NCBI GenBank assembly: GCA_000004985.1
Contig: GG738884.1
Direction: 5' to 3' (one strand)
DNA from: Naegleria gruberi
Taxonomy: Eukaryota
DNA length: 64,000 nucleotides
The translations under genes were made by a program, and so were the position numbers. The number at the start of each line of letters is the position of its first letter. Position 1 is the first letter of the stretch. A model generated the notes under the pieces. The model had not been told where the DNA came from, did no database searches, and worked only from the letters and a program-made list of their open reading frames with translations. Below are positions 1 to 64,000 of the stretch, one piece after another.

Positions 1-284
1 TCAAGTTGTTCAGAAAAGTTGATGGAGACAAGAATGGTATCTTGAGTGAAATTGAATTCAAACATTTACTTCACCTTATTAATCCAAATAGATCGGAAAG
101 TGATTATGCTCAATGGTTGAACTATGTAGATCCTTACAATAATCAACATATAACATTTACTGAATGTGTTACTTTCCTTTCTTCAGAACTCTTAAAGTTA
201 ATGGGTGAAAAGTCTCAAAATGATTCTGTTGATGAGGAAAATGCGGATGAGGAATTTGAATATGAAAATAATGCTGAAATGTAA
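1..284 (+). CDS. 3' end of an EF-hand calcium-binding protein; the gene starts upstream of the window.
   Basis: The ORF runs from the window edge. The motif FRKVDGDKNGILSEIEF fits a canonical EF-hand loop (D-x-D-x-N-G-x-I-x-x-x-E). It ends with an acidic tail and a TAA stop. Confidence 0.5.
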   Translation, partial: KLFRKVDGDKNGILSEIEFKHLLHLINPNRSESDYAQWLNYVDPYNNQHITFTECVTFLSSELLKLMGEKSQNDSVDEENADEEFEYENNAEM

Positions 285-297
285 AATAATAAATGGT

Positions 298-1074
298 TTA
301 CTCTTTCTTATCTTTCTTTCTCTTTTCCTTCTTTTCCTTCTTCTTTTCCTCTGCTTCCTTCTCTTTCTTTTCTTCCTTTTCCTTCTTCTTTTTCTCCTTC
401 TTTTCCTTCTTTCTCTTTTTCTTCTCCGATTCAGAATCACTGTGATCTGATTCCTCTTCCTTCTTTCTCTTCTTTTCTTCCTTTCCTAACTTTTGTGAAA
501 AATAGTCATCACTACTGATCTTACTAACTTTGGAATGTGGATCTGGTGTTTCTTCCTTTTCTTCCTTTTCTTCTTTCTTTTCTTTCTTTTCTTCTGTCTC
601 TTGGTTTGGATTTTTACCTAAAATTGCAGCCAAATCTTCTTGTGAGTAGTGGCTTGTCATCTTCGATCTAGCTCTTCTATGATGGTGAATTCTATTTGTT
701 TTGGTCTTTGTGACTACTTGTTGTTTTTCATCATCCGATGATGAACTACTTGAGTCCGATGATGATTTATCTGTATTTGTTGTTTTAAGTCTATTCAAAA
801 TATCCGAGAATGATGATGTTTTTTGACAGACAGTTCTTTCTTTCTTTGCTTCTTCTGTTGCTCCAATACCTGCAGTATCTGTTTTAACTGATACTTTTAC
901 ATGTTCCGTTATACCATCCTTTCTCTTTCCCAAACCATCACCTTCCTTCCAACCCATCTTTTCTAATAATTTGAATCCGAGTCTTGATTTATCTTCTGCC
1001 CATCTCTTATTGTTTGGGTCATCTTTAAACATGAATTTAGCACTCTTGTACTTTGGCATTTTTTTTATCTTCAA
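298..1074 (-). CDS. PINX1-like G-patch protein with a long K/E-rich C-terminal tail.
   Basis: The N-terminus has a G-patch (KSRLGFKLLEKMGWKEGDGLGKRKDGITEHVKV), which closely resembles the PINX1 N-terminus. The C-terminal tail is encoded by a TTC/CTT-type simple repeat at 300-600. Confidence 0.65.
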   Translation of the reverse strand: MKIKKMPKYKSAKFMFKDDPNNKRWAEDKSRLGFKLLEKMGWKEGDGLGKRKDGITEHVKVSVKTDTAGIGATEEAKKERTVCQKTSSFSDILNRLKTTNTDKSSSDSSSSSSDDEKQQVVTKTKTNRIHHHRRARSKMTSHYSQEDLAAILGKNPNQETEEKKEKKEEKEEKEETPDPHSKVSKISSDDYFSQKLGKEEKKRKKEEESDHSDSESEKKKRKKEKKEKKKKEKEEKKEKEAEEKKKEKKEKRKKDKKE

Positions 1075-1239
1075 TTATTTGAGGTTAACATTCAAATATT
1101 TATTTGATCGTGATGATTTTCAATTTCATCACGACATTATCATTTAAATATATTACACAGTTAAAGCTCTATCCATGTTTCTGAACTGTTATTGGAATGT
1201 GTTGAAGAAAGTCACAACAATAAATAATATTAATTAAAA

Positions 1240-1887
1240 TTAATCGGAGGTTTTTAATGCAAGACTTGGAATAAATACATTTTCAACAAGTGGAGATTCA
1301 TCATCATCGTCCTCATCCTCATGATCTTTCAAGTATTTGGTAGAGTGTAAATTTTCATCATGAATATAATTTCCTAAACATGCATTTTGTAAAAATTCTA
1401 ATAAATTATCACAGACTGCAGTTGGAGGTCTTACATCACCTAAAGTTTCATCAACTTCAATTAAATAAATTGATTCCATCTTTGTTAAATTCCATGCATA
1501 ATAGAGTGTTTCTTGAATTCCATCCTTGGCAAAAATTACAAAATTCTTAAATGTAGATTCATAATGTTGTTCCAGAATTGTTTCTGCTGAATTTTCTCTT
1601 TCTTCATCGTTAATCATTCTTAAGAAAATATTTTGAATTCTCTTTGTTTGGAATTTAATATCGAATTGATAATATGTTGATGATGGATAAATACCATACA
1701 AGTGTACTCTTCCTAGTTTTCCACTTCCATATTTTGATAGGAATTGTACATAATCTTTGATGATTTGATTATCTGATGGTATATTTACACTTTTGAATTC
1801 ATTGATCATCTCCTCTTCAGATGGTTTTGGGATCGGAGAAAGAGAAGGAATGTTTCTCAATCTAATCTCCACGTTGAGTGTTTCCAT
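1240..1887 (-). CDS. Hypothetical 215-aa protein. It may be a C-terminal continuation of the upstream CEP164-like gene rather than an independent gene.
   Basis: Clean ORF with an acidic C-terminus (EDEDDDDE). Its ATG lies 6 nt (AAAAAA) downstream of, and in frame with, the TAG stop of the preceding ORF, leaving no promoter space. Confidence 0.45.
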   Translation of the reverse strand: METLNVEIRLRNIPSLSPIPKPSEEEMINEFKSVNIPSDNQIIKDYVQFLSKYGSGKLGRVHLYGIYPSSTYYQFDIKFQTKRIQNIFLRMINDEERENSAETILEQHYESTFKNFVIFAKDGIQETLYYAWNLTKMESIYLIEVDETLGDVRPPTAVCDNLLEFLQNACLGNYIHDENLHSTKYLKDHEDEDDDDESPLVENVFIPSLALKTSD

Positions 1888-1893
1888 TTTTTT

Positions 1894-4194
1894 CTAAGTG
1901 AGTTCATGTTTTAGAGACAACAACCAGTTTCCATGCTTTAAAAACATGTCCCTTTTGTGATCTCTTTCAGATATCCACTTGTCTAACTGATTCTGGAATG
2001 CATTAATTTTTCCTTGTAGGATCTTTCTTCTCTTCTCAGTTTGTTTGAAATAATTATGCCATTTTGTTGAAATCATTTGGTAAGATTGAGATGTTTCATC
2101 TAGATTAGTTTGATCAAGTTCTGGGAATATTTTCTTGTAGGCCTTGTAGTTTTCATCAACAGGTGGTTTGTTTTGGAGCTCAATCTTTTTATGGAGAAGG
2201 GCAAGGTCTTCCTCAATTCTGTTCAATATCTTGGCAAGGTGAGACTTGTTTGTGTCAGAATCACTGCTGCTACTGGTAGATAGACTATTAGGGGAATCAG
2301 GATCTGCAGAAATATATGATTCAAAATGGCTCTGATCAATAATACTATCTTCCAGTACTTTGATTTTCTTCTTTCTTAAAGCAATCAGGTTTTGAATTTC
2401 ATTCACTCTCTTGACATCATTATTCAAGCTGTGAGCTTGCTTTTCCAAATGTTGTTTAACACTCTTCAATATCTTATTCATGTTATGCTGGGATCCATCC
2501 TTAATGATGCTTGTATTCAACATATCAGTCTTCCATTCCTCTCTGGCTTGTTCCAACATTTCTTGTCTTGCTCTAATCGTTTCTTTTTCTTGAGAGCAGA
2601 ATTCTTTTGCCTTCTTTAATTTAAGCTTTTCTTCACTAATCTTCTTTTCAGTTTTTTCCTTATACAGAAGGAATTCAGTGTTTTGTTTAGCTAATTGTCT
2701 TGGAGGGGTATTTTCCTTGTCCAAATCAGATATAGAAAGAGGACTTGGGCTTTCATACTTGTTAGATTGCTTAGGTTTCTTAGTTTTAACCAAAATTGGT
2801 TTAAGAGGTGTTGCTAGAACAGGACTTTTTGGGCCCTGTTGGACTGGTATTGGAGACAAAGTTATTGTCTCTATTTCTACATGCTTATTTGCAGGTAATT
2901 GAATGTCTGCTTGGAGACATTCATCTCTAGTTGTTTTTTCTGTTGTCTGTTGTGACTGGTCAATAGTTACAACTTTCTTAGGGGTAATTTGTCTAGGTTC
3001 ACTTGTTTGAGCAAGCATATCTTTGAATGTTTTGGTTATTGTGTTCACACCATCAGATGTGGTTTTGACTCCATCTGTTTGACAGAGACTTGATATTGTT
3101 TGTATTTCAGTTTGAGTTGTTTTGGAGAGAGAAGTCTTCTTTCTCTCAACTTCCACAATCTTTTCAACTATCTTAGGTTTTTCAACAATCTTTTCGACTA
3201 CTTTTTCAACAATCTTCTCGACTGGTTTCTCTACAATTTTCTCTATAATTTTCTCAACAGGTTTTTCGACAACCTTCTCGACTATCTTTTCTACAATTTT
3301 CTCGACTGGTTTCTCTACAATTTTCTCTACAATCTTCTCAACAAGGACCTTAGTATCAATTTTATCAGTTTGACACTCGATAGCCTTAAACGTCTTTGCT
3401 TCAGTTTGTGCTTGATTTTTCTTCAATCTAGCATTTTCCTCAAACATTTCATCTGCTTCTTGTCTTGCTAATGCTATTTGTTTCCTATTTTCAATAAATG
3501 TATCTTGGAGAGTTTGCTTGTGTTTCTTTTCCATGATATCTTTTTCGGTTTGAAGCTGAGTTATTTTGTTCCTGTACTCAACTTCCATCTTATTCTTATT
3601 CTCTCTAAGATCATTTTCTAGTTTTTCATTCTCATTATTCAAGTGTATTATCTTTTTCTGAAGTTCAATCCTTTCCCTGTTTGATAATTCAAGTTGTTGA
3701 TCTAGAGACCTTATTTTGTCTTGTAATTTGATAAGCTCTTCATTGTTTTGCGGAGATGAAGAACTTGATTCTCTAAGCTTCTTTACAGATGATGAAGAAG
3801 ACAAAGTAGTCATATTAGTAAGAGAAGGTATTTCATCTGATGATCGTAAAGAATTGAGCGGATCAAGTTTTGTTGTTGTAATTTTCTTCTTTTTCTTCTT
3901 TTTTTCCTTTTTCAATTTTTCCCTTTCCTTTGCCACTTTTTCCTTATAATAGGCATCAAGTGGATGATCCCATATTGATTCTCCTGAATTAAAATTAAAG
4001 TAATAAAGTTGACCATCGGACTGACAAGGTCTCCATCCATCAGGTAAGGGAGCTTTTATTCCCTCCAAAGCGATTGGTATTAACTCCTTTTCCAGCACAG
4101 GATCAATACCAAGAAATTCTGCATATTTTAAAACATCCTCTTCAGTAGGCTCTTCTTGCTCGATGAAGATATTGTCATCATCAATAGAACTCAT
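1894..4194 (-). CDS. CEP164-like protein with an N-terminal WW domain and a long coiled coil.
   Basis: The N-terminus ([58 protein letters not shown] followed by a poly-K run) matches the CEP164 N-terminal WW module by recall: IGIDP...EGI.APLP..W.PCQ...G..YYFNF..G.S.WDHP.D..Y, then a K-run. The rest is an extended heptad-rich coiled coil with an internal VEKI/PVEK tandem repeat. Confidence 0.7.
3140..3360 (-). repeat. In-frame tandem repeat with a 12-nt unit encoding (I/P)VEK x about 17, inside the CEP164-like CDS.
   Basis: The protein reads [31 protein letters not shown]... The antisense strand gives spurious FSTIFST and NFLYNFL ORFs in the track. Confidence 0.8.
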
Positions 4195-4314
4195 TTTTTT
4201 TCACAATATTTTAAAGAGAAACGGTTTTTGTAAGAAAATTGGCGGGAAACTTGTGAGCGCCACTTTAAAATGTAACGATAAAGTTGTTTGAGAATTTAAT
4301 TATTAATAAATAGG

Positions 4315-6000
4315 ATGAGGACCTCAATCTTGAAAACACTTAAAAATAATATTTTTTGCAAAAACAATGAAATTGAAACTTTCAATGCTTTACAACAACA
4401 TTCCACTATGCAAAATACTTGTCAAAAAACAATGCCAAAACACATTACGAATGATTACATTAAATTCAACTCACATCTCTCCTTCATTATTCACGATAAA
4501 GAGTCAGAGAACAACACTGATGATATCAACACTGTGAACAATCACGAATCATTTTATGATGATTTTAAATTTACAACTAGAATGATACCAATTATTGTGA
4601 TTCTCTATTCGGAGGAGGAAGGAAAGTACATTTATCATGATGATGTGAGAAGAGTATGTCCTAGGAATACTTTTCCAAAGTATTTACTTGCTCAATTGCA
4701 GGAAATGTTTGATGATGATCATGGGGTTTATTCAAAATTTGCTTTGATTAAATTGGGTAAATTGGGAATTAGTTTAAAGTGGAGAATATTGGATATTGTG
4801 GAAGAATTGGATGATGGACAGATTGTTAGGAGTGAAAGATATGATTCTGAAGGAGAACCAATTATTTCATTTCAAAAGATTAGTAATAATGAGCTTGATA
4901 TTTGTTTATCTGATTTTATGAATTTATTTAATTTGAAAATTGAATTGTGTCAGAAAGATATTGAGAAATCACAAGTTAAAATTAAGAAAATTGGAACATC
5001 CCACATCATGCCAATTCTTACACAGAATATGATTACATCACTTTTTGAATCAACAACAATTTCGCCTAAAATTAGACGAAATGGCCAATGTGAACATATT
5101 GTATCTTATGCATTATACAAAAACACATGCCTCTCCTATAACTTTAAACTATTCACGTACGAGAATAATGAACAAAAAATTAAGGACACAATTGAGTTTG
5201 AGTTTGATTTTGGTCAATCACTTTTACTAGTCAATCAGAATACGAATGAGATTTATCTAATGGTTTATGGAAATGATCATGGATTTTTCAAAATAATACC
5301 AAAGGGGATCGACTCTTTGGAAAATCATCAAATGGAATTAATTCCATTTGAGAACTATATAGATTTCAAACCAAAAGTGTGGAACAAAAATTCTATTCTG
5401 TCATGTCCGTTAACAGCAAGCAAATATTTGGTTCTCATTCGTGAGGTCAACAACAATGAACAATCAAGTAATAGCTATCAAAGCTTATTCACCAATGAAT
5501 TCAAATGGTTGCTGGTTGATTTAGACTACCATAGAGTAAAGAGAGTCTACCCAAGAGTTTATAAATTGCCTGAAAATGGAGTCAAAAAGAAGAAAGGAAG
5601 AGAAAAGTTTCTTTTCCCAGACGGAGATTTGAATGCAGGATACAGTGATGCCTTATTATTGAGATACATTTCACGATCGAAAGAATCAAAAGAGATTTCC
5701 TTCTCTAAAATAATGAATGAAACCCATTCCTCATTAATTCCAATGCCAGAAAAGCAAACCCTTGAGAATTTATTTGCATTTAGACCATTCCCAGAAAACC
5801 CAGAACTATTCCAAGTGCATTTATCTGTTTCTGATCGTCATTTGATATCCGTTAGGAAGAAGAATAAGAATTTTACACATGGAAAATTCTTTAGGTTTTA
5901 CTTTAAATTCAGAGATGAGGCTACATGTAAATATTCACTTTTATATCTACTTAATGAGAATGGTCAATTTTCAGATGTTTCAATTAAATTTTTTGAATAA
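4315..6000 (+). CDS. Hypothetical 561-aa protein with no recognisable domain.
   Basis: Long uninterrupted ORF with a TAA stop. It diverges from the CEP164-like gene across a 120-bp shared promoter region. Confidence 0.55.
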   Translation: MRTSILKTLKNNIFCKNNEIETFNALQQHSTMQNTCQKTMPKHITNDYIKFNSHLSFIIHDKESENNTDDINTVNNHESFYDDFKFTTRMIPIIVILYSEEEGKYIYHDDVRRVCPRNTFPKYLLAQLQEMFDDDHGVYSKFALIKLGKLGISLKWRILDIVEELDDGQIVRSERYDSEGEPIISFQKISNNELDICLSDFMNLFNLKIELCQKDIEKSQVKIKKIGTSHIMPILTQNMITSLFESTTISPKIRRNGQCEHIVSYALYKNTCLSYNFKLFTYENNEQKIKDTIEFEFDFGQSLLLVNQNTNEIYLMVYGNDHGFFKIIPKGIDSLENHQMELIPFENYIDFKPKVWNKNSILSCPLTASKYLVLIREVNNNEQSSNSYQSLFTNEFKWLLVDLDYHRVKRVYPRVYKLPENGVKKKKGREKFLFPDGDLNAGYSDALLLRYISRSKESKEISFSKIMNETHSSLIPMPEKQTLENLFAFRPFPENPELFQVHLSVSDRHLISVRKKNKNFTHGKFFRFYFKFRDEATCKYSLLYLLNENGQFSDVSIKFFE

Positions 6001-6019
6001 GTGGTTTGAGAATTATTTA

Positions 6020-6994
6020 TCAATATTTTGATCTCTTAATATTAGGATAAAAAACACAATTCCACTCAGGATTCCAAGGAAGTGCCATGATGATTGAGTC
6101 AACAAATAATTTGTCTGAAATTGTTTCACCCAATCCCAAGTACTCTCTTACTTTTTCACTAGCTTTTGTTAAAATTAAATCACCTCCATCTGGTAGCTCA
6201 ACAAAAACTGTACCTCTCTTTTTCGCTTCTTTTGTTACTGTCAAAGTCCAACTAGTTACACATCCCTCTTCATCATATGCATCATGGTCAATAGTAATGT
6301 CACCAATCTTGATTTGTGCCTCGTAAGAGTATCTATAATCCATTCTTGTCGATTTAAAAGAAATAATGGTGCACTTTCTGAATATATTATCTTCCAATTG
6401 TTTGGCAATAGCTTTTCCATGGGTTCTCTCCACATCATCCAAATATGAATTCCAAGCTGCCATTTTCTCCAGTGTTTTGGTTTTTGATTTCAATTTTGCT
6501 TTGACCAATTCCACAGTATTCGAAAGTTCTGAAACTGTTTGTATAAGCTTTTCTTCATATGAATTCAAAGTCTTTTTATCTTGACCTTTTCTGACTGTTC
6601 TTTCCTCTTCTTCATCATCAGATCCTTCATCTTCTTCATCTTCCTCATCAGCATCATCTTCCTCATCCTCCTTTTCATCCGATTTCTTTTTTGCCAAATT
6701 ACTTGTTCGAACAAAAGTGGAAAGGTCAACTCTCTGAACTAATCTTTCCAAATCTCTCTTTAATCGACTAGAAAGAAATAAAGAGTGATTCTGATAGAGT
6801 GAATTGTACAATTCTCTACAGGTAAGAATAAAATTGGCTCCATCAAGAGTATCATCGAGATAATTTAAAATTTCGCTATGAATTTCCGAAGGTAATTGAC
6901 AAATATTATCATCATTTCTGCCATTGGTCTTGATCAACTTCTTGGAGGGGGATGGTTCAGAGTTGTTGGAATCATCAGACAGTTTTCTTTTCAT
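6020..6994 (-). CDS. F-box-like protein with an acidic D/E tract.
   Basis: ICQLPSEIHSEILNYLDDTLDGANFILTCRELYNSL resembles an F-box. It is followed by a poly-acidic stretch. The stop codon is TGA. Confidence 0.5.
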   Translation of the reverse strand: MKRKLSDDSNNSEPSPSKKLIKTNGRNDDNICQLPSEIHSEILNYLDDTLDGANFILTCRELYNSLYQNHSLFLSSRLKRDLERLVQRVDLSTFVRTSNLAKKKSDEKEDEEDDADEEDEEDEGSDDEEEERTVRKGQDKKTLNSYEEKLIQTVSELSNTVELVKAKLKSKTKTLEKMAAWNSYLDDVERTHGKAIAKQLEDNIFRKCTIISFKSTRMDYRYSYEAQIKIGDITIDHDAYDEEGCVTSWTLTVTKEAKKRGTVFVELPDGGDLILTKASEKVREYLGLGETISDKLFVDSIIMALPWNPEWNCVFYPNIKRSKY

Positions 6995-7839
6995 TTTTTT
7001 TTCTAATAAATGATGGATTTTGTGATTTGCAGGAACATATCCCGAACTTTGCGAATTTGATGTAAACCAATATTTTAATTATATTCAGTAAAATAAAGAA
7101 ATCAACAAGATACTGGAAGGCAATTAAAAGCATGCTATGTTGCCTGTATGCTTCTAAAATGATTAAGCTATTAAAGATTGGGATTCGGATTTTTATTCAA
7201 TTTTTTAAAATTCTTTTCTCCCTCAATTACGTATCATTGAAGAGAATGAATATTCAATGTTACTGTTACAAAGTTACACATCGAGTTCTGTGATAATAAC
7301 TGTTCAATCCCGTAATAAATTAAGAAAGGAGATACTGGACTTTAATCAATACAGTGAATAACTCTTGTTCTCACGAACACAATCTTCTTCAATCCGCCTT
7401 ATTTTGGAACAGTTCCATCGTGACTGTTGGCCTTAATTATAAATCGCATTGTGTTTTATTGGAAAATATGATTCTCTTAGTTGTAGAATAGACAATAGAG
7501 GTTCGTATCTTTGAACTGGTTGCTGTAAAAATTTCCTTAATAGCTAAATACCGTTTCCAAAACAATTCTCAAAATTTCGCTTTCTGGTGTCTGATCGCGA
7601 TCTAATACTTGAACAATGAAGCGGGACTTCTTTGACCTTTTCAAAAAAAACGAACAAACACCAACAATAACAAGATTGGAAGTCTTGAGATTTATCGCCT
7701 TACTTGATAACCCTTGCGTGCATGTACCAATCAACTTCATCATCATCTTCATCATTAAAAGATCGTACTCTCACTCATAAAGTGCTCATTGAAAGATTGC
7801 TAAAAGGTATGTTATTTTGTTGTATTAAGGGTTGCTTAT

Positions 7840-9666
7840 GTGATGAACATTGTTATAATGCTGCTACTGCTACTAATAATTATACAACAATTAATAACAT
7901 CAGAATATTGCTCGCAAACTTATACCTTCAACGATCAACACATTGCCCCTTCATCACTTGTTGACTCTTCTTTTGCAATGATGCCAAACAATAACAACAT
8001 GTTGTTTGGAGGAAATAAGAATGGCAATGGTTTCTGTAACAATTCCCTCAATATTAACAATCAACAGCAAACAAACAATGGTACTTCTTCATTTCCATCA
8101 TCAAGTGGTAGTTCTGGACTACATCTTTCTCTCAATTATAACGAACTAACTAACATGCAGTATCCTCAAACCTATAATGGAAATAACATGTTCAGTTCAT
8201 CACCACATGCAACAAACTCCATCAATATTCACAAGACATGCTACGATAATAACTTCATCAGATCAAATAACCAGCATCAAGAGAATATGATCTCTCCTCT
8301 TGATTTCTCAAACATGTTCAATGTACAAAATAATAATTCATCAAACATGAATAATTGCAACATGAGGAACGGAAATCAAATTTCAAACAATTTTCACATG
8401 AATCAAAACAGTCAACAACATGTAAATTTCAACGTGGTTCCTCAAAACTCAATGACTGGTCAATACGAACCACTAGTCCAATCATTTTCAAATCCATTCC
8501 AACTAGGTTCCGCAAACCAAAGAGTATCTGAGCCTTCCTTAGCCCTTGAAGATACTTGCATTTCCCAGTTTTGTAGCACAGAGGCCCTTAACAAGAGGAA
8601 GCAAACGTTATCTGATTTCCAATTACAGTCAAACAACTCAATCTCAAATACCATAGAGTGTTCTTCAAGCATATCTCCACAACCATTCATTGAAAATAGT
8701 CAAAATGCAATGAATTTAGTTGAGAACTCTTTCAATACACATCTTGGAACGACAAACAAAATGCAATCATCATTTCCTCACAATAATAACTGTTACCTTA
8801 ATAACAACAGCAACGACATGCATTTTGGGGGAGAACATTGTTTTGATCCTTCAGATGATGCATCATCTAACGAGCATGTATCAAGTCCAAAGAGTGGAGG
8901 AAAGGAAAGAGTTGTTGCTTCAAGTGTAGGAAAGAAAGTGAATGGTAGATATACAAAGCTTAGAAAACAGTTAAGAACATTTGGAGGTGATTTCACAGAT
9001 AACTACTTTGTTTTGGATATTTCTACAGCAGGAGAGAAGAGACCAATTAAGGGAGGAAAGAAGAGAAAGTCATCACCAACCGAAAATGAATCAGAAGAAG
9101 AAATATTACATAACAATAGAAATCACAGAAGTTATACCATCCATTCTTCAGATTATAACAATAATATCAAAATCATACCAGACATGCAAAACACATCTGA
9201 TGAATGTGTAATTGACATGGACTCAAGAAGACGTTCTTCAATAGGACCAATTTCTCAATCATCAACCAATCCAGTCATTATGATAGATTCAGTCAACAAT
9301 AACTCATTCAATCCTCCTCCATCCCTAATAATTTCAAACGATTCCATGTCGAGACCATACTCCACTCCAAACAATACCATTTCCCCAAGAAGCTCCAACT
9401 CTAGAGATATAACACCACAAGAAGTTGAACAAACCGACAATAGATCTGTACAGATACTCCTCTCTCTATTAATGAATTCGGTTAATCAACAACAAGCAAC
9501 TAAGGAAATATCAATCAATAATGAATCAGTTCCACCACAATCCAATCCTCAATTCAATTTCAATGTAAATACAAGAAGTCAATCCCTTACCCCTCAAAAC
9601 TTTGCCAACAATGAGGATTTTTCATTTTTGAACATGTTGATGAGACAGAACAACAATAAACAATAA
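7840..9666 (+). CDS. Asn/Ser/Gln-rich low-complexity nuclear protein. The 5' end is uncertain, and an upstream exon may lie near 7704-7806.
   Basis: Long ORF with poly-N tracts and a basic patch (GGKKRKSSP). The first 25 codons look non-coding. GTATGT at 7807 and CATCAG at about 7900 would be a plausible intron. Confidence 0.45.
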   Translation: MMNIVIMLLLLLIIIQQLITSEYCSQTYTFNDQHIAPSSLVDSSFAMMPNNNNMLFGGNKNGNGFCNNSLNINNQQQTNNGTSSFPSSSGSSGLHLSLNYNELTNMQYPQTYNGNNMFSSSPHATNSINIHKTCYDNNFIRSNNQHQENMISPLDFSNMFNVQNNNSSNMNNCNMRNGNQISNNFHMNQNSQQHVNFNVVPQNSMTGQYEPLVQSFSNPFQLGSANQRVSEPSLALEDTCISQFCSTEALNKRKQTLSDFQLQSNNSISNTIECSSSISPQPFIENSQNAMNLVENSFNTHLGTTNKMQSSFPHNNNCYLNNNSNDMHFGGEHCFDPSDDASSNEHVSSPKSGGKERVVASSVGKKVNGRYTKLRKQLRTFGGDFTDNYFVLDISTAGEKRPIKGGKKRKSSPTENESEEEILHNNRNHRSYTIHSSDYNNNIKIIPDMQNTSDECVIDMDSRRRSSIGPISQSSTNPVIMIDSVNNNSFNPPPSLIISNDSMSRPYSTPNNTISPRSSNSRDITPQEVEQTDNRSVQILLSLLMNSVNQQQATKEISINNESVPPQSNPQFNFNVNTRSQSLTPQNFANNEDFSFLNMLMRQNNNKQ

Positions 9667-9725
9667 CAAATCGCAAATATCTACTTTTCACATCATTCAA
9701 ATGTCATCACAACAATCAAAAAAAA

Positions 9726-9940
9726 ATGAACGACACAGAGAAGATTGTCTTGATTTTGTTCTGTCTGTTTTTACCTCCTGTAGCAGTTGCTGTTAGAAAG
9801 GGATTGCACATTCACTTGTATTTGAACATCTTCCTGACCTTGCTTGGATTGATTCCTGGAATTATTCACGCCTTCATTGTTGGTAAGTTGTGTTGGAAAT
9901 TAAATTTTATATAATTTCATAGCTTTTGGAATTTTGTAAA
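9726..9940 (+). CDS. Pmp3/RCI2/UPF0057 family small membrane proteolipid, split by one short intron.
   Basis: ILILFCLFLPPVAVAVRKG...LNIFLTLLGLIPGIIHAFIV matches the Pmp3 signature (LPP(L/V)AV...G). A GTAAGT donor sits at 9883-9888 and an AG acceptor at about 9921 or 9951. The 3' exon is only a few codons. Confidence 0.6.
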
Positions 9941-9957
9941 TTGAATAAATAGGATAT

Positions 9958-11340
9958 TTATCTATCATTCCACCAAATTACACCAAAACAATTCTCAAAT
10001 GCTTCATAAGTCATCCAGAAACAACCATCATCTGTGTTTTCATGTTTGAGTGATTTTTTCACATCTGGATACTTGTCCCATTCTGAGCTATTATCGGACC
10101 ATGGTCCATTATATTCAGTTCTTCCCCATGTATTTCTCAAATTTACTAATTTTAAATCATGTTCTGGGAATTTTCTATATCCAAGAAGTGAATAACCATG
10201 ATAATTAACAAGACCTTTCGAGTTGACCAAATCAGATCCTTCTTCACCTGGCATTGTTGCACAAACTGGAACACTTGTAGCACTGTCTAATAACTTTTCA
10301 ATTAAGGGCCAAAAAGTACCATTCTTCATCTTTTCTTTTGCCTCTGAATCTCTTCCTGTGAACCATTCTAATTGTTTGGCTCTACCACCAAATAGTAAAG
10401 AAAGAATATTCGAAGGGTAGATCAAGTGAGCATTCATCAGTGGATTTACCTTTTCATAATCTCCAACCTAATGTTAATTCATTGATTTTACAAGATCCAA
10501 AAGAGAATACTTACTAGTTTGGCTATTGCCTTTTCAATTAGAGATATCCACAATTCGCCAACATCATCTGAATGGGCAAACTTTAAACGACCATTTTCAG
10601 CAGGAAAATAATCATCTATGAGGAGAGTCATCTTCTCATTGTTTGGCTCTAAATTGAATGTGAGTGCATAGAGACCTAGTTTTGATCAATCGACTCACAA
10701 TGAATGAATACTCTCCTTAATAGATTTGGTCTCAATGCTGCTCCACTTATACTTGAAATTAAAAAGCAATCACCCAAACTTCCTTGAATTGCATCCTTAA
10801 CAGAAATATTCTTAAATACTGCCGGTTTCTTGAATAGGTCTTGTGCTCTAACACAATCACTTCTTGGAGGGAAATCCTCATCAACAAATTTCAAGTTTCT
10901 ACTCTTTAGTTCACCAACTAGATCATTTACAATATCTGGTGTTTTGAAACCAATTTTACGAGGACCAATTCTCTGATTGGAATGGCTCATTAGAATATTT
11001 CTACAACTCGACTGTTTATCATCCTCTATACATGCTGGATAATCCACATAGGTTGCCTCAATAATGTACATGGTTGGTTTTTCTGTTACTTTCAACACAT
11101 ACTCAACTTGATCACTTTTCTCATCCTTCAGTAAGAAATAATGTCCACTATATGCAAAAGTTCCCCAAAACGTTGAAATAGGAGCGCTGCATAACCATGA
11201 GAAAAGTGATTTCCTTCTGTATCCACTCTAATGACATCAAACTTTCTTGTTGTATCATTTTTTATCCAAATATCAGTTTGATTATTCGAATCGAAGGTTG
11301 ACTTGAGAGATTTCCAATCAATATCACTTGCGTTAATCAA
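9958..11340 (-). CDS. Calpain-like cysteine protease, multi-exon.
   Basis: An active-site Cys motif (AIQGSLGDCFLISSISGAA) follows FVDEDFPP. The 3' exon carries His-region and domain IIb motifs (YHGYSLLGY, NLRNTWGRTEYNGPWSDNSSEW, DGCFWMTYEAFENCF). The ORF pieces sit in different frames, so there are several short introns; boundaries were not resolved. Confidence 0.6.
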
Positions 11341-11405
11341 ATTACAAGTATGAATATTCTTTGAAGTATCTTCCTCAATTGCATTCTCAAATTCTTCCTT
11401 CCATT

Positions 11406-11760
11406 CTAATTGATCTTTCTCTTCCTCAATTTCATTACATTCTCGTCATCATCTGACTCTTCTCCATAAAGAACTCCATCCTTTTCCTTATCATACACAA
11501 ACATTCCAGGCTGAACCTCAAAATAATCAATTGTCTCATCAGTTGGAACAAATATTGCTAGAATTTTCTGATCCCGAACAAGTCTCATTACAAATGGATG
11601 AGTGGCTGCTGTTTGTTGACAACACTTCTCTCCAGGATTTAGTGAAGGGTTGTTCCTTTCCATCATAATCCACCCATATCATTTGCACAGGTTCACCCAC
11701 TGTATTATGGAAAACAATTCGACAAACCTTATCCCATCGCTTAGAACGAAGAAGTTGCAT
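11406..11760 (-). CDS. Possible VHL-like beta-domain module. It may be a separate small gene or the 5' exons of the calpain-like gene.
   Basis: RIVFHNTVGEPVQMIWVDYDGKEQPF resembles the VHL beta-domain core ([24 protein letters not shown]). The next exon reads PGEKCCQQTAATHPFVMRLVRD. Two overlapping frames imply a short intron. Its relation to the downstream calpain exons is unresolved. Confidence 0.3.
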
Positions 11761-12012
11761 TTTTTTATTAGGGAAGAAAATTCTTATCTCAAGTTTATGT
11801 TGATGATGAATGATGTTGGGTGATATTGACAGAATTTACAATTAAGTATTATGCTTCTTGACTGAAACCTTGATATTTTCATAGGGAATACTTCGATTTT
11901 TGCTTCAAGTTCATGAAAGTTTTTTGGCGGTTGAATCTACTAATTAATTCTAGAAAAAAATAACATTACTCAAGGGAGGTAATAATTTTCTTGTTGATCG
12001 GAAAAAGTTGCA

Positions 12013-13664
12013 ATGACAACACTTCAGTTGAATGGAGAATGGACAGATAGATATGGCAAAATTTGGAGATCTTCACAAAGTGGTAATACTTTTAATTGGG
12101 TGGAAAATACTACAGGAAGAGTGGCGTCAGGAATTGTTGTTCCTTTGAGTGGGGGTGTTCAATGGATTGTATTTGCAACGTATGTATTAATATAGTTCCG
12201 ATCTGTATAAGTTATTTAGATTTGATGGAACAAAACATTTGAAATATTCAAGCAACAATGGAAATCAACTAATCTCCTCAGTGGACACATTTACTAAGGC
12301 TCCAAGTAATTCTTTTCCCACAGATTTTAACCAATCAATTATCAAAAATGTTCCCTTACTGACTGGGGCTATGTATCAAGATTATTGTGGAATGGTATGT
12401 TAACATAATTTGAGGATAAACAATCAATTACGAAGATTTGGAATTGTTCAAATCATGAGGGTGGTCACTTTGTTTTGAGTAATTTAACTGATGGAAGAAG
12501 CTGTGATGGATATGTAGTGTTTGATATTTACAGAAACGTATTCATTATTTATATTGTATTTGTTAGAAATGGTGTGGAAAATGTCTTCAAATCAGAAGCA
12601 ACAAACCTGAACGAAATGGATTTATCTAATGGAGACTATTTCAGAAGAGTTGGTGGAAATACACCACTTCCTCAACCAGTAGATCCGCCTCTTCTTCCAA
12701 CCACAACTCAACAATTACCTCAACCAACTCCAATTCAAATGCCACCGCAACCAACAACAAGATACTACAGAATTGGTGGTGGAAAAGATGGTGTGTCAAC
12801 ATGGACTAAATGGAATGGTTTACCTTGCCTTACAGTTGTTGAGGGTTGGGAAGTGGTTTTTGAAGTTGACCGTAAGTATCTTTATAATAACAATTTAATA
12901 TCAACAAATCCATAAGAAAATGGAAATATTTCTGGAAGCAATAGAACTGATTACAAGAATACTATGTTAACAAAATACTACAGTGGGACTTTCAAAAATA
13001 ATGTCTTTGATATATCAGCAAAATTCTCTGATGGAAGAGTAATATCATACAAGGTTTGTTGTTGTAAAGTTATGATAATTAATATGTTACTTATATTATA
13101 TTAGGGAAGCTTAACAGGTAATAAGGTTCGAGTGGATTATGTAATTCTTACTCCTGGAAATCTTCAGGGAGGCACGATAGGCGATGGTGGATTCAATGTT
13201 GGAACTTTGTTCGAAACATCAGCCCCTCCATGTCAGCCAAAAACATATACTATTAATGGAAAAACTTATTGGAAAAGATATAATGCACTTCCCAGTGTAA
13301 GTAATTTGAAATTAAGTTGCTCACAAATTTAAAGAGTAGCATTGTGGATGGTTGGATGATGAGTTTTAATGTTGACAGTAAGTTCTCTCAAAATTGAAAT
13401 GTTTATAAAATTTCATTAGAATATGGAAATATTTCTGGAAGTAATAAGAATGCTGGTCAAGCATTTACGAAAACATACAGTGGCACCTTAATTAATAATT
13501 TAATGGATGCAACTGCCAAATGGGATGATGGCAGAACTGCAACATACAAAGGCTCTATTACCAACAATACCATAAAACTTGATTTTATCATTACAGCACC
13601 TGGTACTCAACCAGGTCAATCTGGTGATTCAGGATTTAATACTGGAATAGTTACAAGTAATTAA
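12013..13664 (+). CDS. Multi-exon gene with about six short introns, encoding a protein with an internally duplicated beta-rich module of unknown function.
   Basis: Exon ORFs are separated by GTATGT/GTAAGT...(T/A)AG introns at about 12180-12200, 12397-12420, 12878-12926, 13052-13107, 13298-13329 and 13376-13422. Module A (…EGWEVVFEVD | NGNISGSN…YK | GSLTGNKVRVDYVILTPGNLQGGTIGDGGFNVGTLFE) repeats as module B (…DGWMMSFNVD | YGNISGSNKN…YKGSITNNTIKLDFIITAPGTQPGQSGDSGFNTGIV). Confidence 0.5.
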
Positions 13665-13794
13665 AAAGAATTCAATCCAAACAAATCATCCGCATATTCT
13701 CCTTGTCGTAATTATCCTATTAATAATTTTTATTATTCACCGTTTACCTGTAACTGTTAAATGACGTTTAAGATAATAATAAAAAAATAACAAG

Positions 13795-14238
13795 ATGAGC
13801 TTCTACCACAACGATCATGATGTAGACACCGAACAAGACGATCACAATCACCTCACAGGTGATGAAGTTATTTGGAGAATAATACAAAATGATCAGGAAA
13901 ATATGCATGATCATCAAAGTGGTGGTAAACCTCCAGCCTCTAAAACATTTATGAGAAATATGGAAGTTATTTGGTTTGATCCGGAAGATGCAGAAGATGC
14001 TCAATATAAGGATGAATCATGTCCTATCTGTGGAGAGGAATATAAGAAGGGAGATCAGTGCCATAAATTAGAGGACTGTAATCACTTCTTTCATATCAAG
14101 TGTTTGAAATTGTGGTTTGAAAAACATAATACTTGTCCAATGTGCAGGAAAGATGTTCTCACAGATGACCCTGAATATGAAGAACAAAAATTGGATCCTT
14201 CCAGATTGAAGGATAACATCCACAGCATGTACATGTAA
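13795..14238 (+). CDS. RING-H2 finger E3 ubiquitin-ligase-like protein.
   Basis: CPICGEEYKKGDQCHKLEDCNHFFHIKCLKLWFEKHNTCPMCR fits the C3H2C3 RING-H2 pattern. Confidence 0.75.
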   Translation: MSFYHNDHDVDTEQDDHNHLTGDEVIWRIIQNDQENMHDHQSGGKPPASKTFMRNMEVIWFDPEDAEDAQYKDESCPICGEEYKKGDQCHKLEDCNHFFHIKCLKLWFEKHNTCPMCRKDVLTDDPEYEEQKLDPSRLKDNIHSMYM

Positions 14239-14388
14239 ATATATCGGATATCACAAATTTTGTAAATAATTTAATAATTTGAACAAGTAAATTAATAGAA
14301 TATGAATTACAAACTAGTAATAAATAATAGAATTAAATTTTGATAATTAAACATTCCGATTGTTGACTAATTTCATCAACTTCACCTC

Positions 14389-16083
14389 TTGCAAAAAAAC
14401 TTATCAAAAAAAATGCTTCCAAAGAAGAGTACTACATTCTCAAAGAATGTTCAACCAATTAGTGATTTTGATGAAGAGGAGGAGGAATACTATCGAGAGG
14501 AGGAATATCAAGGACCAATAGATGAGGATGACGATGAAGAAAATAATTTTGCCTATCCCGATGATGAGGGAAAATCAAAAAAGCCTATTAAACAAAGACA
14601 ACAATCAAAGAAGAAGGCTGTCAAATTTGAGGAAGAAAAACAAAAGAAAAAACCATCAATTCCTAAAAAAACACAAAAAGCTATTTTAGTGTTTAACAAA
14701 CTTGTTGATGATGCCATTCAAAAGATTATATTTTCTATGGCTGATCAGGAATATGTATCCGATATTTATTTGGATTATGTTTGTCAATTATTACAGCCAC
14801 AACATTTTGAAGAAGTTTTGGAAGAGAGAAATGCATCTGGTTTGTGTGGTAATCCTACTTGTTCTAATGAAATTGATGATGAATTGATTGGAAGAAATCC
14901 AAAGTATTATATTGATTTCAATAGATTAGAATTGGTGGATGTTTCAAGTTTTGCAAACAGATTATTTTGCTGTGAAGTTTGTAAAAAGAAATCCTTCCAA
15001 AAGATGAATGCTTGCAGTACATCAATTCCATATACTAGAGATTGTAAAAAATTACTTTTCATGCTTTTCCCTGAAATTGGAGAAGAAAGACTGACATTTA
15101 TTTTGGATCAAGTGAAAGAATCTGTCTTGACAGATCCAAAAGCTACATTGGCTGTTAAGGTCAAAGAAAATGAAAATCCTCAATTGCCAGCAGTTGGTGC
15201 AGAAGATGAGCTTGATTGTGAAACAGATAATATTGAAGGATTCATTCCATCCTATTCAAATGATAAAATTAAGAAGGAAGTTAAAAGAATTGGATACTTC
15301 TTCGAGCCATGCAGTGACAGTGATGGGACTGGTGACGGCATTGATCCTTCTGAACTCAAATTAGAATTATTCCAAGAGTTGTGGACATTCTTCTCCAGAA
15401 TGGTTACTAAATCCACTGTCCAATACTTTAAAGATCTCAATAACCCATCTCAAGAAGCAGAAACTTCCCAAGAAGTGCTACCAAAGAAGGAAAAATCAAA
15501 GATTGACTATAGTGAGTTAAAGGTTTATGAGGATATGTACAAGGAAATGGGCATTGATATTTCAAATGATATTGAGCAATTTAGGCCAACAAATGAAGAA
15601 TTGTATAGTGAAGATGGAGGTGTCATAAGAGATGAAGTGCACATGGTTCGTTTCAGATTATTCTTGCACTCCCTTTATGAGCTTATTCCAACAATTTGTG
15701 ACTCTATTGGATATACCAATCATTCCAAACTAAGACTTCAATTCGAGAAAATTCTCTCAACATTCAACTATGAGTATGCTCTTCCATCTTTGGACCTTAA
15801 AAGATTGAAAATTATTTGTACGGTAATTGTAAAGACATTAATGCTAAAAGATGAAGAATTCAAGCAAGATTTAATTGAAATTAGCGAGAAACCTATTGAG
15901 TTTATCATTCTTGGTCAAAAACCAACTACACCAGTTCAAACCAGAAGAAAAAAGATTACAAATGAGAAAGATTCATTACTAGAGAAAAGTACAGAAAATA
16001 TCAATAATCAGTTGCTGAAAGAAGGAATCAAGGAGGTACAAATTAATCTTTTAACAGATGTTATTATATTTGGGGTTTACTAA
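14389..16083 (+). CDS. RPAP2/Rtr1-family protein (RNA polymerase II-associated, CTD phosphatase-like).
   Basis: Acidic N-terminus followed by an Rtr1-type zinc-finger signature: LCGNPTC ... FCCEVCKKK (C-G-x-P-x-C ... F-C-x-x-C). Confidence 0.55.
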   Translation: MQKNLSKKMLPKKSTTFSKNVQPISDFDEEEEEYYREEEYQGPIDEDDDEENNFAYPDDEGKSKKPIKQRQQSKKKAVKFEEEKQKKKPSIPKKTQKAILVFNKLVDDAIQKIIFSMADQEYVSDIYLDYVCQLLQPQHFEEVLEERNASGLCGNPTCSNEIDDELIGRNPKYYIDFNRLELVDVSSFANRLFCCEVCKKKSFQKMNACSTSIPYTRDCKKLLFMLFPEIGEERLTFILDQVKESVLTDPKATLAVKVKENENPQLPAVGAEDELDCETDNIEGFIPSYSNDKIKKEVKRIGYFFEPCSDSDGTGDGIDPSELKLELFQELWTFFSRMVTKSTVQYFKDLNNPSQEAETSQEVLPKKEKSKIDYSELKVYEDMYKEMGIDISNDIEQFRPTNEELYSEDGGVIRDEVHMVRFRLFLHSLYELIPTICDSIGYTNHSKLRLQFEKILSTFNYEYALPSLDLKRLKIICTVIVKTLMLKDEEFKQDLIEISEKPIEFIILGQKPTTPVQTRRKKITNEKDSLLEKSTENINNQLLKEGIKEVQINLLTDVIIFGVY

Positions 16084-16097
16084 TTTACAAAATTACA

Positions 16098-17224
16098 TTA
16101 TTGTAATAAAAGCTCAGTAGCAAGATGAACATCATTACCTGCTTGTCGTAGAGCCATTTCACAATCTTGTCTCGAAAATCCCATTTGCATTAATTGTTGA
16201 ATATTTTCTTCCGATGCATCTCCACCAGCTCTAATATTTGGTTGTTGATTTTGATTATTATTCAAATTATTCAAAACATCGTTCAATTCTTGTTCGGAAA
16301 TTCCATCTCTTTGATTGTTGTTGATATCATTATTTACACTATTATTGTTGGCATTTGTTGTATTTACAGGACTTCCTTGAATGGTTTGTTTGATTTGATC
16401 TGCCAATGCAAGTACAATCTTTGGGAATTTAATCTTTCTATCCAATTTCAAAACTCTACACAAAATGTATTGATAAATAGTTCCAGCAAGAGCTCCACTA
16501 AGAGCTGGAACTAGAGTTTGTGGGAAGCTACTCAAAATTAATTGGACAAATACTACGTAAATTGTTTGCTTGTCAGTAATTGGAATCATATTAAACAATT
16601 TCAAATTGGCTGTTGATGGAATATCAATAATATAAACCAAAAGAGCAGCAAATAAGAATCCATAAGGTCCACTAATTAACATCTTTCTACTAGTCAATGA
16701 TGACGTAAGAACATATTGCAATATGAAGGATGCATAAGTAGTAAACAAATAGAATTTCTATAATTATTATTATTAAATCAATTGATCACAATCAATCAAT
16801 AGCAATAGAACCAACATATTCATCGGAATAATGATTATTCAATCCATTATTGATTGCTTTCATTAAATATAAAACTACTTACAGCAAACTTTTGTGATCC
16901 CCAATGCCTTTCAAACAAACGGAAAAAGTAAATTGCAATACAACCCAATAACAATTCAATATTAGTTGAAAAAACAAAATGTCCAGTAAATCCATATTGT
17001 ACTATCGATCTAAAAACTGATAATTTAGGAGAAAAATCCAATCGATCCCTTCCGAGAAGAGCCTTCATAAAATTCAATATCACCACAAGTCCTAGTATAG
17101 ATTTAGAAAATGGAGCATTTGTAAATCCTGATGTTGTTCTCAGTGAATGTTGATGTTGTTGATGCAAGGCTTGGAGATTTGTTGGTCGTTGTTGATGATT
17201 ATTAGCTGCTTGTGGAGGAATCAT
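16098..17224 (-). CDS. UBAC2-like protein with a rhomboid-like polytopic membrane domain and a C-terminal UBA domain; two exons.
   Basis: Exon 1 spans 17224..16883 (minus strand) and ends ...GSQKFA. A GTAAGT donor follows, and the intron is 16758..16882 with a TTATAG acceptor. Exon 2 spans 16757..16098. Both exons carry multiple TM helices. The C-terminus has a UBA-like fold (EENIQQLMQMGFSRQDCEMALRQAGNDVHLATELLLQ). Confidence 0.65.
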
Positions 17225-17710
17225 TTTTTTCTTCTAATTGAACACGTGTATTATTAATATAATTATTAATATAATTATCAACAATACAAGAAAAAGGAGT
17301 TTTGTGTTTATTGTCCTTGTAAGACCGCTGATCGTATGGAGTTGCCTTCTTCATCTGCTTTGAGATTAAATCTTACTGATCTGTGCTCTACTACTGACCG
17401 CATGTTCTCAATTGTTATCACACCATTCATCTCATTAACCTCAAACCTTACTCAATGTAAACAACTCACAATCGGCTGCTGTTTCTTGCTGTTTGACTAT
17501 TTTTTTCCCGCTGTTCAAAACCGTTACTCATTTTAAAAATATGATTTCTCATCAAGCATTGTTCTTCTCTCCATCACAAACTAGACCGCTTTTACCATCA
17601 ATACAACAAAAGTAGTACTCCAACCACTTCAAATAGTCTTGTACTGCTGTACTCTTCTGTTATTGCATACGGAAGAGCAGTTGAAGTTGTTTTTAAAAGC
17701 AAGAAAAAAA

Positions 17711-18751
17711 ATGTCCACAACAGCAATCTTTAGGGATGCACCTAATTCATCATCAACCATGATGGAAGCATCGTTTTCATCCTCTTCATCATCAGTAGCA
17801 TCTCCATTCGCCAACTCTAGTCAGAAATTATTTTGGATATTTAAAGAAAAGGAGGAAATGATTAGAGTACGTGATAATGCTAAACTTCGGGTTCAAAAAG
17901 AAATATTGGATCTTCAAGAAAAGTATACTGATAAAAAGTTGGTTGCTGATGATCTGCTAACACCAGAAGAAGAATCTATTATTGTACAAAAATATTGTGG
18001 AATTTTGTTTGAAATTTCTACACAACTGGGTTATCCATTACACGTAAAGGCAACAGCTTTATCCTTTATGAAAAGATTTTATTTGAAACATTCTGTTATG
18101 GAATATGATATTGTATTTATGATGTTAACATGTATTTTCTTGGCAACCAAGACAGAGGAAAAGTTTGTTGCTCTTGCCAATTTTTTGGAAAAGGTGAATG
18201 AAATTGTTTCTGATGCTTCAAGCTTAACTACACAAATCATTTTCAAATATGAACTTGTATTACTTCAAGGATTAGAATTCCATTTAATGGTTTATCATCC
18301 ATATCGTTCACTTTATGCATATGTTCACGATTTACATGATGTTGGAGGTGATGCTATTTATATGGATGCTCAAACAAAAATTACAGAAATTATCAAAATG
18401 ACAGATGCAATCTTTTTATTTTCTCCTTCTGTGGTTGCTCTTGGTAGTTTGTATATGACACATCCAGATATTACAAAGAATTTTATTTCAAAAATGTTTA
18501 AAGAACAAGAGGTTCAATTAATGAATCAAATTAATCAATTGTGTGAAATGGCTGCTACACCTGTGGAAAAATCAAAAGTAAAGACAGCCGATAAGAAATT
18601 AAAGAAAATTAGAAAGTTCTTAAAACCTCAATTAGAAGAATTAGAGGAACAATACAGCAAACAAATTGCAGAAGAACAACGAGTAAGAAGAGAACAAAAG
18701 TATCAACACAGAGATAGACAACAACAAGAGGAACAAAGAAAATTTTTGTAA
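17711..18751 (+). CDS. Cyclin H, the CDK-activating-kinase cyclin.
   Basis: SQKLFWIFKEKEEMIRVRDNA and FMKRFYLKHSVMEYDIVFMMLTCIFLATKTEEKFV align with human cyclin H ([55 protein letters not shown]). The likely start is the ATG at 17711 (MSTTAIF); the track ORF begins at 17639 with a non-ATG codon. Confidence 0.8.
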   Translation: MSTTAIFRDAPNSSSTMMEASFSSSSSSVASPFANSSQKLFWIFKEKEEMIRVRDNAKLRVQKEILDLQEKYTDKKLVADDLLTPEEESIIVQKYCGILFEISTQLGYPLHVKATALSFMKRFYLKHSVMEYDIVFMMLTCIFLATKTEEKFVALANFLEKVNEIVSDASSLTTQIIFKYELVLLQGLEFHLMVYHPYRSLYAYVHDLHDVGGDAIYMDAQTKITEIIKMTDAIFLFSPSVVALGSLYMTHPDITKNFISKMFKEQEVQLMNQINQLCEMAATPVEKSKVKTADKKLKKIRKFLKPQLEELEEQYSKQIAEEQRVRREQKYQHRDRQQQEEQRKFL

Positions 18752-18790
18752 ACATTTCAACTCTTTGGTTTGGAATCAAAGAATAAAATG

Positions 18791-19696
18791 TTAACAATTA
18801 ATATCAATATCAGACAGCTGATTATTCACACATTTCAATAGCAATCTATCACCATAATATGGAGAACGTTTCAAATGATCAAACAATAGGTACTTCAATG
18901 AATAGAAAATAAGATCGTGTAAGCAATTATTTCCATGTGTAAATCCATAGAATGGACCATATAATAATTTCTTTGTTTTGTGTAGTACGAGAGAGTATTG
19001 TTCCTTCTGTGTTGGATGCTGACCTATCCATAACCAATCGTCAACATTTTTAGATTGAAGTTTGTTAATTGATGAAAAGGCCGAAATTCCAAACTCTAAT
19101 GTTGTGTTGCATCTATTTCTTGATTTTGAATATAGATTAAGAAATTGATCAAATAACTCCACTCTTTTCAATGAATTTAACAATTTCACATTAAAACGCA
19201 TTGAAGATCCACTACATGTTCCATTCTTCAAATATCCCAATTTAATCGATGCACTACTTGCTGCAAACATTATTGCAATCTTTTCTCTATCCACAAATTC
19301 TCTAATTATTTCACCAAGTTTTGAATTTTCCCAATCATGCTCAACTTGACCAGATTTCAATGTAAACAACAGCAAATCATATTCTTTTAAAATTGATCTG
19401 ATTTTCGATTCGTTTGATTGACATAGCTCAGCTAGATCAACTTTATCCAAACTTTTCAGTATAAATTGCTTGTCATTGGTTGGATAATAGCAACATTGTT
19501 CCGATTGATGAGAATATTTGACATTTCCAACATGATAGGGTGGTTGTAAGAAACACATTAGTTTCTCTTCAATGCATTTTAGGAAGTGGTCGGAGTCATG
19601 AGTTGCTGAGAAGATGATCAGGGCGTTTTTCATGCAATTAGAAGGTTGGTCACTCTTTCCTAGTGAGATTAGTTTAACTTGCTTTTGTTTCGGCAT
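18791..19696 (-). CDS. Hypothetical 301-aa protein.
   Basis: Clean ORF with a TAA stop and no recognisable motif. Confidence 0.5.
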   Translation of the reverse strand: MPKQKQVKLISLGKSDQPSNCMKNALIIFSATHDSDHFLKCIEEKLMCFLQPPYHVGNVKYSHQSEQCCYYPTNDKQFILKSLDKVDLAELCQSNESKIRSILKEYDLLLFTLKSGQVEHDWENSKLGEIIREFVDREKIAIMFAASSASIKLGYLKNGTCSGSSMRFNVKLLNSLKRVELFDQFLNLYSKSRNRCNTTLEFGISAFSSINKLQSKNVDDWLWIGQHPTQKEQYSLVLHKTKKLLYGPFYGFTHGNNCLHDLIFYSLKYLLFDHLKRSPYYGDRLLLKCVNNQLSDIDINC

Positions 19697-19875
19697 TTTT
19701 CTAATAATTTATTTCATTAAATTGTTAATAATAGTTCCAATAATTCAAATTAAATAATTAGTTAACACAACAATAAAAGTGAAAGCTGTGAAAATGGCTA
19801 TCAAACAATAACCATTTTAGTTTCCCATTCCAAATAGTCTAATTTAAACTATTTAAAAAAAAATAGACGAAACAA

Positions 19876-21732
19876 ATGCCATTCCGAAAAGACTTTCTTC
19901 GTTATACAATAGCCAAAGTTAAAACAACCTTTGATGATAAATGGAGTGAACGTCTCTTTGTCATTACGAGAGAGGAAGTACTCAACACTTCCATTTCCAT
20001 TGGAAGTCGATTAATTGGTGCTTCTTCATCATCAAGAAATTTAATGGGGGGTGGAGTTTCGAATAGTGGTAGTGGCAATAGCAGCAATAATACATATTTT
20101 GTTTATTCTGTTGAAATTTATAGATTGAAAGATGAGGCAATAATCAAGATGGCTATTGCTGATTATGAAAATCATTCCAATAATAATAATAATAATAGTA
20201 ATAATAGTAATAATAATAGTGGAATGTTGAGTCATTCTAATTCGTTTATTGGTGGAGTTTCGAATAATGGTAAATTAATTTCATCTCTTTCACCAAAAAC
20301 CAAGTCAACACTTCACAGGGATATTAAATTAATGTCAGCAAAAGAATTGACCAATAGAAACAATACTATTATATTGTTTTTTGAAAAACCAATTTATGTG
20401 AATTTTAAAACTGAAAGTGATTATGTGGATTGGTATGAATATGTTTCTAAAATTATTGGAAGTGAAGAGTCGAGTGTTAAGGAGGGAATTGGAGCAATTA
20501 TTGAGAGTATTACTGATGCTTGTGTTGTGAGTGATGCTGATGGAATAATTACTGCTTTTAATACACAGGCAGAGAAATTGTTTGGCTATTCGAAAGAGGA
20601 AGTTATTGATAAGAATGTAAATGTGGCAGTTTTAATGCCAGAAAGTTATGCCAAATACCATCAACAAATTTTAACAAGATATAACAAACATAGAAATAGA
20701 ACAATTATTGGAAAACCAAGAAATTTATTGGCCAAACATAAACTTGGACACAAAATGCCAATTATTATCAATGTTGGTGAAGTTCAAGACTCAAATCCTC
20801 AATCAAAATACAGATATATTGCCATGTTTCGTGATTCAATGTGGAGAGTTATTAATTATATGAATCAGGGAGCTAGTAGTAATGATGAGAGTTCATCAAC
20901 AAGTGATATACTTCCAAGTGTTGCAATGGATCCATCATTCCACGATACTCATAGAAGCGCAGAGAAATTAAAACTTCAAATTCAAAAGAGGACAAAGACT
21001 GAAATTTCCAAATTTGAGGAAGAAAGTTTGAGAATGGTGGAAGAATTACTTAAAATGTTACAATCAGTTTCATCGACTATTAATATTTTGGAAACAGAGA
21101 AGGAAAGACTTGATATGTTATTTTGTGAATTACAAGAGAAATCAGTTCACACTGAACAAGTACTGAAAGAAGCTCAATCAACAAGTCAAATTTATCAAAC
21201 CTATCGAAAATTGTTAGATAATTTCCTTCATTTTGACAAGATAACAGATATGGCACAGGATCAACTCTCTAGAGATTGTCTTTCTTGTTGGAAACAAATT
21301 CAAATGTTCAAGAAGGCAAGTAGAGCTTTTGATCAACAACAAAAATTCAAAAATATGGTTTCACATGCTGGAGAGATTACAAGAAGAGCTAGAACAAATT
21401 CAGTTTCATCTGACGCTAAATTGGAAAACATGTTCTCGAATATTACAAAACCAGAAATTATTTCATTAGCAGTTCAACTATTCGACAAGTTCTTAACTAA
21501 CTATGAAAAGGGAGAGGAACCAATATCCAAACATCACTCTACGAGTTATACATCTTCAGTTATTTCAGTAGTCACACCACACGTATTACCAGTCATTAAG
21601 GGAGCACTTATCAAGTGGAACAATCAGCTATCGAATAGTGGAATTGATTCGACTAGTATTTCTCCTGAGCTATTCTATTTTGTTGAGAAGGATATTCTTG
21701 ATTTTTTAAAGAATGATCCGATCAAAAACTAG
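19876..21732 (+). CDS. PAS-domain protein with a C-terminal coiled coil.
   Basis: PAS-like core (IGAIIESITDACVVSDADGIITAFNTQAEKLFGYSKEEVIDKNVNVAVLMPESYAKYHQQIL). A poly-N tract is encoded by AAT repeats at 20170-20230. The stop is TAG. Confidence 0.6.
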   Translation: MPFRKDFLRYTIAKVKTTFDDKWSERLFVITREEVLNTSISIGSRLIGASSSSRNLMGGGVSNSGSGNSSNNTYFVYSVEIYRLKDEAIIKMAIADYENHSNNNNNNSNNSNNNSGMLSHSNSFIGGVSNNGKLISSLSPKTKSTLHRDIKLMSAKELTNRNNTIILFFEKPIYVNFKTESDYVDWYEYVSKIIGSEESSVKEGIGAIIESITDACVVSDADGIITAFNTQAEKLFGYSKEEVIDKNVNVAVLMPESYAKYHQQILTRYNKHRNRTIIGKPRNLLAKHKLGHKMPIIINVGEVQDSNPQSKYRYIAMFRDSMWRVINYMNQGASSNDESSSTSDILPSVAMDPSFHDTHRSAEKLKLQIQKRTKTEISKFEEESLRMVEELLKMLQSVSSTINILETEKERLDMLFCELQEKSVHTEQVLKEAQSTSQIYQTYRKLLDNFLHFDKITDMAQDQLSRDCLSCWKQIQMFKKASRAFDQQQKFKNMVSHAGEITRRARTNSVSSDAKLENMFSNITKPEIISLAVQLFDKFLTNYEKGEEPISKHHSTSYTSSVISVVTPHVLPVIKGALIKWNNQLSNSGIDSTSISPELFYFVEKDILDFLKNDPIKN

Positions 21733-22192
21733 TAATTGATATTGTAAATTAAATAATAGTTAAGATTTTCTCTAAAGATTTCCTTGGCAAATGGGGTAGA
21801 ATTAGATCTCAATAAGCTAAATTAAATGTTGTTGTGTAACGTTGATTTGCATTGTTTCATGAAAATGAATGGCTACGGCCTGAGGTTGGAGACAACTTGG
21901 GAACCTGTGGTGCTGTAGTCTTTTATCTTAAAATTGATTTTCTTCATTTCGTTTTGTGATTGGAAATTTTCCATCAAAAAGAACTGGGGTTGTTTCACCA
22001 ATAGAACGTGCGTCGTGCCTTACTTTTTTAACAAGAAACAACAAGGAATTTGACTTGTTGTTTCAGCTTTAAGCTTTTTGGAGTGATCAATAGTATAACC
22101 AATTTCTGGCAGTGCACTTTTGCTTCATTTTTTACATCTTTTTCTGTTGAACAACACCATTATATGATTCCGTTGACAAAAAAAAACAAACC

Positions 22193-22942
22193 ATGCCAGC
22201 TGACCCACCATTAATTCCAACAGTGCGCTTTGATGTTACTTTTCCGTCTTCTGCAAGCTTAGTAACAATTAAGAATGTTAAAACAAAGAATATGGCAAGG
22301 TTTGCAAATATTCGGTCTGACTCAGCCTTTAAATTTAAAACTCTTCAAAAGGGGTTTCCTGACAGACACGGATATCAAGTGTTTGTACAAATGGAGAAAG
22401 AAAAAACCAACAAAGAGGAACTAAAGGAAACCAATTCTCACATTAATGCAATTGAAGATTATTTGAGGCTTGAAGGCGTGCACCATCATACAAACGGGGT
22501 ACAAAAAACATCTGGCCTAAACATGGAGTGGGAATTGTTGACTCTAGACCATATTTCCTCTGTTGTTGTAAACAAGGAATATGATAAGTATCTTTCAGGG
22601 GAAATTTATGAAAAGAATTTAACAAAGATACCAGAGCTAGCAGAGATAACAAAAGAAGAAAGAAATGAAATAGTCCAACTAAACAAGAAAGAAAGAGCAA
22701 AGAATAGAGCTAGCAGTGAGCAAGAGTCAGACACAACAACACCAAAAAGAAAAAACTCATTCCACAATCCAATTTCAAAGAAAAGCAAATTAGAGAACAA
22801 TTCAACTATTGATGAAAAGATAACAATGATGTCAGAATTGATAAAGGAGAACCACAAAAAGGTAGATGAATACATGAAAAACAACCAAGAAACGATGAAT
22901 TCAATTAAGGAGCTTTTGGTTGTGTTGGTAAATAAGCAATAA
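22193..22942 (+). CDS. Hypothetical 249-aa protein.
   Basis: ORF with a K/E-rich C-terminal half and no recognisable domain. Confidence 0.45.
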   Translation: MPADPPLIPTVRFDVTFPSSASLVTIKNVKTKNMARFANIRSDSAFKFKTLQKGFPDRHGYQVFVQMEKEKTNKEELKETNSHINAIEDYLRLEGVHHHTNGVQKTSGLNMEWELLTLDHISSVVVNKEYDKYLSGEIYEKNLTKIPELAEITKEERNEIVQLNKKERAKNRASSEQESDTTTPKRKNSFHNPISKKSKLENNSTIDEKITMMSELIKENHKKVDEYMKNNQETMNSIKELLVVLVNKQ

Positions 22943-23167
22943 TGTAACATAAATTTGTAAATAAATGTAAATATAATAGCAATTACCTAGTAAGTAGTGT
23001 AATGATGTTGATTTGGGGGAATGTTTAGCTGTGCTGGATAGTTTACTAACTTGAATTAAATTAATTCATGTTTAGCTGTGCTGGATGGTGTTGATGTAAT
23101 TAGTTGACAGGATAACTTTGTTCCCAACTTATCTGACCTCTAAGGATCAATTATTTTAATTTTACTT

Positions 23168-25408
23168 TTACAAATTATTTGCAGCATTGTTGCTCGATTG
23201 AACTTGATAAATTTCATGCCAATGTTGAAACTCTGATGTCTCTACAAGTCTACTCAATGTATCATTCAAATTAACAATAATTTCATCAGAGAATAATTCG
23301 TATAATTGGATGGCAGTGGATGAATTGGTTGTTGCATTCTTTTTCATTTCCATGAAGGAACGTCTGGTGTTGGATGGAATATTGAGCTCGAAATTTGAGT
23401 TGGCAGCAATGAAATCATCATTAATTTCATCAAGTATTGAGATTTCTAATGTGGAATTGCCGAATTGCTTTTTGAGTTGAGTAATTTTTTCAAAAAAGAA
23501 TATATTTTCCAAACTAAACTCTTTGGAAGAAAATTCTTTGAAAATTAATTTGAAATTATCATCCTTGAGGAAATTTTCCAATTCTGAAAGGGTTTGGTGA
23601 TTTCTCTTTCGTAAAATGGTGTGAAAAGTTTCGAATATTAATGCGAAACCTCCACACATGAAAATAAACAAGACACTCTCAAAGAAGAAATAAACTCTCA
23701 GATTCGAAGGGTCACAAACATGAATAATCGCCACAATCAACAGAAGAATCATGGAAAGTAAATCCACTCTTACCTTAAATGGATCATCATATTTCAGAAA
23801 GCTGACTAAACCTTTCGTCTTGATCTTTTTCCAATTCACAATACAATCCACAATAACAGTTGCAATTCCCAATGAACATCCCACAAGAATGTAAATTACA
23901 AAACTAATATTTGTAACTGAGAAAACTTCCTCTTCAAACATGAAAATGTCAAAAAACATGGCCATTCCATGAAGAGAAAAAACTACTGAGCTAATAGCCG
24001 AAAGTAGAATAATCAAAAGAATTGAATTCAATGGTGAAACTAATCTTTTCACAATTGATATTTGACCAATTTTCTTATTGACCAGAAGTGGATTATTAAG
24101 CAATGAATACAAATTTCTCAACATGTAAAATCTGACAACTGTCAAGACATAACTTGCAATAATCCAAGTAATGACAAACATTCGAATATAATTAATAACT
24201 TGTAAGCAAGCTTTGTTAAAATAATATGAATGAGTCAACTCGAAAAAGTAAATAGAAATAGGTAAATAAGGAACAAGTAATCTTCTCTTAAACGAATCCT
24301 TTAGGAAAAATCTTGAACTAAACAAGATAATAAAATACAATGTTACAATAATGAGAGTAGGAATATTCCAATAATCTTGATTGGCAGAAATATAATCATT
24401 ACATGTACTCTCAGTGCAAAAGTGATATTGTGAAGAATAATAATTCGAATAAACATTTTCTAGACTAAACTGTTGAGGAAATGAAGAAACATTTAGGAAT
24501 TGAAGAGTTTTTAGCATCATTTTGTCAAATGCCAATGAATCTGACGTGAAATTGACGGGAGAATTACCATAGGTAAGTAATAGATAATTGATAAATTCAA
24601 GATCTTGTGTTGTGACCTTTCCAAATTCGAAATATTGATTCAATGTAATTATATCCGAAACGTAGTAAGAATTTTTGGGATTAAATGTGGAATTTCCCAA
24701 CATGAAGAAAGGGTACACATCATATTCATAACCTACATTGGAAGGAGCCAATTTGATTGGCAGAAAATCAGACGGATTGATCAAGGTTGTTTCGTTCCAT
24801 TGACTTTCTGTCAGTTTCTCAGATGAAACTTTTCTCTTACCAGTTGATTCTCTATAATAACGAATGACATCAAAAAAATCTCCTGGTAGTGCAATTATTA
24901 CATCAAAGTCTTCAAATACATGTCTTGGTCGACAGTTTCGTCTGTAGAATAAGAAAGGAGAAATCGAATAACTTTTTCCTTCGTGAGTTGTTTGTACATC
25001 CATGTCTATTCCATGATATTTGAGTAAATTACTAAACAACAACACTTGATGTCTGTCAATGCCAATCTTCAAGATGTTTGTGCCCATGCTTGTATTATTA
25101 TTCCTAATGATACTTATCAAATCGTCCAAGGAAGATATACGAAACTCTTGGCTGATTTGATTCCATATGAAAGCAACCAAGTGTTGTTGAATGAAAACAA
25201 TAGGAAGAGATGGAGAAAGATATCCTTTTCTAATATAGTTAGAATTCACATACGAATCATTCCATTTAAATTGATGCAAATTATAGTGAACTGACCAGTC
25301 CAAGACATCTTTCGAATAGAGTTCAGCTGAATGGATTAGCGCACTAGTTGATAATAGAAGTAAAACAACAACTTTAACCACATGTGTGGTGGCATGAGCT
25401 GTTTTCAT
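23168..25408 (-). CDS. Receptor-like protein: signal peptide, roughly 330-aa lumenal/extracellular domain, seven transmembrane helices and a C-terminal RGS domain.
   Basis: N-terminal hydrophobic leader (VVKVVVLLLLSTSALIHSA). Seven hydrophobic segments lie in the middle of the protein, at about protein positions 340-600. The cytoplasmic tail has an RGS signature (NFLKDDNFKLIFKEFSSKEFSLENIFFFEKITQL). Confidence 0.65.
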   Translation of the reverse strand: MKTAHATTHVVKVVVLLLLSTSALIHSAELYSKDVLDWSVHYNLHQFKWNDSYVNSNYIRKGYLSPSLPIVFIQQHLVAFIWNQISQEFRISSLDDLISIIRNNNTSMGTNILKIGIDRHQVLLFSNLLKYHGIDMDVQTTHEGKSYSISPFLFYRRNCRPRHVFEDFDVIIALPGDFFDVIRYYRESTGKRKVSSEKLTESQWNETTLINPSDFLPIKLAPSNVGYEYDVYPFFMLGNSTFNPKNSYYVSDIITLNQYFEFGKVTTQDLEFINYLLLTYGNSPVNFTSDSLAFDKMMLKTLQFLNVSSFPQQFSLENVYSNYYSSQYHFCTESTCNDYISANQDYWNIPTLIIVTLYFIILFSSRFFLKDSFKRRLLVPYLPISIYFFELTHSYYFNKACLQVINYIRMFVITWIIASYVLTVVRFYMLRNLYSLLNNPLLVNKKIGQISIVKRLVSPLNSILLIILLSAISSVVFSLHGMAMFFDIFMFEEEVFSVTNISFVIYILVGCSLGIATVIVDCIVNWKKIKTKGLVSFLKYDDPFKVRVDLLSMILLLIVAIIHVCDPSNLRVYFFFESVLFIFMCGGFALIFETFHTILRKRNHQTLSELENFLKDDNFKLIFKEFSSKEFSLENIFFFEKITQLKKQFGNSTLEISILDEINDDFIAANSNFELNIPSNTRRSFMEMKKNATTNSSTAIQLYELFSDEIIVNLNDTLSRLVETSEFQHWHEIYQVQSSNNAANNL

Positions 25409-25807
25409 TTTCTTAATGTTTCGTTCAGTTTACACATGTGTTTAATTCTCATCCTTTCTTCGACTCGGCTAATAGGTTACCAACAACAAATTGCGATAGA
25501 AGACCACAATTCAGAACCTTGACTGAATCTCAAAAAGGCAAGTACTCAATAGTGCATGTGGTTAGCAACGTAATCGTAGCATGCTATCTTGGACACATTA
25601 CAACATTTTGAATGAGATTTAGGCTAATTGCAAAGTATCGCTTTTCTTCATTGGTATGTTAACCGCTAGAATCTCTTTTCTGGAAGTTGAAGCTCAAATA
25701 ATCGACATTTCTATTGGATCAGAAGTTATACAAATAATTGTTTAGGCTAATTGCATGAAGAAGAGGACTGATGGTCTCTCTTTGCTATCATCCAAACACG
25801 AAAACGT

Positions 25808-26830
25808 GTGGTGAAACATTTCAAAAAAATGGTCAAACTAAACTATTTGATATTTGCAGTTCTTATTTGTTTGGCAATTGTTGTTTCTCAAGTTAGATGT
25901 GGTGGTCAAGATTGTGATCCTTCCAAGGTTGGTTCTGGAATCCATACTCTTTATGTTGAAGATGAAGAAATGCTGAACTCACTCATGAATAAGAAACATA
26001 TTGTAAAGTTAACTAAAGCAGGAAGAAAGAATGTTTACAGAAAGCTTACTCGTGGAGGAAGAAGAAACAGCAAGATGTTGAGAAGATTAGTTAAAAGACA
26101 AGTAGCTCGTAAGATTTCCCATGAAAAAACAGAGAAGAGAGGAAGAATTGGTCATTCGGTCCATAATAAGGTTTCCAATAACAACAAACATGCTAAAACT
26201 AAGGTTTCCAACAAAAAACTCCATTCTAAAGCTGTTTCCTCTCCAAACAACACCAACAAGAGAGTCTCAGACGTTAAACCTCGTGAAACAAGAGATATTG
26301 GAAAGAGTGAAAACGAAAAACCTGCTCCAATCGAAACCAAGAAGACTCCAAAAGATGTTAACAATATGACAGCTCAAGAAATCATCAACCAATCAATTGC
26401 TACATTTGACGGTGCAGTTGGCCCTAGCAATAAGGCTCTTCCAAACAGAAGAATTCTTACAAGCAAGAAAGGTATTCTCAAGGAACAAGATGAAGATTAC
26501 AAACGCCAACAAGAAAAACAAGAAATGTGGGAACCAATCGACACTTCTTGTGTTGCTTGTAGAGTTGACTGTATGAAAACCTATTCTCAAGTTGGTGGCA
26601 GTATTTTTGAATCATGCAAATTCCAATACTATTACTATGGATGTAAATATCATGACGAATGTTTTATGGCTACAACTACATCAGATGAGAAAATTAAGGG
26701 CATGCTAGGAATTTGTTTGTTGAGAAATGGATGTAAATTGAAGGGTGAATGGAATTCCTATGGAGTAGATGACGCTGTTACTGGAAGATTGCTTGGAAAA
26801 CTTCGTGCATCCAATGAAAAACCAGAATAA
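25808..26830 (+). CDS. Secreted protein with a basic (K/R-rich) middle region and a C-terminal Cys-rich domain.
   Basis: Signal-peptide-like N-terminus (LNYLIFAVLICLAIVVSQVRC). Then a lysine-rich stretch and about 10 cysteines in the last 100 aa. Confidence 0.5.
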   Translation: MVKHFKKMVKLNYLIFAVLICLAIVVSQVRCGGQDCDPSKVGSGIHTLYVEDEEMLNSLMNKKHIVKLTKAGRKNVYRKLTRGGRRNSKMLRRLVKRQVARKISHEKTEKRGRIGHSVHNKVSNNNKHAKTKVSNKKLHSKAVSSPNNTNKRVSDVKPRETRDIGKSENEKPAPIETKKTPKDVNNMTAQEIINQSIATFDGAVGPSNKALPNRRILTSKKGILKEQDEDYKRQQEKQEMWEPIDTSCVACRVDCMKTYSQVGGSIFESCKFQYYYYGCKYHDECFMATTTSDEKIKGMLGICLLRNGCKLKGEWNSYGVDDAVTGRLLGKLRASNEKPE

Positions 26831-26978
26831 ACTGTATCATGTTTGGTAATGAAATGGAGAAGGAAAATAGTAATTAAATTCTTGGTTGGGAAAGAGCAGA
26901 AATGGCTAAAATCAAATTTTGAATAATTAAGGAAGATTCAACTATCAATAGAGAATACCTTAGTAAAAGTCCTGCTGC

Positions 26979-29929
26979 CTATTTTAATATTTTGTTGATT
27001 TTAGTACAGAAAACATCAGCTGTTGTTCTTAGAGAAAGAGATGATGTAGGTGGTGATCCAAAACAAGATCTATATTGGCATCTATTACCATAAAAGCCAA
27101 AATTACAATCACACTTGTCAAGTCCGTTGCAAATTCCATTTCCACTACAAACTAAACCATTATTGGCATAAATTCCATAACATTTAGAATACTGACAATA
27201 GGTACCAATTGAATCAGCACAATTAGAACAAGTTTCTGGAGCTATACAGAGTCCTCTGCCAGAACAAACTGTTGAATTGGAAGGAGAAATTGAATTACAT
27301 GTATAATTGGAACAAGTCAAACCAGAATAACCTTCATCACATAGACAAGAATTTGGAGATTGGCAATGGCCATGTGAAGAACAAACAGAAGGGTCTGTAG
27401 AATTCACACCAAAACATGTATACTCTTCTCTAGTAACTATTGCTGCACGACCATCAGAACAAGCAGTCAAATATGGAATTCCATCAAAGTATTGTCTTGG
27501 ATACAGTGCAGGTGTTGAAATTGTGGTAGAAAATCCTTGACTTGGATTTGTTTCATAAGCATTGTTAATTCCTGCAGTATACAGATTACCCTTTCTACTA
27601 ATAATATAAAATCTTCCAGAATAATCACATATATCCACAACATAGGAATCACCTATTGGTAAACTAGGTTTAATTGGTGATCCGTAGACATAATAAAATT
27701 GTCCTGTAGTGGAAATTAGTAACAAGTTAGTGTAAAATCCAATATACATTTTCCTAAATTTGATGTTTCCATTCATTCTTACAAAAGTTGGCTGATTTTC
27801 TAATCCACTATTTGAAATAAATCTCTCAGACCCTCCATTCCTACCACATCCATACACGTTTCCTCTATCTGTTAAAAGGAAAACATTATTCTGACCTGCC
27901 CTAATGTCAACAATTTGTTCATCAGGAGTTAAGAAGGAAGTGGTATTAATTTGAGTAAAGGAAGTGAAGGTACTTGTGGGTGCAGAGCTTCCTAATCCCA
28001 TCTGATAATAATTGTTTGCACCAATTCCCCACAATGTATCATTGTTAAATAGTACATAAGTATTTGCACTACCAACAGCTACCTTTTTTACATCATTTGC
28101 AAATAATACTGGACTATTGATGTTCGAAGATACTCCATTAAATGCTGAAGAAAGACCCCAACCATACACTTCTCCACTATTTGTAAATGCTATGGCAGTA
28201 TTATGTCTGATATCTATTGTTGAAATGTCTTTGTCTACAAAGGTTTGAGGGGCACTTTTTGGTGTCAATGATGGAACTCCAAAATTCAAACTATTACTAC
28301 AATCTCCCCAATAATCTAGAGCATTGAAATTTCCTGTTTCATTGTGTAACTTAGAGAAAACAAACATACACGATATTCCACCAACGATTTTAGAGACTGT
28401 GACATTTCCAGAGGCAAATGACGAAATTGAAAGCTTTCTTGGATATCTAATAGCACGTTCCTCTCCCAAAGTCAACACGGAAGCGGTATTGCTAGTTCCC
28501 CAAACATTCACTGATCCATCTGAGGTTATTGTCAAACCATGCACATTTGAAATTCTTGCCATAATTACTTGAGCATCATTTACCATGGTGACCTTATCGT
28601 AATTTGGTGTTGAGCTATGTCCAAGAAAATTAACATAACCCCACGAAACCATGTAGCCAGAGTTGAGTAAACATGCTGACGAATATCCAGCAGCAAAGCA
28701 CTCTGTGGTATTTTCAGTAATATTAATTCTCGTTGGGACATAGATTGATGTTATTGAGGAGTCTGGATATGATTGCTTGTAGGTATTATCTCCAAAACCA
28801 TAAACATCTCCACTATCCAATGTGACCAATGCATGTCCATATCCAAACACTACTCTTATCACTTTGGACGGAAGTAAAGTCACAGGTTGTGGAAACTCAC
28901 TTGTAGCATTGACTGTTGAGTTCCAACCTAACAATCCATAATAATTACTTCCCCATGTCCATAAAACACCATTTATATCAATGGCACCAGCTGCAGTTCT
29001 TCCAACTTCAGCATTACCTGGTCTTTGACCAGATGAAATTGTTGTAATATTTCTGAGTGATGGAATCATGTAGGGAATATATTCACTATTACTAAGTGGA
29101 GTACCTCTTAACCCAAGATTATGACATCCATAACTAAATACATGTCCATAATTGGTTACTGCAAATATTGTTTCACATGTATAGTATCCACCAATCGCCA
29201 CAGATACAAACTTGACATTTGTTAAAATTTGGGAAGTGTCTGGATCTGTGTATTGAGTGAAAGAGAATAATCTTGCCCAAATGCCTCCTGTGTTATGATA
29301 ATAAACCCATCCATCACTTGTCAATATTATACATGAACGAATACAGCTCATGTATGCTATCTTTCTACTACTTGAAAATGGATTACTGGCCTTACCAGCA
29401 TCAGTGTAAATGTAAATTAATTCTATGGATTATTTCAAAAGGGATTACAAACTAAACTAACTTAAATCTTACCTGGTTCTGACATGATTGCAGGAGGATT
29501 GAGCACTGCAGCTTGTCCATTTTCATTACTACCAGACACAAATACATATTGTCCTAGAGAATTATTAGTTGTTGTGTTGTAATATTCTAAAATATAAAAC
29601 ATGGCATGATGATGATTGACCAATTGTTGAACACTGTGTGAAACATCAAATCTTTCAATGCCACTCGCTAATTTCCATGATTCCGTACTATTTACCAGTA
29701 ATTTCTGTAGGATTGTATTAGAAATTGGATAGGTTGATGTTGGTACTGTTAATGCACCAAAACCATTGCTATTAAAATCTCCAAATGTATAGAGGTTTTT
29801 GCTGTTGATTACGTCTTGCGCTTCTACTTGTGTTAATATTACTGCATAATGTATTACTAAACAGGACAACAGAATTATAAAACAATAAATTCGTGATGAT
29901 GAATTGACTGCTGCAGAAAGTGTTAACAT
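26979..29929 (-). CDS. Secreted RCC1-like beta-propeller repeat protein with C-terminal EGF/tenascin-like Cys repeats; two exons.
   Basis: Exon 1 (29929..about 29473) encodes a signal peptide. A GTAAGA donor follows, the intron is about 50 nt and the CCATAG acceptor is near 29423. Exon 2 runs to the TAG stop at 26979. The protein has repeated WGxNxYGxLG-type blades (WTWGSNYYGLLGW, YGFGDNTYKQ, WGIGANNYYQMGLG), then CxCxxGYxGxxC EGF-like repeats. Confidence 0.65.
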
Positions 29930-30033
29930 CTTTTTTTTTGTCTATTGATTATGATGCCTTGACAGAATCAATCTTTTACGGTGAAATTCAGTGATAAAGA
30001 TCTTGCACTTGCCATTTGTGGTAGGTGAGCATG

Positions 30034-32160
30034 TTAAAGAAAATCAAGGGTTGTAAAGTATTTGGGAAGGTAGAAATCTGAAGAATAGCTCAATTTCATT
30101 CTCTTGAAGAGTAGGTCCTTAATATATTCAGCTTGCATTGTATCCAGTGATTCAAGTGAAAAATATCCACATTGTTTTAGAGCTTCAAGTTCTAGAGTTT
30201 CATCAGTAAACCTTGAGTAATGGTATAAAAATCCACATGACCGAACAGCTCTCAGGTTGAATTCCCAATCTTCCATAATTTCGTGTGGTACAAATGAATA
30301 AAATTGAAATGCTGTTTCAAATTTGTTAATGCATGATAATACTATTTCAGGATCTGATTTAACTTTCAAAGCCAAATGTTGAATCAAATATGTATTCTTC
30401 TTACAAACTTCCACAACAGTTTGCTTATCTTTTTCATATATAGCTTGTTGAATCTGATGATCAATATAGTCAAAGTAGTTTGGGTATTTTTGCATAACTT
30501 CAATGAGCAGATCTATCAGTTCAATTTGCATCTCAGAGGATGAATAAATTAAAGAAACTGGGTGTTTTCTGATGAGGTCTAATTGTTTCTCTGGTGGAAA
30601 ACATTCAATTAGTGATGGATGATTATTTAACATTTCATCGACCAAAGCTTCTTCTTCCAAAAAGTGTGGTGGAATAATTTCCAGCCAACCATCATTACAC
30701 CTATCGTTAGATAACAGAGCTCTCACGAATTCTCTATCATTTTTCATATATTCTGGCACTTCTATATCAGTAATTTTTCTACATTTTTGTGCCATGAATA
30801 ATAGAATATCCTTGTCTTGCTTGAGTTGTGGAGAAATAAACTCATAATTTTCAATATCAACTCTTAAAGATATCAATATTAATTCCTTATCATTACGTAA
30901 TTTTTCATTCAGTAAATCCACGAAAAGACAGTCATACGGCTTATTCTCACAAATTATTTGTAAAGCGTCCATAATAAATTCTCTATTACTTCCAAGCTCT
31001 GAGCATTCTAAAGTTTTACGCAACTTTGGATCTATTGATAAATATCTCAAGCAAAATTCTGGATCTGATTTCAACTTAATGGAAGCCAAACTGAATATAC
31101 AATGATCAATTTCAATAAGTTTCAAAACAAATTCTGGATCTTCCATCAGGCTCTTATGCGCAAATTGAAAACTCTGTGACTTGGAAATACAAGCCTTTTC
31201 AACTATTTCCTTATCTTTTCTGAAAGATTCATCTGCAAATTCAAGACTCAAGCCATCATTAATAACAGCACATAAAGTAATTTCTCTATCGAGTTTCAAC
31301 TGATCAGAAATAAATTTCAAACAATAGCCATTGGTTTTAAGTACTTGTATCATTTTACACTTGTCATTCCTTATTTCAAATGGGAGGTCTTCAAATTTTG
31401 AGTTTTTGTAGGGATCTTCAATATGATAACCTAGTATATCTATATCATTAACAGCCAAAAAAACATGCTTATTTTCTTGTAACACTTTCTTAAACCATTC
31501 TTCATTGTACAATAATGATTCATCTGCACTTTCAATGGAATAAATCGATTTCTGAACAGCTTTTGACATGAAATCTTCAGATTTCAATAGGTCTTCATCA
31601 ACTCCGCAAAGATATCTATGATCCGACTCCACAATTTCTAGAATAAACTCAATATCACTAGCAAGTTTATCTGCTAGAAATTCCAAAACATGGAATGTTT
31701 GAAACTTTGACTTTAACATTGCTCTTACAATTTCCTTGTCTCCTCTCAATTCTTCACTTCCTGCAGCAAACATGCCATTATAAACAGAGATTAGTCTCAA
31801 TAGTAATTCTCTATCTTTTACACAAACAGCTTCTAATGGAATAAAGTTAATGATAGTATCTCCACTATCAACCCAAAATCTATCACAATACTTTTCCATA
31901 ATTTCAGCAAACATTATACCATCCCGTATCAATTCAATAGGACAAAACACAGGAAGTGTAGAAGAGGTTTTTACATGAAAATCAACATATTCCAAATATC
32001 TACTTTTCGATTCTATAAATTTCCGCATATTTTGTGATTGTCTTTTAAATTTTCTAGTTAATAATTGTTGTTGTTCTCGGAGGTGAATTTCTTCTTGTTT
32101 TGATGATGAATAAATTCCATCACTTACATTAAAAATCACTCTCCCTTCATCTTGTTGCAT
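30034..32160 (-). CDS. DUF4116-like repeat protein with tandem DKEIV...L.YAS... helical repeats.
   Basis: Repeats such as GDKEIVRAMLKSKFQTFHVLEFLADKLASD, KDKEIVEKACISKSQSFQFAHKSLMEDPEFVLKLIE and RNDKELILISLRVD...QDKDILLFMAQK. Confidence 0.5.
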   Translation of the reverse strand: MQQDEGRVIFNVSDGIYSSSKQEEIHLREQQQLLTRKFKRQSQNMRKFIESKSRYLEYVDFHVKTSSTLPVFCPIELIRDGIMFAEIMEKYCDRFWVDSGDTIINFIPLEAVCVKDRELLLRLISVYNGMFAAGSEELRGDKEIVRAMLKSKFQTFHVLEFLADKLASDIEFILEIVESDHRYLCGVDEDLLKSEDFMSKAVQKSIYSIESADESLLYNEEWFKKVLQENKHVFLAVNDIDILGYHIEDPYKNSKFEDLPFEIRNDKCKMIQVLKTNGYCLKFISDQLKLDREITLCAVINDGLSLEFADESFRKDKEIVEKACISKSQSFQFAHKSLMEDPEFVLKLIEIDHCIFSLASIKLKSDPEFCLRYLSIDPKLRKTLECSELGSNREFIMDALQIICENKPYDCLFVDLLNEKLRNDKELILISLRVDIENYEFISPQLKQDKDILLFMAQKCRKITDIEVPEYMKNDREFVRALLSNDRCNDGWLEIIPPHFLEEEALVDEMLNNHPSLIECFPPEKQLDLIRKHPVSLIYSSSEMQIELIDLLIEVMQKYPNYFDYIDHQIQQAIYEKDKQTVVEVCKKNTYLIQHLALKVKSDPEIVLSCINKFETAFQFYSFVPHEIMEDWEFNLRAVRSCGFLYHYSRFTDETLELEALKQCGYFSLESLDTMQAEYIKDLLFKRMKLSYSSDFYLPKYFTTLDFL

Positions 32161-32277
32161 TTTTTAATAATTTTACAAAGATAAATTCCCAACACAGATG
32201 TTCCATCCGGATTATTTTGATTCACAGGTATCTACTACTCCAACACAATCGTAATCCTTGGGTTTTGATTTATAGTA

Positions 32278-32865
32278 ATGATATCTAGAAATCAATCAAA
32301 AAAAATGCTTCGATTGACCAGATCAGCGATCAAGAGTAATCTCTCGTCATCATTTAAATATAACTCATCACGAGTCTATTTATTTCATCAATCATGCACA
32401 AGATTTAATGATGCATCATCTTCAGAAGAAACCACAGAAAAAGAAAAGGAAATAGTTCAAGTACTAGTGCCATTGGTAGGAAGTGGAATTTCGAATATTC
32501 AATTCAACAAGTGGCATAAACAAGTTGGAGATCAAGTAGGTTATGGTGATTTAATTGCTGAATTGCAGCATAATGAGACAAAATTGGCAATTGACATTTT
32601 TTCACAAAGAAGAGGAATATTAAAAGAACAATTAATTAGTGAAGGATCTTTTGTGAATTGTGGAGATGCAATTTCAAATGTTGAAGTTGAGAAAATGAAT
32701 GAAGAAGAGTTGAATATTGACATGACTACTGTCAGGCAGGACCCAAATCAAAAACCTGAAAAACCGTCTTTACTTTCTGCTTTGCTGGATTTAGGTGTTC
32801 TAATACTTGCATTCTTTTCTATCTATCCAATGTTTAGTCAAAAAGAAGAAGAAAAAACAAACTAG
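32278..32865 (+). CDS. Small protein with a lipoyl/biotinyl-attachment-like domain whose modification motif is degenerate, plus a C-terminal TM anchor. A mitochondrial presequence is likely.
   Basis: GSGISNIQFNKWHKQVGDQVGYGDLIAELQHNETKLAIDIFSQRRGILKEQLISEGSFVNCGDAI fits the lipoyl-domain consensus, except ETDKA is replaced by ETKLA. The N-terminus is basic and hydroxylated (MLRLTRSAIKSNLSSSFKY). A C-terminal hydrophobic helix reads LGVLILAFFSIYPMF. Confidence 0.45.
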   Translation: MISRNQSKKMLRLTRSAIKSNLSSSFKYNSSRVYLFHQSCTRFNDASSSEETTEKEKEIVQVLVPLVGSGISNIQFNKWHKQVGDQVGYGDLIAELQHNETKLAIDIFSQRRGILKEQLISEGSFVNCGDAISNVEVEKMNEEELNIDMTTVRQDPNQKPEKPSLLSALLDLGVLILAFFSIYPMFSQKEEEKTN

Positions 32866-32951
32866 ATCAATTTGTATTTTAAGGGAATTTTCAATATTAA
32901 ATAAGATTAGAAACTGTTTAACTTTCATGGAACTAAACCTTATATTAATTC

Positions 32952-35018
32952 TTATCTAACTCTTGGAGGTTTGTAATTCGAAAAGGCAACTTTAACAGCA
33001 ACAACCTCTCCTTGATGAATCTTGTACAGACATGGATAAGCTCCATCACCATTTCCACACATTGAAAATAATCCATACGGGAATAGTATTAATTGCTTAT
33101 CAGATGATTCGTTCAAAATTCCATTCACTACCTCATACCAATCCATACTTTCTTGTTTCGTATTCTTGAAAAGAGATGCATCTTCGAATTTATCACCATC
33201 AATAATTCCAACTCCATGATCAATTCCAATAATATTTGAGACATGCCATCCATGACGAATTTCCTGATTGAAAAGGTCAAAATCAGAGTCAAAGATATTT
33301 CCAGGAGTTTCCCAATCCTTCTCAATTTCTGGATGATCTTTTGCATATTCATTGTTGTAGAGTAAAATTTGTTTTGGTAAACGTGGATTCAATTGAGTTG
33401 CTGTCCAGACACCATTTTTAACATTTTCAATTAAGGCACTTTCGTCCTCTCTATCAGTTGTGAAATCAATAACTTTTAACTTTCCAGAATCTACTTGAAT
33501 TTCATTACTTTCCATCATACATAACCAATCTTCATTCAAGTCAACCTTTGGCTCTTCTTCAGATTCTATATTGGATTTTTTTGGTTCTAAAATACCAAAG
33601 GCATGATCTGTCTTTCGTCCAATAAAAGATGTTCCTTTTGATCTTTCTCTCCACATTCCATATTTCAAGCAACCATCTTCAATATCATATACGAACCCAT
33701 AGTCATCTGAACCTGTATAGAGTGGTGCACCCAAGTAATTAGAAAACTCTTTCACACTTGTCATTTCTATATAATTTTCACTGCATAATTTTGGATATTT
33801 GGTCTTGCAATTGATTCCTCGAGTGATGTGAAATTTTGAGAGTTTTTCTGATTGATCAATAGCATGAATGTATTCTCCTCTAAATGAAGGAAAGTGTTTT
33901 TTCAACTCATCCTTACTTTGAATAGTAATGCTTGGATGTTCCTTCCCCAATTGATAGGTTTTAAATGAGAATTCTCGATTAATTTCCTCTCTAGTCCAGT
34001 AAGGAATTTGTTTGACTGCATTATCATCAATATGAATAGCATTACAATCTAAACCTTTGAAAGCCAATATAGAATTTGATTTTTCACTCCATCCAATAAT
34101 TTCTTCTCTTGGATAGAAAGAATTCTTCTCCAAAATGCATTGAATTTTGCCACTTTCTATTGGAGAGTTTTTAGGAGCTGGTTTATAACTCAGAATTTGA
34201 GAATTGCAGAATAGGATAATTCCATATTTTTCTGAAAGTCCAATATAATTAATGTCACTTTGCCATGGTAAATGATCAATGACGCTTAATTGATTATTCG
34301 AATCGAATATAATTTCTACCAATCTTCTATCACCACAAACCATTGCCTGTATTGTCTTATCTTGCTTATATGGAATGAATTTATGACTTGTAAAACCATT
34401 GGAAATTACACTGCAAAACATTGAAGTATCATTAATAATAAACTTTTCAAATTCTCTCTTTTCCCTTTCGAATAAATAAAAGAATTGTTGATAATACAAG
34501 CCACACACTGCATACTTTCTGCAGCTTTGAACATTTTCACATGGAATAAAACACGTAAGTTTCTCACGAAGATCCTTATCAAGTACAATCTTTTTAGTTT
34601 CGAATTTCCTTGATGTAAAATCAACTAATAGAAAATCAGATCTGGTTGGCGTACCAAGAAGAGCATGTCCATCAAATATTCCAACACAATAAAAAACCTG
34701 TTCATTGCCAATGTCAATATTTTCAATTTTTTGATCTTTGAAAAGGAATAACTTGTTATCGGAAACTATTATTCCCTGGACACATGTGGAATCTAATAAA
34801 TGGCTTTCTGTGTCCATGTGGAATGATGCATAACCTTGTCCTTCTGTTATTGTCCATTCTTGTAAAATATTTTGATTCTCATCAATGTGAAGTAATTTAT
34901 TGCCACCATCTTGTTGCTGAATGACGTAATTTGATGAGTGACAGAAGAGAAAAGTTCCAGGTGGTGTGAATTGCATTTTTTTTTGGTTGTTTCTTTTCAA
35001 ATATTGGCGCCGCCACAA
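32952..35018 (-). CDS. Hypothetical 688-aa protein with a C-terminal DUF4241-like GDGxYP motif.
   Basis: Long ORF. The C-terminus reads LFPYGLFSMCGNGDGAYPCLYKIHQGEVVAVKVAF. Confidence 0.45.
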   Translation of the reverse strand: MWRRQYLKRNNQKKMQFTPPGTFLFCHSSNYVIQQQDGGNKLLHIDENQNILQEWTITEGQGYASFHMDTESHLLDSTCVQGIIVSDNKLFLFKDQKIENIDIGNEQVFYCVGIFDGHALLGTPTRSDFLLVDFTSRKFETKKIVLDKDLREKLTCFIPCENVQSCRKYAVCGLYYQQFFYLFEREKREFEKFIINDTSMFCSVISNGFTSHKFIPYKQDKTIQAMVCGDRRLVEIIFDSNNQLSVIDHLPWQSDINYIGLSEKYGIILFCNSQILSYKPAPKNSPIESGKIQCILEKNSFYPREEIIGWSEKSNSILAFKGLDCNAIHIDDNAVKQIPYWTREEINREFSFKTYQLGKEHPSITIQSKDELKKHFPSFRGEYIHAIDQSEKLSKFHITRGINCKTKYPKLCSENYIEMTSVKEFSNYLGAPLYTGSDDYGFVYDIEDGCLKYGMWRERSKGTSFIGRKTDHAFGILEPKKSNIESEEEPKVDLNEDWLCMMESNEIQVDSGKLKVIDFTTDREDESALIENVKNGVWTATQLNPRLPKQILLYNNEYAKDHPEIEKDWETPGNIFDSDFDLFNQEIRHGWHVSNIIGIDHGVGIIDGDKFEDASLFKNTKQESMDWYEVVNGILNESSDKQLILFPYGLFSMCGNGDGAYPCLYKIHQGEVVAVKVAFSNYKPPRVR

Positions 35019-35065
35019 TATTGTAATGATCTAGTCTAATAGAGATATATTTTTATTGTAATGAT

Positions 35066-38000
35066 TTAGGCATAATCAAACTCTGTTTCAGAGGATTTGC
35101 TTTTCATTCTATTCTTGAGCCATTTAACTGCATGACGTAATCCAGTTGAGAAATAATTCTGAGTTGCATTAATGGCCAAATTGACATAACTTGATGGTTT
35201 CACACAGACAAGTGCAATAAATGCTGAAATTCTGAAAGCTAAACCAAAGATAACCATCATGTAAATGGTCATTCCCAATTCATTCTCTTCATATCCCATA
35301 TTCTTCAAACTTGTTGAAATGTCATAGATATCACTATATTTGGTAATTTCAATGAGATAGGCATTTTCATGACTGTAGGTAAGGAAAGATATCCATGGCA
35401 TGATATTGATAGGGAATGACATGGCTTTCAATGAAGGAAGAGGTGTTGTTGATCCACTGAATGTGTTAAATATGAAAACTAAAACAACAGCAGTCAATTG
35501 AGCTATTCCTGGTTGAACTATAATCGAAACTAGATATCCTAAACCATATGATGTCCAATAAACTAGTAATAGAACATAATAATATTCATAAACTGGTGCT
35601 CTTGGTGAAACTACAGTGTAATAAATTGTTAAAAAGACAATTGGTGCAATCAAGTTTACAATGAAAAGTGATAAATCTTTAGCCCAGAAATAACAGAAGG
35701 TACTTAATCCTGTTTGACTTTCTCTATTGAAAATTAAACTTTCCTTACCAAATGCTCTGAGTGCTGACATGGCAGCCATCAAAGCCATGCCAAGTGTCAT
35801 GAGTGAAGATGTGGCAGCAACTGGATCATCAACAGGTTGTTTACAAATTTCTTGTAAACCACTTGGACATAATTCATAAATTCCCTTTGGTGGAGGACCA
35901 ACATATACCTTATTATGGTAAACAAGACCCAAGAATGCTGAACAAAGGAAAATTAAGAAAAAGTCCAAAATTAAACTTGGCAAAGTTCTCAAAATTTGAG
36001 TGAAACTTCTCTTGAAACACATCCAGAATTGAGCAAAATAGGAAAATCTTGGATTTTTGAATTGAACTTGTTCTGGTTGATCATTAATTGAAGATTCGCT
36101 ACTAGTTTCGGTTGTTGTTTCTTCTTCGTATAAGTGTTTCTTCATTTCCCAAACTTCTGGTAATGAGATAGGTTCAAACTCTATATCTTTCTGACATGGA
36201 ACTAAACCTGCAGAAACATCAATTACAAAATCAGCCAAATTAGTTCCATTAGGTTTTGGAAATCCTAATTCCTTTTCAAAGTATTCTTCAACTCGTGTGA
36301 CAGGTCCAAGATAAATAGTTTTACCACCCTTTCCTAGCAATAGTAAATTATCAAACATGTTAAATATTTCATATCTAGGTTGATGGATAACAGTAATAAC
36401 TGTCATTCCTGATTTGGCAATTTCTTGTAAACATTGACAGACTTCCATAGATGAACTACTATCCAAACCAGAAGTAGGTTCATCAAGGAAGACTGCAATT
36501 GGACAAGCAACCAATTCAATGCCAACATTAACTCTCTTTCTTTGACCTCCTGAAATTCCACGTTTTTCTTGATCTCCAATTATGGCATGTCTAACATCTT
36601 GTAAATTCAAAACATGAATCACATCATTGACAATGGCGTCAATTTCCTTAGATGGTGTACTTGCATCAAGTCTGGTCTTTGCTGAAAAATATAAAGTTTC
36701 TTCTACTGTGCAAGAACTAATCATAATGTCATCTTGTGGGACGAAACCTAGCTTACTATTGTAATTCGAAAGGTTGTCTCTCTTTCCATTGACGAATACT
36801 TGACCTAATTGAGTTCCATAATAGGCACGATTTGAGAGTGTGGTAATGAAAGTACTTTTACCAGCTCCTGATAAACCCATGACAGCTGTCAATTTGCCAT
36901 GTTTAATTTCACCAGTGACACTATCCAAAACTCTCTTTCCAGAACCTTTCAATGTAAGACCCAAATCCTTGAAACCAATATCAACAGTAAATTGATTAGT
37001 TCTAAAACCAGACGGTTTGTCACTTGCCAACAAATTTGAATTTTCATTAACATCTTTCAAGAACAATTTAGTTCTCTTATGTTTCTTAACATTCTTCAAA
37101 CTATATCTAACATAAAATCTGAAAGCAGCTTCATAAGAAACATAAATAATTGCAATAATAATCATGATAATGACAACCATGGCCAATCCACCAAATTCCA
37201 TTCTATCACTTTTTGTTCCTTTTGGACAATTAGAAAAGAATGAACAACCAGTTGGTTTGATACTTCCCTCACGACAATAATAACCAGCTGGGCATAGGAT
37301 TTTCAAACTGGCATTTGGACAATAGTAAGATTCTGGACACAGCTTGTAGGTGAAGGATCCTTCTGGACAATATTGAGATTCTGAACAGTTTCTAATAGTA
37401 TGAGTGTTTTCACAGTAGAAACCTGCTGGACAGAGTGACTTCTTGTAGGATCCAGGTGGACAATAATCCATAGAATCATTCTTGAATTCACAGAGAGATG
37501 GTTCAATAACTGTATCATTTAAACAATAGGTATTTTCTGGACAATCCAGATTATCTGTGGTTGTTCCATTTTCCATAATAACTACTTGTCTGGCCATGTT
37601 ACAATAATCACCTTCCTTACATGATTCAATTCCAGTGAAATATGGAGTAGTATCACCAACCTTCAATTTCTTAATATAGTAACCAGGAGGAACTGGTAAA
37701 GGACGTTCATATTTTGTTGTACAGATGGTGCCATCTGGACAATCCTCACTTCTCCATAAACTACTGCCGAAACATGTTTGTTTTCCAAATTCTCCATCAC
37801 ACATCAATGGATATGGCATTTGAATGTATGGACAAATGTAACCACTTGGACATGGAATTCTAATTCCAGACAAACAGTAGCTCTCCACAAGACATGGTAT
37901 TCTAGTAAGCGATCTATAAATGAAATCTCCTGGATTTGTCAAAGTATACGGAACTACCAATGTGCTTCTGAAGAGATTACACAAATTACCTCTCAAACAT

Positions 38001-40270
38001 GAGCTTGATAACATGGCAAATTGATTTTCATTGAAATCTCGTGGAGGGGCTTGATTACATGCACCTGAGAATGATTTCAAAAAGACATTATCAGGATCTG
38101 TCTTTAAAGTATCACAGACAAGTTTGAATCTGTCATTGGCTTCAATTTCCCATCTCTTTCTAGTAATGGAAAGGAAGAGGAATTGATTGTTTTCTGAAAC
38201 GAATAAATCAATTACCTTTCCAAGTGCTAAGAAATCATTAACATTATTGGTCATGGCCACGTATCCTTGTTCAATTAAGGAAGGATCATCAGGAGTGGAT
38301 GAGGTTAAATTGAGTGAAATTGCAAGAACTTGCACATTTTTCTTCATTGAAATGTAAATATTTTCTTGCCAGTAACCAAAGAAGAAGGTAAATAAATCTT
38401 CCTGTTGAGTGAATGCTCCTGTGAAAATGTCAATTTCGCATCTGGCTTTTGAGGCATCTTCCATACATTGATCAGTGTCAATTTGTCCTCCTTTCAGATA
38501 GTCAAATTGGCAAATGACAGATGGATTCAAGTGTCTAGTTTCGTTATAAGCAGAAATACCATTCATTGTTTGATTAATGTCCATGAAACTTGATTTGATA
38601 ATTTCAACTTCATCATTCATTTCAGTAATGGTTTGAATATTGTCCAAACATTTACCATTATTCGAATGTTGATTGGCTCCACAATTGAAAGTTTGTGGTC
38701 TATTAGCTGTGTTTCCTTCATTGAAGTTAAAATTATAATTGACAAATTCTGGAATGTGATGTAAAACAAAGGAATACCTTTCGTTTGTTTCACCTTGTTT
38801 CTTCAAGCCCAGACCAATATATAAATTTTGAGAAGGTGGAAATTCTACATTCTCACATGTAGTTTGCAAAGAGAGTTTGATTGGCTTTCTCAATTTATCA
38901 AGAATTGGATAGGCAACAGTAATGGAAGATCCCTCAGGAGCTTGATAAAAAGTATTTAAATTATCTGAATTGACCAAATCAATCTTTCTATAAGAATCTT
39001 GGAACTCTACAATTCTAACTTGCTTTGAAGTGTATATCATAATAAGAGATCTTGAATTAGCCAAATGATTTCTTTCAAAAAATGTTTCTTGAATTCTCAT
39101 TGGTGCTGTCTTTGAAAAATTACCAAAATGAATAAAAGTTTCAATTCTGAAATCTTCATCACTTTCTACATCCCATTTCAATGGAACTGTCATGTAATTC
39201 TGATGCATTACAGTACCTCTAATGAAAATGAGTTGATATCTTGGTTTTTGACCGTCATCAATAATTTTGAGAACACCAACAGAGTAAACATTTTGAGTTT
39301 GAGTATCTCTGAACATTTTCAAATCCAGAACTTGTTTGACATTATCATCCAAACTGTAGAACCAATATCTGTAAAATTCTACCTGATAAAAATTAAACAC
39401 TCCATTAATGTTTAACTTTCCATATTTAGTTACTTGAACTAGGGCAATTTGATCTTGGTCATCTCCAATACCAGTCACTGAACCATATACTTCTCCTTTC
39501 AATAGTTCTCTATAACCAGGATACTTGTAATAAATAGTAAAACCACCATTATAGAAATCTTTAGTATTAACCATGACAACTCTTCCATTTTGATAAAATT
39601 GAAAGAGACGGCCAAAGGATTTACGTCCATTACTTGAATCAACAGCTCTAATAGCAACTACACCTTTACAATCATCTTCTAAAGGTGAATCAATTCCACC
39701 ACATTTGTACTGAAATTCTCCTTTGTTAACAACTTGAACATCTGAGAATATTTCAGGAGTTCCAGCAAATGGATTTGTTTTAGAGCACCACAAGTCAGTA
39801 AAAACAATTGGCATATCAGCAGTACCACATCCATCTTTTGGTCCTGTGTAGAGAGTTGGAGTATCATCATCGCCAATAACTCTTAATTTGATGTTAGAGG
39901 TTGCTCTCTGTTTTTGAAAACTTCTCTTATGTGAACTCTGTGAGTCTATAGCATCTCTCAAATGTTGATACAGAACAGAATCTGGTCTTTTGTAATCAGA
40001 TTGTTGTTCATTCACATGGCTTGCCTTAATGGATGATTCTTGTCTTATGAGAGTATGGTCTTGGAACAAGTATGGATTCATGGAAGGAGCAACAGCAGCA
40101 TGCACACTGCTGATAGTTACTCCTGTTTCTGATAACATGTTATTGCCATTATTGAACTGGTGAAATGTGAAGAAAAGTATCAAGAGTGTGGAAATGATGA
40201 ACAATCTCACACCATGAGAAATTCCGAAAGGATTTGTTGTGGTAGTATGTTGTCGAAGAAGAGGTACCAT
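35066..40270 (-). CDS. ABCG-type half transporter (NBD then TMD) preceded by a roughly 950-aa extracellular domain with Cys-rich repeats and an extra TM helix; 1734 aa.
   Basis: Walker A (GLSGAGKST), ABC signature (ISGGQRKRV) and Walker B (VFLDEPTSGLD) are followed by six TM helices (White/ABCG order). Upstream are an N-terminal hydrophobic leader, a large ectodomain, a CPxGxYC-type Cys-repeat stalk (CPPGSYKKSLCPAGFYCENTHTIRNCSESQYCPEGSFTYKLCPESYYCPNASLKILCPAGYYC) and a TM helix (GGLAMVVIIMIIIAIIYVSY). Confidence 0.85.
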   Translation of the reverse strand: MVPLLRQHTTTTNPFGISHGVRLFIISTLLILFFTFHQFNNGNNMLSETGVTISSVHAAVAPSMNPYLFQDHTLIRQESSIKASHVNEQQSDYKRPDSVLYQHLRDAIDSQSSHKRSFQKQRATSNIKLRVIGDDDTPTLYTGPKDGCGTADMPIVFTDLWCSKTNPFAGTPEIFSDVQVVNKGEFQYKCGGIDSPLEDDCKGVVAIRAVDSSNGRKSFGRLFQFYQNGRVVMVNTKDFYNGGFTIYYKYPGYRELLKGEVYGSVTGIGDDQDQIALVQVTKYGKLNINGVFNFYQVEFYRYWFYSLDDNVKQVLDLKMFRDTQTQNVYSVGVLKIIDDGQKPRYQLIFIRGTVMHQNYMTVPLKWDVESDEDFRIETFIHFGNFSKTAPMRIQETFFERNHLANSRSLIMIYTSKQVRIVEFQDSYRKIDLVNSDNLNTFYQAPEGSSITVAYPILDKLRKPIKLSLQTTCENVEFPPSQNLYIGLGLKKQGETNERYSFVLHHIPEFVNYNFNFNEGNTANRPQTFNCGANQHSNNGKCLDNIQTITEMNDEVEIIKSSFMDINQTMNGISAYNETRHLNPSVICQFDYLKGGQIDTDQCMEDASKARCEIDIFTGAFTQQEDLFTFFFGYWQENIYISMKKNVQVLAISLNLTSSTPDDPSLIEQGYVAMTNNVNDFLALGKVIDLFVSENNQFLFLSITRKRWEIEANDRFKLVCDTLKTDPDNVFLKSFSGACNQAPPRDFNENQFAMLSSSCLRGNLCNLFRSTLVVPYTLTNPGDFIYRSLTRIPCLVESYCLSGIRIPCPSGYICPYIQMPYPLMCDGEFGKQTCFGSSLWRSEDCPDGTICTTKYERPLPVPPGYYIKKLKVGDTTPYFTGIESCKEGDYCNMARQVVIMENGTTTDNLDCPENTYCLNDTVIEPSLCEFKNDSMDYCPPGSYKKSLCPAGFYCENTHTIRNCSESQYCPEGSFTYKLCPESYYCPNASLKILCPAGYYCREGSIKPTGCSFFSNCPKGTKSDRMEFGGLAMVVIIMIIIAIIYVSYEAAFRFYVRYSLKNVKKHKRTKLFLKDVNENSNLLASDKPSGFRTNQFTVDIGFKDLGLTLKGSGKRVLDSVTGEIKHGKLTAVMGLSGAGKSTFITTLSNRAYYGTQLGQVFVNGKRDNLSNYNSKLGFVPQDDIMISSCTVEETLYFSAKTRLDASTPSKEIDAIVNDVIHVLNLQDVRHAIIGDQEKRGISGGQRKRVNVGIELVACPIAVFLDEPTSGLDSSSSMEVCQCLQEIAKSGMTVITVIHQPRYEIFNMFDNLLLLGKGGKTIYLGPVTRVEEYFEKELGFPKPNGTNLADFVIDVSAGLVPCQKDIEFEPISLPEVWEMKKHLYEEETTTETSSESSINDQPEQVQFKNPRFSYFAQFWMCFKRSFTQILRTLPSLILDFFLIFLCSAFLGLVYHNKVYVGPPPKGIYELCPSGLQEICKQPVDDPVAATSSLMTLGMALMAAMSALRAFGKESLIFNRESQTGLSTFCYFWAKDLSLFIVNLIAPIVFLTIYYTVVSPRAPVYEYYYVLLLVYWTSYGLGYLVSIIVQPGIAQLTAVVLVFIFNTFSGSTTPLPSLKAMSFPINIMPWISFLTYSHENAYLIEITKYSDIYDISTSLKNMGYEENELGMTIYMMVIFGLAFRISAFIALVCVKPSSYVNLAINATQNYFSTGLRHAVKWLKNRMKSKSSETEFDYA

Positions 40271-40701
40271 GGTTACTGTATGTGATACCTCTTGGATCTT
40301 TTTTTTCCTGAATGAGGAGGCAAGTTATGATTTGGTTTGCTGGAACATGACTCGTTCGGAGTTAAATTCTCCTTTGCCGGAGTGCAGGTGTGAAAATAGT
40401 AACACTTCTAATACATGAATTCAAAAGCTCCCCTTACTCTACAAACATAATATTGTTTTCCAGGAAACCAAATAGGAAAAACATCTTCTAGTTGAGTTAC
40501 GATTTTGTAAAATTGAGCCCTTTATGATTGCTTTGAAAATTTTCTAATCACACAATCCACATTACGAACCAACTCAACACTTAATGCTTCATTTCTTCTC
40601 AAATTATAAGAGAGTGATTGCTGAAAATTGCTTTGAAATTTACAGAACGCGAATTTTCAATTTGAATTTCAAAGAAATTTGATTTTTTTAATTAAAAGAT
40701 C

Positions 40702-41634
40702 TTAATTGGCAAATCCTGAAGTACCAGTGAAACCTCCTCTACCACCACTACTGCTACCACCTCCAACAAAGGCAGTTCTTTCTCCAACATATCCATATCC
40801 AGCTCTACGAATACCAAGAACATCCATAACACAATTTCTGAAAGCAGTAATGATACCACAAATAATTGAACAACAAATGCAAATAGCAACTACAATGACA
40901 ATGACAACAATAGCAAAGAGTGGGAGTCCTTCATTACACTTTGAGAATTGATCACCAACAGTATTGAAAGTAACAGTTGGTTGATAAGCAATATTGGAAC
41001 TGATAGCACCAGTTGAGAAGGTGACAGTTTTTCCATTGACAACAGCACTTCCTCCTGAAGTAGTTACATTGTTAGCAAGATTGACATCAGAAGAGAAGAT
41101 GAACTTTGAAGTAAGCATGCCAATTGGTGAGCTTTCCTTATAGTAATAGGAGACATAATTTTGCTTCTATGATGTGTTACAAAATTTCATGTGTGAAAAT
41201 CAATCAATACTTACATTAGAATTAACTCTAATTGGTCCATTAGCACTATATGTATAACGAATGGTAAGTGTAGTGGTGAGTGTGCTTGGAGTGGAAGGGA
41301 AGAAATTAGCAACAATAAAGTTAGAATCTTGTTGAGCTGAGACATATTTAGATGACAATGAATATCCTCCAGTCAATACATCAACTCTAACAGAACTCAT
41401 GTCAATAGAAGAAGCAATTGAATAAGGAACTGCTCTAGCAACAGTTGAGTAGGATCCAGTGAATTGATAGCTGTAAGTTTCCACAACTGAAACAGCACAT
41501 GAACTGGCACTGAGTGTAACGTCTGATTGAATACTAGCAATTGAATATGTCTTTTGAGCATTACAAACTCCGAGAATGATCATCAAGATCATCATCATTA
41601 CTACAGAACTTGTTGAACTGATAATTTGCTTCAT
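40702..41634 (-). CDS. Type-I membrane protein with signal peptide, Ser/Thr-rich ectodomain, one TM helix and a Gly-rich cytoplasmic tail; two exons.
   Basis: Exon 1 spans 41634..41215 and ends ...NSN before a GTAAGT donor. The intron is 41167..41214 (48 nt) with a CATAG acceptor. Exon 2 spans 41166..40702 in frame (KQNYVSYYYKESSPIGMLTSKF...). The TM helix is LFAIVVIVIVVAICICCSIICGII. Confidence 0.6.
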
Positions 41635-43012
41635 ATTTTAATGGTAAAAATTGTTTGTCGTTGTTTTGTTTTTTTCAAACTGTTGAAAATGAAAGATACG
41701 AAGAGTAGTACGATTTTATTCACTTCCACTTGTTTCTTGAGAGATGATTAGGAGGGTGGATGGGAGAGGATAGTGTGTTACGATTTTTGATTGCAATGTT
41801 GCAGGGTCACCTTCTGTTAATTTCCTTCGATTTCAAGAAGTAATACCTTCCGATGATTAAAAAGAAGTGTTGTTTTCTTGGTTATTGTGTGACAGTGGTT
41901 GTTATTTTGTTGGAAGGAAAACAGAAACATCATAGTGATGGGTTACCTTCATCTTGTTTTGTATCCATTACAATTTAATTCATCCTCGTTATTGTTAACA
42001 TTTTGCAACAACAACAGATACGGAATAGATATACAATATAGGAGCAAAACTATAATCATTCAATTAACACAATAATGGCAATTGAAAGTAATTAGAAAAT
42101 TACCATTTACGATCTGGTGGAGCAACAGTCAATACCAGTTATTTAAACAAGTTGTGAACCAAACCATCAAAAAAACAGGCCAAACAACAGTTGTTAGAAT
42201 TCAAACAAGAAGAATCCAGTCGACTGTAATAATGAGAAATGTAACTGACCACATGGTCATGTGAAGGATTTCCAGGTAACAATAGTGAGTTGTATTGATA
42301 ATTGTCTCACGCGGACTTCAAGATGCATGCACAAAGACTCGATCAGATATATTGAAGCGTATGTGCTCATGAGAGATTGATTCAATATGATATTCGAATC
42401 CAAGAGAATAGAATTTAGCCAGACAACCCATGAAGAGATTGAATCTAAATAGATATTACACAAGATGTGTGAACCTCATTACCTATTATTCAACAAAGGT
42501 TTGTATATTTTGTTGTATACAACATTATGGCAAGTCGCGTGCAGGTTTACATTAGGGATCGTCATCTTTGCATCATCTATGATGTGATCCTTATTGTAAT
42601 CCTGATTTCCACTTCAATTCTCTGTGCTTAGTGAGGGACCTTATCTTCGTCATCCTCAAAAGGTACCCACCACACATGCAACAACTCAGCGCTCTGATCT
42701 AATCGATATGTGGCATGATGATGGAAAATTCAGCCTCGTCTTCTTAGTGCCCTAATTGTTTTGAAAGCCAAATTTTCTTAATTGGCACAGTTGTAAACTC
42801 TCGCGTTTTTTATTTTGGAATTTTCGCCAATTTTTAATTGCTATCTTTGTGCCAGGCACGGAAAATTAGATAACAATGTTTAAAAAGCATTCTAAAAATT
42901 CACGTTCATGATCAAATAACTACAAAAAAACAACTCAACAACGATATCGAGTGTTTTCTCACAACCAACCAACTAACGAACCAAACCAATCACACACAAT
43001 TCCTAATAGAAG

Positions 43013-43417
43013 ATGATGAACATTAATAGACTCAGACTCGTGAATAGATTCATTGCCTCTTCCACTCCTCATAAGAGTACATCATCACTCCGATACATGA
43101 TCAACAATAATAATTGTATGGCTACTACTACTGCTGCTTCCTTCCATGTTGATATTAAGAATAATCACATTATCTTGACAGAGGAGAAGAGAGTGTTTTT
43201 AGAAGCTTTGAAACTTGAATTGTTTAATAGCAGTCGATCAAATGTGGCGAATATGATCAAGGATAATAGTCAGCAATCATCATCGTATTCTACAGCAACT
43301 GTTGTTTCTAATGATGATGGGTTTGATAAGAGTTTGGAAAACTCACGAAATTTAATGTGTCACAAGAGACATGATGTGCTGACTCAGCAAGAGTCTGAAT
43401 ACTTTTTGTACTTGTAA
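43013..43417 (+). CDS. Hypothetical 134-aa protein, possibly with a mitochondrial presequence.
   Basis: ORF with a basic N-terminus (MMNINRLRLVNRFIASSTPHKSTSSLRYM). Confidence 0.4.
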   Translation: MMNINRLRLVNRFIASSTPHKSTSSLRYMINNNNCMATTTAASFHVDIKNNHIILTEEKRVFLEALKLELFNSSRSNVANMIKDNSQQSSSYSTATVVSNDDGFDKSLENSRNLMCHKRHDVLTQQESEYFLYL

Positions 43418-43488
43418 ATATTATTTACAATTTCATTGTATTATAAATGTACATTATTTATTATATTCTCTTTGTTGATTGTAATATC

Positions 43489-43878
43489 TTATAAGTTAAT
43501 ATTATTGTTGGTTAACTTGGAAATCATGGAGTTGACTCTTGTGAGTTCATTGAGATAGATAGATGCCAATCTATTCAAATCACCCAAACTCATGTCGCCA
43601 TATTGAACATCTGCCAAGGCAATTTCTATTTGATCAACATAAGCACTTTCTTTTTCGCTTAATGACAACTTATTTGATTTAACCTTATCAAGTTCCTTTT
43701 GAGCTTGATCTTTCTGGATTGATACCTTTGAGCAAGCTTGCTGAAGGTGCTCTTGCTTCTTCTTTTCATCTGTAAGAACATTCCTAAGCCTGGTCTTTTC
43801 ATTCTCCATAACTTTGGTCTTCTCTCTCTCTTGTTGGATTAGGGCAAGAAGTTGTTCAACAGTTGGTTGTGCACTCAT
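43489..43878 (-). CDS. Small coiled-coil protein of 129 aa.
   Basis: Heptad-rich ORF with a TAA stop. Confidence 0.45.
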   Translation of the reverse strand: MSAQPTVEQLLALIQQEREKTKVMENEKTRLRNVLTDEKKKQEHLQQACSKVSIQKDQAQKELDKVKSNKLSLSEKESAYVDQIEIALADVQYGDMSLGDLNRLASIYLNELTRVNSMISKLTNNNINL

Positions 43879-43962
43879 ATTGGTTTGTTTTTTTATGTTT
43901 TACTCCAAAAAAAGAAGTTTCCTTAATAATTGTTAATCACCAATTTAGTATCAAACTAAAAA

Positions 43963-45960
43963 ATGTTCAGATACGGCATTGCTTTTTTATTGATTCTGTG
44001 TTGCAGCATTAATGTTTACAGTTTGTCCTCAAAAGTTGTCAGCTGCACCGATGCCTCATGCACAACACAACTTGCAGTTCAAATATCTTTAGCCTTTGGA
44101 AATCAAAAATCGATGTTAGTAGAATTATCAGACACTGTGAATGAAAAGGGAGAAAAAGTTAATCTAAGGCCTATTAAGATTGTTATTCAGAAGTCAGCTC
44201 CGAAGGCTGTGTATCCTCTATTGTATGTGAAAACGTTTAACGGAAAACCAACAGAAAGCATAATTTACAAAGATGACATTCTTGTTCCAACTTGTGATGA
44301 TTCTTCAAAATCAGCAGCTCCAACTTGTGGTTGGGTAAAGGATAGCCAAGGAAACAAAATACCTGATAGCCAAGGCTTTTGTTGCTCCTGTTCAGTAGGA
44401 CAAATGTTCGGGGACAGTTCAGCGTCTAATAGAGGCGCTCTTAATTGTGGATTTATGCAAATGAAGTCTTCTGCTCACTGTTTACGTCTGGGAGAAGTTT
44501 ACTGGGATGCTTATGAAATAGAAGGTTATGTTATGTCATTTGAAATATCAGTATTCATAGGTGAAACTGGGTTTGATGATATTGGAAAAGTCACTGTTTC
44601 ACCATCATCTAAGTTAGCCCAACTGCCAAAAGGAGGAAGAGTAGAGCTTGAAGGGGACTTCTCTGCTTACAAATCAGTCCCACTTTATGAAAGCAAGTAT
44701 CTATTCATTCCAAGCTCTCCCAAAACAAGTCCAATAGTGGTCAACGGCCAAGCCAACTGGATGTTTATTGACAAATCAATGGTTACCTTAAGTGGTTCAG
44801 AATGCGATAAAATTGGTGTGTCATATGCTCAGTTCAGAAACCAACCAAATGCATGCTCAAGACCAGCACTTACTTGTCTAGCAAATCAAATAGAAGATCT
44901 AAGACTTGCAGACGTTGAATTAATGAAATCAGGCCTAAAATCTGGAAAATATATTGTTTCGAATTTTGGATCATTTGCTGTTAACAAAACCAATACAGGA
45001 AATGTATTAGAAAAGTATTTGGATGAAGATACTAATTCTCAGATCAATTTGTATATTAATGGTGAAAATGTAAAGTTTCTAATAACCAAAAGTGCAGCTG
45101 AAATTTCAGAAGCATATGTTAAAACATTTACTTCCCTTTCCAAAGAAGGTGAAATGTTGGTTAGTGTGAAAAACAAAGGCGCAAATGGTTGTTCCTACGT
45201 TGTAACAGTAACAGAATGCAGTGACAACATTCTTACAATTGTTCAACAAACAGTATTTGTAGATGCATCTAATAAGAAAGAATTAACCTTTCAAGTTAGA
45301 TCAGAGCAGAAACTAGCCACAACCAATCAGTGCAAAGTAACTCTGTTGTTTTCTGATGGTGAAAAAATTCAAGATATCACAGTTACCTTTGACTCAAAGG
45401 ATTACGCTTATGAAAATGCAATGGAAAGCAGTGGAGAACAAACAGGAAAAGTGGAAACAGAAGGAGATCACTCACTAGGTCAATGTAAATGTAACTCCCC
45501 ATTCGATGTGGTCTGTATTGTTCTCAATTCAAGCTCATGTACCTCCTACATTATTGGTTGGGTTGCCTCAATAGTTGGTATTATTGCAACTCCTGTAATC
45601 TTTGTCTTTTTGTGGAGATGTGGTCTATTTGGCCTAATGTTCAAGACGTGTAAATGTTGTGCTTGTTGCTGTTCCTTTCTTCCAACAAGTATTATGAATT
45701 GTCTTATTGGTCCTTATAAGAAGAAATCCAAAAAATCCAAGAAATCCAAAAAGAAGAAACGTCACCACTCTTCCTCTGATAGTGAAGATGAAAAGAAATC
45801 CAAAAAGAAAAAGAAGAAGAGCAAGAAGAATAAGAAGAGAAGGAAGAAGAGACGTCAACAACGTAGAGATGATTTTGAAATGGACTATTACAATGACAGA
45901 TACTCAAAGAGGAGAAGTCACAAGGATATTGAACATGATCCAATTGCTAGGTATAAATAG
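43963..45960 (+). CDS. HAP2/GCS1-like class-II-fusogen-type membrane protein (candidate gamete fusogen).
   Basis: Signal peptide (MFRYGIAFLLILCCSINVYS), then a roughly 520-aa Cys-containing ectodomain. It carries a motif I recall as HAP2-GCS1-domain-like (...PTCGWVKDSQGNKIPDSQGFCCSCSVGQMFG...SSAHCLRLGEVYWDAYEIEGY), a single TM helix (IIGWVASIVGIIATPVIFVFLW) and a strongly polybasic cytoplasmic tail (KKKSKKSKKSKKKKRHH...KKSKKKKKKSKKNKKRRKKRRQQRR). Confidence 0.5.
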   Translation: MFRYGIAFLLILCCSINVYSLSSKVVSCTDASCTTQLAVQISLAFGNQKSMLVELSDTVNEKGEKVNLRPIKIVIQKSAPKAVYPLLYVKTFNGKPTESIIYKDDILVPTCDDSSKSAAPTCGWVKDSQGNKIPDSQGFCCSCSVGQMFGDSSASNRGALNCGFMQMKSSAHCLRLGEVYWDAYEIEGYVMSFEISVFIGETGFDDIGKVTVSPSSKLAQLPKGGRVELEGDFSAYKSVPLYESKYLFIPSSPKTSPIVVNGQANWMFIDKSMVTLSGSECDKIGVSYAQFRNQPNACSRPALTCLANQIEDLRLADVELMKSGLKSGKYIVSNFGSFAVNKTNTGNVLEKYLDEDTNSQINLYINGENVKFLITKSAAEISEAYVKTFTSLSKEGEMLVSVKNKGANGCSYVVTVTECSDNILTIVQQTVFVDASNKKELTFQVRSEQKLATTNQCKVTLLFSDGEKIQDITVTFDSKDYAYENAMESSGEQTGKVETEGDHSLGQCKCNSPFDVVCIVLNSSSCTSYIIGWVASIVGIIATPVIFVFLWRCGLFGLMFKTCKCCACCCSFLPTSIMNCLIGPYKKKSKKSKKSKKKKRHHSSSDSEDEKKSKKKKKKSKKNKKRRKKRRQQRRDDFEMDYYNDRYSKRRSHKDIEHDPIARYK

Positions 45961-46008
45961 TTCTGTAAAATAAAATTATTGTAAATAGAAATCAATTATA
46001 AATACTAT

Positions 46009-47605
46009 TTACAAAATTATACATAGAGAAGGGCCATCTGTAGTATCTTCGTCATTCCTCTTTCTCTTCTTTGGTTGGTTTGCATTTTTCAAGAATTTTT
46101 CTGGAACTTGAACATGCTCCACAATTTCAAAGTCGTGTGTAAAGTTTCCATCCTCTACAGGTTGTATTTGTGGAGTAATTTCGGTATTTTGTTCTGAAAC
46201 TAATTGTTTCAGATCCAAATCCTTTAGCTCGAATTTCTTATATACAGCCTCTGCATCTTTCCATATTTCGTGAGGTTCTGGGATTTCAAATTCTTTCACT
46301 GCTCCAACTTCTTTAGCTGGAAGGAGATCAGGAACCTCTGATGGCATAGATTGATGGTACACGAGAGAATTCTCACGTGAATACTTCTCGGTAAATCTTT
46401 GAATTTCTGATTCCACTAATTTATATTCATTTTCCAAACTTGCCTTGTCAAATTGAGTGAATAACATTTTAGAATATTCTTTGTAAATACTCTTTGAATT
46501 TTCAAAAAGCTTGGAGGCCTCCTCCATTAATTTCATGGCCTTTCCATTTTCATCATTCTTGTTATAATCAAATGCTGAATATACATGAGAAAGAATATTG
46601 TAAAATGAAACCTTAAGTAATAAATGGACTTTGAGCTTTGGCTCCTCTGACTTGACATATTTCATAGCCTCCTTATACTTTTCGTGGACAAACATTGAGA
46701 GTTTGGCAATAGACTCCAGAGATGTCAACTCTTTTTCTAGAGCAATTCTAATGGCCAGCTCCTGAGCTTGGGCTCTTGTAATGCAATACATCATATTGCA
46801 CATGTCGACAGAGTTACTCTGAGTAAATTTCATTCCACCATAATTTGTCTTGAATTGAACTGCAACATTTTCAGCACAAAACTTCCACAATGAAGCTGAC
46901 CTCAAAATTAATTGAAGTGCTTGCTTTTTGTCAAATACCATTCTTTCATTTGCAAAGTTTAACAAAGAAACACTGGCAGTACTGAGCATCATTAGCATTT
47001 CATATAGGGCATCATTGCTTTCCACCTTGATGGAATTATGCCACCAATTATATACAGAAATGAACTGCAACTTGCTTAACATTGGAAGTGTCTTGGAATC
47101 AACTTTCACTTCTTCCTCCTCCTCTTCCTCTTCCTCACGAACCATAACTCCAGCACCTCCACTTGAAGATGCTCTGTTTCCAGATGATGATTTCTTTGAT
47201 TTCTCCTCCTGTTTGGTCTCTTGTTCCTTATCATCAACCATCGGAGCTGACAAATCCCAAACCAATCCAACCAAGACACTCACATACTCCATAATCTTGT
47301 TATATAATTCTTCATTATCTTTTTCAACCATCAACATTTTCCCATTTGAAAATAACAAACTTACAACTTTTTTGTTCCATCAAATTCCTAACTTGTTCCC
47401 TCTTTTCCATCAATATTTTGGCCAACTCTCCATCAAATGATTTACAATGCCTCTCAAACATCTTTTCAAATACACATCGATTCGTCACTCTGATCGCAAA
47501 TAAACAATTCAAATTTCCATCCAAGGCTTTTCTTCCCTCCGAAGCATACTCCACCAACAAGTGGAAAGGTGGAAAATCTCGATTGCCTGGTAGTTGTGGA
47601 GGCAT
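46009..47605 (-). CDS. BRO1-domain protein (BROX-like), with probably one short intron near 47330-47380.
   Basis: MCNMMYCITRAQAQELAIRIALEKEL resembles the BRO1 core of BROX (VIQCQAEAQEVTIARAIELK). The upstream ORF (47324..47605) and main ORF (46009..47358) overlap in different frames, with a GTAAGT at the junction. Confidence 0.55.
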
Positions 47606-47829
47606 TTTTTTAGATTTGAATTTGCCGCCAATTCGAAAAGATTTTCACCCTTATGTAACACGCATATTTAAAAAATTTACTGTAAATAATTTCTAAAACA
47701 AGTATTTAGTATTGAATTCAATAGTATTTGTAATATTTAATACAAACAATTGTTTCATTTACAAAGTGTTGAAAAGGAACTTGAGAATCAATCAAATGTC
47801 AACTACATACTTCAACAAACATAAAAAAA

Positions 47830-50334
47830 ATGTCATACGGTCGATCTAAGAAGAAGAGTATTTTCGGAGGCTTTTTTAAAAGTATGTTTTTTCAAAATAT
47901 TGACATTCAATTAATTATTATCATCATTAAATACTTAAATTATTTAAATATTTTGTAAACTATTTAATAGGTAATGACAATGAAGTAAATTTGGAAGATT
48001 ATGCTCTCAGTCAATGGACTACGCAAATGGTAGTTTCTTGGTTAAAAGACCAAGGACATGATAAGAAGGTAATTTTATATCTTTAATATTATATGTTATA
48101 TAGTTAAATACTATTTTGTAAACTATTTAAAAATTACACCAACAACAACAACAATATAACAAAAAAAAACGGAAATATAATTGGACATTTTCATCATATG
48201 ATTTTACAACAACAATAACAAAATTCCAAAAAAAACCATATCATTGTAATAATATTTAAATATTTTAAATATTAAATAATATTTAAATATTTTAAATATT
48301 AAATAATATTTATAGGTTTACAAAATATTTGAAAAGAACAAAATAACAGGAGCTTTCTTTTGTCAAAATGTAACCAAAGCAGATATCATCCGTTTAGGAT
48401 TTACACCTGGAATGTCAATCACACTTCACAATCAAATTGAAAAATTAATTGAAAGAATGAAATCCATCAATCCCTATAATGTAATTCTCAGTAGTAGACC
48501 ACATCATCCAAGTAATACTACAAATAATCAGAGTTCAAATAGTATTGCTAGTTCAAGTTCTTTGAGTTTATCTTCTAGAAATAGTATGAAATATGATGGT
48601 GCTGCTTTGGCACAATTGAGTGGATTGAATGGAGTTGATCCAAAGGATTCGAATAATGTGTTATTGACACCACCTCGTCCAAGTTTAGTTTCGAAAGGTT
48701 CGACAGGAAGTATTATGGCACTCACAACACAAACTTCACCACTCAATATTTCACAATCATCTCCAGGATTTTCTGAAAAGGATATTCCAATGTTTGCTCA
48801 TCATCAACGTAAATTTTCAATGGCAATTCAAAATCAAGGTCCATTAACATCAACAAATGGTGAAGAGAATGTGTTTGTTGAACCTGCTTATTCTTCAACT
48901 GGAGCATTGTCAATTGCAGATATTGAAATTGAGGATGATTACTTTTTGAAAATGGAAATGGAATCATTTACTGTGGGTAGCAAACAAGAAGAAGAGAAGG
49001 AACTTCAAGAATTCCTTTCTGAACCAACTGTTGCCGGTGAAAATACTCCATCAGTTGTCGATCAAACTCCATCCTCTCCTGGAACTAATAGTCCAACAAG
49101 TGGAAACTCATCACCAATTAGTACAACTAGCACCAGTAGTGTTGCAAATAATAGTTCCAGTAATAATATCATTTCATCGGCATCTTCACCAACAACCAAT
49201 TCAAAATACTTGTTGGTTCCTGTTGCTCCAATGGAGAAAGTTCCAGAAGAATATGCAGCTGCCTATGAATTTTGCCTGACCAATCTGAGATTACTTCCAT
49301 TTGAAGTGAATAATATCAAAGCAGTAGCTCAGGATTTGGTTATTCCAGAAAGATTCATGTTTAAATATTGTAATATCAAACATTATATGCCAGATGATGA
49401 TGAAGACGAAACTGGTTCTGAAAGAGCATCAGTTGTCAGAACAATGACCAAGACTTTTTTGAAAGTACAATTTGTTATCAATGCTACAGATCGTGGTGTT
49501 TGGTTTAAAATGCAGAGACAATATAAGAATCAACTGAAAGGATACAAACCACACAAATTCGGATCTTTCTATCCAGCTCTTTTAATTGGACCATTCCTTT
49601 TCGAATATACATCACATGGTTTTGCATTGGTGAGAATTTCCAAATCAAAGAGAGTTGTAGGTCATGAAATCACAACAATTACAGGTGCTGATAAGGTGAA
49701 GGAATTACTTCAAAAGGTTTCACAGGTGTGCTGTGAATTCAATGGTTCACGAAAGTTTGACATTCAAAAGAATAATCCAATGAGCTTTGTCTATGCAGTT
49801 TTGGATAAACTCAAAATTAGAAAATCAATTGAAAATCACTTAGGAAAAGGTTGCATCAAAGCTTTCATTCAAAATTTGGAAAAATTTGGATATTACAGCA
49901 TGACACTCAATTTACCAAAACAATTAGCAACCTTGTTAGGAAAGGAAGAATATATCATTGACAGCCATAAGGACTTGGATGAACTTCATATTAATATTCA
50001 AACTAACTTCCCAGAGTACTTTGATGTTGAAGGTAAAATGGATGAAACTCTCTTACAATCATTTGACATTTCATTCTGGTATCTCCATCATGAAAATAAG
50101 ACAGTTGAAGATTTCAAACCTGCATATTCTGGAAAAATCTGTAAGTGTCCATTCAACATGTTAGAAAAGCACCCAATTGATATGATTGAAAGCGTATCAA
50201 AGTCCAATTACCGAGGTGCCAAACATCATATGCAAAATGTTCTGCCAACGAGACCAGCTTATGGGCTCGCCTCTGTGTCTTCATCTGCTAACTTGACTGA
50301 AATGGGATCACCAACAAGTGAAACCAAGTGTTGA
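47830..50334 (+). CDS. SAM-domain protein with a Ser/Thr-rich linker and a conserved C-terminal domain of unknown function; three exons.
   Basis: Exon 1 (47830..47881) reads MSYGRSKKKSIFGGFFK, followed by a GTATGT donor. Exon 2 (47971..48068) follows a TAATAG acceptor and ends before GTAATT. Exon 3 (48316..50334) follows a TTATAG acceptor and is in frame with the track ORF starting at 48412. Spliced exons 2-3 give a SAM-like fold (LEDYALSQWTTQMVVSWLKDQGHDKKVYKIFEKNKITGAFFCQNVTKADIIRLGFTPGMSITLHNQIEKL). Confidence 0.6.
48243..48315. repeat. Two copies of a 33-nt AT-only tandem repeat (aatatttaaatattttaaatattaaataatatt) inside intron 2 of the SAM-domain gene.
   Basis: Direct reading of 48243-48315. 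Confidence 0.7.
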
Positions 50335-50455
50335 AAATAAATTATTCTAATATTTATTATTAACAACAATTGAATTGAACAATTTCACATGTCACTCAGA
50401 AGGAAATTAAGGAAATAAGGGATTAATTTTAAAATATTTTTTAATTACAAAAAGT

Positions 50456-52498
50456 TTATCTTCTGTCCTTCTTACCAATCGTTGTCTTACCACTGAACAA
50501 GTGCTTTGGCATCATATTGTAAACAACGTGATCTGTTTCAGCACGTTTACCTTCAGCTTGTATTGTCTTAACCTTCTTATTACGCAAATCAACAGCAGCA
50601 GCTTGCTTCTTTGGATCTTTGATACCAGCAAACTTACCAATCTTGGCAACAAGAGGATTGTGAGGTGTCAAAGTACGAGTTCTCTTACCGAGAGCAGTGT
50701 CATCAATATCAACAGAATCATATTCAGCAGCAGCACGCTTTTCAGAAGCACTTCTATTCATGGCCATCTTGCTTTCACTTCTGGCTCTAGCACCAACACT
50801 CGAAACAGCAAGCTTGTGAGTTCTACCTGATGAAGTAGTTCTAGCAACTGAGTTGGATCTAGCCTTATCCAAAGCTTCTTCTGGAACACCTCTGTTCTTA
50901 AGTTCACCAACAATTGACTTCAAATCAATTGGTTTATCCTTTCTTGTCAACTTAGGATGGTTAGTATTCTTATTATACTTGTTAGTTTGAATGATAATTG
51001 CCTTCTTATCAACAATCTTTTGGTAGTCATCTTCTTCATCAGAGTCAACAAAGTATTCTTCGTCGGCATAGTTAACACCTCCTTCGAATCCACCTTCTTC
51101 TCTGAGTCTTTCTTCTTCTTCAGCTTCGAGTTCTTCCAATCTCTTTTCAATTTCTGGATCCACAAAGTCAGCAATATTCTTTCCGTTAATAAATTCTGGA
51201 ATAATATCATATTTCCATTCTTCGTTCTTTAAAAGATAATGCTTCTTATAATCTGGCATGTAAACACCAGAACCACCTCCTTCATTTTCAAGATGTTTTT
51301 CAGTGATTCTTTCGTCTTCCATTTCATTTTCGATATTTCTCTTCAAAATGACGCTTTCTGGGATTTGTGGCACTCTTGTAATGTCATCTCTCTTCTTTGG
51401 AAGAGCCAAGTGAACTCTGTTCAAAATATTTTCAACTGACTTCTTACCATGACTCATCTTAGCTTCAACTCTGTTTTGGAGCAACAAATCACAAGCTTTA
51501 GTTTTAACTTCATTCAAACCAGATTGGTCAATGTTACTGATAGCAAGCATATCACTACACATATCAGCAACTTCTTGCAACATCTTCTTGTGTAAATCGC
51601 TCAATTCGTCATATTTAACCAAGTCAACCTTTGTTAAAACCAACAAAACTGGTTTACCAGCAAAAAGTGGTTTGACATTCTTGAAAAGGTCACATTGTTG
51701 TTGAATGTTGTATCCACAAGTTTCACTCATATCTAACAAATATAAAATAGTAGAACGCAAGTGAGCCATAGCTGTTATACTTTGCATTTCAATTGTGTTA
51801 CGTTGTTCAAGTGGATGGTCCAAAATACCTGGTGTATCAATCAATTGCCATTTCAAATAACGATATTCCATATGACCAACAAACAAGGATTTGGTTGTGA
51901 AAGGATAAGGTTGAACATCAACTTGAGCACGTGTCATATTATTCATAAAACTAGATTTACCAACGTTTGGATAACCAACTAGAATCAAAGTACGTGATGA
52001 TGGATCAATAGAAGGTAAACGAGCCAAGTGTTGTCTGACTTGTTCAAGATAGATAAGTGATGAATTTTGTTTAGTCAATACTGTAATCATTCTACCCAAA
52101 GCAGCTCTCTTCAATTGTTTGCAACGATATAAAGAGTCACCATATTTAAGTAAACGAACATAATCTCTACCAATAGCATCAACAAGATTTCTGCAGGTAC
52201 TTAATTGACCCAAAGCAAGCTTGTAGTGATCCTTATCATAGAGAACGTTCATCAAATCCTCATAGAATGGGTGAATATCTCCCAATCGTGGGAATTCATC
52301 AAGGATGAGAGTAATTTTATCGTGGATGGCTTGTTGACAAAATTTAACTTTTCTCATGTAGAATCTTCTAATACGATTGATAGCATATTGAGGGTGAATT
52401 TCGGTTGGTGTTTTTCTTTGTGTTTTCGAAAGAACAATGTCCATAAATTCTCTTCCGTTAGGAACTGGTGTAATCTTCTTAAAATTATAAACGACCAT
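50456..52498 (-). CDS. NOG1: Nucleolar GTP-binding protein NOG1 (GTPBP4), a ribosome biogenesis GTPase.
   Basis: MVVYNFKKITPVPNGREFMDIVLSKTQRKTPTEIHP... G1 loop (GYPNVGKSSF), G3 (DTPGILD) and the overall NOG1 N-terminal domain followed by a basic C-terminus. Intronless. Confidence 0.9.
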   Translation of the reverse strand: MVVYNFKKITPVPNGREFMDIVLSKTQRKTPTEIHPQYAINRIRRFYMRKVKFCQQAIHDKITLILDEFPRLGDIHPFYEDLMNVLYDKDHYKLALGQLSTCRNLVDAIGRDYVRLLKYGDSLYRCKQLKRAALGRMITVLTKQNSSLIYLEQVRQHLARLPSIDPSSRTLILVGYPNVGKSSFMNNMTRAQVDVQPYPFTTKSLFVGHMEYRYLKWQLIDTPGILDHPLEQRNTIEMQSITAMAHLRSTILYLLDMSETCGYNIQQQCDLFKNVKPLFAGKPVLLVLTKVDLVKYDELSDLHKKMLQEVADMCSDMLAISNIDQSGLNEVKTKACDLLLQNRVEAKMSHGKKSVENILNRVHLALPKKRDDITRVPQIPESVILKRNIENEMEDERITEKHLENEGGGSGVYMPDYKKHYLLKNEEWKYDIIPEFINGKNIADFVDPEIEKRLEELEAEEEERLREEGGFEGGVNYADEEYFVDSDEEDDYQKIVDKKAIIIQTNKYNKNTNHPKLTRKDKPIDLKSIVGELKNRGVPEEALDKARSNSVARTTSSGRTHKLAVSSVGARARSESKMAMNRSASEKRAAAEYDSVDIDDTALGKRTRTLTPHNPLVAKIGKFAGIKDPKKQAAAVDLRNKKVKTIQAEGKRAETDHVVYNMMPKHLFSGKTTIGKKDRR

Positions 52499-52862
52499 TG
52501 TTATATATTAGTTTTTTTAGTGGTAGTATTAATGATGAATGATGGAGAGAAGAGGTTTTACTTTGTGTGCGGAGGTGTATCTGTTTTTACTAGTACAAAG
52601 TAAAAGGAGGAAGATATGAGGGTGGTTGTTATTTTTTTTCTCGACAGAAATTTTTTGAAAAGGCTCTCAACAAAATGTTGCAAGTTTTTCTTCTTGGCAA
52701 TTGTTGAAGTTATTTTGAAAGATTCACGAGTTGATGATGATTGTGTGAGGTGCAATGGAAAGTAATCAGAAAAGAATGGAAGGAAATTATATAGATAGAA
52801 TTTTACTATATTGTTAAATAGTTCATGATCTAATTTGAACTAATTTTGTGTTCAATTATTAT

Positions 52863-54660
52863 TTACTTATCGGAAGAATGAAGAGCATCAACGGAAGTAT
52901 CAATATTGTTAATCTCTTGCAATTCTGTCATTAGTAGAGTCATAAAGAGATCAGTTTTGGAGAAGACTCTCACATTGGATTGCTTGTCGTAAGGAGTTTT
53001 CTGCAAATTAACAATACACATCAGATTATTGACATTCATCTTGGGTAATTGAGCAGCTGGATTCACGAGCATTGAGGTTCCAAGAACAATGGATAGATCA
53101 CATTTCTCTGAATGTGAGATGGCACTCTCAAGTTCTTTTGGTGGCAAGGTTTCATTGAAATGTACAATGGTGTCAATTAGTTCACCTCCACAACTTTCAC
53201 ACAAACTACCAGTCAAGTGATCTCTAAAGTTTTCAACAGTTTTACAAACATCATATCCTCTCAAATATTCCTTCTTGCATTTCTTACATACTTCAAGGAA
53301 GCAATTACCATGTAATTCAGATAAGTGAGCTGGTTCAAGACCACTTCTTCTATGAAGACCGTCCACGTTGGTTGAAATAACAAACTTTACCAAACCAATC
53401 TTGACAAGATGAGAAACAGCATAGTGTGTAAATGTTGGAAGAGCTTGTTCAATTTCAATGTTCTTAATTTCATTAGCTTTTCCTTCATTGGTTAAAGTCC
53501 AACATCCTTTTGGTCCACGATAATCTTTTCATTGTGAGTATATAATTGACTATTGGAATAAGAAACTTACCTGGAATTTTGGCACTTGTGGAAATACCTG
53601 CTCCTGAATAAATACAACAGTGTTTAGAATTCTTAATTAGATCTGCCATTTGTTTTGCCTTTTCTTGTACAACTTGTTCTTCTTCTTCATATTCCTTGGC
53701 ATCTTCAGTAAGTCCTGTCACTGCTCCAATTCCTTTTCCAGAACCAACATTTTCACCAAAACCAATACAATCAAGAAGATGCTTTTCTTTTGTTTCAGTC
53801 TTGTTTAGTTTCTTGTCAAAATTCTTAATTTGATCCAAAAAGGAAGAAGAGACTGACTCTGTGGTAACTTGTGGAGTTGGAGTAGTTGTAGCATTAGAGA
53901 TTGGTTGAGAAGGAGGGACCGGAACACTTGTGCTCTTTGTAGTTTCACCCTTTTTCTTAATAACAGGTGTCATGAAATTTTTCATTTTCTTTTCAAACTC
54001 TCTTTGAATTGCATCCTTCTTTTCCTTCTCTTCAAAAGTTGAGACGTAACCACTTCCCTCACGAATAGCCACAACTGTTTCTAGACTAATTGTGTTTGGG
54101 CTGTTTGAAAATCTTGAAATGAACTGAAGCGAATTTTTCATATCTTTTCCCAATTTCATTTCCGACAAGGATGGTATATCAATTGTGAATTCTTGAAGAA
54201 TTTTGCCACTATCTGTTTCAATAGAGAACTTGGTATTCCTAATATTGTAATTGGAAACAATCTTCATTTGTGAAAGAATATCATTAAGATCAACAATGTT
54301 GCTAAATTGTTCTTCAGAGATGATAAATGCAATTCTGCAATTTTTCACAGAATCTAATTGAAGAGTTTTGACCTTTTTAACTCCAATAGATAATTTACAA
54401 TCTCTGCATTTCAAAAATTCAACAAAACCAGTGGTGATTGATTCAACATCAACAACCACAGTTGTATCCTTATTATCTTCCATTATAATTTTCATACATT
54501 TTTGTGCTTGAAGAAGAAGTGTTGATCTTTCGCATTGGGTAACATATACCAAATCTTGAGGAGAGAATTTGCTTTCTACCCTTCCCGATGAGTCATCTAC
54601 AACTCCCTTGATCATAAAAGGGGATTTTGGGGTGAAATTTAAGGTAGGTAATCTAGTCAT
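52863..54660 (-). CDS. Class-IV (SIRT6/SIRT7-like) sirtuin with a roughly 300-aa N-terminal extension; two exons.
   Basis: Exon 1 spans 54660..53571 and ends ...GAGISTSAKIP. A GTAAGT donor follows, and the intron is 53525..53570 (46 nt) with an AAAAG acceptor. Exon 2 spans 53524..52863 and begins DYRGPKGCWT. The spliced junction recreates the GAGIS..IPDYRGPxG NAD-binding motif. Downstream are HGNCFLEVCKKC, a zinc ribbon and VNLQKT. Confidence 0.8.
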
Positions 54661-54977
54661 TTTTTTAATGTTAAAAAAACTTGATTATTTACCATTATTC
54701 AAATGCTGATAAAGGAGAGTTCATATTTCCTTGATCGATTACTGTCAAGTATAATTCATCTCTGCAGATTATTTATTGCTAAGGTAATTACCTTTTTTAA
54801 ATCTGAAAAGAATGCACTAGGCAATTCATGCTTGGAGAATGCTGAAAAAGAGAAAAATAAAATATGAATCCTCTTTTATTTTTGTATCTGAAATGAGGTA
54901 TTTCAAATAACTCATTTCTTCTTTGTATATTTCAAATAAATAAAACAGTGCTGCAAAAGAGAAATAAAATATGAAAT

Positions 54978-55050
54978 CGCCCACCGTGGGGGTCGAACCC
55001 ACGACCACAAGGTTAAGAGCCTTGCGCTCTACCGACTGAGCTAGACGGGC
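54978..55050 (-). tRNA. tRNA-Lys, anticodon CUU.
   Basis: The reverse complement GCCCGTCTAGCTCAGTCGGTAGAGCGCAAGGCTCTTAACCTTGTGGTCGTGGGTTCGACCCCCACGGTGGGCG folds as a canonical 73-nt cloverleaf. The 7/7 acceptor stem has two GU pairs, the anticodon loop is CUCUUAA and the T-arm is GTGGG/CCCAC. It is close to metazoan tRNA-Lys-CUU. Confidence 0.9.
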
Positions 55051-55452
55051 TACATTAACTACATCTATACTATTAATTAACAAGCCTTAGTGTGGCCTTA
55101 CAATAAGTAAGACATAGGTTGAAATTATGGTATGATTATGGTTACAATATATATTTGAAATTATTAAAGAACCTACAATTGCTTTTAACTTTACAATCTT
55201 GGTATTGCCTATTTGATTTGATGCTTTCTTCAACACCTCCACTTTTCAGGAAGAAAGTAGTAATATGGTGCAACAAGATGAAGTCTGATTCAGTATCACT
55301 TTGTACAAACGTAACAATCCAGCATTAAATTCATCTCTGGAAGAGAATGAAGTTTATCATTATCAAGCACCTCAAGCACAAGATTATATTTCATAGAAGA
55401 ATGTGATACTCTTTTTTTTATTATTGAATTTAGAAACCAAACAAATAATAGC

Positions 55453-64000: not shown

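Follow-up and report, generated by a model that had tools for sequence, protein, structure and literature searches.

The single reading frame that crosses positions 1,240 to 4,194 on the minus strand holds two independent, conserved protein-coding genes arranged head to tail: a probable CEP164 orthologue that stops at its TAG, followed by a gene with its own ATG for a predicted SMI1/KNR4 (SUKH) fold protein. We give this reading, in which the frame shared by the two genes is coincidental, a probability of about 0.9; translation of CEP164 would then end at the TAG, and the SUKH protein would be translated from its own ATG. Homology and genome comparison demonstrated the identities of the two genes, their separateness and the lack of conservation of the frame between them. 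A sequence-only reading of this DNA had described a 766-aa ORF, a TAG at 1894-1896, six A's and a 215-aa ORF in the same frame, all of which are present at the positions it gave, and had proposed stop-codon readthrough, a split or fused gene, a cryptic intron or a sequencing error to explain them, for which we found no support. The upstream gene is the ordinary N. gruberi copy of the flagellar basal-body protein CEP164, with nothing unusual at its stop codon. Feature coordinates are collected in Table 1, and "the window" denotes the whole stretch of 64,000 nucleotides that was analysed.

Table 1. Features of the CEP164 and SUKH genes and their surroundings.
Feature	Position	Strand	Remarks
CEP164 orthologue, coding sequence	1894..4194	-	766 aa + TAG; annotated NAEGRDRAFT_70383 / XP_002674432.1 'predicted protein'
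CEP164-type N-terminal domain	3910..4164	-	residues 11-95; WW domain inserted in helical bundle
Lysine run	3883..3912	-	residues 95-104, directly after N-terminal domain; from translation
In-frame tandem repeat (VEKIV repeat)	3175..3344	-	species-specific insertion; Tandem Repeats Finder periods 12/24/84
Second CEP164-conserved block	2338..2640	-	residues 519-619; strongly conserved among heteroloboseans
Conserved C-terminal tail	1897..2082	-	residues about 705-766; ends at native stop
CEP164 TAG stop	1894..1896	-	genuine terminator; also in independent metagenome reads
A6 spacer	1888..1893	-	non-coding start context of downstream gene
SUKH gene	1240..1887	-	separate gene; 215-aa protein of predicted SMI1/KNR4 (SUKH) fold, acidic tail; ATG 1885-1887, TAA 1240-1242
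Existing annotation NAEGRDRAFT_70382	1240..1617	-	125 aa, starts at internal Met91; 5'-truncated
Divergent upstream region of CEP164 gene	4195..4314	.	120 nt; common to 561-aa ORF 4315-6000(+)

The upstream gene as a probable CEP164 orthologue

The product of the 766-aa ORF is an exact match to an N. gruberi NEG-M protein, and its orthologues in N. fowleri, N. lovaniensis and Willaertia (709-759 aa) align with it from end to end. Looking for contigs that encode the identical 766-aa sequence gave no match. Forward homology searches gave 'centrosomal protein of 164 kDa-like' as the best named match outside Heterolobosea. Searches with the whole protein also returned hundreds of spurious bacterial matches due to the VEKIV repeat, so that the informative matches were only the heterolobosean orthologues and one frog CEP164-like protein. 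Residues 11-95 matched the human CEP164 N-terminal domain (PDB 7NWJ/7O06/7O0S) at E=9e-26 in a phmmer search against the PDB, compared with E=2.6e-9 for the best non-CEP164 WW domain, and this match takes in not just the WW core, which Pfam WW places at residues 50-78 (E=1e-6), but also the helices on either side. Identity to frog CEP164 is 53% over 81 aa, and a second BLASTP HSP, collinear with the N-terminal match, aligns residues 519-619 with residues 1003-1098 of the Bombina CEP164-like protein (E=2e-6). The sequence-only reading had preferred CEP164 to a generic WW domain at the N-terminus, and both the phmmer comparison and the second collinear block bear this out; the N-terminal motif and the lysine run were also found where it had placed them.

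Unlike a generic WW domain, the CEP164 N-terminal domain is a WW domain inserted in a three-helix bundle; conserved or ligand-binding residues of the human protein include A56, P59, W62, Y73, F75, F77, H86 and P87, and R93 stabilises the bundle (PMC8752127). These correspond in N. gruberi to A48, P51, W54, Y64, F66, F68, H77 and P78, and R93 to K84, a conservative change; with K84 excepted, the mapped linker and groove residues are invariant in four heteroloboseans. A lysine-rich stretch follows the N-terminal domain in all four heterolobosean orthologues, and the remainder appears to be coiled coil, as judged by sequence alone. At the other end, the pattern KW..YF.Q.EKRR..LQ.K...FQ..L.KW..ERD.KRD.F..HG.WL..LK is kept in four species to within one residue of the stop. 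The VEKIV tandem repeat is not present in N. fowleri or N. lovaniensis CEP164, and its length differs by in-frame steps of 3 nt and 12 nt in an environmental N. gruberi strain. Taken together, the protein's sequence marks it as CEP164-like well beyond the possession of a generic WW domain. A run of eight A's precedes the CEP164 ATG, and a putative E2F-like site, TTTCCCGCC, lies upstream of the gene on the minus strand at 4241-4249.

The earlier suggestion that such a protein would be notable if the organism lacked cilia does not apply, since Naegleria gruberi is an amoeboflagellate that builds basal bodies and flagella. An orthologue is therefore expected in NEG-M; among eukaryotes that form basal bodies, few transition-fibre proteins are as widely conserved as those of the CEP164 family (PMC11190437). 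By homology, the N. gruberi protein would be a distal-appendage or transition-fibre protein. Its WW-in-helical-bundle domain may recruit a proline-rich partner, as it does TTBK2 in animals, and by the same analogy the coiled-coil remainder may hold it at the mature basal body while the flagellum is assembled; we infer its basal-body localisation and function in Naegleria from these resemblances. A literature search for NAEGRDRAFT_70383, ERR1078381 and PRJEB11402 found no mention of them.

The downstream gene as a standalone SUKH protein

The existing annotation of the downstream gene is a 5'-truncated model, covering 125 of 215 aa. Starting at Met91, it leaves out the N-terminal half of the fold together with GSGKLGR (residues 54-60), a conserved motif, and the N-terminus of the full-length protein aligns among relatives from Met1. 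Homologues of the 215-aa protein are standalone proteins of 232-311 aa, and a profile search found 31 relatives, mostly 170-300 aa long. We looked for a WW or CEP164 part in these relatives, the longer ones included, and none has one.

Family-level searches connect this protein to the SUKH superfamily: Pfam SUKH_6 is matched by 17 of the 25 family members in the alignment (best E=4.2e-12) and SMI1_KNR4 by 16 (best 3.5e-11). The N. gruberi protein alone scored E=0.0097 and 16.9 bits against the Pfam SUKH models, under the 27-bit cut-off. Its AlphaFold model reached pLDDT 93.1 and pTM 0.90 with an alignment deepened by the profile search, as against pLDDT 43.8 with a 5-sequence alignment. The top Foldseek match to this model in the PDB was 3D5P, of the SMI1/KNR4 family (probability 1.00, E=1.9e-3, TM 0.59 on target), and the matches after it had E>0.4. 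The model and the family alignment indicate that the 215-aa ORF encodes a standalone protein of predicted SMI1/KNR4 (SUKH) fold, belonging to a protist SUKH family.

The junction and its possible explanations

The 766-aa ORF, the TAG, AAAAAA and the ATG of the 215-aa ORF form a single frame of 983 sense codons broken by one TAG. The continuity that the sequence-only reading had pointed out is thus present, but the significance attached to it does not stand: it is no more than chance would give and is not conserved even within the species. Any tandem neighbour has 1 in 3 odds of falling in the same frame, and an AAA AAA spacer cannot hold a stop; the frame shared by the two ORFs is a coincidence. 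The elements of the junction are also common ones in the window, where TAG ends 7 of 32 long ORFs, runs of A5-A8 stand directly before the ATG of at least 10 other ORFs, and the fraction of A at positions -6 to -1 of the ORFs is 0.62-0.75. When the upstream regions of 25 window genes were inspected by eye, an A-run before the ATG was the only general motif, and AAAAA(A)ATG also occurs at the SUKH start in N. fowleri and N. lovaniensis. The A-run is the usual Naegleria start context, not coding sequence. That there is no room for a promoter, as had been remarked, holds for the 6-nt spacer itself, the shortest same-strand spacer in the window, where the others measure about 90-300 nt. The spacer's length suggests that the promoter or transcription start of the SUKH gene would lie in CEP164 coding sequence, near its 3' end, and that the CEP164 3' UTR would overlap the SUKH gene.

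Comparison with other genomes revealed that neither the frame nor the spacing is kept. An environmental N. gruberi strain (contigs L001 and L008; 99.2-99.6% identical) carries TAG, seven A's and ATG, placing the second ORF out of frame; this A7 comes from one metagenome run in which two assemblers agree, and a homopolymer miscount is possible. It is the only indel of that strain that is not a multiple of three, the others (3 nt and 12 nt) lying inside the CEP164 coding sequence. The evidence from other species is independent of this variant: the same two genes are set 29 nt apart and in different frames in N. lovaniensis, their 159-nt spacer in N. fowleri holds four in-frame stops, and about 280 kb separate them in Willaertia. 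Downstream of Willaertia CEP164 we looked for a SUKH coding sequence that annotation had missed and found none, and on a metagenome contig the SUKH gene's upstream neighbour is an unrelated gene on the opposite strand. The CEP164 stop is at the orthologous position throughout (TAG in three Naegleria species, TAA in Willaertia), and the three Naegleria species all keep the gene order CEP164, SUKH, G-patch. Reading through that stop would add 10, 41, 11 and 3 residues in the other strain and species, versus 217 in NEG-M; the in-frame, stop-free extension after the TAG is not conserved in related genomes.

These comparisons bear on each proposal that makes one gene of the two ORFs. Programmed or leaky readthrough of the TAG, yielding a CEP164-SUKH fusion protein in NEG-M, would fit the single frame, the stop-free two-codon spacer and the retention of TAG as the stop in three Naegleria species. 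We nevertheless consider it highly improbable, as a 1-nt spacer indel abolishes the frame in a 99.2%-identical strain whose coding-sequence indels are multiples of three, the frame relation is also missing in N. lovaniensis and N. fowleri, and the two genes are not linked in Willaertia. What follows the stop is a generic A-run start context, TAG-A is not known as a readthrough context, and shuffled controls fold as well as the 120 nt that begin at the TAG (z = -0.61), giving no sign of an RNA structure downstream that might promote the event. A recent split of an ancestral CEP164 with a C-terminal SUKH domain, or a nascent fusion, would explain the adjacency and the shared frame, which occur together in NEG-M only, and is less probable still: the same conserved C-terminus ends all four heterolobosean CEP164 orthologues, SUKH relatives are either standalone or joined to unrelated N-terminal regions that contain no WW domain, and the frog CEP164-like protein, in a search with the 766-aa ORF alone and thus without the SUKH part, gave matches only to the N-terminal domain and to residues 519-619, the second block. 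Orthologue comparison, which the sequence-only reading had called for, therefore went against a split or fused gene. An error of sequencing or assembly behind the TAG, or its removal with a short cryptic intron, would be favoured by the shared frame alone, and we regard these ideas as equally far-fetched. Two assemblies of an independent Illumina-derived read set give the TAG and the sequence on either side of it without change, and orthologues stop at the same position. An intron would have to use the one GT...AG span that covers the TAG, which measures about 31 nt, and its excision would cost conserved residues of a C-terminus that four heteroloboseans keep right to the stop.

A different proposal leaves the two proteins separate and couples their expression. 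The SUKH gene of N. gruberi and N. lovaniensis might lack a promoter of its own and be expressed from the CEP164 transcript as one bicistronic mRNA, its ORF reached by termination-reinitiation at TAG-A(6-7)-ATG or by leaky scanning from an internal transcript, or its start might be embedded in the CEP164 coding sequence; expression of the small SUKH protein would then be coupled to that of CEP164 in flagellate differentiation. The short spacers of N. gruberi (6-7 nt) and N. lovaniensis (29 nt) are in keeping with such coupling, we recognised no promoter for the SUKH gene, and the gene order kept in three Naegleria species leaves room for co-regulation. Eukaryotic reinitiation after a 766-codon ORF, however, is very inefficient without special elements, and no structured element follows the stop. 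The ordinary spacer in N. fowleri and the unlinked genes in Willaertia indicate that any coupling is not ancestral. Genome architecture in Heterolobosea is also of the monocistronic type: directons hold about 2 genes each, and the spacers within them equal those between them (bioRxiv 10.64898/2026.07.29.740908). We thus think coupled expression very unlikely, if less so than any of the single-gene proposals. Were it true, the SUKH protein would be co-expressed with a distal-appendage protein in de novo basal-body assembly and could point the way to a new basal-body-associated factor; the two genes would also be arranged like an operon, which would be rare for a eukaryote considered monocistronic.

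Significance and comparison with known systems

Reading the locus as two separate genes removes a false lead, as it is most probably neither a readthrough nor a fusion. NAEGRDRAFT_70383 gains a name as the probable CEP164 orthologue, a help to studies of how Naegleria assembles basal bodies de novo, and the 6-nt same-strand spacer offers a handy case for testing how transcription units overlap in the compact Naegleria genome. Beyond such housekeeping the importance is small.

The N. gruberi protein resembles human CEP164 (7NWJ, 7O06, 7O0S, 7O3B) in its 85-residue N-terminal alignment with linker and groove residues kept, and in its layout, where the N-terminal domain is followed by a lysine run and then coiled-coil-like sequence, with a second conserved block in the C-terminal half. 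It differs from the human protein in having K84 for R93, a Q11 region that is not alignable and the N. gruberi-specific VEKIV insertion, and is about half the length of the frog CEP164-like protein (766 versus 1340 aa). Trypanosomes, like Naegleria, are members of Discoba. In Trypanosoma brucei and other protists, transition-fibre proteins of the CEP164 family likewise have an N-terminal WW domain and a long helical remainder (PMC11190437).

The 215-aa protein is like members of the SMI1/KNR4 (SUKH) superfamily, such as Bacteroides fragilis BF1740 (3D5P), in its predicted fold, and its family is matched by Pfam SUKH_6, SMI1_KNR4 and SUKH_5. Compared with these SUKH proteins, its family has additional strands at the N-terminus, an inserted helical segment, an acidic tail and a conserved C-terminal F-x-P motif; its members come from protist genomes and transcriptomes and not from bacterial toxin-immunity loci. 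As an arrangement, the pair recalls the tightly packed tandem genes of compact protist genomes, with a same-strand spacer of a few bases and a promoter and UTR that probably lie in the neighbouring coding sequence. It differs from such compact arrays in its surroundings, as the remaining same-strand spacers in the window are 90-300 nt long.

An in-frame junction between two genes

The first of the two ORFs is an ordinary predicted CEP164 orthologue in an amoeba that forms flagellates; the second is an ordinary SUKH-fold gene that has been mis-annotated. The in-frame TAG between them is real, and their shared frame is a coincidence. The sequence-only reading had described the 766-aa ORF, TAG, A6, ATG and 215-aa ORF as one frame, and this layout is accurate, with matching coordinates. 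Long ORFs with few introns crowd the window (~33% GC) and code for eukaryotic domains that include G-patch, F-box, RCC1, RGS and ABC transporter. By exact-sequence match, the 766-aa ORF is the N. gruberi NEG-M "predicted protein" EFC41688.1/XP_002674432.1 (NAEGRDRAFT_70383), and three adjoining ORFs are likewise identical to N. gruberi proteins. For the 561-aa ORF, Pfam gives no match and the protein collection searched contains no identical sequence; the ORF must therefore lack an annotation or have a different gene model. Elsewhere, convergent gene pairs have stop-to-stop gaps of 19 nt (6000/6020) and 14 nt (16083/16098), implying overlapping 3′ UTRs.

Features of the CEP164–SUKH region, with positions in the window
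Feature	Position	Strand	Remarks
766-aa ORF (CEP164)	4194 to 1897	minus	TAG at 1896-1894
A6 spacer	1893-1888	minus	directly after the TAG
215-aa ORF (SUKH)	1887 to 1240	minus	ATG 1887-1885, TAA 1242-1240; same frame as the 766-aa ORF
G-patch protein gene	298-1074	minus	long K/E-rich tail; 180 nt downstream of the SUKH gene
561-aa ORF	4315-6000	plus	divergent from CEP164
Tandem repeat in the CEP164 gene	3175-3344	minus	in frame (VEKIV repeat)
Divergent spacer upstream of CEP164	4195-4314		120 nt; contains the E2F-like box
E2F-like box TTTCCCGCC	4241-4249	minus	~45 nt upstream of the CEP164 ATG

Tandem neighbours share a frame with a prior of 1 in 3, and a spacer of only two codons, AAA AAA, cannot hold a stop. 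The single frame proposed earlier holds in N. gruberi NEG-M but not beyond it. An environmental N. gruberi strain (metagenome run ERR1078381, PRJEB11402), 99.2–99.6% identical over window positions 1–3980, has TAG, A7 and ATG in both of its independent assemblies (contigs L001 and L008), placing the SUKH ORF in the +1 frame. This is the sole indel across the 3980 bases that is not a multiple of three; the others, of 3 and 12 nt, both alter the length of the CEP164 coding repeat and keep its frame. A frame-breaking indel in the spacer alone is the pattern that would be expected of non-coding sequence between separately translated ORFs. The order CEP164, SUKH, G-patch is common to N. gruberi, N. 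lovaniensis and N. fowleri, with a spacer of 29 nt and a different frame in N. lovaniensis, and of 159 nt with four in-frame stops in N. fowleri. In Willaertia ~280 kb of a single contig separate the two genes, each of which has unrelated neighbours, and tblastn found no SUKH sequence near its CEP164.

These comparisons bear on each explanation offered for the TAG. Readthrough, suggested earlier, is unsupported: it would add 217 residues in NEG-M versus 10, 41, 11 and 3 in the other strain and species, and the 120 nt from the TAG onward show no more stable folding than shuffled sequence (z = -0.61). Sequencing error is excluded, since the TAG recurs in an independent read set and orthologues stop at the matching position. 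In all four species, C-terminal conservation of CEP164 (...HG.WL..LK...) extends to no more than one residue short of the stop. A cryptic intron would need a length of ~31 nt and would remove conserved residues. Both families are standalone wherever found, which contradicts a gene split or fusion. TAG terminates 7 of the window's 32 long ORFs. The A-run is general start context: A5–A8 immediately precedes the ATG of at least 10 other long ORFs, CEP164 included, and the A fraction at -6 to -1 before window ATGs is 0.62–0.75.

The SUKH gene and its transcription

The 215-aa ORF is a real gene, separate from CEP164. Standalone homologues from N. lovaniensis (240 aa), N. fowleri (256 aa), Willaertia (311 aa) and a metagenome contig (232 aa) align with it from Met1, and a profile run against 1.8 billion representatives recovered 31 relatives, mostly of 170–300 aa and partly from protist transcriptomes; the longer relatives examined contain no WW or CEP164-like part. 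Among 25 aligned family members, 17 match Pfam SUKH_6 (best 4.2e-12) and 16 match SMI1_KNR4. With the family alignment as input, AlphaFold gave a confident model (pLDDT 93.1, pTM 0.90), whose best PDB fold match is 3D5P, of the SMI1/KNR4 family (probability 1.00). The 125-aa reference model, NAEGRDRAFT_70382 (EFC41687.1), takes internal Met91 as its start and is 5′-truncated, because it begins downstream of the conserved GSGKLGR motif and lacks half of the fold; homologues and structure model together show the full protein to be the whole 215-aa ORF. The family, which spreads over diverse protist transcriptomes and metagenomes (e.g. Paramoeba atlantica), has a tail with a conserved acidic stretch and a terminal F-x-P-(F/S) motif (family alignment A4, relatives P0133–P0159).

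Same-strand spacers elsewhere in the window measure ~90–300 nt, versus 6–7 nt here. Transcription of the SUKH gene would most likely start inside the CEP164 coding region, at its 3′ end, and the UTRs of the two genes would overlap. By directon statistics, Heterolobosea have monocistronic-looking genomes (bioRxiv 10.64898/2026.07.29.740908), and a bicistronic CEP164–SUKH mRNA with reinitiation is very improbable.

Repeat and upstream region of CEP164

The tandem repeat of N. gruberi CEP164 is missing in N. fowleri and N. lovaniensis, and it draws hundreds of spurious bacterial matches in protein searches. The E2F-like box upstream of the gene may be a regulatory element or chance. The 64-kb window has only 3 TTTSSCGC sites; in N. 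fowleri, GCGCCAAA precedes the CEP164 ATG by ~40 nt, and GC-rich boxes occur at similar distances in N. lovaniensis and Willaertia. The spacer upstream of N. fowleri CEP164, 270 nt long, contains a tRNA-gene-like stretch on the opposite strand (~1780–1860 of L003, the N. fowleri DNA bearing CEP164) with the T-arm motif GGGAATCGAACCCGG; no tRNA-like sequence lies upstream of N. gruberi CEP164.

CEP164 identity of the 766-aa protein

Residues 11–95 match human CEP164 N-terminal domain structures (7NWJ/7O06/7O0S; the set also includes 7O3B, a TTBK2 fusion) at E=9e-26, versus 2.6e-9 for the top non-CEP164 WW domain, YAP1, and >1e-5 for most others. This bears out the earlier preference for CEP164 over a generic WW domain, as does a second collinear block: by BLASTP, a frog CEP164-like protein is 53% identical over 81 residues (E=4e-26), and its residues 1003–1098 align with 519–619 (E=2e-6). 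The CEP164 match extends beyond the WW core into the helices flanking it on either side, in keeping with PMC8752127, where the domain is described as a three-helix bundle into which a WW domain is inserted. Orthologues alignable end to end (709–759 aa) occur in N. fowleri, N. lovaniensis and Willaertia magna. From these alignments we conclude that the 766-aa protein is the predicted Naegleria CEP164 orthologue, and we infer its basal-body localisation and partner binding.

The find had been called notable if the organism lacks cilia, a proviso that does not apply, since Naegleria is an amoeboflagellate that builds basal bodies and flagella de novo (reviewed in PMC3144413). CEP164 proteins are among the most widely conserved transition-fibre proteins of basal-body-forming eukaryotes in a survey whose proteomes included N. 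gruberi (PMC11190437). The human residues singled out in PMC8752127 (A56, P59, W62, Y73, F75, F77, H86 and P87) are all kept in N. gruberi, as A48, P51, W54, Y64, F66, F68, H77 and P78, and human R93 corresponds to K84.

Follow-up and report, generated by a model that had tools for sequence, protein, structure and literature searches.

The question raised by this locus is whether a 5.2-kb reading frame of Naegleria gruberi encodes one protein, in which an ABCG-type half-transporter is joined to a very large domain outside the cytosol, and what that domain is and might do. In the window, a stretch of 64,000 nucleotides of contig GG738884.1 (assembly GCA_000004985.1), an ORF scan located a complete single-exon CDS of 1734 aa plus stop at 35066..40270 on the minus strand, on which all features described below also lie. 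An earlier note had given the same extent, which stood, but the strand needed correcting to minus. The ORF begins with ATG and contains no internal stop across 5.2 kb (1734 codons), and its translation is identical to the N. gruberi NEG-M protein XP_002674440.1 (EFC41696.1, D2VN79); the database label of XP_002674440.1 is only 'abc transporter family protein'. From the N-terminus, a hydrophobic leader is followed by some 100 residues of low conservation, then by a predicted propeller of about 565 aa, a short helical connector, a stalk of about 270 aa, an extra transmembrane (TM) helix (TM0) and the ABCG core.

A frame of this length might arise from two genes merged by mis-assembly or by a missed stop or intron. 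Two observations could be read in this way: in a second public assembly of the N. gruberi gene the protein is cut into pieces of 1423 and 318 aa, and N. lovaniensis has two adjoining annotated genes, with no TM0 between them, one for an ABC core and the other for a propeller-stalk paralogue of 891 aa. However, the fused layout recurs in independently obtained genomes and in metagenome or SRA contigs. In N. fowleri the protein XP_044561707.1 (1678 aa) has the same arrangement and aligns collinearly, and the fusion of propeller, stalk and ABCG core is also present in Willaertia magna KAL9658626.1 (1546 aa), in NCBI assembly GCA_006365135.1 and, as a single 5.1-kb gene, in a Logan SRA contig. These collinear orthologues and the absence of a stop from the ORF indicate that the N-terminal 1000 codons are part of one gene and not a separate one, and they bear out the earlier description of a single uninterrupted 5.2-kb exon. 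The locus is a genuine, intron-free N. gruberi gene for a half-size ABCG transporter. Judged by sequence, the propeller variant recurs across the relatives of Naegleria, in Heterolobosea and in environmental lineages. A neighbour-joining tree of the cores gave a hint that propeller-bearing members cluster; it lacked branch support and a canonical outgroup, and N. fowleri was among the sequences lost from it to a strict Walker A filter. The fusion is not universally retained, since the one N. lovaniensis paralogue locus seems to have no TM0 segment. A 721-aa N. lovaniensis orthologue that could be read as lacking the ectodomain was set aside, its gene starting 293 bp from a contig end and the model being truncated.

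The C-terminal part of the protein has the features of an ABCG half-transporter in reverse order, with a nucleotide-binding domain (NBD) ahead of a six-helix ABC-2 type transmembrane domain (TMD) and a full set of ATPase motifs. Pfam assigned ABC_tran (PF00005) to residues 1115–1267, ABC2_membrane (PF01061) to 1414–1635 and ABC2_membrane_7 (PF19055) to 1493–1690 of the 1734-aa protein. The NBD, delimited from Pfam, solved relatives and motifs, spans aa ~1101–1340 (36251..36970) and carries Walker A (GLSGAGKST, aa 1132–1140, 36851–36877), the Q-loop (FVPQDD, aa 1176–1181, 36728–36745), the signature (ISGGQRKR, aa 1239–1246, 36533–36556), Walker B with the catalytic Glu (IAVFLDEP, aa 1258–1265, 36476–36499), the D-loop (SGLD, aa 1267–1270, 36461–36472) and the H-loop (TVIHQP, aa 1293–1298, 36377–36394). 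The TMD (aa ~1414–1700, 35171..36031) is defined by the PF01061 and PF19055 matches and by hydrophobicity, with six hydrophobic helices after the NBD that start at aa 1432, 1484, 1536, 1566, 1583 and 1672. The core proposed in the earlier note was therefore found motif for motif at its place, six helices included. Because all motifs are intact and the NBD is 77 % identical to that of N. fowleri, the transporter appears to be ATPase-competent and is probably active.

The best solved relatives of the core are CDR1, PDR5 and ABCG16, 25, 2, 5, 8 and 1. Closer matches than these exist: the best 120 to the core scored 350–1100 bits, the solved canonical ABCG and PDR proteins 130–240 bits. PF19055 matched the core with 164.6 bits (cut-off 22.7) and was present in all 120 of the best core matches listed, several of which carry the automatic name ABCG24/28 or ABCG24/28-like. 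By these matches the core falls in the PF19055 (Adp1/ABCG24/ABCG28-like) branch, its probable tie to yeast Adp1 and Arabidopsis ABCG24/28 being drawn from automatic hit names, the gap in bit scores and published descriptions. The branch occurs in fungi, plants, cnidarians and many protists; among the PDB matches to the core, none is a solved structure from it. The N. gruberi protein has the leader (aa 22–36), the predicted exoplasmic Cys-rich domain and the TM0 ahead of the NBD that go with membership, while its ectodomain is not recognizable in Pfam as EGF repeats.

Within this branch an N-terminal extension is ordinary. A TM0 was detected, with at least six Cys and Cx5C motifs ahead of it, in 53 of 106 Met-starting gene models, Walker A begins anywhere from about aa 200 to 1387, and the ectodomain ranges from ~100 to ~1250 aa. 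The fungal members form Group VII of Kovalchuk & Driessen 2010 (PMC2848647) or clade V of Winski et al. 2022 (PMC9426558), and descriptions of Adp1 place a membrane segment ahead of its single NBD and mention EGF repeats in its large soluble N-terminal domain (PMC2848647, PMC9426558); its function was called enigmatic in the 2010 survey of fungal ABC transporters (PMC2848647). Saccharomyces cerevisiae Adp1 (YCR011C) and the N. gruberi protein share a membrane segment with a large Cys-rich N-terminal domain, an NBD and an ABCG-type TMD. Adp1 is far shorter, at about 1049 aa, and its extra domain is described as EGF repeats, whereas the N. gruberi ectodomain comprises ~990 aa, of which the distal two thirds are modelled as a propeller, with no EGF match in Pfam. 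Chytrid proteins of ~850 aa with PF19055 are also among the core matches and have the last Cys repeats in common with the query. Plant ABCG24/28 are long half-size ABCGs of the WBC type, ~1040–1110 aa in length. With matches named ABCG24/28 the query shares not only PF19055 but also Cx5C motifs in a Cys-rich N-terminal region and a hydrophobic helix upstream, and the maize homologues reach 1040–1112 aa vs ~600–750 aa for ordinary half-size ABCGs (PMC9409143). However, the plant-type ectodomain measures only ~350–450 aa (in P0123, from Papaver, Walker A lies at 482), and an HMM of the propeller, built from six clear homologues, found no match there. ABCG28 reportedly has a role in pollen-tube ROS accumulation. 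The layout, which had been presented as a departure from canonical ABCGs, is consequently normal for the PF19055 branch, as the like description of yeast Adp1 illustrates. The layout was already known, and what appears to be new is the distal propeller extension of the Cys-rich stalk.

The side of the membrane on which the extension lies is indicated by several features. The N-terminal leader that had been proposed is present as a hydrophobic stretch at aa 16–38 (40157..40225; h-region ~22–36), recognized from hydrophobicity and from the likewise hydrophobic N-terminus of N. fowleri, and represents a signal peptide or else a signal anchor. The additional helix claimed ahead of the NBD was recovered as the strongly hydrophobic TM0 (aa 1026–1044, 37139..37195; Kyte-Doolittle 2.95), followed on its cytosolic side by a K/R-rich segment; translation and alignment with N. 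fowleri delimit the subsequent cytosolic juxtamembrane linker (aa 1045–1100, 36971..37138). Before aa 1025 there are 38 Cys and nine N-x-S/T sequons, and 37 of the 38 Cys are kept in N. fowleri even though the ectodomain is only 25–48 % identical (core 61–77 %, TM0 37 %). Across the family, the 15 residues flanking TM0 contain on average 4.3 K+R on the C-terminal side vs 1.35 on the N-terminal side, with the C-terminal excess seen in 58 of 65 members; in N. gruberi itself the counts over 15 residues are 3 and 3, so that the bias appears only over ~30 residues and family-wide. Because of the conserved cysteines, the sequons and the charge bias, the large N-terminal domain is placed outside the cytosol, which agrees with the proposed order of a large extracellular domain, a TM helix and a cytosolic NBD. 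As elsewhere in the branch, the Cys-rich part and the NBD are separated precisely by TM0. These observations count against a cytosolic position of the large domain and, with the genomic evidence above, against an artificial joining of two genes; either form of artefact is scarcely credible and can be considered effectively refuted.

The part of the ectodomain nearest the membrane is a Cys-rich stalk of Cx5C / CPxGxYC repeats (aa 752–1025, 37196..38017), defined from spacing counts, a structure model and homologues, in which the repeats are modelled as beta-hairpins. Eleven Cx5C spacings occur in the ectodomain and 10 of these lie within aa 781–1025, where 5000 shuffles gave an expectation of 2.2 and at most 8. 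The stalk is 48 % identical to that of N. fowleri and is the ectodomain part most widely common to the ABCG24/28-like branch. The repeats suggested from the sequence are thus supported by the Cx5C enrichment, but not their likeness to TNFR or ephrin-receptor repeats, since no TNFR, ephrin-receptor-like (GCC2_GCC3) or furin-like repeats were matched by Pfam in aa 791–1025 at E<=1. EGF, laminin-EGF and other Cys-repeat families likewise gave no Pfam match at E<=1 in aa 1–1025 or in three sub-segments. The sole Pfam match in the ectodomain, Lustrin_cystein at E=0.5, was rejected as meaningless.

The statement that the ectodomain has no obvious homology holds for curated families, Pfam being blank over aa 1–1100, but not beyond them, as an exhaustive HMMER search with the ectodomain found 881 relatives. 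Word-indexed protein searches returned the query's own cluster only (aa 1–1073) or two unnamed fragments only (propeller alignment). Similarly, the ectodomain is indeed very large and Cys-containing, with its 38 Cys in ~990 aa, but it is not featureless, as its distal part is predicted to be a propeller. After the leader, a poorly conserved segment (aa 39–140, 39851..40156) aligns mostly with gaps in N. fowleri and is probably disordered, with pLDDT <50 for modelled aa 100–169. The following 565 aa (aa ~141–705, 38156..39850) form, in a confident predicted structure that superposes on solved seven-bladed propellers, a seven-bladed beta-propeller. It starts with a conserved WCxxxNPF motif, has invariant residues at R461 and E508–F509, and contains an inserted Cys-containing hairpin and helical sub-domain at aa ~510–635. 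The helical connector to the stalk (aa ~706–751, 38018..38155) comes after the consensus motif VSxNGQHxF...RxxWEL (N. gruberi: VSENNQFLFLSITRKRWEI). A single-sequence AlphaFold2 model of aa 41–1025 was discarded (pLDDT 30.4).

Pfam, with its propeller families including WD40, gave no match in query aa 41–670, in the ectodomains of four complete homologues or in the propeller-stalk fragment P0125, nor in five further ABCGs with giant ectodomains, which were scanned over their distal regions. Identity of the N. gruberi propeller to those of LGI1 EPTP, Sema, E. coli YncE and WD40 proteins is only 5–10 %, and, unlike these, it has its own motifs and the inserted Cys/helical sub-domain. On the structure model, the resemblance to named propellers is therefore at the level of fold and not of family membership. 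A literature search on Naegleria ABCGs and on propeller-bearing ABCGs returned nothing relevant, and the ABCG with an exoplasmic propeller on a Cys-rich stalk appears to be new in that no paper describing such a variant was found.

These features are probably, if by no means certainly, best explained by an Adp1/ABCG24/28-like exporter whose exoplasmic propellers offer a partner or acceptor a place to bind. By analogy with ABCG2, ABCG5/8 and ABCG1, the transporter would work as a dimer and, at the expense of ATP, would take a substrate from the inner leaflet or the cytosolic side across to the exoplasmic side. Given the topology and fold, such a dimer would present two stalk-mounted, disulfide-rich, glycosylated propellers on the exoplasmic face, which could be the cell surface or else the luminal side of a vesicle or vacuole. 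The propellers would most likely serve as a platform binding the partner or acceptor, and this platform might take up the exported substrate or pass it on, or keep the pump at a particular site. Hundreds of exoplasmic residues above the TMDs are also found in ABCA1 and ABCA4, eukaryotic ABC exporters whose extracellular domains are thought to receive or hand on lipid. The likeness would concern the mode of action only: ABCA1 and ABCA4 differ in subfamily and TMD fold, and their extracellular domains are loops within the TMDs and contain no propeller, whereas that of N. gruberi is an N-terminal module on its own helix.

The same architecture could be taken for a sensor coupled to a pump, in which an extracellular ligand binds the propeller and a signal passing through stalk and TM0 gates the ATP hydrolysis of the ABCG core or its transport; the protein would then be ligand-regulated. 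The combination of propeller, stalk and one TM helix is reminiscent of type-I receptors, ligand-binding extracellular seven-bladed propellers (LGI1 EPTP, Sema) are among the structural matches, and the ectodomain has diverged faster than the core, a common trait of domains that face a ligand. However, TM0, through which a signal would have to pass, is poorly conserved between the two Naegleria species, and the literature searched on characterized ABCG proteins yielded no precedent. Ectodomain size varies widely in the branch and non-propeller giant ectodomains are scattered over the rough tree, so an accessory module fits better than a tightly coupled gate. Such gating is accordingly unlikely, and a platform role is more likely than receptor signalling across the membrane. 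The boldest version, with propeller and stalk as a true extracellular receptor for ligand or cargo, mechanically coupled via TM0 to the ABCG core, is likewise unlikely. If it were true, a bound extracellular partner would switch transport on or directly receive what is transported. Such a partner might be a molecule on the surface of prey or bacteria, a carrier of lipids or sterols, or a cue for mating or between cells, and the family would gain a class of receptor-coupled ABC exporters and the Adp1/ABCG24/28 branch its first functional handle.

The ectodomain might also act independently of transport, in adhesion, recognition or matrix binding, or after shedding near TM0, with the ABCG part mainly an anchor or acting separately. 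Very large repeat proteins without an ABC core also carry the Cx5C unit (e.g. P0126, 6346 aa with 34 matched stretches), and the separately annotated N. lovaniensis paralogues point the same way. However, Naegleria, Willaertia and environmental lineages all keep the fusion, and every ATPase motif is intact, which argues for a joint function and makes independence quite improbable.

The propeller-bearing protein refines the known diversity of ABCG proteins. It corrects the idea that all ABCGs are only an NBD followed by six TM helices; it overturns nothing. An N-terminal exoplasmic domain appears to be a general, modular feature of the branch, made up of a conserved Cys-rich stalk and distal domains of variable size. 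In Heterolobosea, including the pathogen N. fowleri, the distal domain is predicted to be a well-folded seven-bladed propeller, which offers a concrete, expressible domain for tests of binding partners. In a pathogenic genus, a transporter that is probably active would also carry, in the propeller, a lineage-restricted feature exposed at its surface.

The window is about 33 % G+C and is densely filled by long ORFs on both strands. One of these, at 35066–40270 (minus strand), is the single uninterrupted frame claimed in the earlier note, running from an ATG for 1734 codons plus a stop and coinciding with the public gene model. Its translation (the query) is identical to N. gruberi NEG-M XP_002674440.1 (EFC41696.1; UniProt D2VN79), labelled in databases as 'abc transporter family protein' and nothing more, and an adjoining ORF matches a second N. 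gruberi protein exactly; the window is therefore nuclear DNA of N. gruberi. All of the elements previously read from the sequence were found: a hydrophobic N-terminal leader, cysteines (38 before aa 1025), ten copies of the Cx5C/CPxGxYC repeat in aa 781–1025 (2.2 expected from shuffles), an additional, highly hydrophobic helix (TM0, aa 1026–1044), Walker A (GLSGAGKST, aa 1132–1140), the signature (ISGGQRKR, aa 1239–1246), Walker B with the catalytic glutamate (IAVFLDEP, aa 1258–1265) and six hydrophobic helices C-terminal of the NBD. Q-, D- and H-loops and nine N-x-S/T sequons before aa 1025 were also present, and the Pfam domains were ABC_tran, ABC2_membrane and ABC2_membrane_7 (PF19055). The ATPase is complete and conserved and the TMD is of ABCG type.

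Several neighbouring ORFs were identified. A 665-aa ORF at 43963–45960 (plus strand), approximately 3.7 kb from the ABCG gene, encodes a full-length HAP2/GCS1 gamete-fusion protein (PF10699, E=2e-105, 353.7 bits) with a signal peptide, a C-terminal TM helix and a basic tail, consistent with the idea of sexual machinery in Naegleria. Immediately upstream of the ABCG gene and on the same strand are short ORFs with a signal peptide and DUF2207 N-terminal domain (41200–41634, minus; E=3e-5) and with a TM helix and Gly-rich tail (40702–41118, minus), which look like one small membrane-protein gene broken by an intron or frameshift. A 708-aa protein (30034–32160, minus) contains seven DUF4116 repeats (E=2e-61), and a 790-aa 'ATS1 domain-containing protein' (26979–29351, minus) has an RCC1-like propeller and, C-terminally, EGF-like repeats. 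Its first exon may be the 155-aa ORF (29462–29929, minus) that lies shortly upstream on the same strand and begins like a signal peptide; the RCC1-EGF protein would then be secreted.

The N. fowleri protein XP_044561707.1 (1678 aa) is collinear with the query from end to end, with identities of 25–39 % in the distal ectodomain, 48 % in the proximal ectodomain, 37 % in TM0, 77 % in the NBD and 61 % in the TMD. Similarly built fused proteins each come from a single gene on an independent contig (a 5.1-kb gene on a Logan SRA contig, NCBI assembly GCA_006365135.1 and Willaertia magna KAL9658626.1). These proteins give no sign of the alternative that the N-terminal part is a separate gene. The N. 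lovaniensis orthologue is only 721 aa because the gene begins 293 bp from a contig end, and its shortness was discounted as truncation.

Nearly all of the ectodomain cysteines (37 of 38) are kept between the query and N. fowleri, a pattern characteristic of a disulfide-bonded exoplasmic domain. Among the 65 family members in which TM0 could be detected, the 15 residues on its C-terminal side contain a mean of 4.3 K+R against 1.35 on the N-terminal side, with the C-terminal side richer in 58. In the N. gruberi query the 15-residue counts are equal and the bias is visible only over approximately 30 residues (RFYVRYSLKNVKKHKRTK). Under the positive-inside rule, this C-terminal excess predicts a cytosolic NBD and an exoplasmic N-terminal domain, with the same topology whether the leader is cleaved or retained as an anchor. 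Cysteine conservation and charge bias thus both bear out the exoplasmic placement first proposed: a large, disulfide-rich, probably glycosylated domain is held on the trans side by a helix of its own.

A search with the core (NBD plus TMD, aa 1001–1734) returned 2039 proteins at E<=1e-40. All of the best 120 carry PF19055; most are 800–1280 aa and several are named at source as ABCG24 or ABC transporter G family member 24/28(-like). The core matches listed include Acrasis kona, Andalucia godoyi, cnidarians, chytrid and zoopagomycete fungi, Capsaspora, Perkinsus, green algae and a poppy, and score 350–1100 bits versus 130–240 for the best solved ABCG/PDR proteins. All retrieved proteins were scanned for Walker A position, upstream hydrophobic helices and cysteines. 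In this Adp1/ABCG24/ABCG28-like branch, 53 of the 106 models that begin with Met have a Cys-rich Cx5C region and, C-terminal to it, a helix approximately 100–130 residues before Walker A; many of the other models are truncated. Walker A position ranges from approximately aa 200 to aa 1387, with near-continuous variation in ectodomain length, and chytrid members have the last Cys repeats in common with the query. Judged from sequence, this layout is the usual state in the PF19055 branch. The premise that ABCGs lack such a domain therefore applies to well-studied members and fails for this branch, in which the query's layout is known but neglected. ADP1 has been linked to uptake of glutathione-coated quantum dots in one study (PMC4225547).

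The ectodomain had been described as lacking obvious homology. This held for Pfam, which gave no matches in aa 1–1100 of the query, in the ectodomains of four complete homologues and one propeller-stalk fragment, or in those of five other giant-ectodomain ABCGs. A word-indexed protein search with the ectodomain found nothing beyond the query itself. However, an exhaustive HMMER search of aa 1–1025 against 1.84 billion representatives gave 881 matches at E<=1e-3, 78 of them at E<=1e-30. This homology is nested. The whole region (aa 149–1024) is common to N. fowleri, the retrieved proteins P0125, P0158 and P0171 (environmental) and Acrasis kona AKO1_009805, and several additional fused proteins match from approximately aa 365 onward. 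The proximal ~350 residues (approximately aa 670–1023) occur in dozens of proteins of 1100–1950 aa with an ABCG core downstream, among them a 1575-aa Rigifila ramosa transcript and the 1068-aa Acrasis kona 'ABCG24'. Matches to the Cx5C repeats on their own extend to very large repeat proteins without an ABC core. The stalk's 15-residue CPxGxYC unit, a widespread repeat that matches no Pfam family in the query, is repeated in tandem tens of times (up to 34 matched stretches) in giant proteins without an evident ABC core (P0126, 6346 aa; P0128, P0132, P0144, P0149 and P0226).

An AlphaFold2 model of aa 100–1025, built on a 63-sequence alignment, was confident (mean pLDDT 85.8, pTM 0.79). Disorder to approximately aa 170 is followed by four-stranded sheets in succession (the propeller, ~aa 141–705), with one hairpin and helical sub-domain inserted at approximately aa 510–635, then by three helices (aa 706–751) and a long run of short beta-hairpins forming the Cys-rich stalk. 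The top three Foldseek matches of this model (m9ff1b16c7e24) were chains of the native Chlamydomonas mastigoneme (8wa2; E about 5e-6, TM-scores only 0.12–0.15), probably reflecting the elongated Cys-rich hairpin stalk. A propeller profile made solely from six unambiguous homologues picked up the full propeller in more fused or fragmentary proteins. All named carriers (N. gruberi, N. fowleri, N. lovaniensis, Willaertia magna and Acrasis kona) are Heterolobosea, and the propeller-stalk-ABCG arrangement is kept across this protist class. In a rough neighbour-joining core tree, built without support values or an outgroup, propeller-bearing proteins hint at a cluster beside Acrasis and N. lovaniensis members, and giant ectodomains unmatched by the profile are scattered. 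In five other ABCG24/28-like proteins (P0165, P0183, P0155, P0161 and P0168), with ectodomains of 1000–1400 aa, neither Pfam nor the Naegleria propeller profile matches the distal part. More than one kind of large distal domain seems to have been gained within this branch.

Dimerisation of half transporters and export to the exoplasmic side are established for ABCG2, ABCG5/8 and ABCG1. By analogy, the query would dimerise and export its substrate, with two propellers on stalks next to or over the exit of the translocation path. In extracellular proteins, propellers are typically binding platforms, and the favoured role here is therefore binding of a partner or acceptor, which would take up the substrate or hold the pump in position. 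The large extracellular domains of ABCA transporters would be a loose parallel. An allosteric 'sensor', as proposed in the earlier note, is possible but less likely; an accessory module better fits how greatly ectodomains of this branch differ in size and kind and how modestly TM0 is conserved. Thirdly, the ectodomain may be adhesive or shed, independently of transport. Some weight is lent to this by a paralogous N. lovaniensis locus (PYSW02000022.1, L004 2116–6944; C9374_004976 and C9374_004977), in which an 891-aa propeller-stalk model is followed after 58 bp by a 612-aa ABC-core model starting at Walker A. Stops break the frame, and tblastn at the locus found no counterpart of query aa 954–1091 (last Cys repeats, TM0 and juxtamembrane region). 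Decay of the paralogue, a genuine split or a fault in assembly or annotation could each explain this locus.

Databases already contain the gene, and its overall arrangement is that of a known ABCG branch. Within limited literature coverage, no paper was found on the propeller extension or on the modular picture of a conserved Cys stalk with variable distal domains, which is absence of evidence and not proof of novelty. On the sequence evidence, the propeller ABCG is a genuine feature, clearly delimited and open to testing, and the enigmatic transporter branch to which it belongs also contains a protein from a human pathogen.

Follow-up and report, generated by a model that had tools for sequence, protein, structure and literature searches.

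We analyzed a 64,000-nucleotide window of the Naegleria gruberi genome (contig GG738884.1) and found a single-exon gene that very probably encodes an orthologue of HAP2/GCS1, a type I membrane protein with a class II fusogen fold. HAP2 is the ancestral gamete fusogen of eukaryotes, and Naegleria is an amoeboflagellate of the Heterolobosea (Discoba), not a slime mould. For N. gruberi HAP2 we establish here the family membership, fold, topology, key residues, purifying selection and synteny, and from orthology we infer its status as a "sexual-cycle gene." The features of the locus are listed in Table 1.

The protein is 100% identical, over 615 of 615 residues (aa 51–665 of the open reading frame), to the public N. 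gruberi protein XP_002674350.1 (EFC41606.1, UniProt D2VN83; BLASTP). The public record of its locus, NAEGRDRAFT_70404, is a scaffold of 363,092 bp. Public annotation names it just "predicted protein," and a PF10699 annotation is already attached to it in the protein database. Neighboring reading frames exactly match N. gruberi NAEGRDRAFT_70403, an ABC transporter (XP_002674440.1) and NAEGRDRAFT_70410 on the same scaffold. The initial annotation, which had recognized a HAP2/GCS1 homologue, had also placed it among dictyostelids with macrocyst-type fusion. This setting is contradicted by the identity of the protein and of its three neighbors, and no dictyostelid protein occurs among the 76 database matches to the reading frame; a dictyostelid HAP2 paralogue was thus rejected as the identity of the gene.

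The presence of HAP2 in Naegleria is correct but already known. Reviews by Wong and Johnson in 2010 and by Speijer et al. in 2015 are said to list N. gruberi as HAP2-positive. The Naegleria pangenome study counts HAP2 among the core syngamy genes of the genus, as orthogroup OG0000563, for which N. gruberi ATCC 30224 has a single copy and the compared strains of N. fowleri and N. lovaniensis have between one and four; a second Naegleria orthogroup, OG0010275, also carries the HAP2 label (PMC9928731). As Naegleria HAP2 has already been published, our finding is a confirmation and not a discovery. A full-text literature search found no paper naming XP_002674350, D2VN83, NAEGRDRAFT_70404 or EFC41606, and the main text of the N. 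fowleri genome paper does not mention HAP2; two further papers in which Naegleria and HAP2 both occur draw no connection between them. When the window was searched with the ectodomain as query (tblastn), no second HAP2 copy was found.

Table 1. Features of the N. gruberi HAP2/GCS1 locus, with positions in the 64,000-nucleotide window.
Feature	Position	Strand	Basis
Spacer of 84 bp (21% GC) between the HAP2 ATG and the ATG of the divergent neighbor	43879..43962	.	Sequence, GC content
HAP2/GCS1 complete coding sequence, single exon, 665 aa + TAG stop	43963..45960	+	ORF list; PF10699, 353.7 bits; upstream in-frame stop
Predicted signal peptide, ~aa 1–20, MFRYGIAFLLILCCSINVYS, missing from public model; putative cleavage site	43963..44022	+	Hydropathy; AF2 helix 2–13; orthologue N-termini
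HAP2-GCS1 domain, aa 33–523: class II fusogen ectodomain, domains I, II, III and part of stem	44059..45531	+	
Met51, start codon of the deposited 615-aa model (truncated start)	44113..44115	+	BLASTP: public protein aligns to aa 51–665
Glu98, equivalent of Chlamydomonas E126, salt-bridge partner	44254..44256	+	Aligned to E of KPLEVIL in 5mf1
DSQGFCCSC motif, aa 135–143, most conserved HAP2 signature	44365..44391	+	S136, Q137, G138, F139, C140, C141 at least 90% in 54 homologues
Fusion-loop region, C143–C173, SVGQMFGDSSASNRGALNCGFMQMKSSAH, bisected by R157	44389..44481	+	Aligned to Chlamydomonas and T. cruzi HAP2 loops
Arg157, equivalent of Chlamydomonas R185	44431..44433	+	Aligned to second R of RTRANLDC in 5mf1
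AHCLRLGEVYWD motif, aa 171–182	44473..44508	+	A171, H172 at least 90%, C173 invariant in 54 homologues
Domain III, Ig-like beta-sandwich, ~aa 379–477, boundaries approximate	45097..45393	+	
Stem, ~aa 478–526, partly low-confidence linker; conserved Cys 508, 510, 518, 526	45394..45540	+	pLDDT < 50 at 483–507
Single TM helix, ~aa 527–552	45541..45618	+	Kyte-Doolittle 19-residue mean up to 2.39; AF2 helix 527–552
Juxtamembrane Cys cluster CKCCACCC, aa 563–570, candidate palmitoylation site	45649..45672	+	Identical in N. lovaniensis and Willaertia
Polybasic cytoplasmic tail, aa 583–665 (83 residues; 39 K/R, 12 D/E)	45709..45957	+	Composition

Gene model and N-terminus

The coding sequence has a GC content of 36.5%, and the spacers on its 5′ side (84 bp) and 3′ side (48 bp) have 21% and 12.5%. 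An in-frame TAA at position 43957 lies two codons 5′ of the ATG; therefore, the frame extends no further in this direction unless there is an intron. The deposited N. gruberi model begins at Met51 and thus leaves out the signal peptide as well as the initial conserved strands of the ectodomain. Alignments to the Pfam profile and to PDB 5ow4 both begin at residues 32–33, and the AlphaFold2 (AF2) model places confident strands at residues 21–27 and 35–43, all of them upstream of Met51. Residues 1–26 are hydrophobic, with a 19-residue Kyte-Doolittle mean of 1.6–1.8.

The N-termini of orthologues point the same way. Willaertia HAP2 opens with a homologous signal peptide followed by SLSSK..C, and in the supplement of the Naegleria pangenome study, the sequence standing for the HAP2 orthogroup has a signal peptide followed by LSSKYVSC. 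In N. lovaniensis, residues 18–664 of the N. gruberi query align in one frame from 393 nt upstream of the annotated start (tblastn), and the full reading frame comprises 666 aa with the N-terminus MHKIIIFLLCLIISRNFVSA followed by ISSKIRTC. Based on the upstream alignment starts, the AF2 strands and these N-termini, the public models of both N. gruberi and N. lovaniensis are therefore 5′-truncated, and we favor the ATG at 43963 over Met51 as the predicted start of HAP2. The corrected N-terminus, which moves the start 50 codons upstream and restores the signal peptide, is a modestly new addition. The corrected model is needed for protein expression and for the design of probes or antibodies, and the model of N. 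lovaniensis should be corrected in the same way.

Ectodomain fold and conserved residues

Comparison with Pfam assigns residues 33–523 to the HAP2-GCS1 family (PF10699; profile positions 4–513 of 515) with 353.7 bits (E = 2.1e-105), where the curated cut-off is 27.4 bits, and no other significant family was found in the reading frame. With such a score, covering nearly the whole model, the set of HAP2 features is not due to chance. Searched with phmmer, the PDB returned HAP2 structures only: those of T. cruzi (5ow4, 1.1e-58, query residues 32–522), Chlamydomonas (5mf1/6dbs/6e18, ~1e-43), C. merolae (7s0k, 4.8e-42) and Arabidopsis (5ow3, 3e-38).

A monomeric AF2 model, built on a 54-sequence alignment, reached a mean pLDDT of 80; 286 residues scored at least 90, and confidence was low only in the stem (residues 483–507, pLDDT < 50) and the cytoplasmic tail. 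When this predicted structure was compared with the PDB (Foldseek), HAP2 ectodomains occupied ranks 1–9 (E = 5.5e-40 to 1.3e-18), followed by archaeal Fsx1 (~1e-16) and then by viral class II glycoproteins and EFF-1 (~1e-13 to 1e-12). Profile search and fold comparison, both proposed as checks in the initial annotation, thus bear out the homology that it had claimed. The model superposes over 385 residues on C. merolae 7s0k, which we take to be a monomeric form, vs. 307–310 residues on the trimeric Chlamydomonas and Arabidopsis proteins; we attribute this longer superposition to the prediction itself and give it no biological meaning.

The ectodomain (residues 21–522) contains 18 cysteines. 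Cysteine is found in 47–54 of 54 homologues at C111, C122, C140, C141, C143, C162, C173, C281, C298, C305, C419, C457, C518 and C526. All 14 of these conserved ectodomain positions are kept in N. gruberi, so that the conserved disulfide cysteine pattern is present, and C510, C518 and C526 of the stem are conserved in most homologues. The resemblance to the HAP2-GCS1 domain originally noted for the segment DSQGFCCSC ... AHCLRLGEVYWD also extends across the family, both motifs being conserved in the 54 homologues.

Alignment with the Chlamydomonas structure 5mf1 identifies the counterparts of a functionally important residue pair. The numbering of the 5mf1 chain differs from that of the full-length protein by a constant offset of 20, and the residues aligned to N. 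gruberi E98 and R157 are therefore E126 and R185. According to a review, HAP2/GCS1 proteins show strong conservation of the E126-R185 pair, which viral class II and FF proteins lack; in Chlamydomonas, neither gamete fusion nor liposome binding takes place without R185 (PMC8777248). Glutamate occupies the E98 position in 50 of 54 homologues. For R157, arginine is found in 37 of 54, counted in a MAFFT column within a loop region that aligns poorly, and it is invariant in four heterolobosean-type sequences. Judged by the presence of E98 and R157 in the alignment, the conserved Glu-Arg pair is kept in N. gruberi HAP2. The phmmer alignment counts 29 fusion-loop residues between the flanking C143 and C173, among which M148/F149 and F164/M165/M167 are candidate membrane-inserting residues.

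Membrane anchor and cytoplasmic tail

Hydropathy, composition and the AF2 helices recover every element of the architecture first described for this protein, namely a signal peptide, a cysteine-containing ectodomain, a single TM helix and a polybasic tail. The basic runs reported in the tail are likewise present, with four copies of KKSKK and a single RRKKRR at aa 626. All three heterolobosean orthologues have a polybasic tail, and a C-terminal P(I/V)ARY motif recurs in N. gruberi and N. lovaniensis. The proportion of nonsynonymous differences (pN) is lowest in the TM helix and cysteine cluster (0.13), followed by the stem (0.21), the ectodomain (0.30) and the tail (0.44).

In other species, changes to polybasic residues or to palmitoylatable cysteines in the cytosolic domain of HAP2 alter its localization or function (PMC8777248). 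By analogy, CKCCACCC is a probable site of palmitoylation, and together with the polybasic segment it probably governs the membrane targeting or regulation of the protein. The unusually conserved TM/cysteine module is a modest addition to the known facts.

Conservation among heterolobosean orthologues

Orthologues were compared from Willaertia magna (KAL9655103.1, 54% identity to N. gruberi HAP2) and N. lovaniensis (XP_044555849.1, extended to 666 aa; 55–58% identity). All three reading frames are uninterrupted and of near-equal length (665 aa in N. gruberi, 666 aa in N. lovaniensis and 677 aa in Willaertia), and they share a signal peptide, an SSK..C start and the CKCCACCC cluster. The tail sequences diverge between N. 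gruberi and the other two (the regional pN of 0.44 given above). Across these HAP2 orthologues, pN is 0.30–0.34 and its synonymous counterpart, pS, is 0.76–0.79, the latter saturated, hence no numeric dN/dS is given; the difference between the two measures therefore indicates strong purifying selection.

Gene order is conserved as well. A convergent BRO1-domain gene adjoins HAP2 in N. gruberi, N. lovaniensis and Willaertia magna, and a small divergent coiled-coil neighbor is common to the two Naegleria species but not to Willaertia. N. lovaniensis has the same head-to-head arrangement, with 55 bp between the reading frames. The 5′ spacer of N. gruberi is presumed to be a promoter region common to HAP2 and the divergent neighbor. 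Neither of the small flanking reading frames, 43013–43417 (+) and 43489–43878 (−), gave a Pfam match, and for the latter no PDB sequence match was found. Intact, syntenic and selected orthologues, as seen in the sequences, are consistent with a fusogen in use.

Implications for sex in Naegleria

An intact, selected HAP2 in a lineage never seen to mate is a standard argument for ancestral, cryptic sex. In Naegleria, mating, gametes and cell fusion are undescribed, and the evidence for sex is indirect, consisting of heterozygosity, recombination signals and a meiotic gene set (PMC9928731). We consider it fairly probable that HAP2 is the working fusogen of cryptic Naegleria sex, in which the heterolobosean-specific module of TM helix, CKCCACCC and polybasic segment may control its delivery or activation.

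The steps of the mechanism are extrapolated from solved and tested orthologues. N. gruberi HAP2 would be synthesized with a signal peptide and held in the membrane by its one TM helix, and the juxtamembrane cysteine cluster (through probable palmitoylation) and the polybasic tail would probably keep it at the plasma membrane or direct it there. When a partner cell is met, two short hydrophobic loops at the domain II tip, M148/F149 and F164/M165/M167, shaped by an E98-R157 salt bridge, would insert into the opposing membrane. The protein would then trimerize, and domain III and the stem would fold back, drawing the membranes together through hemifusion to a pore. We infer that the fusing cells would be gametes, in a Naegleria sexual cycle that has so far escaped observation. 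Given the predicted structure and the analogy with these orthologues, the class II/HAP2 pathway is the best-supported explanation for the protein.

A true HAP2 orthologue might instead serve non-gametic fusion, for example somatic or parasexual fusion of amoeba with amoeba, and not syngamy and meiosis. A sexual cycle has never been seen in Naegleria (PMC9928731), fusexins mediate the fusion of somatic cells in other lineages (our fold matches include EFF-1), and the identity of the fusing cells is not readable from sequence alone. We nevertheless regard such a role as improbable. Wherever HAP2/GCS1 has been tested, its loss results in failure of gamete fusion (PMC5350521, PMC8777248), and the meiosis-specific genes SPO11, DMC1, HOP2, MND1 and MSH4/5 are present in Naegleria genomes.

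Decay following a loss of sexuality, which would leave the reading frame open but unused, accords with a public annotation that goes no further than "predicted protein." It is very unlikely in view of full-length, stop-free reading frames in three genera with synteny kept, of a pN of 0.30 against a saturated pS of ~0.77 (0.13 for pN in the TM helix and cysteine cluster), and of the retention of all the family cysteines checked and of the E98/R157 pair. The least credible reading is that of an endogenized viral class II envelope gene or another fusexin (EFF-1-like or Fsx1-like) in place of HAP2 proper. Viral class II glycoproteins, EFF-1 and Fsx1 do appear among the fold matches, and a separate N. 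gruberi protein, D2W008, is modeled as EFF-1/AFF-1-like (PMC5350521), but a large score gap in favor of HAP2 (PF10699, Foldseek) and the HAP2-specific residues speak against this origin, which the PF10699 score and the fold ranking effectively refute.

If HAP2 indeed acts in cryptic sex, the full-length gene provides a marker and a handle for finding the conditions and the cell type of Naegleria mating. Its use as a marker would then extend to the pathogen N. fowleri, which carries an orthologue.

PF10699 proteins on bacterial contigs

Outside the window, we observed full-length PF10699 proteins without a TM anchor on bacterial (Planctomycetota) contigs. One of them (P0026) is encoded on a 24-kb contig among genes for DNA polymerase I, an ECF sigma factor, GH20 and GH43 glycosidases and sulfatases, a planctomycete-like neighborhood without any eukaryotic gene. 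A further bacterial homologue (P0048) comes from a contig labeled Thermodesulfobacteriota, on which two PF10699 genes lie in tandem and its gene is the second. Both keep P96/E98, SQGFC, R157, H172-C173 and the two domain III cysteines and have a signal-like N-terminus; six other conserved cysteines are lost and the C-terminal TM helix is absent.

A search of prokaryotic genomes, one for each species, with three aligned bacterial sequences as query revealed five further PF10699 loci. All five lie in MAGs of Planctomycetota, obtained in different studies, on contigs of up to 98 kb. These MAGs are labeled Phycisphaerae, Sedimentisphaerales, Anaerohalosphaeraceae or simply Planctomycetota. Three of the five proteins score 163–209 bits on PF10699 over nearly the whole profile, and a phage-type integrase lies 1.6 kb upstream of the gene for one of these three. 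Unlike these bacterial contigs, a JGI metagenome match located beside a dynein heavy chain is eukaryotic. In the searchable literature, the only prokaryotic fusexin we found is archaeal Fsx1, along with cautious remarks on bacterial bin assignments. The bacterial PF10699 proteins may deserve a separate look.

Comparison with known fusogens

Archaeal Fusexin1 (PDB 7p4l), viral class II proteins and C. elegans EFF-1 share 8–13% identity with N. gruberi HAP2 and fall far below the HAP2 structures in every score against the AF2 model. Thus, by sequence and by structure, the N. gruberi protein is not closer to viral class II proteins, EFF-1 or Fsx1 than to HAP2. Identity to Chlamydomonas reinhardtii HAP2 (PDB 5mf1, 6dbs and 6e18) is ~25%. 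The Chlamydomonas protein has a fusion loop of 39 aa and a cytoplasmic domain of at least 500 residues (PMC8777248), and the 29-residue loop of N. gruberi is the shorter of the two.

The fusion loop of T. cruzi HAP2 (PDB 5ow4) is equal in length to that of N. gruberi, but the loop residues are unlike (SVGQMFGDSSASNRGALNCGFMQMKSS in N. gruberi vs. GPCQLLGLCPVGSRGLQVCDIFRGAALAS in T. cruzi), and N. gruberi lacks two additional cysteines that the T. cruzi loop contains. The cytoplasmic tail of T. cruzi HAP2 is almost absent (PMC8777248), whereas N. gruberi HAP2 has ~110 cytoplasmic residues after the TM helix, with a cysteine cluster and a polybasic tail.

Gene models and genomic context of HAP2

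Judged from the sequence, the public HAP2 models of both Naegleria gruberi and Naegleria lovaniensis are truncated at their 5′ ends. The N. gruberi model (XP_002674350.1) begins at Met51 of the HAP2 open reading frame and is missing the signal peptide. That of N. lovaniensis (XP_044555849.1) comprises 518 aa and lacks 148 N-terminal residues, which are encoded in frame upstream of its start, for a complete open reading frame of 666 aa.

HAP2 is arranged head-to-head with NAEGRDRAFT_70403, and the two start codons are only 84 bp apart. We found neither a Pfam nor a PDB match for the small protein encoded by this neighbor; by eye, its sequence looks coiled-coil-like. The same divergent pair occurs in N. 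lovaniensis, where the neighbor shares 50% identity and the spacer is 55 bp. The short spacer and the retention of the pair in this species suggest that the two genes may share a bidirectional promoter. A head-to-head pairing with a NAEGRDRAFT_70403 homolog was not found at the HAP2 locus of Willaertia magna. On the other side, a BRO1-domain gene is convergent with HAP2, with 48 bp from stop to stop, and this tail-to-tail layout is kept in both N. lovaniensis and W. magna. The other large genes nearby, encoding a DUF4116-repeat protein, an ABC transporter, and NOG1, have no obvious tie to mating.

Coordinates of HAP2 parts, neighboring genes, and related loci
Feature	Location	Strand	Remarks
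DUF4116-repeat protein	window 30034-32160	-	7 repeats; E = 1.9e-61
ABC transporter	window 35066-40270	-	1734 aa; ABC-2-type membrane domains; identical to N. gruberi XP_002674440.1
NAEGRDRAFT_70403	window 43489-43878	-	129 aa
ATG-to-ATG spacer	window 43879-43962		84 bp
HAP2 5′ part omitted from public model	window 43963-44112
HAP2 TM helix and juxtamembrane CKCCACCC cluster	window 45541-45708
BRO1-domain gene	window 46009-47358	-	Pfam E = 3.5e-19
NOG1 nucleolar GTPase	window 50456-52498	-
N. lovaniensis upstream HAP2 coding part	L004 3557-4000
Bacterial PF10699 gene	L001 8207-9886
Bacterial tandem PF10699 genes	L002 8272-9897 and 10001-11866

Between the two Naegleria species, HAP2 is most conserved in the TM helix and the adjoining CKCCACCC cluster (pN, non-synonymous differences per site, 0.13), compared with 0.30 in the ectodomain and 0.44 in the tail. 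This is more conservation than a membrane anchor usually shows, a hint that the segment serves some function, for example palmitoylation or oligomerization.

HAP2-related proteins elsewhere

No second HAP2-like sequence was found in the 64 kb window. Published work indicates additional candidate fusexins elsewhere in the N. gruberi genome. PMC9928731 (Table S6) lists a second HAP2-labeled orthogroup, OG0010275, and PMC5350521 names D2W008 as EFF-1/AFF-1-like.

Near-full-length PF10699 (HAP2-GCS1) proteins are also encoded on bacterial contigs (L001, L002, and L006-L010), of which six carry Planctomycetota-type labels and one, L002, with two PF10699 genes in tandem, is labeled Thermodesulfobacteriota. 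Three proteins from the scan of one genome per prokaryotic species (L007, L008, and L010) score 163-209 bits against PF10699. The L001 gene is flanked by bacterial genes for Pol I, an ECF sigma factor, and sulfatases, and in L008 the PF10699 gene is preceded, at a distance of 1.6 kb, by a phage-type integrase. We found no published account of bacterial PF10699 proteins in the literature searched. The L001 protein (P0026) is 31% identical to Naegleria HAP2. Both proteins examined, P0026 and the second tandem protein of L002 (P0048), have a signal-like N-terminus and retain the E/R pair and SQGFC motif; they have lost six conserved cysteines and have no TM anchor.
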